Shown: positions 1 to 64,000 of the stretch, piece after piece
Layout of the letters: each line of letters starts with the position of its first letter
Position numbering within the stretch: the stretch's first letter is position 1
Assembly: GCA_963662545.2 (NCBI GenBank)
Contig: CAXXLL010000002.1
Location: 2,400,001 to 2,464,000, forward strand
DNA length: 64,000 nt
DNA from: Gammaproteobacteria bacterium
GTDB lineage: Bacteria > Pseudomonadota > Gammaproteobacteria > Ga0077536
Reading direction: 5' to 3'
Made by a program: the position numbers and the translations under genes
Notes under the pieces: generated by a model
Database searches by the model: none
Told to the model about the DNA's origin: nothing
The model's input: the letters and a program-made list of their open reading frames with translations, nothing else

Positions 1-1
1 G

Positions 2-472
2 CGCCCCCTGTGGTCATGGCTCTTGGTATTGGTCGTGCTGCTGGTCTTAATCCTCGCAGTGGTCGTGACCCTGTTCTTTCGCATACGGCGCTCCGAGGGG
101 GAATCAGCCGGCGCCCCGCATCTGAATCCGCTTGCCTACCTCATCCCGCTCGGCGATGGCGAAACTCGGCACACCGTCGACAAGACCCCGTGGCGAATCG
201 GCCGCGGCCGCAATAATGATCTCGTCCTCTCCGATCATTCGGTTTCGCGGCTGCATGCAGAAATACGCCAGAATGAAGAAGGTGCGCTGACCTTGAACGA
301 CCTCGATTCACTGAACGGCGTCTTCGTTAACGACAACCGCGTTGATAGTATTCAGCTGCGGGAAGGCGACGAAGTCGATATCGGTGATGTACGGCTCAAT
401 TTCACCCTCCACGACGAAAGTTATGCCGATCAGGATGCCACGGTAGTCTTGCGGACACATACGCCCGTGTAA
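2..472 (+). CDS. Membrane-anchored FHA-domain protein (5' partial)
   Basis: Frame open from the window edge; hydrophobic helix followed by FHA motifs IGR..NDLVL, VSRLHAEI, DLDSLNGVFVN. Confidence 0.85.
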   Translation, partial: RPLWSWLLVLVVLLVLILAVVVTLFFRIRRSEGESAGAPHLNPLAYLIPLGDGETRHTVDKTPWRIGRGRNNDLVLSDHSVSRLHAEIRQNEEGALTLNDLDSLNGVFVNDNRVDSIQLREGDEVDIGDVRLNFTLHDESYADQDATVVLRTHTPV

Positions 473-529
473 ACCGTATCTGCACACCAGTCGGTCTATT
501 GCACGAAGGCGGGCAAGCGCGCTTACGGG

Positions 530-1930
530 CTAGAAATGCCCATTCGGCATCGTGTAAATATTCAGATCCCATACGAGTTCGACCGCCCCGGCTTCGGCGC
601 GGAAGCCTCTGCATATACAGTGCGATCCAACGGCAGCCAGATGATCGTCAACGAAGATCAGCGGCGTCAGGTCTCGCTCCCAGGGCGGGACTTGCCATTC
701 CTGAAACAGTTTCTTCAGTTTCTGGCTGTGCGTCCGCGCCGCCGGATGGCACCGTTCGCCGCCGCCTCGAAATCCAACCGAGACCGCTGCGTCTTTAATG
801 GCCGCCGAATCAAGACCCTCGGCAGGTGCCGGTCGGGTCGATAAGCTGCCCCAAGGGAATCGCAATTCGGTGCGTGGATCCCAAGGAATAGTTTCGCAAC
901 CGGGTTGCGCAATGAAATCCCGCATGAGATACAAGCGATTACGATAGCGTCTCAGCTGGCATTCCTTCCAGCGGATCAGCGGGCCGGCATCCTCCCGCGC
1001 CGGCAGCATACGTTCGAATATCTGCGCTAAGTGCCGCCGACCTGGCACGCCGCCCCCCGCCCGCACAAGCCAGCGCTTGAGTACGAATGGCCGCAATTCC
1101 GGTTCGAACTGGAGCAGGGTGGCGGTGTCCAGCTGTGACGAGCGGCATCCGGCTGCATCGAGCGCCCGATCTGCAATCCTGTCGAGGGCGTTCGCGAGTT
1201 CAGCTTGTAGACCCGCCGTTTGTCGCAAATTTTCAACGGCGCCGGGAAATCCTTGCTCTAACATCGGAACGATACGTCGGCGAAGGTAGTTTCGAGCGTG
1301 GCGCTCGTCGCGATTGCTGTGATCCTCAATCCATTCCATTCCCTCGCGTTCGGCATAAAGCTCAAGATCACGTTTTCTGGAATCGATCAGAGGCCGAGCG
1401 AGGAAACCTTTATCGAACCGCCGCAGCGGTCGAATCCCGGACAGTCCATGTGGGCCCGCACCACGTAGAGCATGGTGCAACAAGGTTTCAATGTGATCGT
1501 CAAGGTGATGAGCAGTCAACACACAGGTGCGTCGGTCAACCATCGAGCGGAAAATACGATAACGCTCTTCGCGCGCCCATTCCTCCATGCTGGCGCCGTG
1601 GGGCACCTTGCCGTCGAGCGCAACGGTTTCGAAGGCTACCCCCAGATGGTCGGCGACGCGCCGGCAATGTTCGACCCATTGAGCACTGTCAGCCTGGAGA
1701 CGATGATCGATGTGGACCGCGCGAACTTCGACCCCGCGCGTCCGGGCGTAGTCGCTTGCCAGATGAAACAAAACCGAGGAATCAACGCCGCCGCTGAATC
1801 CAATTAAAAATCGATCGCAATGGGACTGTTCAACGATATGATCGAGCTTATCGAAAGCGTTCGGATCAATGACGTCATCGTATAGTGCGAATAGGCCTCC
1901 TACGGAACCTCTGAATAAGTCATGGCCCAT
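530..1930 (-). CDS. tilS: tRNA(Ile)-lysidine synthetase; start codon lies inside repeat A
   Basis: SGGVDS PP-loop, TAHHLDD, RNYLR, KLKKLFQEWQVPPWER; follows accA; start position uncertain. Confidence 0.93.
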   Translation of the reverse strand: MGHDLFRGSVGGLFALYDDVIDPNAFDKLDHIVEQSHCDRFLIGFSGGVDSSVLFHLASDYARTRGVEVRAVHIDHRLQADSAQWVEHCRRVADHLGVAFETVALDGKVPHGASMEEWAREERYRIFRSMVDRRTCVLTAHHLDDHIETLLHHALRGAGPHGLSGIRPLRRFDKGFLARPLIDSRKRDLELYAEREGMEWIEDHSNRDERHARNYLRRRIVPMLEQGFPGAVENLRQTAGLQAELANALDRIADRALDAAGCRSSQLDTATLLQFEPELRPFVLKRWLVRAGGGVPGRRHLAQIFERMLPAREDAGPLIRWKECQLRRYRNRLYLMRDFIAQPGCETIPWDPRTELRFPWGSLSTRPAPAEGLDSAAIKDAAVSVGFRGGGERCHPAARTHSQKLKKLFQEWQVPPWERDLTPLIFVDDHLAAVGSHCICRGFRAEAGAVELVWDLNIYTMPNGHF

Positions 1931-2139
1931 CTGCCTTGCCCATGCAATCGTGGAGCCTTACGTTACGAACCTTAGCCCTAGTCTCCGCTATGGCCAATGA
2001 CGCGATTGCGTGCCTTGACATCTGCTCATGCAATCGTGGAGCTTATGAGCCCTAGTCTCCGCTATGGCCTGCGATTCGTGCCTTGACCTGCTCCATTGCA
2101 TGAACCATTCAGACGCACCATCACTTATTCAGAGGTTCC
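1904..2139 (+). mobile_element. Repeat family A (MITE-like) copy 1, with about 74 bp of internal duplication
   Basis: TIRs GGAACCTCTGAATAAGT...ACTTATTCAGAGGTTCC; flanks CTAC/CTAA. Confidence 0.85.
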
Positions 2140-2170
2140 CTAAGTGATTACGAAACAAGCTCCGTCGGCT

Positions 2171-3160
2171 TCAACGTTCCGAATACTGCCCCATGGCAGT
2201 CAATCGCGAGCGTCGGGCAAGCACCAGTTCCTCGGGATTCATCATGGATAAATCCTTGAGGGCTGATTCAATAGACGCAGCAAGTTTTGATGCCGCGGCA
2301 TCAACGTCGCGGTGGGCTCCGCCGAGGGGTTCATCGATGATTTCATCGATCACACCCAGGTCATCCAGGCTAGCCGACGTAATACGCATCGCTTCGGCGG
2401 CCTCCTCCGCCTTCTCCGCGCTTTTCCAGAGAATCGAGGCGCAACCTTCAGGCGAAATTACCGCGTAGATCGCGTACTTCATCATGAGCACGCGATCGGC
2501 GACCCCGATCGCGAGTGCGCCGCCGGATCCGCCTTCACCGATCACGGCCGTCACGATCGGCGTCTTCAAGCCCGACATCGCCATGAGATTACATGCGATG
2601 GCCTCGCTTTGCCCGCGTTCTTCCGCATCGATTCCCGGATAGGCCCCGGGGGTATCGATAAACGTAATGATCGGCAATCGAAATCGTTCGCCAAGCTTCA
2701 TAATTCTGAGCGCCTTGCGATATCCCTCGGGACGCGGCATACCGAAATTACGCTGCAGGTTCTGCTTCGTGCTACGCCCTTTCTGATGCCCGATAAAAGC
2801 AATACTGCGGCCGTTCATCCTCCCGATGCCCGAAACAATGGCGGGATCGTCGGCAAACATACGATCGCCATGCAGCTCGTGTATGTCTTCGAATAATCGG
2901 TGGACATAGTCCAGGGTATAAGGGCGCCTGGGATGGCGCGCCAACTTTGCAATCTGCCAAGGAGACAGTTTTGAAAATATCTGGCGTGTCAATTCTTCCG
3001 ACCGCGTCCTAAGCCTGTCGATCTCTTCGGAAATGTTGATTTTGGAATCGTGGCCCACCAGCCTAAGTTCTTCAATCTTGGCTTCGAGTTCGGCGATCGG
3101 TTGTTCAAAATCGAGAAAATCCAGATTTAGCTGCGCTTGTTGCATTTCGTTTTCGGCCAT
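2171..3160 (-). CDS. accA: Acetyl-CoA carboxylase carboxyltransferase alpha subunit
   Basis: [39 protein letters not shown]. Confidence 0.97.
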
Positions 3161-3201
3161 AACTCGCTTCTACCTGCTTGCTTTATCGTCCGCAGTACCA
3201 G

Positions 3202-3462
3202 AACCTATCTCAGACTTATTCGCCTGTGCGTTATGCGTGGGCACGCGATGGCGAGGCGCAATGCGCAGGACTGAGTTGCTCTATGCACAAGCGCTGCAAC
3301 GAAGCCAGCGCGCGGCCACGCCAAACCCGAGGCCTATGGCCATTTTCGCGCATTTCGGCATCGTTCGTCGCTCATTTAGCTTATGCTTTGCCACGCCCCT
3401 CGCGCCTTGATACTCGGCGAAAATGGCCCCCGGCGCACACGTGGATAATTTTGAGATAAGTT
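3202..3462. mobile_element. Repeat family C (MITE-like), long copy
   Basis: Terminal inverted repeats AACCTATCTCA / TGAGATAAGTT; right flank CTAA overlaps the dnaE stop; related ends at 28194, 39036 and 42918. Confidence 0.6.
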
Positions 3463-6400
3463 CTAATACTCGACTTCGACCTGCCGATCGCCAAATTGCT
3501 CCCTAAGTCCGTCCAGCAGCGTATCGGTCGCATTGACACGCCATTTCTCGCCTAATTGTAAGCGAGCCCTGCAACCCGAGCGTAAATACTCAACCGCGAT
3601 CGGACACCGACCGTTGCCGTAATTCTCGATCAGCAACTGCAAACTTGTGACGAAACCATTATTCAGATCGGGCTCAGAAACGTTCACTACCAGAGCCCGG
3701 GCATGGCGGTTGCGCGCTTCTTCCATCGTGATAATTTCGTCCGCCTGCAGGCTATGGTCCCCGGTGAAATCGTCAACATCGCAATTTCCCTCTATGACGA
3801 CGATATGATCCGTGACGAGTTTGTGCAGGTAGCGTTCGAATGCTTCCCGGTAAACCGTGACCTCGATGCGCGCGGTCTTGTCGTCGAGCGAGGCCACGGC
3901 CATGCGCCCGTTTCGTGTCTTGACGATCCTAACCGATATGACCAGCCCGGCGACACGCTTGCGCCCAGGCCTTAATTCACTCAACGTACAACTCGCGAAC
4001 GCCGACAATTCGTCTGCGTAGCGGTCGATGGGGTGGCCGCTGAGATAAAGGCCCAGCGTTTCCTTTTCACACGCGAGCAGTTCGTCTTGCGACCATTCTC
4101 TGACGCCGCTCGCGTATTGGAGATCAGACGAATATGGGGCGCCTTCGTCGCCTGTCGTTGTCGCAAGTCCGAAGAAATCACTCTGCCCCGATACGGTCGC
4201 CTTCATATGCTGCTCCGTGATCTGCAGTACGCGGTCCACGGTCGCCATCAGCACCGGCCTGCTCCGCCCGAAACAGTCGAGTGCGCCTGCTTTGATCAGT
4301 GCTTCGAGCGCGCGGCGATTGATCCGCTTCTCGCAGTTACGCCTACACAAATCGAGAATGTCCCGGTAATCACCATGCTGCAGTCGCTCGGAAACAATGG
4401 AATCAATGGCCGCTTCGCCCACGCCTTTAACAGCCCCAAGACCGTAGCGAATAGCGGGGCCATCGGCGATGCTAAAGCGAAAGTTACACTGGTTGACGTC
4501 GGGGGCCGTAACGGCGATGCCCATCAACCGACACTCCTCTATTAATTTGACGACTTTGTCGGTCGAATCCATGTCCGCAGACAGTACCGCTGCCATGAAC
4601 GCGGCCGGGTAGTGTGTCTTCAACCATGCGGTCTGGTAAGCTACGAGCGCGTAGGCTGCAGAATGCGACTTATTAAAACCGTAGCCGGCAAATTTTTCCA
4701 TCAAGTCGAAAATGAACATCGCGTCGCTTTCCAAAATGCCATTGTCAGCCGCGCCCTTGACGAATATCTCACGTTGCTGAGCCATCTCTTCGAGCTTTTT
4801 CTTCCCCATAGCTCGTCTTAGGAGGTCCGCCGCCCCCAGCGTGTATCCCGCGAGCACACGAGCGATTTGCATCACCTGTTCCTGATACAAGATCACGCCA
4901 TGGGTGGATTTGAGAATCGGCTCCAGAGCAGGATCGGGATACCTGACGGCGGCGCGGCCGTGTTTCCGGTCAATATAATCGTCCACCATGCCAGACTGGA
5001 GAGGACCGGGACGAAACAATGCGACGAGGGCGATCATGTCTTCGAATGAATCGGGATGTAGCCGTTTGATGAGTTCTTTCATGCCCCTCGATTCCAATTG
5101 AAATACAGCCGTGGTACGCGCACTTTGAACCAGCTTGAAGGTAGCTTGGTCGTTTAACGGAATTTTGCCGATTTCGATTGCATCCTCGTTGGCTGCTTTA
5201 CGGGCTTCGTTGATGTCCCGCATCGCCCAATCGATGATCGTCAAGGTGCGCAAACCCAGAAGATCAAACTTGACCAGACCGATCGCCTCGACGTCGCCCA
5301 TGTCGAACTGGGTAACCATCACTTCACTTCCCTGCTCGCAATAAAGCGGCATGTATTCAGTGAGTGGAGCAGGAGCGATTACGATGCCGCCGGCGTGCTT
5401 CCCTGCGTTCCGGCTGAGCCCCTCCAGTTCCAGGGATAGTTCGATGATTCCCTGGACGTCCTCTTCGTCTTCATATCGCTTGCGGAGTGCCGGTTCCTCG
5501 TCCAGCGCCCGATTCAGGGTCATCTGCGTATCAAACGGTATCAATTTTGCGAGCTGATCTACGAATCCGTATGGAAAACCCAGGACGCGCCCCACGTCTC
5601 TCACGACTGCCTTTGCGGCCATCGTACCGTGCGTGATGATCTGTGCGACCCGATCACGGCCATAGCGCGTGGTGACGTATTCGATAACTTCATCACGCCG
5701 GTCCATGCAGAAGTCGATATCGAAATCCGGCATGGAAATGCGTTCCGGATTAAGGAAACGTTCAAACAATAGATCGTATTCGATCGGATTCAGCTCAGTA
5801 ATGCCAAGCGCGAAAGCGGCCAGTGAACCGGCGCCTGAACCCCGCCCGGGACCGACTGGAATGCGGTGTTCTTTGGCCCATTCGATGAAATCAGCCACGA
5901 TAAGAAAGTATCCCGAAAAACCCATGGTCTGGATGACGTCGAGCTCGTGCTCAAGACGCCGGGTATAGCTCTCCCGCTCGTCAGCCTTTTGTTGGTTTTT
6001 CTTTATCGCGCCGGAAACAAACCTCTGCTCAAGTCCGATCGCCGTTTTTTCGTGCAGCAATTCGTCGATCGACAAGTCATTTGCAACTGGGTATGACGGA
6101 AGGTGATATTTGCCGAGTTCGAGCTCGAGATTGCACCGAATAGCGATATTCACTGAATTAGCGAGCGCTTCGGGCACGTCAGAGAAAAGCTCGCACATCT
6201 CTTCTTCCGAGCGAAAATACTGATTTGGCGAATACTCCCGCGGACGCCGGGGATCAGCAAGAGTTCGTCCCTCGTGGATGCAGACCCGCGCCTCATGGGC
6301 GTCAAATTCATCGGATCCGAGAAATCTTACGTCGTTGGTCGCGACGACGGGTACGGCGGATGTCTGCGCGCAGTTCAGCGCTGCATCGATGTATCGTTCT

Positions 6401-6936
6401 TCGCGCTCGCGCCCCGTGCGGGTCAATTCAATGTAGTACCGATCGCCGAACAATTGTCGCCAGTGATCGATTCTCTTCGTCAATTGATCGCCCCTCCCTT
6501 CGTTCAGCAGGGACCCGAGGTCACCCGCAGTACCTGCTGAAAGGGCTATCAAACCGGTAACGGCGTCTTGCTTGAGCCAGGATTCATCCACCGCGGCGAC
6601 GCCACCGCGCTGGCCGAAGCGGTAGGCTTGCGTGATGAGGTTGCTGAGATTGCGGTACCCTTCGATGTTCTGGCAAAGCAGTACGAGTTTGAATTTACTC
6701 AGTGATCCAACGTGGCCGGAAATCCACAACTCCGCTCCAGCGATCGGCTTGATACCGGCGCGGCGCGCCGCCTGATATAACTTCGGGAGCGCGAACACGT
6801 TGCTTTGATCTGTTACGGCCACCGCCGGCATACTCAATTCGACACAACGTTCGACGAGCCGCGGAATGCGTACCAGCCCGTCTACGAGCGAGTATTCGCT
6901 GTGCACGTGCAGATGGACGAAGCGCGGTTCGATCAT
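3463..6936 (-). CDS. dnaE: DNA polymerase III alpha subunit
   Basis: FVHLHVHSEYSLVDG PHP motif, GRGSGAGS, MPDFDIDF; start MIEPRF overlaps the rnhB stop (ATGA). Confidence 0.97.
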   Translation of the reverse strand: MIEPRFVHLHVHSEYSLVDGLVRIPRLVERCVELSMPAVAVTDQSNVFALPKLYQAARRAGIKPIAGAELWISGHVGSLSKFKLVLLCQNIEGYRNLSNLITQAYRFGQRGGVAAVDESWLKQDAVTGLIALSAGTAGDLGSLLNEGRGDQLTKRIDHWRQLFGDRYYIELTRTGREREERYIDAALNCAQTSAVPVVATNDVRFLGSDEFDAHEARVCIHEGRTLADPRRPREYSPNQYFRSEEEMCELFSDVPEALANSVNIAIRCNLELELGKYHLPSYPVANDLSIDELLHEKTAIGLEQRFVSGAIKKNQQKADERESYTRRLEHELDVIQTMGFSGYFLIVADFIEWAKEHRIPVGPGRGSGAGSLAAFALGITELNPIEYDLLFERFLNPERISMPDFDIDFCMDRRDEVIEYVTTRYGRDRVAQIITHGTMAAKAVVRDVGRVLGFPYGFVDQLAKLIPFDTQMTLNRALDEEPALRKRYEDEEDVQGIIELSLELEGLSRNAGKHAGGIVIAPAPLTEYMPLYCEQGSEVMVTQFDMGDVEAIGLVKFDLLGLRTLTIIDWAMRDINEARKAANEDAIEIGKIPLNDQATFKLVQSARTTAVFQLESRGMKELIKRLHPDSFEDMIALVALFRPGPLQSGMVDDYIDRKHGRAAVRYPDPALEPILKSTHGVILYQEQVMQIARVLAGYTLGAADLLRRAMGKKKLEEMAQQREIFVKGAADNGILESDAMFIFDLMEKFAGYGFNKSHSAAYALVAYQTAWLKTHYPAAFMAAVLSADMDSTDKVVKLIEECRLMGIAVTAPDVNQCNFRFSIADGPAIRYGLGAVKGVGEAAIDSIVSERLQHGDYRDILDLCRRNCEKRINRRALEALIKAGALDCFGRSRPVLMATVDRVLQITEQHMKATVSGQSDFFGLATTTGDEGAPYSSDLQYASGVREWSQDELLACEKETLGLYLSGHPIDRYADELSAFASCTLSELRPGRKRVAGLVISVRIVKTRNGRMAVASLDDKTARIEVTVYREAFERYLHKLVTDHIVVIEGNCDVDDFTGDHSLQADEIITMEEARNRHARALVVNVSEPDLNNGFVTSLQLLIENYGNGRCPIAVEYLRSGCRARLQLGEKWRVNATDTLLDGLREQFGDRQVEVEY

Positions 6937-7535
6937 GGGAATCCGGCAGCGCTGATCATGCGCCGGACCGGCCCGAAGGTTCGGCGGTGCTCGACAGTGA
7001 TACCGCAGCGTTGGAGTGCTGACAGGTGCTCGGCGGTCGGATATCCCTTGTGCCTGGCGAACCCGTATTCCGGATAGCGCACATCGAGTTCGAGCATCAA
7101 TCGATCGCGTGTGACCTTCGCCACGATGGATGCCGCACTGATCGACGGAACTGTGGCGTCGCCGGCGACTATGGCGGCGGCAGGACAAGGCACGCGCGGG
7201 CAATACGTACCGTCGACGACGATGCGATCAGGGGGACGTGAAAGGTTTTCGACCGCTCGTTGCATCGCCACCAGCGTCGCCTGCAGTATGTTCAAACTCT
7301 CGATCTCGCGCACGTTCGCGACGCCGATACCGATCGCGCAAGCCGTCGCGGTGAGAGCCTCGAACAGACGTTCGCGCTGGCGCGCGCTCTTCTGCTTGGA
7401 ATCACCCAGACCGGCCGGGACATCGTCGCCCAGAATAACCGCCGCAGCGACGACCGGGCCGGCCAGCGGGCCGCGGCCCGCTTCGTCGACGCCCGCAACA
7501 AATTCATAGTGCCCGCTTGCTTCGCCGGCGATCAC
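6933..7535 (-). CDS. rnhB: Ribonuclease HII
   Basis: GVDEAGRGPLAGPVVAAAV, SISAASIVAKVTRD, HKGYPT; GTG start overlapping the lpxB stop is inferred. Confidence 0.95.
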   Translation of the reverse strand: MIAGEASGHYEFVAGVDEAGRGPLAGPVVAAAVILGDDVPAGLGDSKQKSARQRERLFEALTATACAIGIGVANVREIESLNILQATLVAMQRAVENLSRPPDRIVVDGTYCPRVPCPAAAIVAGDATVPSISAASIVAKVTRDRLMLELDVRYPEYGFARHKGYPTAEHLSALQRCGITVEHRRTFGPVRRMISAAGFP

Positions 7536-8665
7536 GACTCGACCAGCCGGAGCACTGCGTTGGCGGCGTTTCGTGCGGCCCCGCACTGCATACCCTCATG
7601 CAGAGATCGGCTGGTCGCCAGGAAGTCGGCCCGTCTGTCCACATCGTTAAGCCAAGCAAGCAATTCGCGGCAAATGACGCGCGGTTCGAGCGCGTCCTGG
7701 ATCAATTCCGGTACCAATTCCCGCCCAGCGAGAATGTTGGGCATGGCGATACGCGGAATCGTCACCATACGCCTCATTATAAAGTAGGTGACGGGCGCCA
7801 GGCGGTAGCCGACGACCATTGGTGTCCCACACAACAACCCCTCGAGAGAAGCCGTACCGGAAGCCACCACAGCGGCATCGGCGGCAGTCAATACGCGCTG
7901 CGCGTCCCCGTGGACCAGGGTGCAGACGAAATCAGGGTCGATGCGCGCGATGCAGCGTCTGGCTTGATCGAGGTGCTCCTTGCGAGCCGTGCAGAGTACA
8001 AAATGCGCCTGTGGCAGTTCGCGCCGAAGCATGGCCGCGCCCTCGAGAAAAGGTTGGAGCAGACGGTTGAGTTCCTGTTGGCGGCTACCTGGCAGAATCG
8101 CTATCAAAGGCCCATCGCTGGCGATACCGAGCGCGCTACGCGCGCCGCCGATATCCGGATCCAATGGCAACAGGTCTGCCAGAGGATGTCCTACGAACGA
8201 TGCGCGGGTGCCGTAGCCATTGAAATAATCCGGTTCGAACGGAAATACCGCCAATAGAAGATCGACCGCTTTGCGCAGGGATTTCGCTCGCGACTTTCTC
8301 CACGCCCAGACTTGGGGGCAGACATAATGGACGGTACTTATTCCCCGGCGTTTGAGCGCGCGCTCGATGCCGAGGTTGAAATCCGGCACATCGATACCGA
8401 TGAACACATCCGGCGGCGCATTGAGAAAGTGCTGGATAAGTCGTCTGCGAAGCCGGCGCAACGCCGGAAAGCGGCGCAATACTTCCACCAGCCCCATGAC
8501 GGAAAGCTCGTCAATTCTCGCGATCTCGCGGCAACCGGCCGCGATCATGAGGGGCCCTGCCATACCGTCGAAGTGCGCGTCCGGGACCTCGGCCCTCAAG
8601 GCTCTTATGAGCTCCGCGCCCAAGCGATCGCCCGATGCTTCGCCAGCGACAATACCAATGCGCAT
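7532..8665 (-). CDS. lpxB: Lipid A disaccharide synthase
   Basis: VAGEASGD, IGIDVPDFN, QVWAWR, LPGSR, ASGTASLE. Confidence 0.96.
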   Translation of the reverse strand: MRIGIVAGEASGDRLGAELIRALRAEVPDAHFDGMAGPLMIAAGCREIARIDELSVMGLVEVLRRFPALRRLRRRLIQHFLNAPPDVFIGIDVPDFNLGIERALKRRGISTVHYVCPQVWAWRKSRAKSLRKAVDLLLAVFPFEPDYFNGYGTRASFVGHPLADLLPLDPDIGGARSALGIASDGPLIAILPGSRQQELNRLLQPFLEGAAMLRRELPQAHFVLCTARKEHLDQARRCIARIDPDFVCTLVHGDAQRVLTAADAAVVASGTASLEGLLCGTPMVVGYRLAPVTYFIMRRMVTIPRIAMPNILAGRELVPELIQDALEPRVICRELLAWLNDVDRRADFLATSRSLHEGMQCGAARNAANAVLRLVES

Positions 8666-8705
8666 CTAGCCTCGCTCTCCCACCCGCGTCGGTACGATTC
8701 CCTAA

Positions 8706-8866
8706 CAGGTTGTTGAAAAACGATGTCCCTATCGTTTTTCAACTCGCAAGACGAAAACGCGGTTTCCGTCTTGCTCCATCAATCAAGCACATAGCGTGCT
8801 CGATTGATGCCGGCACATCCCTGTGCCGGGCACAGGCTGTCGAAAAACGAGTTTTTCAATAGCCTG
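8706..8866 (+). mobile_element. Repeat family B (MITE-like, five tandem hairpins) copy 1
   Basis: TIRs CAGGTTGTTGAAAAAC / GTTTTTCAATAGCCTG, CTAA direct repeats on both sides; near-identical inverted copy at 60914-61074. Confidence 0.88.
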
Positions 8867-8883
8867 CTAAGTCTGACAGACTG

Positions 8884-9657
8884 CTAGCGCACAATGCCAC
8901 GGGTCGACGACCGAATAAATTCGAACATCTGATGGGCCTGCGTGTTCCCATTGCCCTCGCACTCTAGGATTTTCATCGCTTCCTCGAGGGTATGTCCCTG
9001 CCGGTAAAGCGCCTTGTAGCAGCGCTTGAGCGCCGCGATCGCTTCCGGTTCGAACCCGCGTCGCTTGAGTCCCTCGCGATTGATGCTCCGCGGACGGGCC
9101 GTATTACCGTCCACCATGATGAATGGGGGTACGTCCCGGACGATGATCGCGGCGATCGCCGAAAAGCTGCTTTCGCCCATGCGGCAGAATTGATGAACGC
9201 CCGTAAATCCACCGAGGATCGCGAAATCGTGGATCTCGGCGTGCCCCGCCAAAGTGGCATTGTTTGCGAAGACCGTGTGGTTTCCTACCTGACAATCGTG
9301 GGCGATGTGACAATACGCCATTATCCAGTTTTCGTTTCCGAGGCGGGTTACGCCGCCACCATGACCGGTACCACGATTGATTGAGCAGTATTCCCGAATC
9401 GTGTTGCCATCACCAATTTCCAGCCGCGATTCGCCGACACCGTCAAACTTCTTGTCCTGCGGATCGCCCCCAATACAACAAAATGAGCCGATGGTGTTAT
9501 TCGCGCCGATCTTTGTCGGTCCAATCACTATCGCATGCGGCTCGATGCGAGTACCGGGGCCGATTTGTACGCCTCGACCGATGAGCGACCAGGCACCGAC
9601 TTCAACATCAGACGCCAGTTCGGCATGACCGTCCACTCGCGCTGTCGGATCGATCAA
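8884..9657 (-). CDS. lpxA: UDP-N-acetylglucosamine acyltransferase
   Basis: Hexapeptide repeats, GGDPQDKKF, HIAHDC, NNATLAGH, VHQFC. Confidence 0.96.
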   Translation of the reverse strand: MIDPTARVDGHAELASDVEVGAWSLIGRGVQIGPGTRIEPHAIVIGPTKIGANNTIGSFCCIGGDPQDKKFDGVGESRLEIGDGNTIREYCSINRGTGHGGGVTRLGNENWIMAYCHIAHDCQVGNHTVFANNATLAGHAEIHDFAILGGFTGVHQFCRMGESSFSAIAAIIVRDVPPFIMVDGNTARPRSINREGLKRRGFEPEAIAALKRCYKALYRQGHTLEEAMKILECEGNGNTQAHQMFEFIRSSTRGIVR

Positions 9658-10130
9658 CTGAACGATTCTCTCTCGGTCGTCATGAACTCCGCGCTTGCTA
9701 CCACCTCACCGTTGACTTCCGCCGTCGCGCTGAATCGGTAAATACCTTTGAGGTGGCGCATGAGTGTCGCTTTGAGGATAAGCTGATCCCCCGCCGTCAC
9801 CGGTTGCTTGAATCGCGCCTTGTCGATCCCGACAAGGTAATAGAGGTTGCCTTTTTCATTCCGCGACTTGTTTGAATAAAAGGCCAACATGCCGGTCGCC
9901 TGCGCCATGGATTCGAGAATCAGCACCCCCGGCATAATCGGATGGTCTGGGAAATGCCCCTGGAAATATGGCTCGTTAATCGAGACGTTTTTCAAGGCCT
10001 TGATCGATTCGAAAGGCGTATATTCAATGATCCGGTCAATGAGTAGAAACGGATATCGATGCGGCATCGTTTGCAGAATTTTGGAAATCGACAGATCTTC
10101 CATTAAGCTCTCCGCCGTTACTGTATCCAT
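9654..10130 (-). CDS. fabZ: 3-hydroxyacyl-ACP dehydratase
   Basis: PHRYPFLLIDR, FQGHFP, MPGVLILESMAQ; start may be 10103. Confidence 0.96.
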   Translation of the reverse strand: MDTVTAESLMEDLSISKILQTMPHRYPFLLIDRIIEYTPFESIKALKNVSINEPYFQGHFPDHPIMPGVLILESMAQATGMLAFYSNKSRNEKGNLYYLVGIDKARFKQPVTAGDQLILKATLMRHLKGIYRFSATAEVNGEVVASAEFMTTERESFS

Positions 10131-10286
10131 ACTTCACCTTTTCCGGGAACAGCTAAAATATTCGAAGCGCGTGCCACCGACCGCGCTATTGGAACCGAAC
10201 GACCGCATGCTCATTGCGAAGATCGATATCGAAAGCCGTTGAAGAGGTATTTTTCTCACCGCGATGCGACCGGGATCGATTGCCAC

Positions 10287-11272
10287 TCAGGATTCGAGCG
10301 GCTTGATCGATTCCGATCGACTAGAACGACCCGATGTACGTCGAATATTGGCCACTCGACGCCACCATCTGGAACTGATTTCAGCTGGCCACCCGGAAGA
10401 ATGTCGCGATCCACCTACCTCGATCGGGGGTGTAACCATACTCATAGCAGTTATGGTCACCCGTTCGGCGATAACTATGCCCTCACCAATTCCAACTTTT
10501 CCTCCACTTAGACAATGATGTCCGATTCTCGCTGCGCCGACGACGACCGTCTGACCGGTTACGGCGGTATTTTCGCCGACGCGCGAATCATGTCCGATAA
10601 GTACCTGGCTGTCGAGAGCACACCCGTTCTCGATGAGGGTGTCGCCGAAAACGCCGCCGTGTACCACGACTTGCGCAAGAATCGTGACGTCGTCCCCGAT
10701 CTGCACGCCGCCGAAGTTCGGAATGCGCAACCATCCTGGACGAGTGAAAATCCGCTTTTTCCTATCACCGTACCCGCACCAACGTGCACCCGGTTACCGA
10801 TCTTCGCCGGCCCGAAGATCATCGCACCTGATTCAATCCTGCAAAAAGCGCCGATCGACACATGACCGCAGATGACTGCGCCGGACTCAACTACGGTTCG
10901 CTCTCCGATTCAAACCGAAGAAGCGAGGTCCGCGTTTTCTGATATCTCGGCCGACGGCGCTACCGTGCACTCCGTTTTACGAAAATAATCTAACGCGTTT
11001 CTGCGGACGGGCAGCCAGGCCGCGGCTCGCGAGATTGCGATCAAGACTTCTTCGACAATCAGCACGTTGGAGAGCTTTAGGTGGTAGGCATCGGCACGGG
11101 TGGCTACCATTGCGGCGGCTACCCCCGCCGCGCGCTGACTGCCGACACAAAAACTGATATCGCGAGAACACGCGTGCGCAGGAGTTGCAAGGGAGTCAAT
11201 TTCCAGTTCTTCCAGGCGCTCGCTGTCACCAGTTCCGAAACGACGGGCGAATTCGTGGAGACGTAAAGCCAT
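10287..11272 (-). pseudogene. lpxD: Disrupted, divergent UDP-3-O-acylglucosamine N-acyltransferase
   Basis: Sits between skp and fabZ; hexapeptide repeats, VIGKSGF, IPNFGGVQIGDDV, LDSQVLIGHD; in-frame TGA at 10910-10912 and a frameshift near 10735. Confidence 0.8.
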
Positions 11273-11350
11273 CGGTCTCCTGTCGCCTTGATACTGGACG
11301 GCCTCCGGACGGTGTGATCGACGCGGTCGGCTTAACGACCGGATTTTCGT

Positions 11351-11884
11351 CTAGTTCGCTTCCTTCTTCAGTCGTTCTATAACCTGGTCGGTAATATCGA
11401 CTTTCTCGCTCGCGAAGACGACGCCGGTTCCAAAAACCATGTCAAAGGACTGCTCTCTGGCGAGGTCGGTGATCGCCTCAGCAATTTTGCGCTGGATCTT
11501 TCCCATTTCCTCGTTGCGGCGAAAATTGACGTCTTCCTGAAACTCCGTCGTACTGCGCTTGAGTTCGCGCCGCTTGTTGACGATGTCCCGTTGCAGCCGC
11601 GTACGCTCCGCCTCGCTCATTATTGCGCCGTCCTTGGTAAATCGATCTTCAAGGCCCTTGAGGTCTTTTTGCGAGGCGACAAGATCACGATCCCTCGTCG
11701 CGAATTCTTTCTCGAGCTTTTTGCGAGCCGCATCCGCCTGCGGCGATGCTTCCAGTATTCTCGGCGCGTTGACGACGCCCAATTTGTAATCTGCCGCATA
11801 ACTCATGCTCATCGACAATACAAACAGCAATGGCGAAATTATCGAGAATCGTTCAAATCTATTCACTGCAGTACTCCAGTGCAT
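11351..11884 (-). CDS. skp: Periplasmic chaperone Skp/OmpH
   Basis: Signal peptide, KLGVVN, coiled coil, VDITDQVI; follows bamA; start may be 11866. Confidence 0.92.
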   Translation of the reverse strand: MHWSTAVNRFERFSIISPLLFVLSMSMSYAADYKLGVVNAPRILEASPQADAARKKLEKEFATRDRDLVASQKDLKGLEDRFTKDGAIMSEAERTRLQRDIVNKRRELKRSTTEFQEDVNFRRNEEMGKIQRKIAEAITDLAREQSFDMVFGTGVVFASEKVDITDQVIERLKKEAN

Positions 11885-11932
11885 CGTGTATTAAATTCTG
11901 GCATTTTACTTCGTCTGAGCCGTGCGCGGTTG

Positions 11933-14278
11933 TTAGAACTGCGTTCCAAAATTGAATTGAAATTTCTGGAGTTCGTCACCCAACTGATCGCGAAACGGCT
12001 GCGCGAAACTCACCGACAATAGCCCAAACGGGGACATCCAAATTCCCGAAATTCCCACAGACATCCGCAGATCGCGCAGATTAAACTCGTCGTCCTTGTC
12101 CTCCGCAAAAACGCGGCCAGTCGTCGTGTCCTGAAAGAACAAGGTATCCGCCCCATAAACATTGCCTGCATCCAAGAATCCGGATAGCCGAACGGACTTG
12201 AAGTCTTCAAGAAACGGGACGGGAATAATGACCTCGGCGTTGCCGACCAACGAAATGTTTCCGCCCCGAGCACGGCCGAAGGAGTCTTCCGGTCCAAGAG
12301 AATTTTCTTCGTAACCTCGCACTGTGCGCGGCCCGCCGGCAAAAAAGTTCTCAAAGAACGGGAGTTCCGAGGTGTCGCCGTACGCGTCTCCGTACCCCAC
12401 TCGGCCTTTCAACAGTAGCGTGTAATTTCTTATCAGCGGAATGAATATGCGAGCGTCGTAGTCAATCTTGAAATATCGAAGATCCCCGCCGGGAAGTGCT
12501 ACCTGTCCCCGTATGCGATGCAAAACCCCTCGATCGGGAAAGATCGCCGCGTTCCTAGTGTCATACGAAAACGACGACGTTACTCTGACAATGTCGTACT
12601 TGTTTCCTTCTAGAGCCAGAAAATCCCTGATAATTGGATCGAGAAAGAAGGGATTGGTATTGATTTCGGTCGATTCGTAACTGATGCCGGCATTGATGAA
12701 TCGATATTCGCTGATGGGGATACCGAAGTTCATGCCACCGGAATACGTTTTGGTGTCGAATACCGTGCGGTTGGTATTGCCCGGTTCCGTCTTGCTGTAC
12801 GACACGTCAAACCCGCGCGCAACACCATCGATGGTCCAGTAAGGATTGAGATAGCCCAATCTGAAAGTTTGGTTGATTTCGCTGTTATTGAAAGCAAAGC
12901 TGACGCTTTTCCCGCTGCCGAGAAAGTTGTCCTGGGTCACATTGGTATTAAAAATGATACCGGCGGATTGTGAAAACCCGAGCCCCAGCAACAGGTTCCC
13001 GGAAGGGCGTTCTTTTACGGTGAAATTGACGTCAACTTGATCGGTGGAGCCGGGTACGGCCGGGGTTTCGACGTTGACGTCCTCAAAATAACCGAGGCGG
13101 CGCAATCTAGTTTTCGAGCGCTCGACCTTTTTGGTCGATATCCACCCTCCTTCGAGTTGGCGCATTTCCCTTCTCAAAACCTCGTCGCGCGTTTTCGCGT
13201 TCCCAAAAAAGTTGACGCGCCGTACGTAAACCCGCTGCCCCGGATCGATGAAATAAGTGATTCCTACCGTGCTGTCCTCGTCGTGAATATCAGGAATGGC
13301 ATTAACGTTGGCGAACGAATATCCCTCGGTACCGAGACGGTCGGTAATATTTTTACTGGTCAAGGTCAGCATTTTGCGCGAGAACAGCATGCCTTCACGC
13401 GTCGCGACCCATTTGAACAGTTCTTCGGGCTCCACGATCAGGTTGCCGGCAAGTTTGACATCCCCGACGGCGAACAATTTGCCTTCCGTAATGTTGATCG
13501 TAACGTAAACGTCGGCTTTATCCGGCGTGATCGACACCTGAGTCGAATCGACCGAGAAATTGATGAAACCCGTGTCAAGATAGAGTGAACGAAGGGATTC
13601 CAGGTCGCCAGCCAACTTCTGCTTGGAGTATTGGTCGTCCTTGGTAAACCAGCTGATCCAATTCGGCGTAGTCAATTCGAACAGTCCGAGAATATCCTCG
13701 TCCGAGAACGCCTCATTCCCGATAACATTGATCTGCTTTATCCGCGCGGTTTCGCCTTCAGAAATTGTAAAAGCAATTTCAAAGGACTTGTCGGAGACCG
13801 GAATCAACTCGTATTCAATACGAACGCCGTATTTACCATTGGCGTAGTACTGACGCCGAATTTCCTGAGTTACCCTGTCGAGCTTTGCTTCGTTGAAAAC
13901 CTCACCCTTGGCAAACCCGATCTCTTCCAGTCCCTCGAGCATATTGTCCGTCTCGATCGATTTGTTTCCTTCGAAGGTAATATCCGTGATGGTCTCGCGC
14001 TCGATGACGATAACGACTAGCACGTCACCGTCGCGTTCGAGCCGGACGTCTTTGAAAAATCCTGTTTTGAATAGCGCACGGACCGCGTCTCGGTATCGTT
14101 TGTCGTCGACCGAGTCACCAACACTGATAGGAAGGTAATTAAAGACGGCGCCGGGGGAGATTCGCTCTAATCCCTCGACCCGGATATCATCGACGATGAA
14201 CGACTCAGCGGCGTGGGAAGCCACCGCGAAAATCAAGAGAACGGCGCTTGTCCAGCCCGCAAGAAAGGCTCTTAGCAT
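11933..14278 (-). CDS. bamA: Outer membrane protein assembly factor BamA
   Basis: POTRA repeats (IRVEGLERI, TRDEVLRRE), VRGY motif, C-terminal FQFNFGTQF. Confidence 0.97.
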   Translation of the reverse strand: MLRAFLAGWTSAVLLIFAVASHAAESFIVDDIRVEGLERISPGAVFNYLPISVGDSVDDKRYRDAVRALFKTGFFKDVRLERDGDVLVVIVIERETITDITFEGNKSIETDNMLEGLEEIGFAKGEVFNEAKLDRVTQEIRRQYYANGKYGVRIEYELIPVSDKSFEIAFTISEGETARIKQINVIGNEAFSDEDILGLFELTTPNWISWFTKDDQYSKQKLAGDLESLRSLYLDTGFINFSVDSTQVSITPDKADVYVTINITEGKLFAVGDVKLAGNLIVEPEELFKWVATREGMLFSRKMLTLTSKNITDRLGTEGYSFANVNAIPDIHDEDSTVGITYFIDPGQRVYVRRVNFFGNAKTRDEVLRREMRQLEGGWISTKKVERSKTRLRRLGYFEDVNVETPAVPGSTDQVDVNFTVKERPSGNLLLGLGFSQSAGIIFNTNVTQDNFLGSGKSVSFAFNNSEINQTFRLGYLNPYWTIDGVARGFDVSYSKTEPGNTNRTVFDTKTYSGGMNFGIPISEYRFINAGISYESTEINTNPFFLDPIIRDFLALEGNKYDIVRVTSSFSYDTRNAAIFPDRGVLHRIRGQVALPGGDLRYFKIDYDARIFIPLIRNYTLLLKGRVGYGDAYGDTSELPFFENFFAGGPRTVRGYEENSLGPEDSFGRARGGNISLVGNAEVIIPVPFLEDFKSVRLSGFLDAGNVYGADTLFFQDTTTGRVFAEDKDDEFNLRDLRMSVGISGIWMSPFGLLSVSFAQPFRDQLGDELQKFQFNFGTQF

Positions 14279-14318
14279 AGATTCGTTATTAGTTGTTAGA
14301 GATGTCCGTCACCAGCGT

Positions 14319-15674
14319 TCATAGAATGCGTAGAATGTCGTTGTAGACGGCCAGCCCCATGAGGCTCAACAACATTACCAGACCGATTTGTTGCCCGTAA
14401 GCCTGAAGATGCTCGGACACCGGTTTTCGCGTCACGAATTCTATCAGGTAATAGAGAAGGTGTCCGCCATCAAGCAGTGGAATTGGCAACAGGTTAAGCA
14501 CGGCAAGTGAGACACTGACGAGGGCTAAAAATTCGAGGAATCGAGCCGGTCCCATTTTCGCCGATTGCCACGCATAATGAGCGATGCTAATCGGCCCGCT
14601 AATGTTGTGAACCGAGGCTTCTCCAATCACCATCTTGACCAGAAACTTGAGCGTGGTAACGCTCATTTCCCAGGTGCGCGCGGCGGCACCGAAGACCGCT
14701 GGTACCGGACCGTAACGCTCGATGCCCATCGGCACGGTCTGAAGGTCGTCCGGAATCCTTACCTCAGCGCCGATTCTGCCGATGATTGCCCCATCTACGT
14801 CCACTTCCGCCGGTGTCAGCGTAATCCGAACGTCTTCGTCGGATCGGGCGACCAATAAGTCCAACGGCTGCCCCGGGTTGGCTCGAATCAATTCCACCCA
14901 CTCGGTCCAGGTCTCTATCTCGCTACCATTGGCTTCGACGATTCGATCACCGGGTTCGATACCCGATTGATGAGCCGGTTCGCCCGGCACAACGCGTGCG
15001 ATTACCGGAGGTATCGAAGGCCGCAGGGGCGTAATACCGATTTCGGTAAAAAAATCTCCTTCGCTGATATCGTCGATGGAGACTTCGGTGAAATCGAGAT
15101 CGGATAATCGTTCGGAACCGCCGGGTGTACGAATGACGATGTCCACTTTGCGACCATCAAGAATCGCGCCCAACGACTTGCGGAAAACGCCGTCCCAAGT
15201 GTGCGTCTTAAGGCCTTCGACTTCGACGATCTCGCTGCCCTGAACCAATCCGGCACGCGACGCAAGCGAACCGTCTTCCACTTCGCCAATGATCGGGCGC
15301 GGCCCGCTGACACCCATTACCAGCATGACCCAATAGGCAAAAAACGCGAATACGAAATTCGCAATCGGCCCCGCCGCTACCACGGCAGTGCGGGTCGCCA
15401 GGGACTGCCGGTTGAAGGCCCTATGGGCTTCCTCTTCGGCCACTTCTCCTTCACGCTCGTCGAGCATTTTCACGTAGCCGCCCAGCGGTACGACCGCAAT
15501 CACGAATTCCGTTTCGCCTGCCTGCCGCCGCCACAGGGGTTTTCCAAAACCGACCGAGAACTTGAGAATCTTCACCCCCAGTCGTTTCGCAACCCAGAAG
15601 TGCCCGAATTCATGCGCCGTAACGAGCACCCCGAGTGCAACGACGAACGATGCAAGCGTCTGAATGATTTCCAT
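14319..15674 (-). CDS. rseP: RIP metalloprotease RseP
   Basis: HEFGH, PLGGYVKM, PDZ domains, NLLPIPLLDGGH. Confidence 0.96.
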   Translation of the reverse strand: MEIIQTLASFVVALGVLVTAHEFGHFWVAKRLGVKILKFSVGFGKPLWRRQAGETEFVIAVVPLGGYVKMLDEREGEVAEEEAHRAFNRQSLATRTAVVAAGPIANFVFAFFAYWVMLVMGVSGPRPIIGEVEDGSLASRAGLVQGSEIVEVEGLKTHTWDGVFRKSLGAILDGRKVDIVIRTPGGSERLSDLDFTEVSIDDISEGDFFTEIGITPLRPSIPPVIARVVPGEPAHQSGIEPGDRIVEANGSEIETWTEWVELIRANPGQPLDLLVARSDEDVRITLTPAEVDVDGAIIGRIGAEVRIPDDLQTVPMGIERYGPVPAVFGAAARTWEMSVTTLKFLVKMVIGEASVHNISGPISIAHYAWQSAKMGPARFLEFLALVSVSLAVLNLLPIPLLDGGHLLYYLIEFVTRKPVSEHLQAYGQQIGLVMLLSLMGLAVYNDILRIL

Positions 15675-16858
15675 CAGTGAACGCCTTCGGCCAACTTCAT
15701 ACGAACCTGTTCGCGTGCCTGTTCATCGGCCTCAAGTATGGCTTGCAGATCGGAGGCTTCTCGTGCGCTGACGTTTTCCAACGCATGCTCCACCAGTATC
15801 GGGATCGTCGTAAAACCCGTTTTCTCATCGAGAAAAGCCGCGACCGCGACTTCGTTTGCCGCGTTGAGAATAGCGGGGGCGGTCCCGCCGGTCATCATCG
15901 CGTCTTTCGCCAGCTGCAGACACGGAAAACGATCGTAGTCCGGCTCTTCGAAATCCAATTTTCTGACTTCGAACAAATTGAGCCGGTCGACGCCCGCATC
16001 ACAGCGCTCGGGCCAGGCCAGTGAATAGGCGATCGGGGTGCGCATGTCGGGATTACCCATTTGCGCAAGCACCGATCCATCAACGTACTCGACCATCGAG
16101 TGGATGACGCTCTGTGGATGAATGACGACTTCGACCTGCTGCGGCGACGTGCCGAACAACCAACAAGCTTCTATCACTTCGAGACCCTTGTTCATCATCG
16201 TCGCTGAATCCACGGATATTTTCCTTCCCATAACCCAGTTTGGGTGTGCACAGGCCTGGTCCGGCGTCACGTGTTCAAGTTGCTCCAGCGGAATTGTGCG
16301 GAATGGGCCGCCGGATCCGGTTAACAACACCCGTGACACACCGACGGCGCCCAATCCATGCCCGAAGTTCAAGGGCATACACTGGAACACCGCGTTATGT
16401 TCACTGTCTATCGGCAGCAGTTCAGCTTTACTGTCGCGAACGGCATCCATAAACAGTTGCCCCGACATCACCAGCGATTCCTTGTTGGCCAGCATCACGC
16501 GCTTACCTGCTTTTGCCGCTGCGAGATTCGGTAGAAGACCTGCGGCACCAACGATACCCGCCATGACATAATCGACCGCATCGTCGGAGACGACCGCCGA
16601 CAGTGCTTCGACCCCGACCAGTACTTGGGTGTCTAGATCTGTTGACCGACAGCGCCTGTCCAATTCCTCGCCTGCCTGGTCTTCGACCATCACGGCATAG
16701 ACGGGGTTCCATTGCCGGCACTGTTCAAACATCGCATCGACATTCGAATAAGCGGTAAGGGCGAAAACCGTGAAACGGTCAAGTTGTCTCGAAATGACGT
16801 CGAGTGTATTGACACCGATCGTGCCGGTCGAACCCAGGATGGAAACGGCCCTCTTCAT
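15674..16858 (-). CDS. dxr: 1-deoxy-D-xylulose-5-phosphate reductoisomerase
   Basis: [36 protein letters not shown]. Confidence 0.97.
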
Positions 16859-17664
16859 TGCTGCCCTGCGCTGATGAATCCGACGGTAAAAACGGGTGCC
16901 GCCGCGAGTAAGCTGTCGATTCGGTCCAGAATACCACCGTGCCCCGGCAGAATAGAGCCGCTATCCTTTTTCCCGCAGCCGCGTTTGAGCAAGCTCTCCA
17001 GCAGATCACCGACGACCGAGGCGATCAGCGTCGCTGCGACGATCACGAGGACGACCGCGAGCGATGCCGGTTTCAGTAGCGCGGTCCAGATCGCCGCGAG
17101 AATCAGCGTTCCGATCAGCCCGATCACCAGACCTTCCCAGGTTTTCCCCGGACTGATGCGGCTTGCCAGGCGCCGCCGACCCAGCGCCCGGCCTCCGAAA
17201 AAGGCAAGAATGTCAGCGCTCCAGACCAGGGCGAGCAATGCGATCAACAGGCCAGGCCATCGTACGAGAAGGAAGTAAACCGCGATCCATGCTGGAATTA
17301 AGACAACCCAGCCCAAAATTGCGATGCCGACGCCGCTTTGCAGGCGCGGCGCTTCTCGCATTTGATAATGAACGATCCACACGGCCGCGACCGCCCACCA
17401 TATACAGGCGAGGACCAGCAATCCGTATTCCGCCGCGGGGCTTGGAATTATTCGATGGAGCGTGACCGCGAGCACGACGGTCAAAAAAGCATACAACCAA
17501 CGTGAAAGCGGTGTACGGGCACCTGCCAGCGAAGCCCATTCGAACGCAGCGATGAATATGAACACCGTAAGAAAGCCCTGCATGAGCAGCGGCGGTAAAT
17601 AGAGGATGCCTGCGACTACCAGCGGCCCCAATATCACTGCCGTCAAAATTCGGGCTGCAAGCAC
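16855..17664 (-). CDS. cdsA: Phosphatidate cytidylyltransferase
   Basis: [28 protein letters not shown]. Confidence 0.96.
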
Positions 17665-17712
17665 TCGGGCACCGCTGCAACGGGTTCCCTAGATCACCAA
17701 ACCCGCAGGCTA

Positions 17713-18477
17713 TTACTCGGCATCAGACGTCATGAGCGTGTTCACCTTGCCGGTGACCTGTTCGCCCGTCCTGCCGAAGCGCCGTTGGCGCCCGGCATAA
17801 CTCACCAGTGCTTTTTCAAATTCCGCGGTATCAAAATCTGGCCACAGACAGTCGGTAAAATAGAGTTCTGTATAAGCGAGCTGCCACAGCAGATAGTTGC
17901 TGATGCGTTTTTCTCCGCCGGATCTGATGAAGAGATCGGGTTCTGGCAAATCGGCCAGCGCGAGATTTTGCGCGATCAGTTCCGGCGAAATTGCCGAAGG
18001 ATCGAGTTCGCCCTGCCCGACTTTCACCGCCAGTTTGCGAACCGCCTCAGTTATGTCCCAGCGTCCGCCGTAATTCGCGGCAATGATGAGGTTAAGGCGG
18101 TCATTGTCGCGCGTCTTGGCTTGCCCCTCGCTGATGCAGCGTCTCAGCCTCTTTGGGAAAGCCGTAACGTCGCCGATGACGCGCAGCCTCACGCCGGCTT
18201 CGTGAAGGCGTTCAATCTCCTGTTCGAGCGCGACTACGAAAAGATCGAAAAGCAGTCGCACTTCCGCCGGCGGCCGGCGCCAGTTCTCGCTGCTGAATGC
18301 AAACAAAGTCAGCGCCTCAATGCCTGCTTCGGCGCAGTATTTGATGATGACCCGCAGGTTTTCAACACCCGCCCTGTGCCCTGCGATCCGCGGTAGCTGC
18401 CTTTTACGCGCCCAACGCCCGTTGCCGTCCATGATGATGGCAACGTGGCGGGGAAGCCTCGATTCTATCGTTGTCAC
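17713..18477 (-). CDS. uppS: Undecaprenyl diphosphate synthase
   Basis: HVAIIMDGNGRW, FSSENWRRP, IRSGGEKRISNYLLWQ; GTG start inferred. Confidence 0.96.
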   Translation of the reverse strand: MTTIESRLPRHVAIIMDGNGRWARKRQLPRIAGHRAGVENLRVIIKYCAEAGIEALTLFAFSSENWRRPPAEVRLLFDLFVVALEQEIERLHEAGVRLRVIGDVTAFPKRLRRCISEGQAKTRDNDRLNLIIAANYGGRWDITEAVRKLAVKVGQGELDPSAISPELIAQNLALADLPEPDLFIRSGGEKRISNYLLWQLAYTELYFTDCLWPDFDTAEFEKALVSYAGRQRRFGRTGEQVTGKVNTLMTSDAE

Positions 18478-18487
18478 CTTTTCACCC

Positions 18488-19045
18488 TCAGATTTCGAGC
18501 GTTTCCTTTTCCTTGCCGGCGACGATCTCATCGATTTTGGCGACGTGCTCGTCAGTCAACTTTTGCACGACATCTTCGCCCCTGTGTTCGTCATCTTTGG
18601 AGATTTCTTTATCCTTGACCAAATCCTTCATATGCGAAATCGCGTCGCGCCGGATGTTTCTCACCGCGACTTTCGCCTGCTCCGCCTCGTGCTTGATGAC
18701 TTTGATCAAATCCTTGCGCCGTTCTTCCGTCAAGGCCGGCAACGGAATTCTAATTACCATTCCGGCTGTTGCAGGATTGAGCCCGAGGTCGGATTCCAGA
18801 ATCGCCTTTTCTATGGCCTCGACCATCGACTTATCCCACGCGGTCACGGTCAGCGTGCGCGCGTCTTCGACTGTGACGTTCGCAGTTTGTGTAATTGGCG
18901 TGCGAGTTCCGTAATAGTCGACGGTCACGTGATCAAGAAGACTCGGGTGCGCCCGCCCCGTGCGGAGCCGGGTCAAATCCGACCGGAACGATTCGACGCT
19001 CTTACCCATACGGGATTTTGCGTCATCCTCAATATCTTTGATCAT
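18488..19045 (-). CDS. frr: Ribosome recycling factor
   Basis: [29 protein letters not shown]. Confidence 0.97.
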
Positions 19046-19046
19046 C

Positions 19047-19781
19047 CTACTTCTGCACCGTTACCAGAGTCCCGACCTCCTGTCCAAGCGCGGCCGCAAC
19101 GAAGGTGCCCGGTTTTGTCATATTGACAACGCGCAAAGGCATTTTATTGTCGCGGCATAATACAATCGCGGTAGCATCCATGACATTGAGCTTTCGTTCA
19201 AGCACATCGTCGTAGTCGAGCGTTTTGTATTTTATCGCCTGCCGATCGATAGCCGGGTCCGCTGAGTAAACGCCATCGACCTTAGTCGCCTTGATCATAA
19301 GGTCTGCGTCGATCTCAATAGCCCGTAAACTCGCGGCGGAATCGGTCGTAAAGAATGGGTTGCCCGTACCCGCGGCGAGAATGACTACACGGCCCTTTTC
19401 AAGGTGCCGTAGCGCGCGCCGGCGAATGTAGTCTTCGCAAACTTCATTGATTTTGATCGCTGACATGACACGAGCGTATACGCCCTTACGCTCCAATGCG
19501 TCCTGAATGGCCAGCGCATTGATCACCGTCCCGAGCATCCCCATGTGATCGGCCGTTACCCGGTCCATCCCCGACGCAGCAAGTCCGGCTCCGCGGAATA
19601 TATTGCCGCCGCCGATGACGATAGCTACCTGTACGCCGGAATCTCGAAGATCCTGAATTTCGTTGCCGATCCTCTCGAGTACAGCGGGATCGATTCCATA
19701 ATCTTGCTCGCCCAATAAAGCTTCGCCGCTGAGTTTAATCAGTACGCGGCGATACCGGGCTTGCGGAGAATGACCCGTCAT
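19047..19781 (-). CDS. pyrH: UMP kinase
   Basis: [25 protein letters not shown]. Confidence 0.97.
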
Positions 19782-19957
19782 CGAAAATACTGTGACAAGT
19801 GTGCTGTCGTGTAATAAAGCTTCATAACTCGCTGATCCTCGTGCCGCGTCACGGTGTTGCGATTTTGGCCGTATTACCGATACGACGGCTCATCGCCCCG
19901 TACACCCCGAGCGTCCTGCGCGCTGTACTGAAGATTAATACGGGACTAAACCATTCT

Positions 19958-20020
19958 TCAGGATCGGCCGGCGCTTCGTGCCTGCGCCATGACTTCATCT
20001 GCGATATTCTCCTGCTGCTT
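19958..20020 (-). pseudogene. tsf: Detached C-terminal 20 codons of tsf (KQQENIADEVMAQARSAGRS*)
   Basis: Immediately beyond repeat A copy 2; resembles the EF-Ts tail that follows GEGI (EKxExxFAxEV). Confidence 0.8.
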
Positions 20021-20024
20021 TTAG

Positions 20025-20186
20025 GGAACCTCTGAATAAGTCAAGGTGCATGTGAATTGTTCATGCAGTGGAGGAGATCAAGGCACGAATCGCAGGCCAT
20101 AGCGGGCAATATTGGCAAGCTTCGTAACGCGGTGCTGCACGATTTCATGGGCAAGGCAGATGTGCCATGACTTATTCAGAGGTCCC
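20025..20186 (-). mobile_element. Repeat family A copy 2, between tsf and its detached tail
   Basis: 162 bp, both TIRs, TTAG direct repeats at 20021-20024 and 20187-20190. Confidence 0.9.
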
Positions 20187-21008
20187 TTAGATGCCTTCGC
20201 CGACTTCGTACCGGACGAAACGCCTGACCTTCGCGTCGCTTGCATCGAGCAGTTGCGCCACCGTCCGATCCGTGTCCTTAACGAACGCCTGGCCCAGCAG
20301 CGTAATTTCGTTTATGAATTTCTTCAGCCTGCCTTCGACCATTTTATCGACGATCTGCGGCGGCTTGCCGCTCTGCTCCGCTTGAGCAACCTGGATTTCG
20401 CGTTCTTTTGATAGTAGTTCTTCATTGACATCGTCTTCGCCGATACAAACCGGGCTACTGGCCGCCACCTGCATTGCGATGTCGCGCGCGAGATCGCGGG
20501 TCCCGCCTTCCATCGCGACCAAAACCCCAATTCGGTTGCTGTGAACATACGACTCGATGACGCCCTCCGCGAAATCCACATAATCGAAGCGGCGTACGGA
20601 AATGTTTTCCCCGATTTTAGTTATGAGGTTTGTACGCATTTCCTCGATAGATTCCCCGTTGTCAGTGACAGCGGCAGCCAGAGCCTCGAGATCCTGCGGA
20701 CGTTGCCGGAGAAGAACCGCCGCGACGCTCTGCGTAAACTGAGTAAAGTTGTCGTTTTTCGCGACGAAGTCGGTTTCGCTGTTAACCTCGACGAGAACCG
20801 AGCGACTGCCGTCGACGACGGCGATAACAGCGCCTTCAGCCGCGATTCTGCCCGCCCTTTTTGCCGCTTTCGCGGCACCGGACTTGCGCAGGTATTCCAG
20901 CGCGGTCTCTATATCTCCATCGGTTTCGACCAGTGCTTTTTTGCACTCCATCATGCCCGCGCCCGAGCGTTCACGTACTTCTTTCACCATGCTGGCGGAA
21001 ATCGCCAT
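20187..21008 (-). CDS. tsf: Elongation factor Ts, C-terminally truncated
   Basis: VKEVRERSGAGMMECKKAL, EVNSETDFVA; ends RYEVGEGI* at the repeat junction. Confidence 0.96.
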   Translation of the reverse strand: MAISASMVKEVRERSGAGMMECKKALVETDGDIETALEYLRKSGAAKAAKRAGRIAAEGAVIAVVDGSRSVLVEVNSETDFVAKNDNFTQFTQSVAAVLLRQRPQDLEALAAAVTDNGESIEEMRTNLITKIGENISVRRFDYVDFAEGVIESYVHSNRIGVLVAMEGGTRDLARDIAMQVAASSPVCIGEDDVNEELLSKEREIQVAQAEQSGKPPQIVDKMVEGRLKKFINEITLLGQAFVKDTDRTVAQLLDASDAKVRRFVRYEVGEGI

Positions 21009-21050
21009 GTTTCAGTTCCTCTGCACGTATCGGTGACGATAAACGCCGAG

Positions 21051-21959
21051 TTATTCCTTTATCGACGCTTCCACGCCGCCTTCGACCTTGGCATCGGCGG
21101 TGTCATCCGTTGCGGCACTCGCAGGCGCCTCGCCATCTTCCACTGCCGTTTCGGGCTCTATCGATTCACCTTCTGATTGATCTGAAGCCTGGTCCGAAGC
21201 CGGCGGCGAAAGTGCTTGCGCTTCGGCTTCGTCGATCTCCACAAAATCGTCGGCCGCCCCTTCGGCTGCTTCGGATATGATTAAACGGCTGTCGAGAATC
21301 GCATCGCAAACGGCCTTGGTGTAAAGATTGATCGAACGTATCGCATCATCATTCCCCGGTATCACGTAATCGATTCCATCGGGTGAATGGTTCGTATCGA
21401 CGACCGCAACGATCGGGATCCCGAGCTTGATGGCTTCGGCGACCGCTATGCGTTCGTGCCCGACATCGACGATAAACAAGGCGTCGGGAAGGGTTTCCAT
21501 ATCCTTGATGCCGCCGAGCCCCGCATTCAGTTTTTCGAGTTCACGCCGGATCTGCAGCCCTTCCTTTTTCGACATGCGCTCGAGTCCACCTGATTCAATC
21601 AGCTCCTCGTGTTCGCGCAGCCGGTTTATGGATTGCTTGACCGTCTTGAAATTGGTCAACATGCCGCCGAGCCAGCGTCGGCTTACGTAAGGCATGGAAC
21701 AACGCTGCGCTTCTCGTGCAATCGCCTCCTGGGCGGCCCGCTTCGTTCCCACTAAGAGGATCTTTCCACGCTTCGCTGCGAGGCGACCGATGAAATTTAT
21801 CGCCTCCTCGAACAGGGGTAATGACCTCTCGAGGTTAATAATGTGGATCTTATTGCGTTCCCCGAAGATGTACGGGGCCATTTTTGGATGCCAGAATCGG
21901 GTCTGGTGGCCGAAATGCACACCAGCCTCCAACATCTGGCGCATGCTCACATCGCTCAT
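21051..21959 (-). CDS. rpsB: 30S ribosomal protein S2
   Basis: [33 protein letters not shown]; SD GGAG before the ATG at 21959. Confidence 0.97.
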
Positions 21960-21976
21960 CGCGTCTTCTCCTAATT

Positions 21977-22057
21977 GGGTTAGGCCTCCACGAATCCCAT
22001 GCGCCAATCCGCCGCTATCGCCGCAGACACCCGGACGCGTGTGTCGATTCGTGTGCG
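21977..22057 (-). ncRNA. t44 / S2 autoregulatory leader of rpsB
   Basis: Minus strand reads CACACGAATCGACAC...CCGGGTG...ATGGGATTCGTGGAGGCCTAACCC, the pattern of the gammaproteobacterial rpsB leader. Confidence 0.85.
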
Positions 22058-22080
22058 TAATTATTTCGAAGCGGGTTTAA

Positions 22081-22111
22081 GAAACCTCTGAATAAGTTAT
22101 GGTGCGGGTGG
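22081..22111 (+). repeat. Solo family A-like end
   Basis: GAAACCTCTGAATAAGTTATGGTGCGGGTGG after TTAA; identical to 26004-26034. Confidence 0.8.
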
Positions 22112-22348
22112 TGAAGAATGTCCCCTGACATCGTTCACCTCGCTGCAGCGAATACTCGGGTTCCATAGCGCTCTTCCACCAAGCAATTGGGCGCGCAACG
22201 GCTGCTAGTGCCTCTCTGAGGCGCAGCCAGACTGGCGCAGAACCATTTTTTTCGCCAGTCTGTAAATGCGTGGGGGTTGCTGTTTCGCGGCCCCTTCGAC
22301 ATTAACACGGGTTCAAACAGTGTTTTTCCGTGCATCCAATTGCCTAGA

Positions 22349-22369
22349 AGGCGCGCGCTTTATACCATA
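22349..22369 (-). promoter_or_regulatory. rpsB-tsf extended -10 promoter with GC-rich discriminator
   Basis: Minus strand TATGGTATAAAGCGCGCGCC resembles the E. coli rpsB promoter TGTGGTATAAAGCGCGCC. Confidence 0.7.
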
Positions 22370-22408
22370 GAACCTTCGGCACAACAATGACTTGGAAGCA
22401 GATACCCA

Positions 22409-23188
22409 ATGCCGGTCTCGATTAAAACAGCCGACGAAATAGAGAAGATGAGGGTGGCCGGCCGCCTCGCCGCAGCGGTGCTTGATATGATCGAGCCACA
22501 CGTCCGTGAGGACGTGACGACGGCAGAATTAAACCTCATGTGCCACGACTATATCGTCGATGTGCAGCAGTCAATCCCCGCGCCCCTCGATTATCACGGC
22601 TTTCCAAAATCGATATGCACTTCGATCAATCACGTCGTCTGCCACGGTATTCCTGCCAATAGGAAGCTGAAAAACGGCGATGTCGTGAACATCGACATCA
22701 CTGTCATAAAAGACGGCTTTCACGGCGACACATCGAAAATGTTTTTCATCGGTAATCCCTCCAGCAAGGCCCGACGCCTGGTCGAGACTTCCTATGAATG
22801 TCTAAAAACGGGAATCGAGATGGTGCGTCCGGGAGTTCGTCTGGGCGACATCGGCGCGGCCATCCAACAATTGGCGGAATCGAGGAATTTCTCGGTCGTG
22901 CGTGAGTACTGCGGGCACGGGATCGGCCGAGAATTCCATGAAGAACCACAAGTACTCCACTATGGCGTTTCCGGTACGGGCCTCGAGTTGCGAGCAGGCA
23001 TGACGTTCACCATTGAACCGATGATCAATGCTGGAAAACGCCACGTAAAACTACTGCCGGACAACTGGACGGTCGTAACAAAGGATAGAAGCCTTTCAGC
23101 ACAGTGGGAACATACAATACTGGTCACGGATATAGGCCGCGACGTTTTGACCGCGCGCGCCGAAGAATGCTTTGAAGTAGCGGCGTGA
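22409..23188 (+). CDS. map: Methionine aminopeptidase type I
   Basis: CTSINHVVCHGIP, YCGHGIG, FTIEPMIN, SAQWEHT; divergent from rpsB. Confidence 0.97.
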   Translation: MPVSIKTADEIEKMRVAGRLAAAVLDMIEPHVREDVTTAELNLMCHDYIVDVQQSIPAPLDYHGFPKSICTSINHVVCHGIPANRKLKNGDVVNIDITVIKDGFHGDTSKMFFIGNPSSKARRLVETSYECLKTGIEMVRPGVRLGDIGAAIQQLAESRNFSVVREYCGHGIGREFHEEPQVLHYGVSGTGLELRAGMTFTIEPMINAGKRHVKLLPDNWTVVTKDRSLSAQWEHTILVTDIGRDVLTARAEECFEVAA

Positions 23189-23228
23189 ACACCCGATCGG
23201 CGAAGGTCACGGCGGTCGAATCTCTGTC

Positions 23229-23900
23229 ATGAGGCAGACCGCCCCCGGTTCCGAACCCGATTTGATCGCGCGCGCGGAGAGGTTTGCCGGCTTGACGATT
23301 GAACAGCTGGCGTCCAAGACGGGTACACGACGGCCGCAAAATCTGAACAGTCACAAAGGCTGGGTCGGCGAATTGCTGGAGATCGCTCTCGGGGCTGACG
23401 CATCGTCCAGACCGGTGCCTGATTTCGAACACCTTGGTATCGAGCTTAAAACGATCCCGCTCGACCAGAACGGACTGCCGCGTGAATCGACCCATGTTTG
23501 TACCGTGCAAATGAAGGATCTAGCGGGTCAACACTGGAAAAATTCCACCGTATACGGGAAGTTGAAACGCGTGCTCTGGATCCCGATAGAAGCAAGCTCC
23601 TCGATCCCGCTCAGCGAGCGCCGGATTGGCCGGCCGATCATCTGGAGCCCAAGCGCTAATCAGGAAGAAATCTTGCGTGAAGATTGGGAAGAGCAGATCG
23701 AACTCATCGCGACGGGGCGCCTGGACGAACTGGACGCACGAATGGGTACCTACCTACAGATTCGCCCCAAAGCCGCAAATGCCCGCTCTCTGGCGCCGGC
23801 AGCGGACGCGGACGGCGCTCCGACACGGACGCTGCCGCGGGGGTTTTACCTGCGTGCGACTTTCACGCGCTTGATCCTGGTCCAAGGAACCTCTGAATAA
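23229..23900 (+). CDS. mutH: DNA mismatch repair endonuclease MutH
   Basis: KGWVGELLE, PDFEHLGIELKTIP (PD-(D/E)xK), LQIRPKAAN, LPRGFYLR; last codons come from repeat A. Confidence 0.92.
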   Translation: MRQTAPGSEPDLIARAERFAGLTIEQLASKTGTRRPQNLNSHKGWVGELLEIALGADASSRPVPDFEHLGIELKTIPLDQNGLPRESTHVCTVQMKDLAGQHWKNSTVYGKLKRVLWIPIEASSSIPLSERRIGRPIIWSPSANQEEILREDWEEQIELIATGRLDELDARMGTYLQIRPKAANARSLAPAADADGAPTRTLPRGFYLRATFTRLILVQGTSE

Positions 23901-24046
23901 GTCATGGCCCATCTGCCTGGCCCATGAAATGGCGGAGCCTTACGTTACGAACCTTAGCCCTAACCCCGCTATGGCCTGCGATTCGTGCCTTGATCTGCAC
24001 CATTGCATGAACAATTCAGACGCACCATGACTTATTCAGAGATTCC
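23886..24046 (+). mobile_element. Repeat family A copy 3
   Basis: 161 bp, both TIRs, flanks CCAA/CTAA. Confidence 0.9.
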
Positions 24047-24054
24047 CTAACGAC

Positions 24055-25068
24055 ATGCCGATCCCCGGCGACGACAAATTCAGCGCGTGGCGGCTCTGCA
24101 TCGCTCCCATGATGAAAAGGACCGACCGCCACTTTCGCTACCTCCTCAGGTTGATTTCACCGCGCGCGCGGCTATACACGGAAATGATCACCACCGGTGC
24201 CATTCTGTACGGCGACCGGGATCGATTGCTGGCGCACGACGAGATGGAACATCCTCTCGCGGTGCAACTCGGCGGTAGTGACATCGGCGATCTGACCGCG
24301 GCCGCCGGCATCGCCGCCGCATATGATTACGACGAAATCAATCTGAATTGCGGATGTCCCAGCGACCGCGTTCGGTCGGGCAGATTCGGTGCCTGCTTGA
24401 TGGCCCAACCGGCGCTCGTCGCGGATTGCGTCAAGGCACTCCGGGATTCGATGGCTGCATCGATGACCCTGAGCGTAAAGTTACGCCTGGGGATAGACGA
24501 CCTCTACAACTACCCCTATTTCAGGGATTTCGTCGGCGAACTGGCTGATGCGGGGTGTCGGTTGTTCCACGTGCACGCGAGGAAGGCTTGCCTGTCGGGA
24601 TTTAGCCCGGCGGAGAATCGTGAGATCCCACCGCTGAACTACGACTGGGTATACCACCTCAAGCGTGATTTCCCAGACATTGGCGTGGTGCTTAACGGCG
24701 GCATTGTGCGGCCCGAGACGATCAGGCGGCACCTGAGTCGTGTCGACGGCATCATGGTAGGACGCCATGCCTACGCCGATCCGTTTGCTGTTATGAGATA
24801 CGACCGCATGGCCTGCGGTGATGTTATCGATCCAACGACACGCTCCGAAATCGTAAAGCGCTATCTGCCTTACATCGAACGAGAGCGCTTGCGCGGCGTT
24901 CCGCTCAAGCGTATGAGCAGACATTTGCTCAACCTGTTCAAGGGCCAGCCCGGGGCAAAGCGATGGCGTAGACATCTCACCCATCACGGTGCGGCCGAAA
25001 ATGCGGACACCGAAGTCGTCAGCGAAGCGCTCGCATGCGTCAGCAATCCACGCGCGGGACCTGCGTGA
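24055..25068 (+). CDS. dusA: tRNA dihydrouridine synthase A
   Basis: IAPMM, TDRHFRY, EINLNCGCPSDRV, ENREIPPL. Confidence 0.94.
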   Translation: MPIPGDDKFSAWRLCIAPMMKRTDRHFRYLLRLISPRARLYTEMITTGAILYGDRDRLLAHDEMEHPLAVQLGGSDIGDLTAAAGIAAAYDYDEINLNCGCPSDRVRSGRFGACLMAQPALVADCVKALRDSMAASMTLSVKLRLGIDDLYNYPYFRDFVGELADAGCRLFHVHARKACLSGFSPAENREIPPLNYDWVYHLKRDFPDIGVVLNGGIVRPETIRRHLSRVDGIMVGRHAYADPFAVMRYDRMACGDVIDPTTRSEIVKRYLPYIERERLRGVPLKRMSRHLLNLFKGQPGAKRWRRHLTHHGAAENADTEVVSEALACVSNPRAGPA

Positions 25069-25349
25069 CTCATTGAAGATTATGACGGGACGGCACCTTA
25101 GTGCTCCTACGACAGTGCTCCTACGACCTAATATTGATGGGTTCAGCGTTCCTACCTTGCTCTACCTCCGGCATCCATGCAGCCGTGCAGCCGTGCAGCG
25201 GTGGGATATCCGCCAGGAATCCGGATGCTATACAGGCTCCTAGCTGTCCCGGTACACGGAGCTATATAATATTTTAGACCCGGTTCGTCGCGGCGGCACG
25301 GATCTCATGCCGCGGGCACCCGAACACATAACCCAGATCTGAATTAATA

Positions 25350-26003
25350 ATGGATTTCGAAACTGCCCGTTTCAATATGGTCGAACAGCAAATTCGGCCG
25401 TGGGAAGTCCTCGATCAGAATGTGTTGAACGCATGCCTGGCCGTTCCGCGGGAGGCTTTTGCTCCCAAGCAATACCAGAACCTGGCTTTTTCAGACACGA
25501 TGGTCGATATCGGCCATGGCCAATTCATGATGGCGCCCAAAATCGAAGCGCGTCTGCTTCAGGCACTCGACGTGCAGGCCAGCGATCAAATACTCGAAAT
25601 CGGCACCGGGACCGGATATTTCGCCGCGCTGCTCGCGACATTGGGCGCGCAGGTCACGAGCGTGGATTTATTTGATGACTTCATCGAACGGGCCGCCGAG
25701 AGTCTGCGGCAAAACGGCATTACCAACGTCGAGCTGCACGTCGGCGACGCACTGGACGGGTGGCGCACCGCCACTCCGTATGACGTAATCGCAGTCACCG
25801 GATCCTCACCGGCCAGACGACAGGCCATAGAAGAGCAGTTGAGCATCGGCGGCCGTATGTTCATCATCGTCGGCATGGCTCCGGTCATGGAGGCCGCGCT
25901 GATCACTCGTGTAGACAAAGACACCTGGAGCGAGGAGATCCTGTTCGAGACGGAACTCGCGCCCTTGATTGGCGCCGAAACCGGGCCCGAATTTCGCTTC
26001 TAA
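25350..26003 (+). CDS. pcm: Protein-L-isoaspartate O-methyltransferase family protein
   Basis: ARFNMVEQQIRPW, VPREAF, LEIGTGTGY; pcm-tolC context. Confidence 0.9.
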   Translation: MDFETARFNMVEQQIRPWEVLDQNVLNACLAVPREAFAPKQYQNLAFSDTMVDIGHGQFMMAPKIEARLLQALDVQASDQILEIGTGTGYFAALLATLGAQVTSVDLFDDFIERAAESLRQNGITNVELHVGDALDGWRTATPYDVIAVTGSSPARRQAIEEQLSIGGRMFIIVGMAPVMEAALITRVDKDTWSEEILFETELAPLIGAETGPEFRF

Positions 26004-26034
26004 GAAACCTCTGAATAAGTTATGGTGCGGGTGG
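26004..26034 (+). repeat. Solo family A-like end at the pcm stop codon
   Basis: Identical to 22081-22111; preceded by CTAA containing the pcm TAA. Confidence 0.8.
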
Positions 26035-26131
26035 GCTGCGCCCCGCTATGTAACGCTCGGAACGCCCTCGGCGCCGGACCCGATCTCATGGCAGGGTGAG
26101 CCCCGCACCTGAATAAGATATCGAAGCCCCC

Positions 26132-27511
26132 ATGCCTTCTCGTCCCAATGCACTTCTTGTTCGTCTGGTCGGTTTCACCTTGGCCTTCGCAGGCTCAATT
26201 TGTGATGCCCGCAATGATCTACTCTCTATCCTTCTAACCGCCGAACAAACGGATCCAGTGTACCGCGAAGCGCAGGCCCAGGCCCGCTCGGTCGCCGAAG
26301 ACGTCCCGCAGGCGAGAGCGAACCTCTTCTTCCCTACGCTCTCCTTTTCGACGGGAACGTCGCATCTCAGACAGGACATCGAGACCGCCACGACTTTTGG
26401 CACAGGGGGTAACGTTAGTTTTGCGACCGAGAATTACCGCATCAGCCTGTCACAACCAATCTATCACCATGATCGGTTCATTGCTTTGAAGCAGGCTGAC
26501 AATCGCGTCCAGCGGGCGAACCTCGAGGTTCTTGCAGCGCGGCAGGACTTGATGGTTCGCGTAACGAGACGCTATTTCGACGTGCTCGCGGCCCGCGATA
26601 ATCTGGAATTTGCGCAGGCGGAAAAAGAATCCCTTCAGAGCCAGCTCGAGCAGGCGCAACAACGATTCGACGTCGGGCTCATCGCTATAACCGATGTCCA
26701 AGAAGCCCAAGCCGGTTACGATCGAGCGCTTGCGGGTGAAATCAGTGCGCGGAATCTCGTCGAAAACGCGAACGAAGCGCTCTGGGAAGTTACCGAAAGC
26801 TATCATGTTGATCTTGCGCCCCTGGGAGAGGCGATGCCGCTTGTCGTTCCCGATCCGATCGACATTGAGGCGTGGACAGAAACGGCACTAAAGAACAACC
26901 TCGAATTAAACGCTTCACGGATAGCCTCGGATGAAGCACGAGATGAGATCCGGCGGCGATTCGCCCAGCATTTCCCAACTCTCGACGCGACCGGCGGACA
27001 CGGTTGGAATAGTCAGGGCGGACGATTCGGTGGAAGTTCAGTCACCCAAAGCGACATCGGCATTGAACTCAACGTGCCGATTTTTGAAGGGGGCCGCACC
27101 GTTTCACGTACGCGTCAAGCAGAGCACGATCACCGGGCTGCACTGGAACGTGTAGAGCAGACGCGCCGCGCAGTCTATCGGCAGACCCGTGAAGCATATT
27201 TGGGCGTGATCTCGCAGATCAGCTCGGTCAAGGCACTGCGTCAAGCCGTCATTTCGTCGGAGACGGCGCTCGAATCCACCCGCGCGGGTTTCGAAGTCGG
27301 TACTCGAACCGCCGTTGACGTCGTTGCCGCGGAGCGCGGACTATCACAGGCCAGGCGCGATTATGCGCGCGCAAGATACGATTACATTCTGGAGACTCTG
27401 CAACTGAAGCAGGCTGCGGGGAGTCTGCAACCGGATGATATCGCAATCGCCAACTCCTGGCTGGACGATGGTTCGCGGGAATCCTCAGTCGATGAAAATT
27501 TGATTCGATGA
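26132..27511 (+). CDS. tolC: TolC family outer membrane channel
   Basis: Signal peptide, RFDVGLIAITDVQEAQA, GFEVGTRTAVDV. Confidence 0.93.
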   Translation: MPSRPNALLVRLVGFTLAFAGSICDARNDLLSILLTAEQTDPVYREAQAQARSVAEDVPQARANLFFPTLSFSTGTSHLRQDIETATTFGTGGNVSFATENYRISLSQPIYHHDRFIALKQADNRVQRANLEVLAARQDLMVRVTRRYFDVLAARDNLEFAQAEKESLQSQLEQAQQRFDVGLIAITDVQEAQAGYDRALAGEISARNLVENANEALWEVTESYHVDLAPLGEAMPLVVPDPIDIEAWTETALKNNLELNASRIASDEARDEIRRRFAQHFPTLDATGGHGWNSQGGRFGGSSVTQSDIGIELNVPIFEGGRTVSRTRQAEHDHRAALERVEQTRRAVYRQTREAYLGVISQISSVKALRQAVISSETALESTRAGFEVGTRTAVDVVAAERGLSQARRDYARARYDYILETLQLKQAAGSLQPDDIAIANSWLDDGSRESSVDENLIR

Positions 27512-27540
27512 AAGCGGCGAAACAGCACGGGAGATAGCTT

Positions 27541-28122
27541 ATGTCAGGCGCTAGCCCTCCGGTTGGTCATCTGACCTGCAATGCGGCAAATTCAATTCTC
27601 ATCGTCGTCGATGTCCAGCAGCGTCTGGGCGACGCAATGCCGGGAAAGGTATTGAACCGCGTCCTTGTTAATACCCAGTTGCTAGCGAGAGCCGCCGGCC
27701 TGCTGGACATTCCCGTGCTTAAGACTGAACAATATCCGCGCGGCTTGGGTCCCACGCATCCCGCCATTACGGAAGTGCTCCCCAGTTCGACGAGGGCGTA
27801 CGAAAAACTCACATTTTCCTGTTGTCGCGCCGATGGATTTCTCGACGAGGTGATGGATCTGGGCCGGCGCCAGATGATACTCGTCGGGATGGAGGCTCAT
27901 GTTTGCGTACTACAGACCGCCTTCGACCTGCAGGGCGAGGGCCTCGAACCGTTTGTCGTCGAAGACGCGGTGTGCTCGAGGCGGCTCGAAAACTACCAAA
28001 ATGCACTCGATCGCCTTAGACAATCGCAAGTGGCGATCGTCAGCGCCGAATCGGTCGTGTTCGAATGGCTAGGCGCGGCCGATCATCAGCACTTCAAGGC
28101 GGTGCAGAAATTACTGCGTTGA
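27541..28122 (+). CDS. Isochorismatase-family (YcaC-like) hydrolase
   Basis: VVDVQ, TEQYPRGLG, GMEAHVCVLQT. Confidence 0.9.
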   Translation: MSGASPPVGHLTCNAANSILIVVDVQQRLGDAMPGKVLNRVLVNTQLLARAAGLLDIPVLKTEQYPRGLGPTHPAITEVLPSSTRAYEKLTFSCCRADGFLDEVMDLGRRQMILVGMEAHVCVLQTAFDLQGEGLEPFVVEDAVCSRRLENYQNALDRLRQSQVAIVSAESVVFEWLGAADHQHFKAVQKLLR

Positions 28123-28193
28123 GCCAACTTGCGGCGTGCGGGAAGCCGGTCGATCCTGCTTAAACGCCGGCGGGGCGCGACGCCGCCGGAAAT

Positions 28194-28216
28194 GCGGACA
28201 ATTTTGAGATAGGTTC
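28194..28216. repeat. Solo family C right end
   Basis: GCGGACAATTTTGAGATAGGTTC resembles GTGGATAATTTTGAGATAAGTTC at 3441-3463. Confidence 0.65.
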
Positions 28217-28290
28217 TTGTAACAGCGCCTCCTCACTGCGGCGCTTCATCGCCCGCGCGACAGTACGTGGTTAGAAATCCGGGCTGGCAA

Positions 28291-28917
28291 TCAGTTCACT
28301 GTGTATTCACGCGAAGTCATGCATGCGCCGAACGCCCGGTTGTATTCACCGTGTTCTTCCTGACGCCGCGTGTAATCCGCGTCCGCCTGGGCCTGTTGTT
28401 GCTGGTAATAATCGTAATTATAGGACCGCTGTGGCGGCGGCTCGGGTTGCCGACTAGAACGGTTCATGGCGCCGAATAAGGTCGAAGCCAGCGCGCCGAT
28501 CGCTGCGCCTTCCCCGGCGTTGCCGGCCAACGCACCGCCGGCCGCGCCCAGTGCCGCCCCGGTGGCCGCATCGCCCATCATGCCGCCGCCTTCGAACATC
28601 CCGCCGTCACCGATACCGAGGAACCCGCGATTGGAGCGGCTTCGACGCGGTTCGCTGTAACCGGTGCGCGGGTCCGGTGGCGGAGGCGCCGCAGATCGAG
28701 GCGCCAATGGCGCGGCCGAACTCGGATCGAAACCGCTCTGAGTGACCGACCATTGATGACACTCGAAACGATCCTGGGACTGCTGCGCTTCGGTCTGCCC
28801 GGCATTCGGGTAGGCGAATACGTGCTGGGCGGCGAAACCATCGGCCGTTACCATAACCGCCGCCGCCACCGAAATAACGCTAAAAATCGCGCCAACTTTC
28901 ATTTCCAGTGCTCCCAT
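28291..28917 (-). CDS. Secreted glycine-zipper protein
   Basis: Signal peptide, YPNAGQ..QQSQDRFECHQW, GAALGAAGGALAG zipper, YNRAFGACM tail; start may be 28902. Confidence 0.8.
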   Translation of the reverse strand: MGALEMKVGAIFSVISVAAAVMVTADGFAAQHVFAYPNAGQTEAQQSQDRFECHQWSVTQSGFDPSSAAPLAPRSAAPPPPDPRTGYSEPRRSRSNRGFLGIGDGGMFEGGGMMGDAATGAALGAAGGALAGNAGEGAAIGALASTLFGAMNRSSRQPEPPPQRSYNYDYYQQQQAQADADYTRRQEEHGEYNRAFGACMTSREYTVN

Positions 28918-29057
28918 TCAGTGACAAAGTCATCGGTCGCAGGATGGCGAGTAGCCTGATTTCTCGCCTGTCCGCAGCCGCTACGCGAAGAGTCCAACAC
29001 CCATCAAGCAATTTAGTACATGTTGGATGCAACTCGGCGCCAAGTCCATTTGGATGG

Positions 29058-29113
29058 CAGGCTGTCGCCGAAGCGCATCGAAAAACGATAAGGTGTCGTT
29101 TTTCAACATCTCG
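29058..29113. repeat. Degenerate family B remnant
   Basis: CAGGCTGTC...GAAAAACGATAAGGTGTCGTTTTTCAACA resembles the family B terminal hairpin. Confidence 0.55.
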
Positions 29114-29219
29114 TTAGAACGCCCACGCGCTAATAAGTTTAGCAGGCATGCCCCAAAATAATGTCGACCCGTCGAAACTTCGAGTACAGCCGGTACGAAT
29201 TAGCGCTGCTGTGAGCCGT

Positions 29220-30491
29220 TCATCCGCGATTCAGGATCCCGCGGATAAGCTGCACAGTCCGCTTCGTCGCGCCGCGATGCTGCCGGACGATCTCGGCGCC
29301 GGTATTACCGATTCTGTCTCGTTCGTTACTGTCCACCAGCCAGTCGAGTGCCGCCCGCGCAAGCTCGTCTTCGTCGGACACTACCTGCAATGCGCCCCCG
29401 ATCTCAAGAATTCGGCAAATTTCCGAAAAATTATAGGTATGAGGCCCCACCAGCACGGGGATTCCCAGGCTCGCAGGTTCTAAGACATTGTGCCCCCCGA
29501 AAGGCAATAGACTACCGCCCACGAAAGCGACATCCGAAGCGGCGTAAAAGCGGGGCAATTCACCCATAGCATCGACGAGATAAACGTCGGTCTCATCAGA
29601 ACAATAGGCACGCGTACTACAGCGTACGACCGCCAATCCGCGACTGCGGCACATTTCGGCGACTTCGTCGAAGCGCTCCGGATGCCGGGGAGCGAGCACC
29701 AATAACAATCCTTTCAGGCGTTTACTGATCATGTTGAACGCCTCGACGATGATGCGTTCTTCGCCATCTCGGGTACTGCCGGCTATCAAAATCGGTCTGT
29801 TAACACCTAGTTGGCGCCGCAAAGCCTCCGCCTGCTCGTGCAGGCTGGGAGGCAACTCCAAATCGAATTTAACGCTGCCGAATACCTGGATTCGCTCGGG
29901 AGCAGCGCCCAGTGCGACAAAGCGATCCCTGTCCTGCTCCGTTTGCGCTGCAATGAAGTCCACGGATCGGATAATCTGCTGGCTCAACCACGGTAAGCGT
30001 GCATAGGATTTCAGCGAGCGCTCCGATAGACGTGCATTGGCGAGAACGATGGGAATCGAACGGGATATGCAGGAAGCGAACGTGTTCGGCCACAACTCGG
30101 TTTCCAACACGACAAATATCATCGGTGTGAACCGGTCAAGAAACCGCCTCACGATGTATGGAAGATCGTAAGGGAAATAGACGTGCTGAATGTCCTCGCC
30201 AAGCATGCGTTTGATCGTTTCCGCACCTGTTGGCGTGGTCGTGGTAACCAGAATACCGGCCTCGTCGAAATTATCCGTCAATGCTCGAATGAGCGGCACA
30301 GCCGCCATACTTTCGCCGACCGACACGGCATGGATCCAGATCAAGGGCTGCGCTGGAACATTCCCGTGATAGACGCCTAAGCGTTCCATCCAGCGCTGGA
30401 GATAGCTTCGATTTTTGCGGGCGCGTATATAGAGCCGCAGTAGGAGTACCGGGATCAACAACGCAAATAAGAGTGTATAAACCTGTCTCAG
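29220..30491 (-). CDS. waaA: 3-deoxy-D-manno-octulosonate (Kdo) transferase
   Basis: WIHAVSVGE, ETELWPN, APRHPERF, GGHNVLEP; CTG start at 30491 inferred (ORF track start 30461). Confidence 0.95.
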   Translation of the reverse strand: MRQVYTLLFALLIPVLLLRLYIRARKNRSYLQRWMERLGVYHGNVPAQPLIWIHAVSVGESMAAVPLIRALTDNFDEAGILVTTTTPTGAETIKRMLGEDIQHVYFPYDLPYIVRRFLDRFTPMIFVVLETELWPNTFASCISRSIPIVLANARLSERSLKSYARLPWLSQQIIRSVDFIAAQTEQDRDRFVALGAAPERIQVFGSVKFDLELPPSLHEQAEALRRQLGVNRPILIAGSTRDGEERIIVEAFNMISKRLKGLLLVLAPRHPERFDEVAEMCRSRGLAVVRCSTRAYCSDETDVYLVDAMGELPRFYAASDVAFVGGSLLPFGGHNVLEPASLGIPVLVGPHTYNFSEICRILEIGGALQVVSDEDELARAALDWLVDSNERDRIGNTGAEIVRQHRGATKRTVQLIRGILNRG

Positions 30492-31435
30492 GAATTTAGC
30501 CAGTTGAGATACTCCCGCACCCCGTCAGCCACGGTACGAAAATTACCTTCGTAGCCGGCCGCCCTGAGCCGCGACAAGTCCGCCTGCGTGAACGCCTGAT
30601 ACGACGTGATCAGTTCAGGCGGAAATTCACTATATTCCGTGGCACCCGTTCCATACCAATCGATTACGGCTTTGGCAACGGCATTGAAAGTTTCAGCGCG
30701 GCCTGTACCGCAATTATAAATCCCAGACTTGCCTGGCCCCTGCTTGCCGAACCAGAGCGTAACGTCCACCACATCGTCTACGTAAACGAAGTCACGTCTT
30801 TGCTCACCGTCAGCGTAACCGTGAGATCCCCGGAACAAACGCACGGCACTGTGCGAACGCATCTGATCATTGAGGTGCCAAGCAACGCTCGCCATGCGTC
30901 CTTTATGCTGCTCACGCGGGCCATAAACGTTGAAATAACGCAGTCCGGCAACCAGCGAATCGGTATCGTCCAGCCGCCGTCGGACGTACTGATCGAACGC
31001 CAGCTTCGAATACCCGTAGACGTTCAAAGGATGCTCGCATCGTGGGGCTTCCTCGAAGCGTTTACCGTTGCCATAGACCGCCGCACTCGAGGCATAAACC
31101 AGAGCGATGCCGTTACGCGTACAGAAATCGAAAGTTGCCCTGGAACAGGTGAAATTGTTATCCATCATGGTTCGCCCGTTCCACTGAGCAGTATCGGAAC
31201 ACGCGCCCAGATGATAGACACAATCCACGTTTCGTCCGATGGCCCCGTCGGACCCAAGCAGGGCTCGCCATTCGTCTTTGTCGAGATAATCGGCAATGAT
31301 GCAGTCTGCAATATTCGCGATCTTGCGGCCGTCCGTCAGGTCATCGACAACAATGAGATCTTCCCGCCCCGACTCATTGAGTTTCTTCAGCAGGTTACTC
31401 CCGATAAAACCGGCGCCGCCCGTTACGACGATCAA
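30488..31435 (-). CDS. hldD: ADP-L-glycero-D-manno-heptose 6-epimerase
   Basis: VTGGAGFIGSN, YASSAAVYG, YGYSK, LRYFNVYGPREQHKGRMASV. Confidence 0.96.
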   Translation of the reverse strand: MIVVTGGAGFIGSNLLKKLNESGREDLIVVDDLTDGRKIANIADCIIADYLDKDEWRALLGSDGAIGRNVDCVYHLGACSDTAQWNGRTMMDNNFTCSRATFDFCTRNGIALVYASSAAVYGNGKRFEEAPRCEHPLNVYGYSKLAFDQYVRRRLDDTDSLVAGLRYFNVYGPREQHKGRMASVAWHLNDQMRSHSAVRLFRGSHGYADGEQRRDFVYVDDVVDVTLWFGKQGPGKSGIYNCGTGRAETFNAVAKAVIDWYGTGATEYSEFPPELITSYQAFTQADLSRLRAAGYEGNFRTVADGVREYLNWLNS

Positions 31436-32871
31436 GCACGTTCTCCGCTAAGGCGCGCGACGCGCGCGATCAGGTCGCTGGTCGAATGCTCCGCATGATA
31501 CTCGAGCGTCATTACCCTACCGCCTGCAGCGATCACCTCCTCAGCTCCAGCGATATCTGCAATCTCATAATCACCGCCCTTCACGAGCAGATCGGGTAGC
31601 AAATCTGCGATCAGCGCTTGGGGCGTCGCGTCCGAAAACGATATGACCCAGTCGACGGAGCTCAAGGCCGACAAAACCTGCATGCGGGATTCCAGGTCAT
31701 TGACCGGCCGGCCGCGACCTTTCAATTGCGTCACCGAATTATCGTCGTTCACAGCGACTACGAGACGGTTTCCGAGAGCGGCCGCCGCTTTGAGGTAGCG
31801 GACATGACCCGCATGGATGATATCGAAGCAGCCGTTTGTCAGGACCACCGATTCACCACGGCGCCGCGCATTCGCCATCTCTTCGATCAGGCCCGCGTTA
31901 TCCATTACACCGCGCCTCAATCCAGCGCGACGAGCCAATTCTTTATCGATCTCATCGCGGCTTACCGTCGCCGTCCCGAGCTTCCCAACGACGAGACCTG
32001 CCGCCGCATTCGCCATCGTCACCGCATTGACAAGATCGTTGCCAGCCGCCATTGCGACCGCCATCACCGCGCTGACCGTGTCGCCCGCACCCGTTACGTC
32101 GTATACGTCGCGCGCCTGCGCCTGCAGGTGAACGGCCTCCCCCGATGCGGGAATCAGCGTCATTCCGTCTTCTCCCTGGGTCACCAGCACGGCTTCGAGA
32201 TCGAGGTCGCAACACAGGTCAACGGCTTTGCTCGCAATCTCCCGATCATTCAAACAATGGCCGACGACCGCTTCGAATTCGCGCAAGTTGGGCGTAATCA
32301 ACGTGGCGCCCGCGTAGCGGCCGAAATCCGTGCCCTTGGGATCAACGATGATCGGTTTGTCCGCACCGACGGCAGCGGCGATGATGTCAGGCACCCGGGT
32401 CACGGAGCCCTTGGCGTAATCAGAAACGACCAAGATATCCGCCGCTTCGAGCTGCCGACGTACTGCTTCGAGAATGTCGCCGGACAAATCTACCGGGGCT
32501 TTTTCTTCAAAATCCACCCGGATCAACTGCTGATGTTGACTGATCACCCGGAGCTTTACGTTTGTCGGGCACCCCTGGGTTCTGACCACGTCCGTCTCGA
32601 TGCCGCATGCTCGACACAATTCGAGGAGTGTGTCACCGCGGTCGTCGCAGCCGAGCACCCCCACGAGCGTGGTTCGGGCACCTAGCGAAACCGTGTTGGC
32701 GGCGACGTTGGCCGCACCGCCGATGCGTTCCTCGACATGGGTGATACGGACGATAGGGACCGGTGCTTCAGGAGAAATTCGCTGCGTGGCGCCGTACCAG
32801 TAGCGGTCCAAAATCAGGTCGCCGACGACCAGCACTTTTGCTGATTTCATTTCAAGTAATCGCCGGTCCAT
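31432..32871 (-). CDS. hldE: Bifunctional heptose 7-phosphate kinase / heptose 1-phosphate adenylyltransferase
   Basis: RISPEAPVP, DVTGAGDT, TNGCFDIIHAGH; start 32871 inferred. Confidence 0.96.
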   Translation of the reverse strand: MDRRLLEMKSAKVLVVGDLILDRYWYGATQRISPEAPVPIVRITHVEERIGGAANVAANTVSLGARTTLVGVLGCDDRGDTLLELCRACGIETDVVRTQGCPTNVKLRVISQHQQLIRVDFEEKAPVDLSGDILEAVRRQLEAADILVVSDYAKGSVTRVPDIIAAAVGADKPIIVDPKGTDFGRYAGATLITPNLREFEAVVGHCLNDREIASKAVDLCCDLDLEAVLVTQGEDGMTLIPASGEAVHLQAQARDVYDVTGAGDTVSAVMAVAMAAGNDLVNAVTMANAAAGLVVGKLGTATVSRDEIDKELARRAGLRRGVMDNAGLIEEMANARRRGESVVLTNGCFDIIHAGHVRYLKAAAALGNRLVVAVNDDNSVTQLKGRGRPVNDLESRMQVLSALSSVDWVISFSDATPQALIADLLPDLLVKGGDYEIADIAGAEEVIAAGGRVMTLEYHAEHSTSDLIARVARLSGERA

Positions 32872-32952
32872 TGCTTCTTCGCAGCACCGTGAATGCAGCC
32901 GCCCGGAACGGGTTTGACTTGCCATTTAGGGCCAGAATTCTAACATGGCTGC

Positions 32953-33693
32953 ATGAATGCACTCAGAATTTCGCGCTGGCTCATGCTCCTGCTCGTCGCC
33001 GTGGTCCCCCGGCATGGAGCGGCGATCGAGATCGCGCCCTATAACGCGGTCTATGACATTTCTAAAGGCGTGCTCAAACTCGGAACCATGCGGCGGCATC
33101 TCGATTTCGGTCGCAGCGGCGCATACATCTTCGAGTCGCGTATCGAAATGCGCGGGCTCGCCACGCTCTTCGGCGCCGACGAAATCAGCGAAACGAGTCG
33201 CGGCCGCTTCGACGGAGCGCGATTCCTCCCGGAGCATTACGAATACGAGAGAACCGGCGGCAAACGCAATTTTTCATTGCATTTCAACTACCAAACGGGA
33301 ATCGTCCGAAGCTCCGACCGAGCTAGCGACTGGGTTGCCGAAATGCCGGTCAACGTCCTCGACAAGCTGGTCTATCAGGCGCAGCTTATGGTCGATCTGA
33401 GCGCCGCGCCGGATTCATTGAATTACGATATTGCCGACCAGGGTAAACTAAAAAAATACGTCATCAGGAACCTCGGCTGGGAAAAAATTCAAACGACCGC
33501 CGGCCACTTCGATACCATCAAGCTGCAGCGCTCGAAGGAAGGTTCGAAGCGCCAGACTACAGTGTGGTGTGCCGCCGAGTTAGCCTGGATACCGATCAAA
33601 GTCGAACATCGCGATAAGAAAGGCCGTCTTACCACCGCCCTCCTACGATCGATCGAGCAACACTCACTCGTCGTCGATTCGAGCAAGCAGTGA
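32953..33693 (+). CDS. DUF3108-like secreted protein
   Basis: Signal peptide; E.IQTTAGHFDTIKL and T.VWCA.EL.WIP.KV patterns. Confidence 0.75.
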   Translation: MNALRISRWLMLLLVAVVPRHGAAIEIAPYNAVYDISKGVLKLGTMRRHLDFGRSGAYIFESRIEMRGLATLFGADEISETSRGRFDGARFLPEHYEYERTGGKRNFSLHFNYQTGIVRSSDRASDWVAEMPVNVLDKLVYQAQLMVDLSAAPDSLNYDIADQGKLKKYVIRNLGWEKIQTTAGHFDTIKLQRSKEGSKRQTTVWCAAELAWIPIKVEHRDKKGRLTTALLRSIEQHSLVVDSSKQ

Positions 33694-36504
33694 TTCAGCT
33701 TCTTTTCGAAAGGAAAATTCCTCGTGCTGCGACAGGATCGCTTGGAGTTGTTTGCGCGCGGCGTTTGACTGCCCGGAATCAGATAGCGCGCTCGCCAGAT
33801 GGTAGGCGATGTCCGGATTGTCGGGGGCGATTTCGAGTGCTTTGCGCAACAGGTCCAAGCCCTGTTCGTGCTGCTCTTGCGAAAACAAAATCCATCCATA
33901 GGTGTCCATGATCTCCGGTTGTCCCGGCGCCAGCTCGTGCGCACGCCGGGCGAGATCCAAGGCCCTGTCGTCCTCGGCTTCGTGGTACAACCAGGCAAGG
34001 TTGTTGAGCACGACCGGGTTTTTGCCCTGCGCCTGCAGCATGCGCTCGTACTCCGGAATCGCGTCCGATCCGGCGCCGCGCTGCTGCAGATACGAGGCAT
34101 GGACCAAGCGCACCTGGAAATCGTCCGGGTGCTTGTCTAACCATCTCACGAGGCGATCACCGCCGCGTCCCGAAGCCCGCTCAACGCCGTCGAGTTTCAT
34201 GACATTCGCCGAAGTCGGCACCATCTCGTGGGCGCGGGCATATGCCTCGATGGCGTGCTCGAGCTCTTTCTGAGCCGCGTGCATGTCGCCCTGCAGCTCG
34301 TGTCCCGCGGCTGCGTTTTCTTTACTCAACAACAGGGATTCGACGATCGAGCGGGCCGCGTCGAAATCCTTGCGTCGGATTGCCAGACGTCCCAGCAGAA
34401 TCTTGGCGCCGACGTTATCCGGTGCAGCCCGGGCAATACGTTTGAGCGTTTCGGTCAGACCCTGCTCGTCACCGAGCTGATTGTAGATATTGGCGAGCAG
34501 TTCCAAGCCCTGCAGTGAATCCGGTATTCGAGCCGTCAGTGCCCGGGCAGCTTGCAGCGCCTCGTCGAACGATCTGATCTGCAGCATAATCGAGGCGTAT
34601 TCCGCCTGAACCTGCACCGCAAACGGTGCCAGGCGATACGCTTCTTTTACGAGGGTTTCGGCGAGCGTCAGACTATTTCTAGCGCGGTAGTGCTTGGCGA
34701 GCAACAGCCGCGGGGCGACGGCGTCAGGATTGTGTTCTCGTGCGAGCTGCCAAAGGCGTTCGGCTTCATCGAGGTCGCCGTCCTGCAAGGCCAACGCGGC
34801 CAGGCCCATCAGGGCAAACGGGTGGAACGTCTCGATGTTGAGCACTTCCTGGAACCGCTTTGCGGCCAGCTCCAGGTCGCCCGCGTTGACGGCCAAGCGC
34901 GCCAGGTTAATGCGCGCCGGGTGAAAATTCTGATCGTAGCTGAGAGCGGTATCGTAGGCTTGGGCAGCGCCGTCTAAATCACCGCTGAGTTCAAGAATGT
35001 AGCCGTGAACATTTTGCCCCAGAGCACTTTCCGGACGTTTCGCCAGGAGGCCCTGCGTTACGGCAAGTGCCTTGTCCGGTTTCTGCTGCGCGACATAGGC
35101 AAGCGCCAGCATGATATCGGCCTGTACGAAATCGGGAGTTTCCTCGATAATCGCTTCGAGGTCGCTGATCGCCTCCTCAATTTTACCCGAGGAAATCTTG
35201 CTCAGCGCCAATTGGGTGCGGATCGGCACCGAATCGGGAGCTAGTTCGGCGGCACGTTCGAGACTGTCCTGACTGTCCTCGAACTTGCCGTGCTTTAAAT
35301 ATGCCGTGCCGAGTAAAGCGAGCAATCCTGGGTCTTGTATCGACTCGCCGGAGCGCGCTGCTTTACCGATTTCTTCGAGACCGTCGAGTCGACCGGACGC
35401 GAGCTGAATGGCACCGATCATACGTCGGGCTGCTGCGTTATTAGGTTCAATTTCGAGCAGACGGCTGACGTAGTCTTGCGCACGCGTAAATTCACCTTGG
35501 GTGAAATGCACTTTTGCAGCCATCACCAGGCTCTCGCGGTGCATGGGAGCTACCTGCAGCACCCTGCGCAGTTCGCGTAGCGCCGAATTGTGATCACCCC
35601 TCTCATCGGCGATCCGCGCGCGCAGAAAATTCACGCGCGGGTCTACCGCTTCTCTTTTGCCTGTTTCGTCCAGATGATTCGACGCCAGGTCGAGTTCGCC
35701 CAGGATAAGGAATGCCCGGGCTATGCCCATGTGCGCCATCGGATTCTGGGGGGACAGATCGAGCGCTCGCTGGAAGGAATCTCGCGCCGCTTCAGCGTTT
35801 TTTTCATATAAATCGAGTTCACCCTTGATGATCCATAATTCCGGATCGGACGACTTAGATATGAGCAGGGTCTCAACTTCGCTTCGAGCGAGCGCCGCGT
35901 TGCCCGCGGAAAGCTCAGCCCGCATCAGGCCGCGCCGGGCCTGTTCGTTTTCGGGGTCCTCGGCAAGAACGTCTTTGAAAGCCGCCCGTGCGTCTTCCAA
36001 GCGCTGCTGGGCCAGGTCCAGCATGCCGCGCAGTATCAGCCATTTCGGTTTTGTCGTGTCGCCGTATATCGCGATTTCCGTAGCCGCTTCGTCGAACTTT
36101 CCCGTGACGATCATCGACTGCACGATTCCGAGGTCGACCTCCACGCTTCGCTCACCCATTTCCCTCGCCTTTTCCAGTTCTTTTAATGCCGCGGCGGGGT
36201 TTCCGGATTCGAGATAAGCACGCCCGAGAAGGAATCTCGCGCCGGCGTCTGTCTTGTCGCGCGAGACGACGTTTTTGAGATTGATGATCGCGCTCGAAAA
36301 ATCGCCCGCGGCGAACTGCTGCTCGGCCTCAGCAATCAACTCACTCGGATCTATCCGCCCTTGCAAGCGAAGAAAGACGGCCACGGCTATTACCGCGACG
36401 GCAAGTACCAAGACCGCCGCGATCGTCCGTTTGCGAGCCGGCCGCTTGCGTTTCTTACGCGACGCCGTCCCTTTTTCGCGATCACTCATTACTTTATTCC
36501 GCAC
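33664..36504 (-). CDS. Large membrane-anchored TPR protein (PrsT-like)
   Basis: N-terminal TM helix, AIINLKN, ARFLLGRAYL, VLNNLAWLY, DTYGWIL; many TPRs. Confidence 0.8.
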   Translation of the reverse strand: MRNKVMSDREKGTASRKKRKRPARKRTIAAVLVLAVAVIAVAVFLRLQGRIDPSELIAEAEQQFAAGDFSSAIINLKNVVSRDKTDAGARFLLGRAYLESGNPAAALKELEKAREMGERSVEVDLGIVQSMIVTGKFDEAATEIAIYGDTTKPKWLILRGMLDLAQQRLEDARAAFKDVLAEDPENEQARRGLMRAELSAGNAALARSEVETLLISKSSDPELWIIKGELDLYEKNAEAARDSFQRALDLSPQNPMAHMGIARAFLILGELDLASNHLDETGKREAVDPRVNFLRARIADERGDHNSALRELRRVLQVAPMHRESLVMAAKVHFTQGEFTRAQDYVSRLLEIEPNNAAARRMIGAIQLASGRLDGLEEIGKAARSGESIQDPGLLALLGTAYLKHGKFEDSQDSLERAAELAPDSVPIRTQLALSKISSGKIEEAISDLEAIIEETPDFVQADIMLALAYVAQQKPDKALAVTQGLLAKRPESALGQNVHGYILELSGDLDGAAQAYDTALSYDQNFHPARINLARLAVNAGDLELAAKRFQEVLNIETFHPFALMGLAALALQDGDLDEAERLWQLAREHNPDAVAPRLLLAKHYRARNSLTLAETLVKEAYRLAPFAVQVQAEYASIMLQIRSFDEALQAARALTARIPDSLQGLELLANIYNQLGDEQGLTETLKRIARAAPDNVGAKILLGRLAIRRKDFDAARSIVESLLLSKENAAAGHELQGDMHAAQKELEHAIEAYARAHEMVPTSANVMKLDGVERASGRGGDRLVRWLDKHPDDFQVRLVHASYLQQRGAGSDAIPEYERMLQAQGKNPVVLNNLAWLYHEAEDDRALDLARRAHELAPGQPEIMDTYGWILFSQEQHEQGLDLLRKALEIAPDNPDIAYHLASALSDSGQSNAARKQLQAILSQHEEFSFRKEAESLLARIDDE

Positions 36505-36529
36505 TCCGCATTCGCTGCGGAACTTCGTT

Positions 36530-37255
36530 TCAAATCTTGTCCGCCTGCAACATGTTGATCAGTTCTGCTACAGGTATGTAGCCACCGATTTGCTCCCCTT
36601 CATCAGTGTACACGGCGGGCGTTCCCGATACGCCCATCGCCTGGCCCATACCGAATTGTTCGGCGACTGGATGGTCGCAGCTTTTCGCATACACGGGTTT
36701 GCCGGCTTTCGCAGCAGTCATCGCTTTCTTTCGATCTGCAGAGCACCACACGGCCGCCGCTTTCTTGAACGAGTCACCTTCGAGCCCGGATCGCGGAAAC
36801 GCTAGATAACGAATCGCAATTCCCGCTTTATTCAGCTCGGCCATCTCACGATGCATCTTGCGGCAATAGGTGCAATCGACGTCGGTGTAAACGTACAAAG
36901 TCTTCTTGAGGTCGGGCTTGCGTGGCGCGAACTCTACATAGTCGTGGGGATCCAAGCGGTTGAACACGTCTTTTCTGGCCGATGCCCGCTTTTCGTCGGA
37001 CACGTTGACGCGCTTGTCGAGGTCGATGATATCGCCACGCATGACGTATCGGCCATCTTCACTCATATAGATTAGCGATGGCCCCAGCATGATTTCATAG
37101 ATGCCCTTGATAGGCGAAGGAGATACTGACGTCACCGTGGTGTCATCGAAAAACTGTTGGACTTTTGCTTTCAAGCGCTCGGTCACCGCGTCGGCGGCGG
37201 CGGCCTCCAAAGATACGGCGGCCGCAAAGAAGAGCATTACTAAACACTTCATCAT
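36530..37255 (-). CDS. dsbC: Thiol:disulfide isomerase DsbC
   Basis: YTDVDCTYCRKMH, RYLAFPR, GVSGTP, GGY; start inferred at MMKCLV. Confidence 0.93.
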   Translation of the reverse strand: MMKCLVMLFFAAAVSLEAAAADAVTERLKAKVQQFFDDTTVTSVSPSPIKGIYEIMLGPSLIYMSEDGRYVMRGDIIDLDKRVNVSDEKRASARKDVFNRLDPHDYVEFAPRKPDLKKTLYVYTDVDCTYCRKMHREMAELNKAGIAIRYLAFPRSGLEGDSFKKAAAVWCSADRKKAMTAAKAGKPVYAKSCDHPVAEQFGMGQAMGVSGTPAVYTDEGEQIGGYIPVAELINMLQADKI

Positions 37256-37699
37256 TTCCCTACCTCGAGTGGGCCAGAACGGCATTCTAGCAGGCTGTCG
37301 GACATCGAATGAACCTGCTCGGTAACTGCTCCTGCGTTGCTCGACCGAGTGCATCCATGCAGTCGTACGGCCTGGGCGAGCGGTTCAGATGCGCCATGGT
37401 TTTGTTCAGCGCATCCCTGCGCTTCATCGGTAAGAAGATGACGTGAACATCTATTTCCGACGAATTTTTATTCACAATGTCCCGCAGCTCACCGCAAACC
37501 GTCGCGCATCCGTTCTCACTTTCCCACGCGCATCGCGACTAGCCACCAAAGTCCGACGGCTACTACTGGGACTGCTTCGCTCCGCGCGTGTTCCCGCATC
37601 ACCGGTAATTCCATCTATAATCCCGGGAAGCGCCACAAGACACTACCTAGAGAAATATGCCACCCGCCGCTCCTTGCGTACCCCGATACCGCCCGAACT

Positions 37700-39010
37700 A
37701 TGAGCAGCACTGACAGCGACAGCCTGGAAGGATCCTCGCTCGGCAAGTATCAGATCCTGAAAAAGATCGGCGCCGGCAACATGGCATCGGTCTATCTCGG
37801 TCACGACCCTTTCATCGATCGCCCGGTCGCCATCAAGGTCGCCAGTCCGGACAAGCTTCCCGGGGATGACGACGGCGAACTCTACAAGCAATTGTTCTTC
37901 AACGAGGCGCAAACCGCGGGACTGTTGAAGCATCCGAATATCACCGCCATCTACGACGCGGGTGTGGACCGTGACTGTTATTACATCGTCATGGAATATG
38001 TTCACGGCGGAGATACCCTCGAGCGTCACACCATGATCGACGACCTGCTTCCAGTAGAGGTGGTTACTTCGATTCTTTATCAATGTGCCATGGCGCTCGA
38101 ATACGCGCACAAAAAGGGTGTGGTGCATCGAGATATCAAACCCCGAAACATCCTGATGACCGAGGAGCTAGAAGCGAAGATCACGGACTTTGGCGTGGCC
38201 GTAGCGCCGAGCCGCCACGCCGGCACCTCACCAAAGCACGCCGGCTCCCCTTTGTACATGTCCCCTGAACAGATACGCCGCGAGGAGGCCGTGGCGGGCA
38301 GCGACCTTTTTTCGCTCGGCATTGTTGCCTATGAATTACTCACCGGGAAACACCCGTTTAAAGCGGGAAGTATCGATGCGATCGAGTATCAGGTACTGAA
38401 CACCAACGCGGTGCCGCTGGACGAGTTGCGCGACGACATCCCAGCGATATACCAGCGGATAGTCGACAAGGCCCTCGCGAAAAACGTAGATCAGCGCTAC
38501 AAGTCGGGTCTCGATATGGCCGGCGACATATCGCTTGTCTACGACTTTCTGAAGCAATCGTCGTTCAAACTGACGCAGCAGGAAAAGTACAACCAGGTCG
38601 AAGCGCTGCACTTTTTTAAGGACTTTCAAGATGCGGACTTATGGGAGCTGATCAACGCAGCGGAATGGCTGCGGCTCAAGAAGGACAAGGAAATCGTCGA
38701 AGAGGGGCAGACCGACACCTCGTTCTATGTACTCATCAACGGCGAAGTGTCGGTCAACAAGGGCGGACGCGAAATCGTTCGCCTTGAACCCGGCGATTGC
38801 TTCGGCGAGATGGGTATGATTTCCCGTCGTCCACGTACGGCGACCATTATCGCGGCAACGGAAGTGCTAGTAATGAAATTACGCGACTCCGTGATCGATC
38901 GGACCTCTATCAACTGCCAATTGCGTTTTCAGCGGCAGTTCCTGATTGCTCTCATCGAGCGGCTAGAACATGCGACTGAACTGATCGCAATCGGCGACAA
39001 CGACCGCTGA
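37700..39010 (+). CDS. Hanks-type Ser/Thr kinase with C-terminal cyclic-nucleotide-binding domain
   Basis: IGAGNMA, VAIK, HRDIKPRN, DFG, YMSPEQ; GDCFGEMG...PRTA. Confidence 0.93.
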   Translation: MSSTDSDSLEGSSLGKYQILKKIGAGNMASVYLGHDPFIDRPVAIKVASPDKLPGDDDGELYKQLFFNEAQTAGLLKHPNITAIYDAGVDRDCYYIVMEYVHGGDTLERHTMIDDLLPVEVVTSILYQCAMALEYAHKKGVVHRDIKPRNILMTEELEAKITDFGVAVAPSRHAGTSPKHAGSPLYMSPEQIRREEAVAGSDLFSLGIVAYELLTGKHPFKAGSIDAIEYQVLNTNAVPLDELRDDIPAIYQRIVDKALAKNVDQRYKSGLDMAGDISLVYDFLKQSSFKLTQQEKYNQVEALHFFKDFQDADLWELINAAEWLRLKKDKEIVEEGQTDTSFYVLINGEVSVNKGGREIVRLEPGDCFGEMGMISRRPRTATIIAATEVLVMKLRDSVIDRTSINCQLRFQRQFLIALIERLEHATELIAIGDNDR

Positions 39011-39035
39011 GGAAAGGCGACCTGTCTTTGTTTAA

Positions 39036-39066
39036 AACCTGTCTCATAATGATCCGCGTGTGCGCT
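39036..39066. repeat. Solo family C left end
   Basis: TTAA then AACCTGTCTCATAATGATCCGCGTGTGCG resembles 3202 AACCTATCTCAGACTTATTCGCCTGTGCG. Confidence 0.55.
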
Positions 39067-39089
39067 GAACGGAATACCCGCTGAACGCA

Positions 39090-40841
39090 ATGCAGCTCAT
39101 TTCCGTCGAGAGAACCGTCAATCTGCTCGTCAAGCAGGGCGCGTTATCCAAAAATCAAGTGGCCCAGATTACCCGGGCTACGATTCCCGACGACCAACGT
39201 CATCCATTCGTTCAGATCGCAGATCTCGGCCTGCAGACAAGTGGCAACTCGCGCGAGCCGCTATCGCTTGAAGCAGTGACGCGATTGTGTGCAGATGCAT
39301 GCGGCATACCCTATTTTAGAATTGACCCACTGAAAACCGAAGTGGAAGCGGTCACCTCGTTGTTGTCCCAGGCCTACGCCACTCGCTTCGATTTCCTGCC
39401 GGTGGTCGTGAACGCTCGCGAAGTCACCATCGCGACGGCCGATCCGTTCTCCGATGAATGGGAAAACGAGGTTGCGCGCGTGCTCAATCGCAAAGTCGTG
39501 CGTGTCCTCGCTAATCCCAAGGATATCGAGCGGTACCGGCGTGAATTCTATGGGGTCAGCCGCTCGATATCGGGCGCCAGCAACAAAAGTGTCCAGAACG
39601 ACGCAAGCATTGTCAGCAATTTCGAACAGCTGACGGAACTCGGGAAAGTGGGCGAGCCCGACGCTAACGACCGACACATCGTGCATCTTGTGGACTGGCT
39701 ATTGCAGTACGCGTTCGACCAACGGGCAAGCGACATCCATATCGAACCGCGGCGCGAACAAAGCAACATCCGTTTCCGGATCGACGGCGTACTCCATTTG
39801 ATCCATCAGCTGCCCACCGCGGTAATCGGCGCTATTACCAGCCGGATCAAATCACTCGGGCGTATGGATATCGCTGACAAGCGCAGACCGCAGGACGGGC
39901 GGGTGCGCACCAAAACGCCCGCCGGACAAGAAGTGGAACTGCGCTTGTCAACAATGCCTACGACATTTGGCGAAAAACTCGTATTGCGCATATTTGACCC
40001 CGAAAAGCTCGCACAACCGATTGAAAATCTCGGATTTACCAAGCACGACTTGACCCTGTGGAACGACATCGTGAGTCAGCCTCACGGCGTGATCCTGGTG
40101 ACCGGTCCCACGGGCTCGGGCAAAACCACAACCCTGTACTCCGCTTTAAAGCGCCTCGCGTGTCCAGAAATCAACGTCTGCACCATTGAAGATCCGATCG
40201 AAATGGTCGAGCCGCAGTTCAATCAAATGCAGGTCCAACCGACAGCTGATATCGACTTCGCGCGCGGTGTGCGTACGCTGCTTCGCCAGGATCCGGACGT
40301 CATCATGATCGGCGAGATACGCGACCTGGAAACAGCCGAGGTCGCTATACAGGCAGCGCTGACCGGCCACCTCGTACTCTCGACCCTGCACACCAACGAT
40401 GCACCGGCAGCGATCACACGATTAATGGACATTGGCGTCCAGCCTTACCTCATCGGCGCCACTCTACTAGGCGTTGTCGCCCAGCGCCTCGTCCGAACTT
40501 TGTGCCCGCATTGCAAGCAACGCGGCACGATCTCCAAGGAAGCCTGGAACGGCCTGGTGAGTCCAACCCGCGTGAAATGTCCGGACGTAACGATGATCGC
40601 GAAAGGCTGCGACGAATGCCGCCACACTGGCTTCCGCGGCCGCGAAGGTATCTACGAAATACTCAAGGTTAACGAAACACTTTCCGCCTTGATACGGCCG
40701 CATGCAAACAGTGCCGAACTTCGTCGAGTCGCACTGGAACAAGGGATGCGGCCCTTAATGATCTCGGGTGCGAACAAAATAGCCGCGGGCAAGACCACCC
40801 TCGAAGAAGTGATCAGCGTCGTTCCGCCGACCGCGGGCTAG
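39090..40841 (+). CDS. GspE/PulE/PilB family secretion ATPase
   Basis: ASDIHIEP, GPTGSGKT, TIEDPIE, LRQDPDVIMIGEIRD, TGHLVLSTLHTND, CPHC/CDEC. Confidence 0.93.
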   Translation: MQLISVERTVNLLVKQGALSKNQVAQITRATIPDDQRHPFVQIADLGLQTSGNSREPLSLEAVTRLCADACGIPYFRIDPLKTEVEAVTSLLSQAYATRFDFLPVVVNAREVTIATADPFSDEWENEVARVLNRKVVRVLANPKDIERYRREFYGVSRSISGASNKSVQNDASIVSNFEQLTELGKVGEPDANDRHIVHLVDWLLQYAFDQRASDIHIEPRREQSNIRFRIDGVLHLIHQLPTAVIGAITSRIKSLGRMDIADKRRPQDGRVRTKTPAGQEVELRLSTMPTTFGEKLVLRIFDPEKLAQPIENLGFTKHDLTLWNDIVSQPHGVILVTGPTGSGKTTTLYSALKRLACPEINVCTIEDPIEMVEPQFNQMQVQPTADIDFARGVRTLLRQDPDVIMIGEIRDLETAEVAIQAALTGHLVLSTLHTNDAPAAITRLMDIGVQPYLIGATLLGVVAQRLVRTLCPHCKQRGTISKEAWNGLVSPTRVKCPDVTMIAKGCDECRHTGFRGREGIYEILKVNETLSALIRPHANSAELRRVALEQGMRPLMISGANKIAAGKTTLEEVISVVPPTAG

Positions 40842-40856
40842 GCCGTTTCGCCCTTC

Positions 40857-41744
40857 TTAGCCACGCGGGTGATGCTTCGCGTGCAACGATTTCAGGCGTT
40901 CAGTTGCAATGTGGGTATAGATTTGGGTCGTCGAAATGTCGCTGTGACCCAGCAACATTTGCACCACGCGCAGATCGGCGCCGTGATTGAGCAGGTGGGT
41001 GGCGAAGGCATGCCTGAGCGTATGCGGCGACAACGTCGGACTCACACCGGCCTTGCGGGCGTACTTCTTGATCAGATACCAGAAAGCCTGGCGACTCATC
41101 GCACGGCCCCGTCGGGTAGGAAACAACGCCTCGGTAGGACGTCCTCGACAGAGTTCGGGTCGAGATTCATCCAGGTAGCGCTGGAGCCAGTCGAGCGCCT
41201 CTTCACCGAGCGGAACCAGGCGTTCCTTGCTGCCCTTGCCGATAACGCGAACCACGCCTTGGCGCAAGTTGATGCCGGTCAGTTCGATGCCTACCAGTTC
41301 GGATACCCGCAGTCCCGTTGCATACAGAACTTCCAGCATTGCCCGGTCCCGCAGGCCTATCGCCTTCGAGGGATCGGGCGCTTCGAGTAGCGCTTCGACG
41401 TCGCTTTCACTGAGTGATTTCGGCAATGGCCTACCGAGGCGCGGCGCCTCGAGCCGGACCGTCGGATCGGCGGCGATTACACGTTCGCGTACGAGATACT
41501 GGTAATACCGGCGCATGCTCGACAGGCGCCGAGCCTTGGTACGCGCCGAAAGGGCGTCAAGCTGCCCCATGAAATCGAGCAGGTCAGCTTCCGAAACCTC
41601 AACGGAATGGCCGCCTCGCGATTGTAGAAATCGAGTCAGGTTTTCGAGATCGTTCCGGTAGGCCAAAACCGTGTTTCGACTTAAGCCAAACTCGAGCCAG
41701 AGGTGATCAAGGAAATTGGAGAGGTATGTCGAATCCGAGACCAT
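40857..41744 (-). CDS. xerD: Site-specific tyrosine recombinase XerD
   Basis: LEVLYATGLRVSELV, SPHTLRHAFATHLLNHGADLRVVQMLLGH, TTQIYTH, HHPRG. Confidence 0.96.
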   Translation of the reverse strand: MVSDSTYLSNFLDHLWLEFGLSRNTVLAYRNDLENLTRFLQSRGGHSVEVSEADLLDFMGQLDALSARTKARRLSSMRRYYQYLVRERVIAADPTVRLEAPRLGRPLPKSLSESDVEALLEAPDPSKAIGLRDRAMLEVLYATGLRVSELVGIELTGINLRQGVVRVIGKGSKERLVPLGEEALDWLQRYLDESRPELCRGRPTEALFPTRRGRAMSRQAFWYLIKKYARKAGVSPTLSPHTLRHAFATHLLNHGADLRVVQMLLGHSDISTTQIYTHIATERLKSLHAKHHPRG

Positions 41745-41919
41745 CTCCGACCCCTGTTACTCGAATCGCCGAATGAACGTGAGTAGACCCATGCGAAGAT
41801 TATCGGCGTGTTTCGTTCACACCCGTAATAGAAGGCTGGTGCGATAAGCGGGCTTGCCTTTCACCCTTCGATTGCACACTCTATGGCACTGTCTATCACG
41901 ATCCGAGCCTGCGAATACG

Positions 41920-42288
41920 ATGCTGGATGCATGGTTCACTCCCCGGCCGCTCGCGATCGAGCGAGTACAACGCACGCCAACAGAAAAGCGCGAGATGGAT
42001 GAGCGGACTGCCTCTCTTACGCTCTACCATTACGATACGTGCATGTTCTGCGCGCGAGTACGCGAGGTCATCGACCTGCTCAGTCTCAAGATCGAGTTCA
42101 GGGACATCGTGCGGGATTCAATTTACCGGCGAGAACTGATCGACGGCGGCGGGCGCAGCACCGTTCCCTGCCTGCGCATCGTCGATTCATCCGGTCGCGC
42201 AACTTGGATGTACGAATCGATCGACATCATCCAGTATCTTGCCGAAGAATTCGGACGAGCGTCCGGGAACGAGGAGGCTGCCACTTAG
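41920..42288 (+). CDS. Glutaredoxin-like protein
   Basis: LYHYDTCMFC, TVPCLRI, WMYESIDIIQYL; start uncertain. Confidence 0.85.
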   Translation: MLDAWFTPRPLAIERVQRTPTEKREMDERTASLTLYHYDTCMFCARVREVIDLLSLKIEFRDIVRDSIYRRELIDGGGRSTVPCLRIVDSSGRATWMYESIDIIQYLAEEFGRASGNEEAAT

Positions 42289-42450
42289 GGAACCTCTGAA
42301 TAAGTCAGGGCCCATTTGCCTTGCGCCTGAAATCGCGGAGCCTTAACCAACGAACCTTGCCCATAGTCCCCGCTATGGCCTGCGATTCGTGCCTTGACCT
42401 GCTCCATTGCATGAACCATTCAGACGCACCATGGCTTATTCAGAGGTTTC
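42289..42450 (+). mobile_element. Repeat family A copy 4
   Basis: 162 bp, TTAG direct repeats; the left one contains the glutaredoxin stop. Confidence 0.9.
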
Positions 42451-42511
42451 TTAGCCGGCCGTTGAAAATATCAACTTGGCATATTGCACACTCGCCAAAC
42501 GGGTGGCGGAA

Positions 42512-42862
42512 TTACCTTTTGATCTTTTCCTTAATGCGGGCGGCTTTCCCTCGACGTTCGCGCATATAGTAAAGTTTTGCGCGCCGCACAACTCCACGTC
42601 GCTTGACCTCGATGTCGGCGATCATCGGACTATAGGTCTGGAACACACGCTCGACACCCTCTCCGTGGGAGATCTTACGGACCGTAAATGATGAGTTGAG
42701 CCCGCGGTTTCGTTTCGCGATGACGACGCCTTCGAAGGCTTGCAAACGCTCGCGATTGGCCTCCTTGACCCTGACCTGAACGACGATCGTGTCGCCGGCG
42801 CCGAAATCAGGCACTTCGCGTTGCATTTGTTCTGCTTCAATTTCAGCGATGATGTCCGCCAT
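42512..42862 (-). CDS. rplS: 50S ribosomal protein L19
   Basis: [25 protein letters not shown]. Confidence 0.97.
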
Positions 42863-42917
42863 GACGCTTACTCTGGGATACAGGAAGCGCGCGATTCTAC
42901 ATCAAACGGTGCGCTAA

Positions 42918-42965
42918 AACCTATCTCAAGATCATTCGCGTACGCGAATGATCTTGAGATAGGTT
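42918..42965. repeat. Perfect 48 bp palindrome built from family C ends
   Basis: AACCTATCTCAAGATCATTCGCGT followed directly by its reverse complement. Confidence 0.9.
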
Positions 42966-42972
42966 CTGGACC

Positions 42973-43716
42973 CTATTTCGGGTTTTTCTCGAGAAATTCC
43001 TCCAGCAAGTTCCGGTCGTCTTCGCCCAAGGCCGCTGGCTCGAGCAGGTCGGGACGTTTGAAGAATGTTCGGCCGAGGCGCTGCATCCGGCGCCAGCGAT
43101 TGATGGCACGGTGATCGCCACTGAGAAGTACGGGAGGTACTGATTCGTCGCCGATGCGCTCGGGACGCGTATAGTGAGGGTAATCGAGCAAGCCTTCGCA
43201 AAACGAGTCCTCGAGCGCGGAACGCTCATCCCCGAGTGCGCCGGGGAGAAGACGCACGATCGCGTCGATCATGAGCATCGCCGGTATCTCGCCACCGCTC
43301 ACCACGAAATCCCCAACGGACCATTCGCTATCCACGTCGCGCTCCACGACCCGTTGGTCGATGCCTTCATAGCGCCCCGCAATCAGTATCAAGTGCTCGT
43401 AGGCCCCGAGTTCGCGCGCGCTCCGGTGATCGAAGCGCCGCCCCTGTGGGGTCAGATAGATGACGTGCGACCCTTGCGGTCGGGCGGCCTTCGCCGCCGT
43501 AATCGCTTTTCTCAAGGGCTCTACCATCATGATCATGCCTGGCCCGCCTCCATAGGGCGCATCGTCGACATTCCCGCGGCGATTCACTGCGAAATCCCGG
43601 GGATTGACGGTGTCGATCGCGGCCAAGCCACTCTCGAGGCAACGCCGCACAATCCCGGTCCGGCTAAAACTGTCGATGAACTCCGGAAACAGTGTCACGA
43701 TCGAAAACCGCTTCAT
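42973..43716 (-). CDS. trmD: tRNA (guanine37-N1)-methyltransferase
   Basis: VDDAPYGGGPGM, GRYEGID, SVGDFVVSGGE, LDYPHYTRP; start inferred. Confidence 0.96.
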   Translation of the reverse strand: MKRFSIVTLFPEFIDSFSRTGIVRRCLESGLAAIDTVNPRDFAVNRRGNVDDAPYGGGPGMIMMVEPLRKAITAAKAARPQGSHVIYLTPQGRRFDHRSARELGAYEHLILIAGRYEGIDQRVVERDVDSEWSVGDFVVSGGEIPAMLMIDAIVRLLPGALGDERSALEDSFCEGLLDYPHYTRPERIGDESVPPVLLSGDHRAINRWRRMQRLGRTFFKRPDLLEPAALGEDDRNLLEEFLEKNPK

Positions 43717-43782
43717 GATGGATGCCGGTACCAACACGTGCCGGAATGAGTCCGCCGAATCAGGAAATTTCTCACCGACCTG

Positions 43783-44283
43783 TCAATCATCGACGTGCCA
43801 GTCGACTCTGATCTCGGCGGCCTCCCAACTGATCTCATCGATGTATACACCTTCGACGAAGGGAATCAGGCGTTGTTCACGGCCTTCGACGCGAAGCACG
43901 TCGTTGGCGCCGGTTTCGATCAGCCCGGCGACCTGACCAAGAGGCTTGCCCTCGCGATTGACGACGTTCAAACCGATCAAATCGGCCCAGTAGTACTCGC
44001 CCGTCGCGGGTGCGGCTAACTGCTTTCGTTCGATCGCGATGTCTCGCCGCAGCAGCGTGGCCGCGGTATCACGGTCTTCGACGCCACGCAGCGACACGAT
44101 AAGCCCACTGCCATGCCGCTTCGCGGCAGCCACTGCATAAGCTTGCCAGGACCTGCCGTCCCGCAGATACCAGGCGGTGTAGTCGAGTAAATTTTCCCGT
44201 GGGCGGGTGTAGGAAAATACCTTGACCCAGCCATGAGTCCCGAATAAGCCGTTGATGCGTCCGACGACGATGGGATCCGTCAA
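43783..44283 (-). CDS. rimM: 16S rRNA processing protein RimM
   Basis: VGRING.FG.HGWVKV, GEYYWADLIG, TGANDVL, LIPFV; start inferred. Confidence 0.93.
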   Translation of the reverse strand: MTDPIVVGRINGLFGTHGWVKVFSYTRPRENLLDYTAWYLRDGRSWQAYAVAAAKRHGSGLIVSLRGVEDRDTAATLLRRDIAIERKQLAAPATGEYYWADLIGLNVVNREGKPLGQVAGLIETGANDVLRVEGREQRLIPFVEGVYIDEISWEAAEIRVDWHVDD

Positions 44284-44384
44284 GGAGCGCGCAATGTAAT
44301 CAGGCTGAAATGCCTGCACGTATCGCGCCGAACGCACTCGTCGGTATTACGCCGCCACGCAGGCGCACGGCGGCGATCGTCCCG

Positions 44385-44633
44385 TCAAGCCGTGGCGGAG
44401 TGCTTCTCAACGAGCTTTTGAACGCGGTCAGACGGCTGCGCGCCGACCGATATCCAGTAGTCATACCGTTCCTGGGTTATTCGAAAGGCTTCTTCGTTCT
44501 CTGTCGCGATCGGGTTAAAGAATCCGATGCGCTCGATGTGTCGGCCATCACGCCGGTCCCTACGGTCAGCGACTACGATATGGTAGAAAGGCCTTTTCTT
44601 AGCGCCGGCGCGTGACAATCGAATCGTTACCAT
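44385..44633 (-). CDS. rpsP: 30S ribosomal protein S16
   Basis: [29 protein letters not shown]. Confidence 0.97.
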
Positions 44634-44977
44634 GAATTATTTCCTCGGTGCGCCGCCTCGAACCTCGGCGCGGCTGCAGATCTGTTGGGGCGCTTCCCGG
44701 ACGCCTGAATGGGCGCGCATTTTAAGAGAATTTCCGACCGGAAATAAAGGCTTTTAGCTCGGCACCGACACGACGGACTCGACGACTCGAATTCATTGGA
44801 AGAAATCGACGCCGCGCGCCCCTGCGTGCCCGGCGCGAAGAATTTCCGCCGGCGCCCTGCGACCCGCCAGATCAGCGCGGCCTGTCTCGTCCATTGTGCG
44901 GCTGCGCGCACGACCCGTATTCGTTTGCGTCTCGAGCGCCTTCGTGCAATAGACGCGGAGCAGCTTATTGAGCTCAG

Positions 44978-45139
44978 GGAACCTCTGAATAAGTCATGTC
45001 CCATCTGCCTTGCCCATGAAATCGCGGAGCCTTAGGTTACGAATCTTGCCCATAGTCCCCGCTATGGCCTGCGATCCGTGCTTTGCTCAGCACCCTTCCT
45101 CGATCCACTCAGACGCACCATGACTTATGCAGAGGTTTC
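44978..45139 (+). mobile_element. Repeat family A copy 5
   Basis: 162 bp, both TIRs, flanks TCAG/TTAG. Confidence 0.88.
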
Positions 45140-45378
45140 TTAGCAAAAAGTGGTGAAAATACCCTATTTGGATGAGGACTAAACACCCTATTTTTGCGTC
45201 GAAGCACGGTCTATCTGCACTAGCTGCTCCACCCGCCTCAATCTGAATTCCGCATTCCGACTGGGTGCTGACGGCGGCGAATAGAAATTAAAGTAAATTA
45301 TAAATAATGATTACAACTAGTTGATATTATAATTTATTATTACTATAGTTTAAGTCAATTCGAAGTGATGGAAAGGTC

Positions 45379-46005
45379 ATGAGATCCACCATCGTGCCAT
45401 TGGTTGTGCTGCTGTTGGCGGGTTGCGCGGACCTGCCGGTTGAATTAAAACCAGGCGCCCGGCCAGATACGGGCGTGACCCACGAGCGTCGAGCCAACTC
45501 ACCTCCGATTTACGCGGGAGTCTCCCGAGCATCCTGGCGCGAATGCAGAATGATCCGAGCGATCGACGGATACGCCGTGTGTGCACCAAAAGCTCACGAG
45601 GTCACGCCGACGACGGCTTTGCCGGAGAGTTCCCGCAAACTTGACGTGGCTCTGCATATTCCCGCGCCGCAGGCGACCCTCGTCGATCACGATGCCTCCG
45701 GACAGGTCGCAGGGCGATATCTCGTCATCGGAAGCTTTCGCGAACGGGGCAATGCCGAACGTTGGGCCGAATTCAATGCCGAATTCGGGACCGGGGTTCA
45801 TGCGACCCACCGCCCCGGACCGCCCGTTTATCGGGTCCTCGTGGGACCGCTCGATGACAGCGATGTCACCGCCATCCTGCGCGAGATACTCGCAGCCGTC
45901 GGCGTCGGTGAAAGCTGGCGGCTATCGATCTGTGGCAAATCAGCCAGGCCGGGCACGTGTCGCGACTTCGAACAAGCCAACCTGGCGACGGTTGCTGAAC
46001 TCTAA
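45379..46005 (+). CDS. SPOR-domain lipoprotein
   Basis: Lipobox LLAGC; YLVIGSF...NA...YRVLVGP. Confidence 0.7.
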   Translation: MRSTIVPLVVLLLAGCADLPVELKPGARPDTGVTHERRANSPPIYAGVSRASWRECRMIRAIDGYAVCAPKAHEVTPTTALPESSRKLDVALHIPAPQATLVDHDASGQVAGRYLVIGSFRERGNAERWAEFNAEFGTGVHATHRPGPPVYRVLVGPLDDSDVTAILREILAAVGVGESWRLSICGKSARPGTCRDFEQANLATVAEL

Positions 46006-46022
46006 CACTCTGTCGGACTTAT

Positions 46023-46041
46023 GGAACCCCTGAATAAGTCA
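46023..46041 (+). repeat. Short solo family A end
   Basis: GGAACCCCTGAATAAGTCA, one mismatch to the TIR. Confidence 0.65.
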
Positions 46042-46050
46042 ACGAGTTCC

Positions 46051-46080
46051 AACCATTAAGCGCTTGAGCGCCTAATGGTT
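46051..46080. terminator. Hairpin between the convergent SPOR gene and pnp
   Basis: AACCATTA.GCGC-TTGA-GCGC.TAATGGTT; no clear U tract. Confidence 0.35.
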
Positions 46081-46107
46081 GCCGGTAGCAGTACCGGAAT
46101 GAGGCTG

Positions 46108-48186
46108 TTAGACCGCTTTCATGCTGAGGCGAATGCGGCCCTGCTTATCGACCTCTAGTACTTTCACCTTGACCATGTCGCCCTCGGACAGCTTGTCGCT
46201 GACGTTTTCGACGCGCTCATTAGAAATTTGGGAAATGTGGACCAGCCCGTCTTTCCCCGGAAGAATATTCACGAAGGCGCCGAAATCCATCAGTTTTGCC
46301 ACCCGGCCTTCGTAGATCGTGCCGACCTCAACGTCCGCCGTGATCGCCTCTACCCGCGCCTTGGCGGCCTGGCCGGCGGCCTTGTCGACCGACGCGATTT
46401 TTACCGTACCGTCGTCGTCGATATCGATCGTCGCGCCCGTTTCCTCGGTGATCTGGCGAATGGTTGAACCACCCTTACCGATCACGTCGCGGATTTTGTC
46501 CGGCGCGATCTTCACGATGATAATGCGCGGGGCATATTCAGACATCTCCTCACGCGAGCGTTCGAGGACCTTATTCATTTCTCCGAGGATGTGCATCCGT
46601 CCGTCCTTTGCCTGCGCCAGCGCGGCCTCCATGATCTCGCGCGTAATGCCGCTGATCTTGATGTCCATCTGCAGCGCAGTCACGCCCTCTGACGTACCGG
46701 CGACCTTGAAGTCCATGTCCCCGAGGTGGTCTTCGTCACCCATGATGTCCGACAGGACGACGAAACGGTCACCCTCTTTGATCAGACCCATGGCGATACC
46801 CGCGACAGGTGTCTTGATTGGAACCCCGGCATCCATTAGTGACAGGCTCGTCCCGCACACCGTGGCCATCGAACTCGACCCGTTGGACTCGGTAATTTCG
46901 GATACCACGCGAATGACGTAGGGAAAGGTGGTCATGTCCGGCATGACCGCAAGAATGGCCCGCTTGGCCAAACGGCCGTGGCCGATTTCGCGGCGCTTAG
47001 GCGATCCCACCCGGCCTGTTTCGCCAACGCAGAACGGTGGAAAATTGTAATGCAGCATGAACGGATCGCGATGCTCTCCCTCGATAGCGTCGACAATCTG
47101 GGAATCCCGCTCGGTACCGAGCGCCACTATCACGATGGCCTGGGTCTCCCCGCGCGTGAACAGCGCGGATCCATGGGTGCGCGGTAATACCCCCACTTCC
47201 ACGTCGATCTTCCGTATATCCGCGTTACCGCGGCCGTCGATACGGGGATTGCCGTCGATGATGCTCCCGCGGACGATGTCATACTCCAGTTTATCCAAGA
47301 TGGTCTCAATTTCGTCTTCAGCCCAGGTCGCACCGTCGATCTCGGCGATCTGAGTCAAGACCTCCGCGCGTAGGGCGGACAGCCGATCACGACGATCCAG
47401 TTTGTCGACGATTTTGTAAGCTTCGACGAGCGGATCCCGGTAATGGTTGGAAATGAGCGTCTCCAGATCGGTTTTCGGCTCCGGGGGCTGCCACTCCCAC
47501 GGCGTCGGTTTGATCTGCGCGGCCAGATCGTTGATGGCCTTGATCGCAACCTGCATCTGCTCATGGCCGAACATCACCGCGTCCAGCATGACTTCCTCGG
47601 ATAATCCACTCGCTTCGGATTCGACCATCAATACAGACGTCGCGGTGCCCGCGACGACGAGGTTGAGGTCGGAATCGTCAAGCGCGCCGAAACTCGGGTT
47701 GAGAAGGTACTCGCCATTCTTGTACCCAACCCGTGCGGCGCCGATAGGCCCAGCGAACGGCAAACCCGATATGACCAGGGCCGCTGACGCCCCGATCAGG
47801 GCTGGGATGTCCGGATCGACATCGGGATCTAAGGACATCACGGTACAGATGATCTGTACCTCGTTTTTGAAGCCCTTGGGAAACAACGGCCTGACTGGGC
47901 GGTCGATGAGTCGGCAGGTGAGTGTTTCCTTTTCCGACGGCCGGCCTTCCCGTTTGAAAAATCCTCCGGGTATCTTTCCGGCTGCGTAAGTACGCTCCTG
48001 GTAGTCGACAGTGAGCGGGAAAAAATCGCGCGAAGGATCGCCCTTTTTCCGGCCGACCACGGTCGCCATGATGACGGTGTCACCCATCGTGACTAGGACT
48101 GCGCCGGAGGCTTGGCGCGCAACCTTTCCTGTTTCGAGCCGAACCTGGTGGCTACCGTAATCGAATGAGACCGTGGATGGCGACAT
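46108..48186 (-). CDS. pnp: Polyribonucleotide nucleotidyltransferase
   Basis: [35 protein letters not shown] and S1 domains. Confidence 0.98.
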
Positions 48187-48205
48187 ATTTACTACCTATT
48201 CATGC

Positions 48206-48235
48206 AACAAAAGAGCCGCTGTGAGGCGGGGGCTC
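48206..48235 (-). terminator. Putative intrinsic terminator after rpsO
   Basis: Minus strand GAGCCCCCGCCTCACAGCGGCTC then TTTTGTT. Confidence 0.4.
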
Positions 48236-48276
48236 GGCGGGGTGTATTTGAATGGGAAACGGCTTGCGTCTCGGGC

Positions 48277-48546
48277 TTACTTTCTCAAGCCCAAGCGTGA
48301 GATCAATCCGCGATAGCGCTCGACGCTGCCTTTTCTGAGGTAGTCGAGCATCTTGCGGCGGCGGTTGACCATGCGCAGCAATCCCTGGCGGGAATGGTTG
48401 TCGTGCGTATGCTCCTTGAAATGTTCCGACAAATCGTTGATGCGCGCAGACAACAACGCGACCTGCACCTCGGGCGACCCGGTGTCCGTGCCGGACAATT
48501 GATATTCACTGATGATCGCACTCTTATGCTCGTTCGACAAAGCCAT
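48277..48546 (-). CDS. rpsO: 30S ribosomal protein S15
   Basis: [26 protein letters not shown]. Confidence 0.97.
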
Positions 48547-48592
48547 CTAGGGACTCCCTATGCTTGCTACCGGTCTTTTCAAACAACCGCGC

Positions 48593-48621
48593 ATTCTAAC
48601 CATGAGGCTTCCACCTCACAA
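48593..48621 (-). promoter_or_regulatory. Putative sigma70 promoter of rpsO
   Basis: TTGTGA-17 bp-TAGAAT followed by a GCGCGG discriminator. Confidence 0.5.
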
Positions 48622-48639
48622 GAAATTTATATGCTCTAA

Positions 48640-48801
48640 GGAACCTCTGAATAAGTCATGGTGCGTCTGAATGGTTCATGCAATGGTGCAGAGCAAGGCA
48701 CGAATCGCAGGCCATAGCGGGGACTATGGACAAGGTTCGTCGGTTAAGGCTCCGCGATTTCATGGGCAAGGCAGAGGGGCCATGACTTATTCAGAGGTTC
48801 C
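48640..48801 (-). mobile_element. Repeat family A copy 6
   Basis: 162 bp, CTAA direct repeats; the right one contains the truB stop. Confidence 0.9.
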
Positions 48802-49869
48802 CTAAGGCGCCGAATCGCTCTGGGATCCAGACGCCGGTAAATGAAACAGCCGCCGCGGCGCGACCCGACCATCGTCGAGGATCTCGCCGACCCCGACGAA
48901 TTGCTCGCCCGCACTGTAAAGTCGCAACAGGCCCGAGGTCGGCGCGCGAGGAACCAGGACCGGCTGCCCGCGGGCCACGTAATACTCCGCATCTTCCGTC
49001 AACGCGATGCTCGGCATGAATTCGAGCGCGGTATCTAGCGGCAACAAGACTTTATCGAGCATCTCAATCCCTTCCTCCGCGACGCGCTCGAGTGCGGGAA
49101 TCGACCATGCGTCGGCGAGCTGATAAGCACCTACCCGCTCCCGCCGCAGTGCGGAAACGTGAGCGCCGCACGCGAGCTTTTTTCTCCCAGGTCTGGAGCA
49201 GGACCGGCTGCCCGCGGGCTTACATTCATGAATTCCACGCGCTCGTACCCGCTCCCGCCGCATGTGAGCGCCGCACGCGAGCTTTTCTCCCAGGTCTTCG
49301 GCCAGCGTACGGATGTAGGTCCCCTTGGAGCAGCTTACATTGACCACCAGTCGGGGATTCGAAAATTCCCTTATCGTAAATTCGCGAATGTGGACGGTGC
49401 GTTTCGGCCGCTCTACCTCGATCCCCTGGCGTGCGAGTTTATAAAGCGGCTGCCCGTTGCGCTTGATAGCCGAATACATCGGTGGTATCTGCTCGATCGT
49501 TCCCACGAATCCGCGCAAGGCTGCTTCGATGGCATCGCGTTCGATGCCCTCGGTCGAGGCGGTGCTGAGGATCGCTCCTTCACCGTCGCCCGTTGTAGTC
49601 CGCGCTCCGAGCGTGAATTCGGCGACGTAGCGCTTGTCGGCATCGAGAAGGTACCGGCACACCTTAGTCGCTTCGCCGAAACATACGGGCAGCAGGCCGT
49701 CGGCCTGAACGTCGAGGTTACCCGTGTGGCCCGCTTTGCGTGCACCGAATATGCGCTTGGCCTTTTGCAACGCGTCGTTGGAACTGATGCCTCGAGGTTT
49801 GTCGAGCAGCAGTATGCCGTCCACGTCGCGTCCGCGTTTATGCCGCCGTGCACGGCGATTCGCACTCAC
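48802..49869 (-). CDS. truB: tRNA pseudouridine(55) synthase, with a 35 aa anomalous insert
   Basis: GILLLDKP, KAGHTGNLD, QIPPMYSA, CSKGTYIR. Confidence 0.94.
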   Translation of the reverse strand: MSANRRARRHKRGRDVDGILLLDKPRGISSNDALQKAKRIFGARKAGHTGNLDVQADGLLPVCFGEATKVCRYLLDADKRYVAEFTLGARTTTGDGEGAILSTASTEGIERDAIEAALRGFVGTIEQIPPMYSAIKRNGQPLYKLARQGIEVERPKRTVHIREFTIREFSNPRLVVNVSCSKGTYIRTLAEDLGEKLACGAHMRRERVRARGIHECKPAGSRSCSRPGRKKLACGAHVSALRRERVGAYQLADAWSIPALERVAEEGIEMLDKVLLPLDTALEFMPSIALTEDAEYYVARGQPVLVPRAPTSGLLRLYSAGEQFVGVGEILDDGRVAPRRLFHLPASGSQSDSAP

Positions 49870-50240
49870 TTACTCACACCATTTCCTCGCCTGTCATTTG
49901 AAGAGCGGAGTAAGCGATTGATTCGATCGCTGCGTTCCGCGCCTTCGTCGCTGCGAAAACTCAGTACCGGTGTTCTCTTCGTGGTCAGGGAACGCGCCAG
50001 TTGCGTTTGCAATTTGCTTGATCGTTGGTCGAGGTATTTAAGAAAATCTTCTTGCGCCGATTGGTCGGCGTAAACGCTGAGATAGACCGTCCCGCGGCGC
50101 ATGTCTGGCGACAGCTCTACGCCGGTAATCGTCGCGAGACCGACGCCGTGATTTCTTGCCAATTCGCCGACCGGCGCCGCCAAGATTCGCTGTACTGTCG
50201 ACGCCACCCGATCGAGCCGGCTGAATTCGCGTTTCACCAT
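49866..50240 (-). CDS. rbfA: Ribosome-binding factor A
   Basis: RLDRVA, TITGVELSPD, RTPVLSF; infB-rbfA-truB order. Confidence 0.88.
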   Translation of the reverse strand: MVKREFSRLDRVASTVQRILAAPVGELARNHGVGLATITGVELSPDMRRGTVYLSVYADQSAQEDFLKYLDQRSSKLQTQLARSLTTKRTPVLSFRSDEGAERSDRINRLLRSSNDRRGNGVSK

Positions 50241-50245
50241 GCGGG

Positions 50246-52810
50246 CTAGATCGACCGCGCGACCTCAACCCGTTCGAAAACTTCGATCTGGTCGCCGGCT
50301 TTAACGTCGTTGTAGTTCTTGACCCCGATTCCACACTCGGTACCGGAGCGCACCTCGTTTACGTCATCCTTAAACCGCCGCAAAGATTCGAGTTCTCCTT
50401 CGTAGACCACGACATTCTCCCGCAGCACCCGAATCGGACTGCTCCGCTTGACGATGCCCTCGGACACGATGCAGCCGGCGATCGCACCGAGTTGCGAAGA
50501 TCGAAAAACGTCCTTTACCTGGGCGATGCCGATAATCGATTCGCGAATTTCCGGTGACAGCAGCCCATTGAGCGCGGCCTTGACATCGTCGATCACTTCG
50601 TAGATGACACTGTAGTAGCGCAGGTCCAAGCCCTCTTCCTCGACTAATCTGCGTGCGGCCGAATCGGCACGCACGTTGAAACCGATGATCGTGGCGCGTG
50701 CGGCCAAGGCCAGATTAACGTCAGACTCGTTGATTCCACCCACACCCGTCGACACGAAATTGACATGGACCTCTTCGTTGCCGAGCTTGAGCAGAGCATC
50801 CGAAAGCGCCTCGCTCGAACCCTGCACATCCGCTTTCAAGAGAATTCGCACCGATGACTGCTCGCCCTCCTTCATCTGCGAGAACATGTTTTCGAGCTTG
50901 GCGGCCTGCTGTCGGGCCAACTTGGAATCGCGATCTTTGCCGACGCGGTAAGACGCTATCTCGCGGGCTTTGCGCTCGTCGTCGACCACCGTTGCCTCGT
51001 CGCCGGCGTTGGGCGTTCCCGATAATCCGAGAACCTCGACGGGATCCGACGGCCCGGCTTCTTCGAGTTGGACGCCACGGGCATCCGTCACCGCCCTGAC
51101 GCGGCCGAATTCGGTACCGGTCAGCAGAATATCGCCGCGCCTCAGTCGCCCGCTTTGAATCAGGACCGTCGCTACCGGGCCGCGCCCCTTGTCCAGCCGC
51201 GATTCAATCACGGTGCCCTTCGCCGGGCCGTTCGCTACGGCCTTGAGCTCGAGGACTTCCGCCTGCAATGAAATCGCTTCCAGCAATCCATCGATGCCTT
51301 CGCCCGTCGTCGCCGAGACGTTGACAAACTGCGTGTCGCCGCCCCAGTCCTCCGGAATGACCTCGCGATTCGCCATCTCTTGCTTGATGCGCTCGGGATC
51401 GGCATCCGGTTTGTCGATCTTGTTGACCGCCACGATCATGGGAACACCGCCGGCCTTGGCATGATTCAGCGCCTCCTCGGTTTGCGGCATCACGCCGTCA
51501 TCCGCGGCCACGACGAGGATGACGATATCGGTGACTTTCGCACCGCGTGCACGCATCGCGGTAAAAGCCTCATGGCCAGGCGTATCGATAAAAGTGATCG
51601 CACCCGAGTCAATTTCAACTCGGTAGGCACCGATGTGCTGGGTAATCCCACCCGCTTCGCCGGCCGCGACGCGGGATTTCCGAATATAGTCGAGCAATGA
51701 AGTTTTACCGTGGTCGACATGCCCCATGATGGTGACGACCGGAGGCCGCGGCTCGACTTCACCCTGATCTGGCGTTACTTCCCGCAGTTCCTCTTCGATC
51801 GCATTTTCGCGAATGATCTTCGCCCGGTGTCCCATTTCCTCGACCACGATCGTGGCGGTATCCTGATCGATGACTTGGTTGATAGTCACCATGCTGCCGA
51901 GGTTCATCATCGCCTTGATGACCTCGGCTGCCTTGACCGACATGCGCTGCGCAAGTTCGGCGACGGTCAGGCTTTCAGGGATCGCCACATCACGCACAAC
52001 GGGCTCCGTCGGGCGTTCGAAAGCGTGTTTCGCGGTGGTTGGAGCGACGACGCGGCGCGCCGTTGGTCTCTTGCGCCGACGACCGGTTTTATCGCTCGCA
52101 ACGTGCAGCTCCTTGCGTCCAAAGCGGGTATCACGATCCTCGCGTTCGCGGCCTTTGGATTTCTGCGATCCCTTCTTCTTATCCGGCGCGGGCGGCTCGC
52201 CCGGCCTCGGACGTGAGGCGGCTGGGTCGATCTCCGCAGGCGGTGGCGCAGACTGCTGTGCCTTGGCCTCGACACGGGCACGTTCCTGCGCGGCAGCGGC
52301 CTCCACCACACGCCGTTCTTCTTCTTCACGCTGTTGAATTTCGGCTTCTTTGCGGGCGCGTTCAGCCTCAATGCGCTCTTCTTCCGCCCGGACTTGGGCT
52401 TCTTCTTCGGCCTTGACGCGATCGCGCTCGGCCGTCTCTTTTTCGATCCGCACCGCTTCCTCTTCGGCAACGACGCTACGTTTGACGTAAGTTCTCTTCT
52501 TCCTGACTTCGACGCTGACGGTCTTACCGACTACCGCTCTGGGACCGCGCGCCCGCAGCCGCCCTCGTTCTGCGGGAACTTTGAGTTCGCTGAGGGTCTT
52601 GCGCTGCATTGTAATTTTCGAGGGCTCCAAAGCCGCCTCGTTTTTGCCGTGCATCTTGCGCAGGTAGGAAAGCAGTCGGCTTTTTTCGTCGTCAGATATC
52701 TTGTCTTCGGGATCCTTCTCGGCAAGGCCTGCTTCGGAGAGCTGCTGCATGAGGCGATCGACGGGAATGCCAACGACGCCGGCGAATTGTTGCACGGTCA
52801 CCTCAGCCAT
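50246..52810 (-). CDS. infB: Translation initiation factor IF-2
   Basis: [32 protein letters not shown]; start MAEVT inferred. Confidence 0.97.
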
Positions 52811-54401
52811 TGACCTGCTCCTCAAGCTCGCTGCTTTGTTCAAGTTCAGCGAACCACGGTTCCCGTGCCTTCATAATCAAAGTGCCAGCGCGTTCTGCTT
52901 CCAAATCCCCCAGCTCGAGCAACTCGTCGACCGACTGTTCTGCCAGGTTGTCCATGGTCAAGATCCCGGCTGCTGCCAAGCGGAACGCAAGGTCTTCGTC
53001 CATGCCTTCCATGGTCAACAGATCGTCGGCCGGACGTGCATCGCCGATGCGCTCTTCATTGGCGATGGCGCGCGTCAACAAAAGGTCTTTCGCGCGTTGC
53101 CGCAATTCCAGCACCAGCGCTTTGTCGAATTCCTCGACATCGATCATTTCCTGCTCCGGGACGTAGGCAACTTCCTCGATCGAAATAAAGCCCTCCTGCA
53201 CGAGAATGATCGCGACTTCCTCGTCGACATCGAGTAAGTCCATGAACATCTGCTGGTTCTTTTGCTGGTCTTCCTCGCCCTTCTGGACCGCGTCGGTCTC
53301 GGTCATCACGTTGAGTTCCCAGCCCGTGAGCTTGCTCGCCAGACGTACGTTTTGCCCATTCCTGCCGATCGCCTGGGACAACTGATCCTCGACCACCGCC
53401 ACATCCATGGTGCGTGTGTCTTCGTCGACCAGTATGGAGACGACCTCGGCGGGTGACATCGCATTGATTACGAATTGGGCCGGATTTTCATCCCACAGGA
53501 TGATATCCACGCGTTCACCGCCGAGTTCATTTGAAACCGCCTGCACCCGTGAGCCGCGCATGCCGACGCAGGCGCCGACCGGGTCGATGCGCGGATCGTT
53601 GCTCCTGACCGCGATTTTCGCGCGTAACCCGGGATCCCGCGCGGCTTCCAGCACGTCGATCACGCCTTCTCCAATTTCGGGCACTTCGAGCTTAAACAGC
53701 TCGATCAGCAGTTCTTTGACCGTGCGGCTGACGAACAATTGCGGTCCGCGCTTCTCGGAACGCACGTCGAAAAGATATCCCCTGATGCGGTCTCCAGCGC
53801 GGATCAGTTCGCGCGGAATGAGTTGATCCTTGAGGATCGCGGCTTCCGCGTTGCCGCCGAGATCGATGAATACGTTGCTGCGCTCAACCCGCTTGACCAC
53901 GCCCATGACGAGTTCGCCGACGCGATCTTGATAGGCCTCGACCACCTGCGCTCGCTCGGCTTCGCGAACTTTCTGCACGATGACCTGCTTGGCCGTCTGC
54001 GCTGCGATGCGGCCAAATTCGGCGGCCTCTAGCGGCGCTTCGATGAAATCGCCGCGATTCAACGCGGCTTGATCTTTGCGCGCGTCTGCGAGCCAGATTT
54101 GACGATCCGGGTAGGGCAGTTCACCGGCGGCAATCATCGCGGCCGCTTCCTGCGCTTCTTCGAAACCCTCTTCTTCCTCGTCGATCTCCGCTATGTGCTC
54201 GGGATCGACGACTTCCCAACGACGGAACGCCTCATAAGAGCCCGATTCACGGTCGATAGAAACACGACAGTCGATGTCCTCGGTGATGCCCTTCTTGGTC
54301 GCACTGGCGAGCGCAGCTTCGAGGGCATCGAAAATGATGTCCTTGCTGACGCCCTTCTCGGCGGAGACGACATCCACAACTGTTAAGATCTCTTTATCCA
54401 T
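52803..54401 (-). CDS. nusA: Transcription termination/antitermination factor NusA
   Basis: [47 protein letters not shown]. Confidence 0.97.
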
Positions 54402-54565
54402 CGGTTCTCTACCTGTTCGGCTTCAAACATCGAGGGCGTATCAACGGCCCCATTTCCATCACTGCCCGCGTTGCTGGCGAGCCACCGGCCGCGACCTTTC
54501 CGTCAGCAATACCGTCATCCAGGGCCGAACAGAAACCGTTGTTCGCGGCACCGCTCGGCGGTTCG

Positions 54566-55045
54566 CTAGCGATCCTTTTTCCCAGCGACGCCTTGTGCAG
54601 ACCATTCCGTCGCGAGCCTGGAGCGCTCCACCAGTCGGAACGGCACCCGGAAAATCTCACCGCCGAGATCCACGACGAGATGGTCGTTATCGATTTCGAC
54701 CAGTACGCCCTGCAAACGCAGGCGTCCCTCGTACAAGGACCGCAACCGCATCGCTATGCGCTCCCCCACAAACCGCCGGTGCTGCTCCAAAGTGAACAGC
54801 GGCCGGTCGATCCCGGGGGAGGAAACTTCCAGCGTGTATTCACCGCGAATCAAACCTTCCACTTCTATCACGTCGCTGACCTGCCGGCTCACACGTTCGC
54901 AGTCTGCTGCGCTGATACCATTGCTCTGATCGATGTACAGCCGCAGCAGCTGCGCGCCGCTCGAGCGAATCCTTTCGATCCCGAGCAACTCGTATCCGAG
55001 CCCACGGACCGTGGGTTCCAGGAGTGTGAGCAACCTGTCTGCCAC
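54566..55045 (-). CDS. rimP: Ribosome maturation factor RimP
   Basis: LRLYID, DCERVS, YTLEVSSPGIDRPL. Confidence 0.95.
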   Translation of the reverse strand: MADRLLTLLEPTVRGLGYELLGIERIRSSGAQLLRLYIDQSNGISAADCERVSRQVSDVIEVEGLIRGEYTLEVSSPGIDRPLFTLEQHRRFVGERIAMRLRSLYEGRLRLQGVLVEIDNDHLVVDLGGEIFRVPFRLVERSRLATEWSAQGVAGKKDR

Positions 55046-55062
55046 GACAAAATCTCCACCCC

Positions 55063-55090
55063 AAAATAAAAAGCCCCGTTTACCCGGGGC
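55063..55090 (-). terminator. Intrinsic terminator between tRNA-fMet and rimP
   Basis: GCCCCG-GGTAAA-CGGGGC then TTTTTATTTT. Confidence 0.75.
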
Positions 55091-55103
55091 CTTTTTGAAT
55101 CCT

Positions 55104-55180
55104 TGGTAGCGGGGGCAGGATTTGAACCTGCGACCTTCGGGTTATGAGCCCGACGAGCTGCCAGACTGCTCCACCCCGCA
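55104..55180 (-). tRNA. Initiator tRNA-fMet (CAT), metY-like position
   Basis: TGCGGGGTGGAGCAG...TCGGGCTCATAACCCGA...GGTTCAAATCC...ACCA; three G-C pairs in the anticodon stem, unpaired 1:72. Confidence 0.96.
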
Positions 55181-55193
55181 ATTGAGGCGCGTG

Positions 55194-55222
55194 ATAATAG
55201 AGATTGCAGGGCCATTATTCAA
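55194..55222 (-). promoter_or_regulatory. Sigma70 promoter of the tRNA-fMet-rimP-nusA-infB operon
   Basis: TTGAAT-17 bp-TATTAT then GC-rich discriminator CACGCGCC. Confidence 0.65.
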
Positions 55223-55250
55223 GGCCCGCTCCGGACTTGCGTGGCTTTAG

Positions 55251-55412
55251 AGAACCTCTGAATAAGTCATGGCACATCTGCCTTGCCCATGAAATCGCGG
55301 AGCCTTACGTTACGAACCTTAGCCCTAGTCCCCGCTATGGGCTGCGATTCGTGCCTTGATCTGCACCATTGCATGAACCATTCAGACGCACCATGACTTA
55401 TTCAGAGGTTCC
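55251..55412 (+). mobile_element. Repeat family A copy 7
   Basis: 162 bp, both TIRs, TTAG direct repeats. Confidence 0.9.
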
Positions 55413-55427
55413 TTAGGCAAACGCGGG

Positions 55428-56723
55428 TCAGCTGATCGAGACGGATCGGCGCTGGCGGCCCCAACTCCCCGCAGCGCTCGAGAAGCGTCCGGCGCACGGC
55501 GTCCCGCAGCGCGGACAGCTCCCGTCGCGTCCGAGCGCATATTCACCGATCTCGTACCAGTGGCGTTGGATCAGCTTGAAATCACAGTGATGGCAGGAAG
55601 TCGCGTCTCCTTCGTCGTCGTGAATATTCCCGGTGTAGACGTAACGCAGTCCATTACTGATCGCGATGGCACGCGCCCGCTTGACAGTTGCGGGCGGTGT
55701 GTGCGGCACATTTCGCATCTTCCAATACCAGTGGCGTTGGATCAGCTTGAAATCACAGTGATGGCAGGAAGTCGCGTCTCCTTCGTCGTCGTGAATATTC
55801 CCGGTGTAGACGTAACGCAGTCCATTACTGATCGCGATGGCACGCGCCCGCTTGACAGTTGCGGGCGGTGTGTGCGGCACATTTCGCATCTTCCAATCGG
55901 GGTGGAACGCACTAAAATGTATGGGAATATCGGGGCCCAACCGTGCGGCTATCCATTGGCTCAATGCTTCGATCTCCCCGGGTGAATCGTTGTAACCAGG
56001 AATCAGCAGCGTCGTTATCTCGAGCCAGGTCGAGCTTTCGTGGACTATGTATTCGAGTGTCTCCAACACCGGTGCCAGCGCGCTTCCCGTGACCTTGCGA
56101 TAAAAATCTTCGCTGAACGCCTTGAGATCGACATTGGCGGCATCCATCACTTCGAAAAACTCCACCCGCGGCTCCGCGCAGATGTATCCCGCCGTGACCG
56201 CGACCGCACAAACCTCCAGTTCGTGGCATGAGCGGGCGACATCGATGGCGTATTCGTGAAATATCACCGGGTCGTTGTAAGTGAAGGCGACGCTGCGGCA
56301 GCCGTGCTCGTGGGCATAAGTCGCGATCGCCTCGGGCGAGGCGTGCGAGGCGAGCGTATCGGTTTCCCGCGACTTGCTGATGTCCCAGTTCTGGCAGAAT
56401 TTGCAGGCCAGATTGCAACCTGCAGTGCCGAAGGACAACACCGATGAACCGGGGAAAAAATGGTTGAGTGGCTTTTTCTCTATGGGATCGATGCAGAAGC
56501 CGCTCGATCGGCCATAGGTGGTGAGAATGATGCCCTCGCCATCGCGAGCGCGAACGAAACATAGACCGCGCTGCCCGTCGCGTAATTTACAAGCGCGTGG
56601 GCAGAGGTCACACTGCAGACGACCGTCGTCGAGACGATGCCAATAGCGGGTGGGAGCGACGAACGCCGGATCAAAACCGGGATCGCGGGCTAATTCGCTC
56701 ATTTGCGTCCCTCCATAGGTCAA
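55428..56723 (-). CDS. amrS: AmmeMemoRadiSam system radical SAM enzyme, with a 57 aa tandem duplication
   Basis: CDLCPRAC, DPIEKKPLNHF, CNLACKFC (CxxxCxxC); divergent from amrB/amrA; start may be 56702. Confidence 0.93.
   Translation of the reverse strand: MTYGGTQMSELARDPGFDPAFVAPTRYWHRLDDGRLQCDLCPRACKLRDGQRGLCFVRARDGEGIILTTYGRSSGFCIDPIEKKPLNHFFPGSSVLSFGTAGCNLACKFCQNWDISKSRETDTLASHASPEAIATYAHEHGCRSVAFTYNDPVIFHEYAIDVARSCHELEVCAVAVTAGYICAEPRVEFFEVMDAANVDLKAFSEDFYRKVTGSALAPVLETLEYIVHESSTWLEITTLLIPGYNDSPGEIEALSQWIAARLGPDIPIHFSAFHPDWKMRNVPHTPPATVKRARAIAISNGLRYVYTGNIHDDEGDATSCHHCDFKLIQRHWYWKMRNVPHTPPATVKRARAIAISNGLRYVYTGNIHDDEGDATSCHHCDFKLIQRHWYEIGEYALGRDGSCPRCGTPCAGRFSSAAGSWGRQRRSVSIS
55555..55896. 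repeat. Exact 171 bp tandem duplication inside amrS
   Basis: Units 55555-55725 and 55726-55896 read identically. Confidence 0.93.
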
Positions 56724-56868
56724 AAACCCGGTGGATCAGCACCGAAGCAGATTGAAAAATGACGCGTTCTAGCATTTCAACATTCTGATAATCCTACGAT
56801 TTTCACAGGTACTATAATTCCCGAAGCTGAAGTAACTATAGCGCACTGGAGCCGCTGGCGAAGACCTC

Positions 56869-57657
56869 GTGATCACTTCCCGACCCCCTGCCGTCGCCGG
56901 CATGTTTTACGCTGCCGACCCGGCCGAACTGCGCCGCGATGTCAACGCGCTGCTCGACGGCGTCGCCGTGCCACCGGGTGAACGCCCGCGCGTACTCGTA
57001 GCACCTCACGCGGGTTATGTTTATTCCGGCGCCGTGGCGGCAGAGGCTTATGCCAGGCTGCGGGCCTGGCGCGATTCGATCTCCCGGGTCGTAATCCTTG
57101 GACCGGCGCATCGAGTGCCGCTCAAGTGCATCGGGATTTCGAGCAAGGACGCGTTTGATACGCCGCTCGGCCCCGTTGCCATCGACACCGACGAGATAAC
57201 ACGTTTGCTTGAGCTGAGTCAGGTAGAAGTCAACGATCGGGCCCACGCCCCCGAGCATTCGCTCGAGGTGCACCTGCCTTTCCTGCAATGCGTGCTGAGC
57301 GATTTCAAAATCGTGCCGCTGATCGTCGGCGAAGCGGCACCCGCAGAGGTGGCCGACCTCACGCAGCGATGGTGGGATGACGACGCTACGGTCGTCGTCA
57401 TCAGTACCGATCTCAGCCATTTTCTCGACTACGACACAGCGCGGCGGGTAGACGGTATTACCGACGAATGGATCAGAGGCTTCGAATACGAATCCATCGG
57501 ACCCGAACACGCCTGCGGCTGCCGCCCGCTGAATGGCATGCTGCAATTCGCGCGTTTGCGCGATGCGCATATCGAACGCTTGAAGCTGTGCAATTCGGGG
57601 GACACTGCCGGTTCGCGCGACCGTGTCGTCGGCTACGCGTCTTATGCTTTGCGCTGA
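56869..57657 (+). CDS. amrB: AmmeMemoRadiSam system protein B (MEMO1 family)
   Basis: RPPAVAGMFY, PHAGYVYSG, EHSLEVHLPFLQ, STDLSH, VVGYA. Confidence 0.93.
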   Translation: MITSRPPAVAGMFYAADPAELRRDVNALLDGVAVPPGERPRVLVAPHAGYVYSGAVAAEAYARLRAWRDSISRVVILGPAHRVPLKCIGISSKDAFDTPLGPVAIDTDEITRLLELSQVEVNDRAHAPEHSLEVHLPFLQCVLSDFKIVPLIVGEAAPAEVADLTQRWWDDDATVVVISTDLSHFLDYDTARRVDGITDEWIRGFEYESIGPEHACGCRPLNGMLQFARLRDAHIERLKLCNSGDTAGSRDRVVGYASYALR

Positions 57658-58237
57658 GGCCGAGCTCATCGAGCGGCCCCGTCTGCAGGAACTAGCCGAG
57701 ATCGCGGTTAACTCGATTCACCACGGTTTGGAGCACGGACGTCCATTAGTCCGGGAGCCGCGCTCCGTGAGCGATACCCTGCGGGCGACAGGGGCATCTT
57801 TCGTCACCTTGAAACAGGACGGCGCCTTGAGGGGGTGCATTGGCTCGCTCGAGCGGCGTCGCGCCTTGGCCGAGGACGTCGCGGAGAACGCGTTTGCCGC
57901 GGCATTTCGCGATCCTCGGTTTCCGGGTTTGAAACGAGGTGAACTCGAGGTGACCATCGCGGAAGTCTCGGTCCTCTCCCACGCCGTGAAGCTCGAGTTC
58001 GACGACGAACAGGATCTCTTGACGCGATTGCGGCCCGGCATCGACGGACTTATTGTCGACCACGCAGGCCGGCGCGCGACCTACCTGCCGAGCGTGTGGG
58101 AACAGCTGCCCGATCCGCAGTCCTTCATCGACCAGCTACGATGCAAAGCGGGCATCGAAGCCGGCGTAGATCTTACCGCCATAAACGTGTCCCGCTACAC
58201 AGCGCAATACTCGGATCGGGTCCATCTTGCACTCTGA
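57644..58237 (+). CDS. amrA: AmmeMemoRadiSam system protein A (AMMECR1 family)
   Basis: ASFVTL, LRGCIG, AAFRDPRF, ATYLPSVW; start inferred. Confidence 0.92.
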   Translation: MLCAEAELIERPRLQELAEIAVNSIHHGLEHGRPLVREPRSVSDTLRATGASFVTLKQDGALRGCIGSLERRRALAEDVAENAFAAAFRDPRFPGLKRGELEVTIAEVSVLSHAVKLEFDDEQDLLTRLRPGIDGLIVDHAGRRATYLPSVWEQLPDPQSFIDQLRCKAGIEAGVDLTAINVSRYTAQYSDRVHLAL

Positions 58238-58290
58238 GGCGGCGTCCGAAACGCCGTTCCGAACGACAGGATGCAAGTAAGAAATCCGGG

Positions 58291-59175
58291 CTACCGTGCG
58301 ATACAAGCGCCGATCGAATCGCGACGGCAGGTCCGGCCGTCGACCCAGATTGCGTTCGCCAGCTGCGCACCGGTAAGATCGGCGCCCGCGATCAACGCTC
58401 CCGACAGATCAGCAAACCGCAAGTCGGTACCCACCATCCGCGCATGGCCTAGTTTTGCGTGGCTAAGATTAGCGCCCACCATGCGTGCACCGCTCAAATT
58501 GGACAAACTCAGATCTGCGCCCGTCAAATCAGCGTAGGCCAGATTCGCGCCCGTGAGATCAGATCCTGCGATGACGGCGCCGACCAGCTTTGCATTGCGT
58601 GCTGAGAGCTTAACGAGGCTGCGATCGCCGATGCGAACGCCCGGCTTGTTGCAGAAATCCCAATTCACCTGTGCCGCAGCGGGTACCAGGCAGTCAGCCG
58701 AGCTCTGTTCGGTAGGCATCGAAAGGGCGACAGCGAGTATGAGGACCGTGATCAGCAAGGCTGCCGTTGCAATCATCGGCCCCCGCGTGCCCTGCGAGTG
58801 GGTTTTCAACCCGGCCCATATGCGCTCCGATCGTGCGCGGCGTTCAAGAACCTCGGCTGATTCGTGACTGCGGCGCTCGCTTCCGCCACGCTGTTCCTCA
58901 GCGGCGTGCGCTGGACCGGGACCCGGCGCACGGCGATCACCGCGACGCTCATCGAAAACCGCGAGCGCTACGCGCTCGCCATCGCAGCGCGCCGAATTCA
59001 ATCTGTCACGAAACGCCTTGACGCGCCGCCACCGGGACCGGTCCTCGCTAAGACGATCGTTATCGCGGATCCGTCCCAGCGCTACGTACGCGTCGATCGA
59101 TTCCCAACGAAAAGGACCCTTCACCTCATCGCCGCGTTTCACATACCAGAGACCGGGTTGCGTCTTCTTAGTCAT
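58291..59175 (-). CDS. Membrane protein with GYF_2-like N-terminus and pentapeptide repeats
   Basis: WYVKRGDEVKGPF, central TM helix, A(D/N)Lxx repeats. Confidence 0.82.
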   Translation of the reverse strand: MTKKTQPGLWYVKRGDEVKGPFRWESIDAYVALGRIRDNDRLSEDRSRWRRVKAFRDRLNSARCDGERVALAVFDERRGDRRAPGPGPAHAAEEQRGGSERRSHESAEVLERRARSERIWAGLKTHSQGTRGPMIATAALLITVLILAVALSMPTEQSSADCLVPAAAQVNWDFCNKPGVRIGDRSLVKLSARNAKLVGAVIAGSDLTGANLAYADLTGADLSLSNLSGARMVGANLSHAKLGHARMVGTDLRFADLSGALIAGADLTGAQLANAIWVDGRTCRRDSIGACIAR

Positions 59176-59355
59176 CGCCGTTGTATAGAAATCCGTGTTC
59201 TAAATGTCTGCTGCTTCGTCTGCCTTTTAGAGAGCTCGAGGACGTCCCGGGCGCTTCTCGCAAGTCTCGCGCCGTCATCCGGCAACGAACGTTAAAGCGG
59301 CTCGCCCCCTGAAGCCCATTGTCAAGTTTCATATTCAAATGCCGCTGTACAGGGC

Positions 59356-60597
59356 ATGCAGATCAACCTTCCGGGCAACCTGGTTCCCGCGCTGCCAACA
59401 CGCCCGGCGGCAACCCTACCGTGGGTGGTCAATCAGCTACTATCCGCTCAGGTTATCGGCCAGCCTCGGGCAAACTATACGCGGCTGGACATCGCCGGCC
59501 GGGTGATCACGGCACGAACCGAACTGCCCCTTATTACGGGCCAGAAACTCGCGTTGCGCGTCGCACATTCCGGACCCATAGTTGTGCTGAAGGTCCTCAG
59601 CCATGTCGCGGCCAGCAAACCCACTTCGATAAACCGTGTACTGGCTCGCGTCCTGCCCGGGCAGTCGTCCCTGCCCGAAACAATCCGCTTGTGGCGCGAA
59701 TTGGGTACACTCGCCCGCAGCACGACGGCGCTACCCGGGACGCGCGTATCGAATAGTCCGTTAACCGCCCTCCGTGAACGGGCCACGGAGTTCCTGCGCG
59801 CCTTGCCACTCGCACGCGATGTAACGTCGCCGAATACCTTGCGCGCCGCCGTCAAGCAAACCGTGATACCGACCGAAGCCAAGCTGTATGCCTCGACGCC
59901 CGCATGGCTGCACCCTGACCTCAGTCTCGACGTTCGCTGGCTAATCATGCGCGTCGGCCAGCAGCTCAATCACCTAGCGCCCGAAAAAGACTTTGCTAAA
60001 CCAAGCCCACGGCGCGGTTCGCAAACCGCAGAACCACGCGCCCAAGCGCGCCTGTTAAGAACCGCTGCTCCAGAGAAGACGGCGCACACCGGCGAAAGTT
60101 CGCAACCACGCCTGCCCGGAGTAGAGAGTACAGCTGCCGATTTGCGCCAATTGATAGACAGCGCGGTGGCGCGCATTCAAGCCAACCAATTACAGAATCT
60201 CGCGCTACCATCCGCAACAACGGGACCGTTGGTCATCGAACTGCCAATCGCGCGCGGCACCGAGGTCGATTTGCTGCGGTTCGAGTACGCGCCCGACGGA
60301 GACGCACAGCATGAAGGTGAAGAAAAGGCAACGCGGCGAGCGAGGCTTACCGTAAGCCTGCACATGGGCCAAGACCACGACTTCACTGCAGAAATACGCC
60401 TCGCGGGCACGTCGATGAACATTCGCGTCGGTTCGAACAACCCGACGATGAACGCACTGCTGGAACGGCGGCTCGACGTATTGCGCGCGGGCATCGAACG
60501 GCACGGATTCGACCTGTCCCGACTCGTGGTCGGACCTGTCGAGATTTGCACGTCCCCGCGCTCGATTCCGAATCACCTGGTGGATGATCGCATTTAA
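59356..60597 (+). CDS. FliK-like (hook-length control domain) protein
   Basis: ARIQANQL, ELPI and a C-terminal beta-rich module; directly upstream of an FlhB-C-like gene. Confidence 0.6.
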   Translation: MQINLPGNLVPALPTRPAATLPWVVNQLLSAQVIGQPRANYTRLDIAGRVITARTELPLITGQKLALRVAHSGPIVVLKVLSHVAASKPTSINRVLARVLPGQSSLPETIRLWRELGTLARSTTALPGTRVSNSPLTALRERATEFLRALPLARDVTSPNTLRAAVKQTVIPTEAKLYASTPAWLHPDLSLDVRWLIMRVGQQLNHLAPEKDFAKPSPRRGSQTAEPRAQARLLRTAAPEKTAHTGESSQPRLPGVESTAADLRQLIDSAVARIQANQLQNLALPSATTGPLVIELPIARGTEVDLLRFEYAPDGDAQHEGEEKATRRARLTVSLHMGQDHDFTAEIRLAGTSMNIRVGSNNPTMNALLERRLDVLRAGIERHGFDLSRLVVGPVEICTSPRSIPNHLVDDRI

Positions 60598-60600
60598 ATT

Positions 60601-60924
60601 ATGAACAGGGCTAGCCCGCGTTTCCCACCACGGCCAGTCGCCCTCGCCGTCGCTTTACAATGGGACGGCGAGGCCGCACCGCGAGTCACGGCGAAAGGGT
60701 GCGGCGAAATCGCCGAACACATCATACAGGTGGCACGCCAGCATGGCGTTCCGCTGGAGGACGATCGGGAAATCGCAGAGATACTCGCCCAGGTCGACCT
60801 CGGCGCGCAGATTCCACAAGCCTTGTTCGTCGCCGTGGCCGAGATCATCGCGTTTGCATACATGGTTCGCGGCCAGCTACCCGATTCAGCTGCGCTTGAG
60901 GGGGATGAGCTAACAGGTTGTTGA
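60601..60924 (+). CDS. FlhB/EscU C-terminal-like small protein
   Basis: AVALQWD..APRVTAKG.GEIAE.II, IPQALFVAVAEII; stop supplied by repeat B. Confidence 0.88.
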   Translation: MNRASPRFPPRPVALAVALQWDGEAAPRVTAKGCGEIAEHIIQVARQHGVPLEDDREIAEILAQVDLGAQIPQALFVAVAEIIAFAYMVRGQLPDSAALEGDELTGC

Positions 60925-61074
60925 AAAACTCGTTTTTCGACAGCCTGTGCCCGGCACAGGGATGTGCCGGCATCAATCGAGCACGCTATGTGCTTGATTG
61001 ATGGAGCAAGACGGAAACCGCGTTTTCGTCTTGCGAGTTGAAAAACGATAGGGACATCGTTTTTCAACAACCTG
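60914..61074 (-). mobile_element. Repeat family B copy 2
   Basis: Reverse complement of 8706-8866; flanks CTAA/CTAG. Confidence 0.88.
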
Positions 61075-61127
61075 CTAGGCGCATCTACCCAGTTTGGGTA
61101 AGGCCCTGATGCCTGACTGCGATCGAT

Positions 61128-61709
61128 TCACTTCGCCAGGCTTTCGGCCTTGCGCCGCGCGCTGGCGGCTTGCACCGAATTTCCCTGCGCCGTTTCAATA
61201 TCCGCGATCAATCTCCATGCGGCCGCCTGTTCACCCGGACGCGCCGACACAAGCGATAAGGCCCGCTGTGCAAGTTCTGCAGCCTGCTTCAGTGTCCCCT
61301 TGCGGTAGTGCGTGAAAGCGAGCTGGGTCCAAAGACTCGAGTCGTTTGGCGAGAGCTTCAGCGCGCGTTCGAGCGCCGCTTGGGCGCGGTCCCACTCGCC
61401 CCGCCCCACCGACTGCATCGCCGCGGCGACCAGGCTTTGCACGGCCACATTCGGCGGCGGTGGCGTTCGATACGATTGTTCTGCTTTGGCAATTTGGATC
61501 GCCGGATACGCGACGCCGTCTCTCGCTGTGGTGGTTTCGATGCCCGATGCATCAATACTAGCGGCCCCTTCTCGCGCGGAAACATCTCGAGACGGGGCTC
61601 TGTCTTCAATCGGCGCCGTCTTTCGCAACTGCGAAGCCGGACCCGCGCAACCCGCCACAACGAAGGCCAGCACTAGAATTGCAACGATACGATCCACGGC
61701 TGAGCTCAA
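61128..61709 (-). CDS. TPR lipoprotein downstream of mrcB (possible LpoP-like PBP1B activator)
   Basis: Lipobox VAGC, disordered linker, two TPRs (AQAALERALKLSP); overlaps the mrcB stop. Confidence 0.72.
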   Translation of the reverse strand: MSSAVDRIVAILVLAFVVAGCAGPASQLRKTAPIEDRAPSRDVSAREGAASIDASGIETTTARDGVAYPAIQIAKAEQSYRTPPPPNVAVQSLVAAAMQSVGRGEWDRAQAALERALKLSPNDSSLWTQLAFTHYRKGTLKQAAELAQRALSLVSARPGEQAAAWRLIADIETAQGNSVQAASARRKAESLAK

Positions 61710-64000
61710 CGAAAAATATCTCTGAGGCGGTCAAAGAATCCGCGTCGGATGTTCGTTTCAGGCACAGCATTGGTGCAGGTCGGCGCACGGGGGATCACAC
61801 TCGCTTCGTGCACCGGAATGAGCTCGCCACCTGAACAGTTTGTATCAATTATCGTACCCGCGGCGAAGTTCACCCGCTGCCACTTGATGTCTTTTGGAAG
61901 ATCGAGGTCAAGCGGGCGTAACCCGGCCTCCATCATCGCCGCAGCCCAGATGCGAAGCGCGCCGCTGCTTCCAGTCAGGCCGGTAGGCTGGTTGTCGTCG
62001 CGGCCGACCCATGTGACACCGAGCCGGTTAGCGCCGAAACCGGCGAACCAGCTGTCGCGAAAGTCATTGGAAGTACCCGTTTTACCCGCCAGCGGTTGGA
62101 CATCGTCCAACTGGCGTAAAAGATTACGTCCGGTCCCCTCCGCAATGACGCGCGACAAAGCAAAGCGCACGATTGCGGCGGCTGCGGGCGACATCAACGG
62201 TTTGAGCTCGAGCCCATATCGTTTGAGCTTGCGTTGTGACTGATTGGTAACGGCGCTAATCGCACGTAGTGGAATCCTAAAACCGTCGTTCGCGATGATC
62301 GTATACATTTCGGCGAGTTGGAAGGGAGACATCTCGACGGCACCGAGAAAAATAGAAGGATAGGGCGGCACTTCCTCGCCACCGGCGAGCTGCTCGAGAT
62401 ATCTGGCGACATTTTCAACGCCGAGCTTCATCCCCAGGTCCACTGTCGCGAGATTAAGCGAGCGGATCAATGCATCCAGCATGCTTACCTCGCCATGTTC
62501 GCGACCGTCGAAATTCCTGGGCTGCCATACTTTGCCTTGGGCGTCGCTCCACGTGACTTGAACATCGTTTAGTTTCGTTGCCAGCGAAAAGCGCCGGGGT
62601 TGCGCCAAAGCATAGGCATAAATAAACGGCTTGATCACCGAACCGACGGGCCGGCGTGCGTCCAGCGCACGATTGAAACCGGCGTAAGTCGGGTTGCGAT
62701 CGCCGATCATCGCGAGAATTTCTCCACTGCTTGAATCCGCGACAATTACGGCTACCTGTAATCCTTGCTGGTGCGTCGTACTCTCTATTTTCGTAATAGT
62801 TGCGTGTACACCTCTTTCCGCCGCCTGCTGTATGTCGATATCGATCGTGGTAAACACGTTCAGACCGGCGACTTTCAGATCTTCGGGCCGATAGTCGCGT
62901 AAAAGCTGCCGTTTGACCAGCCCCATAAACGACGGGAAATCGGTATCTCGATCGCGCCTACGGGGCCGTAATTCGAGCGGTCTCCGGCGCAGAGCATCGG
63001 CCGCATGGGAACTCAGCAATCCGTTTTTTTCAAGTATCGATAGCACCCTATTGCGGCGGCGAAGCGAAGCATCAGGCTTACGTCTCGGATCATAGATTGA
63101 CGGACCCTTGATCATGCCAATCAACGTGGCCGACTCAGCCATGTCGAGTTCGGTCAGAGGTTTGGCGAAGTAGAATTGCGCAGCCAATTCGAACCCGTGG
63201 ATCGCTCTGTTGCCATCCTGGCCAAGAAATACCTCGTTGACATAAGTTTCGAGAATCGCCTCTTTGGAGTAACGGCGATCAATGGATATCGCCATCAACA
63301 TTTCGTTGAATTTCCGTGCCAGTGTTCGATCCCGCGTCAAGTACAAATTCTTGATCAGTTGCTGGGTAATCGTACTGCCACCCTGTACGAATCTGAGCGC
63401 TCGCAGGTTTGCCCACATAGCTCGTGCAAATCCAATCGGATCGACGCCGTAATGTGATAAATACCGGCGGTCCTCGACCGCTACCAGGGCGGCCACGAAA
63501 TCCGCGTCGATTTCCTCGAAGCTGAGCAATTTGCGGTCTTCGTAACGCCGTGGGTTGATACGCCCTATTTCGGGGGGCTCAAGGCGCATGAGATCGATAG
63601 CCAGGCTTGTGTTGGCGTCGGTAATAGACCTTATCTCGCCATCGTCGAAAGCAATCAGCGCGCGCCGCTCAGGTTCCGGAAAATCCCAAAATGCGTATCC
63701 CCTGGAACCAAATTCGAGTTTGTCGGAGGAGACGGCGAATTGCCCGCGCGACGGAACTGCCTCTGCTCGCTGATAGCCCAGGCGCTCGAGTTCTCGCTCG
63801 AGCCGCTTTCGTGAAATCGGAGCACCGGGGTAAAGTTCGACCGGGCGTGCGAATACCCGTGCCGGCAGCGCCCACCTTTTGCTCTCGAACGCTTGAGCTA
63901 CGTCCCGATCCAACCACAACCAGTATCCAGCAAAGACGATCGAGACCCACAGCGCGAGATGTCGAACATAGAACAGCACGGCGCGGCGCGGACGCGTCGC
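61706..64000 (-). CDS. mrcB: Penicillin-binding protein 1B (5' end may extend past the window)
   Basis: UB2H-like region, EDRRY, GGSTITQQ, RKFNE, SVIK, SLN, KTG. Confidence 0.95.
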   Translation of the reverse strand, partial: ATRPRRAVLFYVRHLALWVSIVFAGYWLWLDRDVAQAFESKRWALPARVFARPVELYPGAPISRKRLERELERLGYQRAEAVPSRGQFAVSSDKLEFGSRGYAFWDFPEPERRALIAFDDGEIRSITDANTSLAIDLMRLEPPEIGRINPRRYEDRKLLSFEEIDADFVAALVAVEDRRYLSHYGVDPIGFARAMWANLRALRFVQGGSTITQQLIKNLYLTRDRTLARKFNEMLMAISIDRRYSKEAILETYVNEVFLGQDGNRAIHGFELAAQFYFAKPLTELDMAESATLIGMIKGPSIYDPRRKPDASLRRRNRVLSILEKNGLLSSHAADALRRRPLELRPRRRDRDTDFPSFMGLVKRQLLRDYRPEDLKVAGLNVFTTIDIDIQQAAERGVHATITKIESTTHQQGLQVAVIVADSSSGEILAMIGDRNPTYAGFNRALDARRPVGSVIKPFIYAYALAQPRRFSLATKLNDVQVTWSDAQGKVWQPRNFDGREHGEVSMLDALIRSLNLATVDLGMKLGVENVARYLEQLAGGEEVPPYPSIFLGAVEMSPFQLAEMYTIIANDGFRIPLRAISAVTNQSQRKLKRYGLELKPLMSPAAAAIVRFALSRVIAEGTGRNLLRQLDDVQPLAGKTGTSNDFRDSWFAGFGANRLGVTWVGRDDNQPTGLTGSSGALRIWAAAMMEAGLRPLDLDLPKDIKWQRVNFAAGTIIDTNCSGGELIPVHEASVIPRAPTCTNAVPETNIRRGFFDRLRDIFR

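Follow-up and report, generated by a model that had tools for sequence, protein, structure and literature searches.

The window analysed here is a stretch of 64,000 nucleotides (G000:C2:2400001-2464000) from the genome of a sponge-associated bacterium, which is the genome under study and is referred to as G000. On its minus strand, the genes rpsB, tsf, pyrH, frr and uppS follow one another in an order that is the typical context of bacterial tsf; the assignment of frr is a putative one, made from the reading of its ORF alone. A t44/rpsB leader RNA was detected upstream of rpsB by Rfam. Between tsf and the intact pyrH lie a MITE with its target duplications, the remains of the C-terminal module of EF-Ts, and a second, unrelated insertion (Table 1).

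The product of tsf was recognized by the Pfam profile EF_TS (PF00889; 9.6e-76, 254.3 bits versus a cut-off of 27) and by the NCBIfam profile TIGR00116 (2.6e-99, 332.1 bits versus a cut-off of 104). The latter match covers profile positions 2-276 of 293 and leaves the C-terminal end of this equivalog profile unmatched. The ORF ends with ...RYEVGEGI, and the stop codon TAA (20187-20189) directly follows GEGI, with the E. coli-type tail motif N/D-F-A/V-x-E-V left untranslated. No second EF_TS match, for which the initial annotation had advised a search, was found in the G000 genome (96.85% complete, 3 contigs), and tsf is a single-copy gene.

Table 1. Features at the tsf locus, with positions counted in the window
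Feature	Position	Strand	Evidence
pyrH (UMP kinase, AA_kinase), intact, downstream of tsf	19047..19781	-	ORF, Pfam, alignment to G002
Second insertion, unrelated ~159-bp repeat, between relic and pyrH	19787..19945		alignment to G002/G001, BLAST
Relic of the C-terminal EF-Ts module: 20 codons KQQENIADEVMAQARSAGRS, then the old stop TGA	19958..20020	-	alignment to G002 and G001 tails
Target duplication, left copy, TTAG on + (CTAA on the tsf strand)	20021..20024		sequence
MITE, non-coding, 162 bp, ~20-bp terminal inverted repeats	20025..20186		sequence, family census
Target duplication, right copy, TTAG on + (CTAA on the tsf strand); holds the premature stop	20187..20190		sequence
tsf (EF-Ts, 273 aa, without C-terminal module)	20187..21008	-	ORF, Pfam EF_TS
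rpsB (Ribosomal_S2), upstream of tsf	21051..22007	-	ORF, Pfam

Ancestral codon and relic of the EF-Ts tail

The closest genome compared, G002, is a sister of the same genus whose EF-Ts is 95% identical to that of G000 at the amino acid level. The G002 protein runs 21 residues further (294 aa versus 273 aa), which agrees with the earlier statement that EF-Ts of G000 is about 21 residues short. At the corresponding site, G002 carries no element and reads GGC ATC GAA AAG, encoding GEGI-EKKQENFADEVLVQARSAGRS* with an intact tail, and CGAA stands where G000 has the CTAA target duplication. The comparison of tsf 3' ends in sister genomes, which had been proposed from the sequence, thus returned an empty allele that bears GAA. 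In G001, ATC GAA and a full tail are also found.

The tail is kept in a wide range of relatives. In all 39 matched relatives, the open frame is 292 aa or longer (versus 274 for G000), and the GEG(I)EKK..(N/D)F..EV tail with its Phe is present in 29 of the 29 fetched relatives' loci. The same holds for 80 of 80 wider, mostly gammaproteobacterial loci, in which the tail is kept with Phe in 79 cases and Tyr in 1. In total, 109 of the 109 relatives whose tail was read keep it, the aromatic residue being Phe in 108 and Tyr in one, which argues that losing the tail has some cost. On these alignments, the ancestral state is reconstructed as GAA at codon 274 followed by a full tail.

Beyond the element, the tail can still be read in frame up to its TGA, as the initial annotation had noticed. 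In the alignments, each codon of the relic is matched by one in the tails of G002 (KKQENFADEVLVQARSAGRS*) and G001, and because just 5 of 60 nucleotides differ from the G002 tail, it is the EF-Ts tail and not a chance resemblance. The caveat attached to the first reading, that the downstream peptide might fail to align with the tails of relatives, is removed by these two alignments. The missing piece had also been described as the E. coli-type C-terminal module, and this description holds: the full-length EF-Ts of G002 aligned with residues 3-280 of E. coli EF-Ts (1EFU chain B, 282 aa; E = 6e-78), and its tail lies opposite E. coli EKVETDFAAEVAAMSK, up to residue 280 of 282.

The relic reads NIADEV where the tail motif is expected, with Ile in place of the conserved Phe; this replacement had been reported before and now stands against the aromatic residue of all 109 relatives. 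Compared with G002, the relic carries four non-synonymous changes and one synonymous change, and three changes (K>Q, F>I and the synonymous one) are placed on the G000 branch. Such changes would be compatible with decay, being too few to date or test it.

The second repeat, on the pyrH side of the relic, has about 6 other copies in the genome at roughly 77% identity, as found by BLAST, and is absent from G002 in the alignment. The start of pyrH lies 405 nt past the tsf stop in G000 and about 20 nt past the full-length tsf stop in G002. No pattern of a sigma-70-like promoter or an intrinsic terminator was found between tsf and pyrH in a scan of 19600-20400.

The MITE family and its landing sites

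The element next to tsf belongs to a large family. When the tsf copy was compared with the genome by BLAST, matches were found at 150 separate places, about 129 of them full length, and the length is exactly 162 bp in 107 of the 129 full copies. At their tips, the arms of the element pair over about 20 bp; across 60 nt, the pairing amounts to 72%. The inverted repeats are conserved among the 129 full family copies. Its ends begin with GGAA and contain GAATAAG, features that we take to be IS5-like. Identical 4-mers stand on both sides in 68 of the 129 copies (TTAG 27, CTAA 20, TTAA 12, others 9), and YTAR is named as the IS5 target motif in one publication (PMC5009759). Because the duplicated target at tsf consists of 4 bp (CTAA), the TAA stop itself lies inside the duplication.

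The copies of the family differ from the majority consensus at 5-25 positions each (median 13), and the tsf copy differs at 18. As no copy comes closer to this consensus than 5 differences, this seems to be an old family, perhaps one that has ceased to transpose. The nearest relative of the tsf copy in the genome is 90% identical to it, and its 18 differences would be more than expected of a young insertion unless the source had already diverged. At least 40 full-length matches to the family were found in G002, whereas no match to it was found in G001, G016 or G019. As RNA, the element is predicted to form a long hairpin that starts right after the tsf stop (-59.7 kcal/mol, z = -4.59), and this hairpin could stabilise the 3' end of the tsf message or impede read-through. 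No Rfam match was found at the MITE.

A search for an autonomous element with the ends of the MITE and a transposase of its own (17-mer ends, at most 3 mismatches) found none in G000, a genome with 108 DDE_Tnp_1 matches. Several candidates were considered and rejected as partners. Two 1595-bp units with MITE ends each consist of a MITE copy that harbours a nested 1425-bp IS4-family element, a 1309-bp unit with MITE ends harbours a nested IS630-family element in the same way, and a 1086-bp unit between separate MITE-type ends contains host genes in the form of membrane-protein ORFs. Among 14 other DDE_Tnp_1 IS groups compared, none shows similar ends.

The presence of the element at this position was examined in independent assemblies. 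The stretch occurs in runs from nine studies, several of which are labelled as sponge or marine metagenomes, and four metagenome runs from four studies (X1, X8, X12 and X15) were aligned to the locus. In X1 and X8, contigs extend from pyrH through the relic and 80 nt into the MITE (19700-20104) with 0 or 1 mismatch, bridging the junction between relic and MITE, and other contigs lead from 33 nt inside the MITE into tsf (20154-20500) with no mismatch. The junction between tsf and MITE is bridged in X12 and X15 as well, the latter representing a strain diverged by 2-3% whose contig reaches 44 nt inside the MITE. With about 129 copies of the MITE in the genome, and with no single contig spanning the whole element in the four runs, a copy might have been misplaced in tsf by repeat collapse during assembly. 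The probability of such an artefact is vanishingly small, given that both junctions are bridged by near-perfect contigs from independent studies, that the private internal substitutions of the tsf copy recur in those contigs, and that the contigs of the four runs contain no joint skipping 20025-20186, as an empty allele would. The insertion is real and fixed in the sampled populations, although a minority empty allele might be missed in contigs, which hide rare variants. The possible misassembly or population heterogeneity that the initial annotation had wished to see checked was accordingly not found in these contigs. RNA runs X18-X20 contained 7-14% of the sampled words.

Stop codons are frequent landing sites of the family. 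Among its 129 full copies, 39 (30%) directly adjoin the stop codon that closes an open frame of at least 150 codons, compared with 9.5% of 5,000 random YTAR sites sampled from the 22,269 in the genome. Insertions at stops cost nothing, because the duplicated YTAR gives the gene its TAA or TAG back. Of the nine G000-only sites with a readable empty allele, seven are such at-stop insertions. Leaving tsf aside, the stop lies at the identical codon of the G002 gene in five of six cases, with one case ambiguous, and tsf is the only at-stop case in which G002 reads a sense codon. The MITE used the premature stop of tsf like any other stop.

Order of the stop codon and the insertion

The first description of this locus had stated that EF-Ts was cut off from its C-terminal module by a MITE, which is an overstatement. 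The C-terminal 21 residues are lost because of the premature TAA, and the MITE merely occupies this stop, where it blocks simple reversion. Precise excision in silico (the element and one CTAA) leaves ATC TAA AAG, which differs from G002 by one G>T; as had been predicted, the TAA is kept and the frame is not restored. The ancestral 4-mer at the site, CGAA, is not a YTAR target. Two orders of events had been offered, in which either a GAA-to-TAA change created the CTAA target first or the element imposed TAA on an imperfect target. The first of these fits the data, and the second received no support from the comparisons described below.

In the second order, the MITE would have entered an intact CGAA and both flanks would then have become CTAA, so that the element itself made the stop. 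The flank change could have come about by carry-over of donor bases, as in piggyBac-type transposition with its pairing of donor overhangs and target, or by gene conversion from other copies, nearly all of which are flanked by YTAR. At tsf, the ancestral target was certainly CGAA, yet CTAA stands on both sides, and similar discrepancies occur elsewhere. YTAR flanks are found against TCAG or CTGA empty alleles at C2:344506, C3:935444 and C3:1154691, and three G002 copies (L076, L081 and L067) have the empty alleles TCAA, TTTG and CAAA. The G002 copy L078 has a half-converted look (TCAG/TTAG with the empty site TCAG), and in two G000 copies one flank is CGAA and the opposite flank CTAA.

The frequency of these discrepancies was assessed in both directions. 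Eighteen G000 copies of the MITE could be placed in G002, 9 of them shared and 9 found only in G000 (1 unreadable); in the 9 readable G000-only insertions, tsf included, the empty 4-mer is unlike both flanks in 5. At three of the differing G000-only sites, a stop codon is TGA in G002 and TAA in G000, which at first glance resembles imposition. Of 36 G002 copies (one site counted twice), 11 are common to G000 and another 10 correspond to a readable empty site there, and the empty 4-mer is unlike both flanks in 5 of these 10 G002-only insertions.

The same disagreement is found where no MITE is present. MITE-free YTAR sites were compared over 165,814 aligned G000/G002 bases with 8.5% mismatch, a non-random sample in which the G002 DNA comes from around MITEs and from a few syntenic blocks and in which coding and non-coding sites are mixed. 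In this sample, 264 of 522 YTAR sites of G000 are changed in G002 (51%), and 289 of 547 YTAR sites of G002 are changed in G000 (53%). TTAG/TCAG and CTAA/CTGA pairs lead the list of changes, and the change seen at tsf (CTAA/CGAA or TTAG/TTCG) accounts for 7 of the 522. About half of the targets are lineage-specific because AT-rich 4-mers turn over quickly in a genome of 58% G+C. Fresh YTAR sites are common and the MITE sites are not unusual; since MITE-free YTAR sites show the same rate and the same kinds of change, the mismatch at MITE sites needs no special mechanism.

In addition, targets that do not conform to YTAR have been duplicated unchanged. Such pairs make up at least 9 of the 68 identical pairs in G000 (including ATAA, TTCA and CTTA) and are present in three G002 copies (ATAA/ATAA, TTAT/TTAT and TTTA/TTTA). 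At C2:345471, where the flanks are TTGA/CTGA and the empty G002 site is CTGA, the TGA of the sister is kept in both flanks. The tsf copy itself, only 90% identical to its nearest relative, shows no sign of recent conversion. We know of no flank-imposing mechanism for IS5-type elements. Imposition of the flanks by the donor was dropped on account of the equal rates in the MITE-free comparison and the faithful copying of odd targets, and an origin of the tsf stop from the MITE is regarded as distinctly improbable. The more general proposition, that an IS5-type MITE overwrites near-cognate targets with the YTAR of its flank by donor-flank carry-over and mismatch repair, as in piggyBac, here turning GAA into TAA, is very improbable. 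If it were true, the MITE family would create stop codons in genes and not merely land on them.

Most likely, the change from GAA to TAA preceded the MITE and made its CTAA target, an order that we infer because odd targets are duplicated faithfully and because YTAR turnover is equal at MITE sites and ordinary sites. One figure counts against this explanation. The chance that a new stop becomes occupied is only about 2% (39 of roughly 2,100 stop-type YTAR sites). No match to the exact 28-nt stretch that ends in the tsf stop was found in metagenome contigs, and no TAA allele without the MITE was found in metagenome contigs or the four runs.

The best explanation, which is considered probable with good confidence, combines a nonsense mutation followed by the MITE, a short EF-Ts that works, and a loss that has been locked in. 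Once the lineages of G000 and G002 had separated, one G>T substitution would have changed tsf codon 274 from GAA (Glu) to TAA, removing the 21-residue C-terminal module and at the same time creating the 4-mer CTAA. A 162-bp IS5-type MITE that targets YTAR would later have entered this CTAA and duplicated it, leaving the stop adjoining the element and the old tail untranslated on the far side, where it would have begun to decay (Phe>Ile). The second small repeat would then have landed on the pyrH side of the relic. As the sole copy, the EF-Ts of 273 aa would still be functional, the tail presumably adding a contact with EF-Tu domain I that is not needed for nucleotide exchange, to judge from EF-Ts proteins that naturally lack a tail. 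A back-mutation of the TAA would allow reading of five codons (E-G-T-S-E) before a TAA inside the end of the MITE, and because of this second stop the loss of the tsf tail appears effectively irreversible.

Function of the shortened EF-Ts and known counterparts

The remaining part of tsf has been compared with G002 for signs of functional constraint. Over its 273 codons, 38 synonymous and 15 non-synonymous differences were counted, with 16% divergence at fourfold sites, and the ratio is similar to that of pyrH (40 synonymous and 12 non-synonymous). When the residue changes in EF-Ts were polarised with 28 other relatives, 4 fell on G000, 6 on G002 and 5 were ambiguous. Two derived residues of G000, G158S and E222D, lie at conserved positions and each differ from 27 of the 28 relatives. 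These patterns indicate that the remaining tsf is under purifying selection, which suggests that the short protein works; activity in nucleotide exchange would follow from this selection together with the single copy.

It might be argued that the shortened tsf is in the process of being lost, with the function of EF-Ts given up or replaced in the course of host-restricted genome erosion. The abundance of mobile DNA in this genome, with its many DDE_Tnp_1 matches and some 129 MITE copies, the two insertions in the short stretch between tsf and pyrH, and the derived residues G158S and E222D speak for this view. However, the 273-codon frame is intact, tsf resembles pyrH in its balance of synonymous and non-synonymous differences, there is no excess of derived residues on the G000 branch, the G000 genome holds no other EF_TS match that could replace it, and the same allele occurs in all four populations, including the diverged strain. 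An ongoing loss of the gene is thus extremely improbable, and a functional EF-Ts without its tail remains the preferred reading.

Compensation in EF-Tu, the partner of EF-Ts, was also considered. G000 has two tuf copies with 18 residues that it shares with none of G001, G006 and G019; as G002 is represented by tuf fragments only, none of these changes can be assigned to the time since the two lineages parted. In E. coli, removal of the C-terminal module reportedly weakened the binding of EF-Tu and did not abolish it (a result attributed to Zhang, Sun and Spremulli, J Biol Chem, 1997). In a literature search, no open paper testing the deletion of the EF-Ts tail was found.

As a whole, the locus is a case of gene erosion in a repeat-laden genome, in which the tail was lost through a premature stop and the MITE most likely landed later; such erosion is to be expected where insertion sequences have filled up the genome of a host-associated bacterium. 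The finding is real but modest, and it does not represent a new kind of system. The survival of a lineage without the tail suggests that the tail of EF-Ts is dispensable. In this respect, nature has carried out a deletion experiment on a translation factor that is essential. All relatives examined in the clade retain the module, whereas this one lineage has done without it for long enough that the allele occurs in all four populations examined, with the rest of the gene still under selection. This supports the view that the C-terminal module tunes the EF-Tu/EF-Ts cycle and is not required for it. The G000 and G002 proteins (273 aa and 294 aa, 95% identity) may provide a matched natural pair for biochemistry. 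The landing pattern of the family also points to stop codons as safe harbours for YTAR-targeting elements and implies that a mobile element can lock in a nonsense mutation.

Several known systems may be compared with this locus. With regard to the element, IS5 and IS5-derived MITEs share with the tsf MITE family the 4-bp YTAR duplication, the small size, the lack of an ORF and the high copy number; unlike in IS5 systems, no autonomous element with the ends of this family was found in G000. With regard to the protein, E. coli EF-Ts (1EFU) belongs to the same family and has the same domain order up to GEGI, and its EKVETDFAAEVAAMSK is the counterpart of the G000 relic. According to two publications, the C-terminal module of E. 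coli EF-Ts contacts EF-Tu domain I (PMC3747624, PMC11085428). The G000 protein differs in that it ends after GEGI, with the module untranslated and its Phe replaced by Ile in the relic.

A closer resemblance is found in EF-Ts proteins that normally lack a tail. The factors of Mycobacterium tuberculosis (7VMX) and Thermus thermophilus (1AIP) end where the G000 protein ends, the matches to 7vmx_A (271 aa) and 1aip_C stopping at query positions 271 and 270, respectively; the Thermus match agrees with the initial remark that some EF-Ts proteins are naturally tail-less. In one of these publications, a review, the part of E. coli EF-Ts that reaches EF-Tu domain I is described as absent in M. tuberculosis; the factors of M. 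tuberculosis and Thermus thus work in nucleotide exchange although they lack this module (PMC11085428). The short form is normal in M. tuberculosis and Thermus, whereas in G000 it represents a recent secondary loss, with the relic still visible and the tail present in 109 of 109 relatives.

Stop codons and the turnover of YTAR targets

Across the whole genome of this gammaproteobacterium (GCA_963662545.2, here G000), 39 of the 129 copies of the 162-bp IS5-type MITE lie directly against the stop codon that closes an open frame 150 or more codons long, which is three times the rate at random sites of YTAR, the 4-bp target motif duplicated by this family. At three of these stop-abutting sites, the sister genome of the same genus (G002) has a TGA stop, while G000 has TAA followed by the element. 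In 165,814 aligned bases, over which the two genomes diverge by 8.5% overall, approximately half of the YTAR 4-mers in either genome are non-YTAR in the other. With a lineage G+C content of 58%, AT-rich tetramers turn over very fast, and thus the targets of YTAR-specific elements are continually gained and lost. One empty site in G002 (locus L195, contig C26, opposite G000:C3:1167315) carries three additional bases, TCC, beside TTAG. They are the same as the final three bases of the MITE and may represent an excision footprint or a chance occurrence.

Repeats, nested insertions and the region around tsf

The second short repeat near tsf (see the table) has approximately six further copies in G000, with about 77% identity, and it has displaced the GGAG that lies ahead of pyrH in the sister genome. 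The t44 leader ahead of rpsB is an ordinary feature.

Coordinates of features in the window and elsewhere in G000 (C2 and C3, contigs)
Feature	Location	Strand	Locus	Remarks
t44 RNA, known rpsB leader	window 21979-22075	minus		Rfam RF00127, 67.7 bits; upstream of rpsB
Second short repeat, ~159 bp	window 19787-19945			between EF-Ts relic (untranslated tsf tail) and pyrH start; not present in G002
MITE copy with nested IS4-family element	G000:C2:2471513-2473107		L179	
MITE copy with nested IS4-family element	G000:C3:2821421-2823015		L181	
Pair of MITE-type ends, 1086 bp apart	G000:C2:2174215-2175300		L183, 16216-17301	

MITE copies at two distinct loci are each interrupted, at a near-identical central position, by a 1425-bp IS4-family insertion sequence (approximately 11 copies in the genome), and a third copy (L180) harbors an IS630-family element at about the same point. 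The MITE hairpin may have a hot spot for insertions at its center. The genome-wide insertion-sequence load of G000 is very heavy, with 108 DDE_Tnp_1 matches that include families of approximately 54, 68, 15 and 13 copies; its assembly comprises 5.58 Mb in three contigs, whereas that of G002 comprises 3.0 Mb in 150 contigs.

Membrane-protein ORFs between MITE-type ends

The pair of MITE-type ends at L183 could be either two independent ends or the boundaries of a cargo-carrying unit. Two small ORFs for membrane proteins lie between them and contain the motif GGGCTSGHG, which is typical of YeeE/YedE-like sulfur transport proteins.
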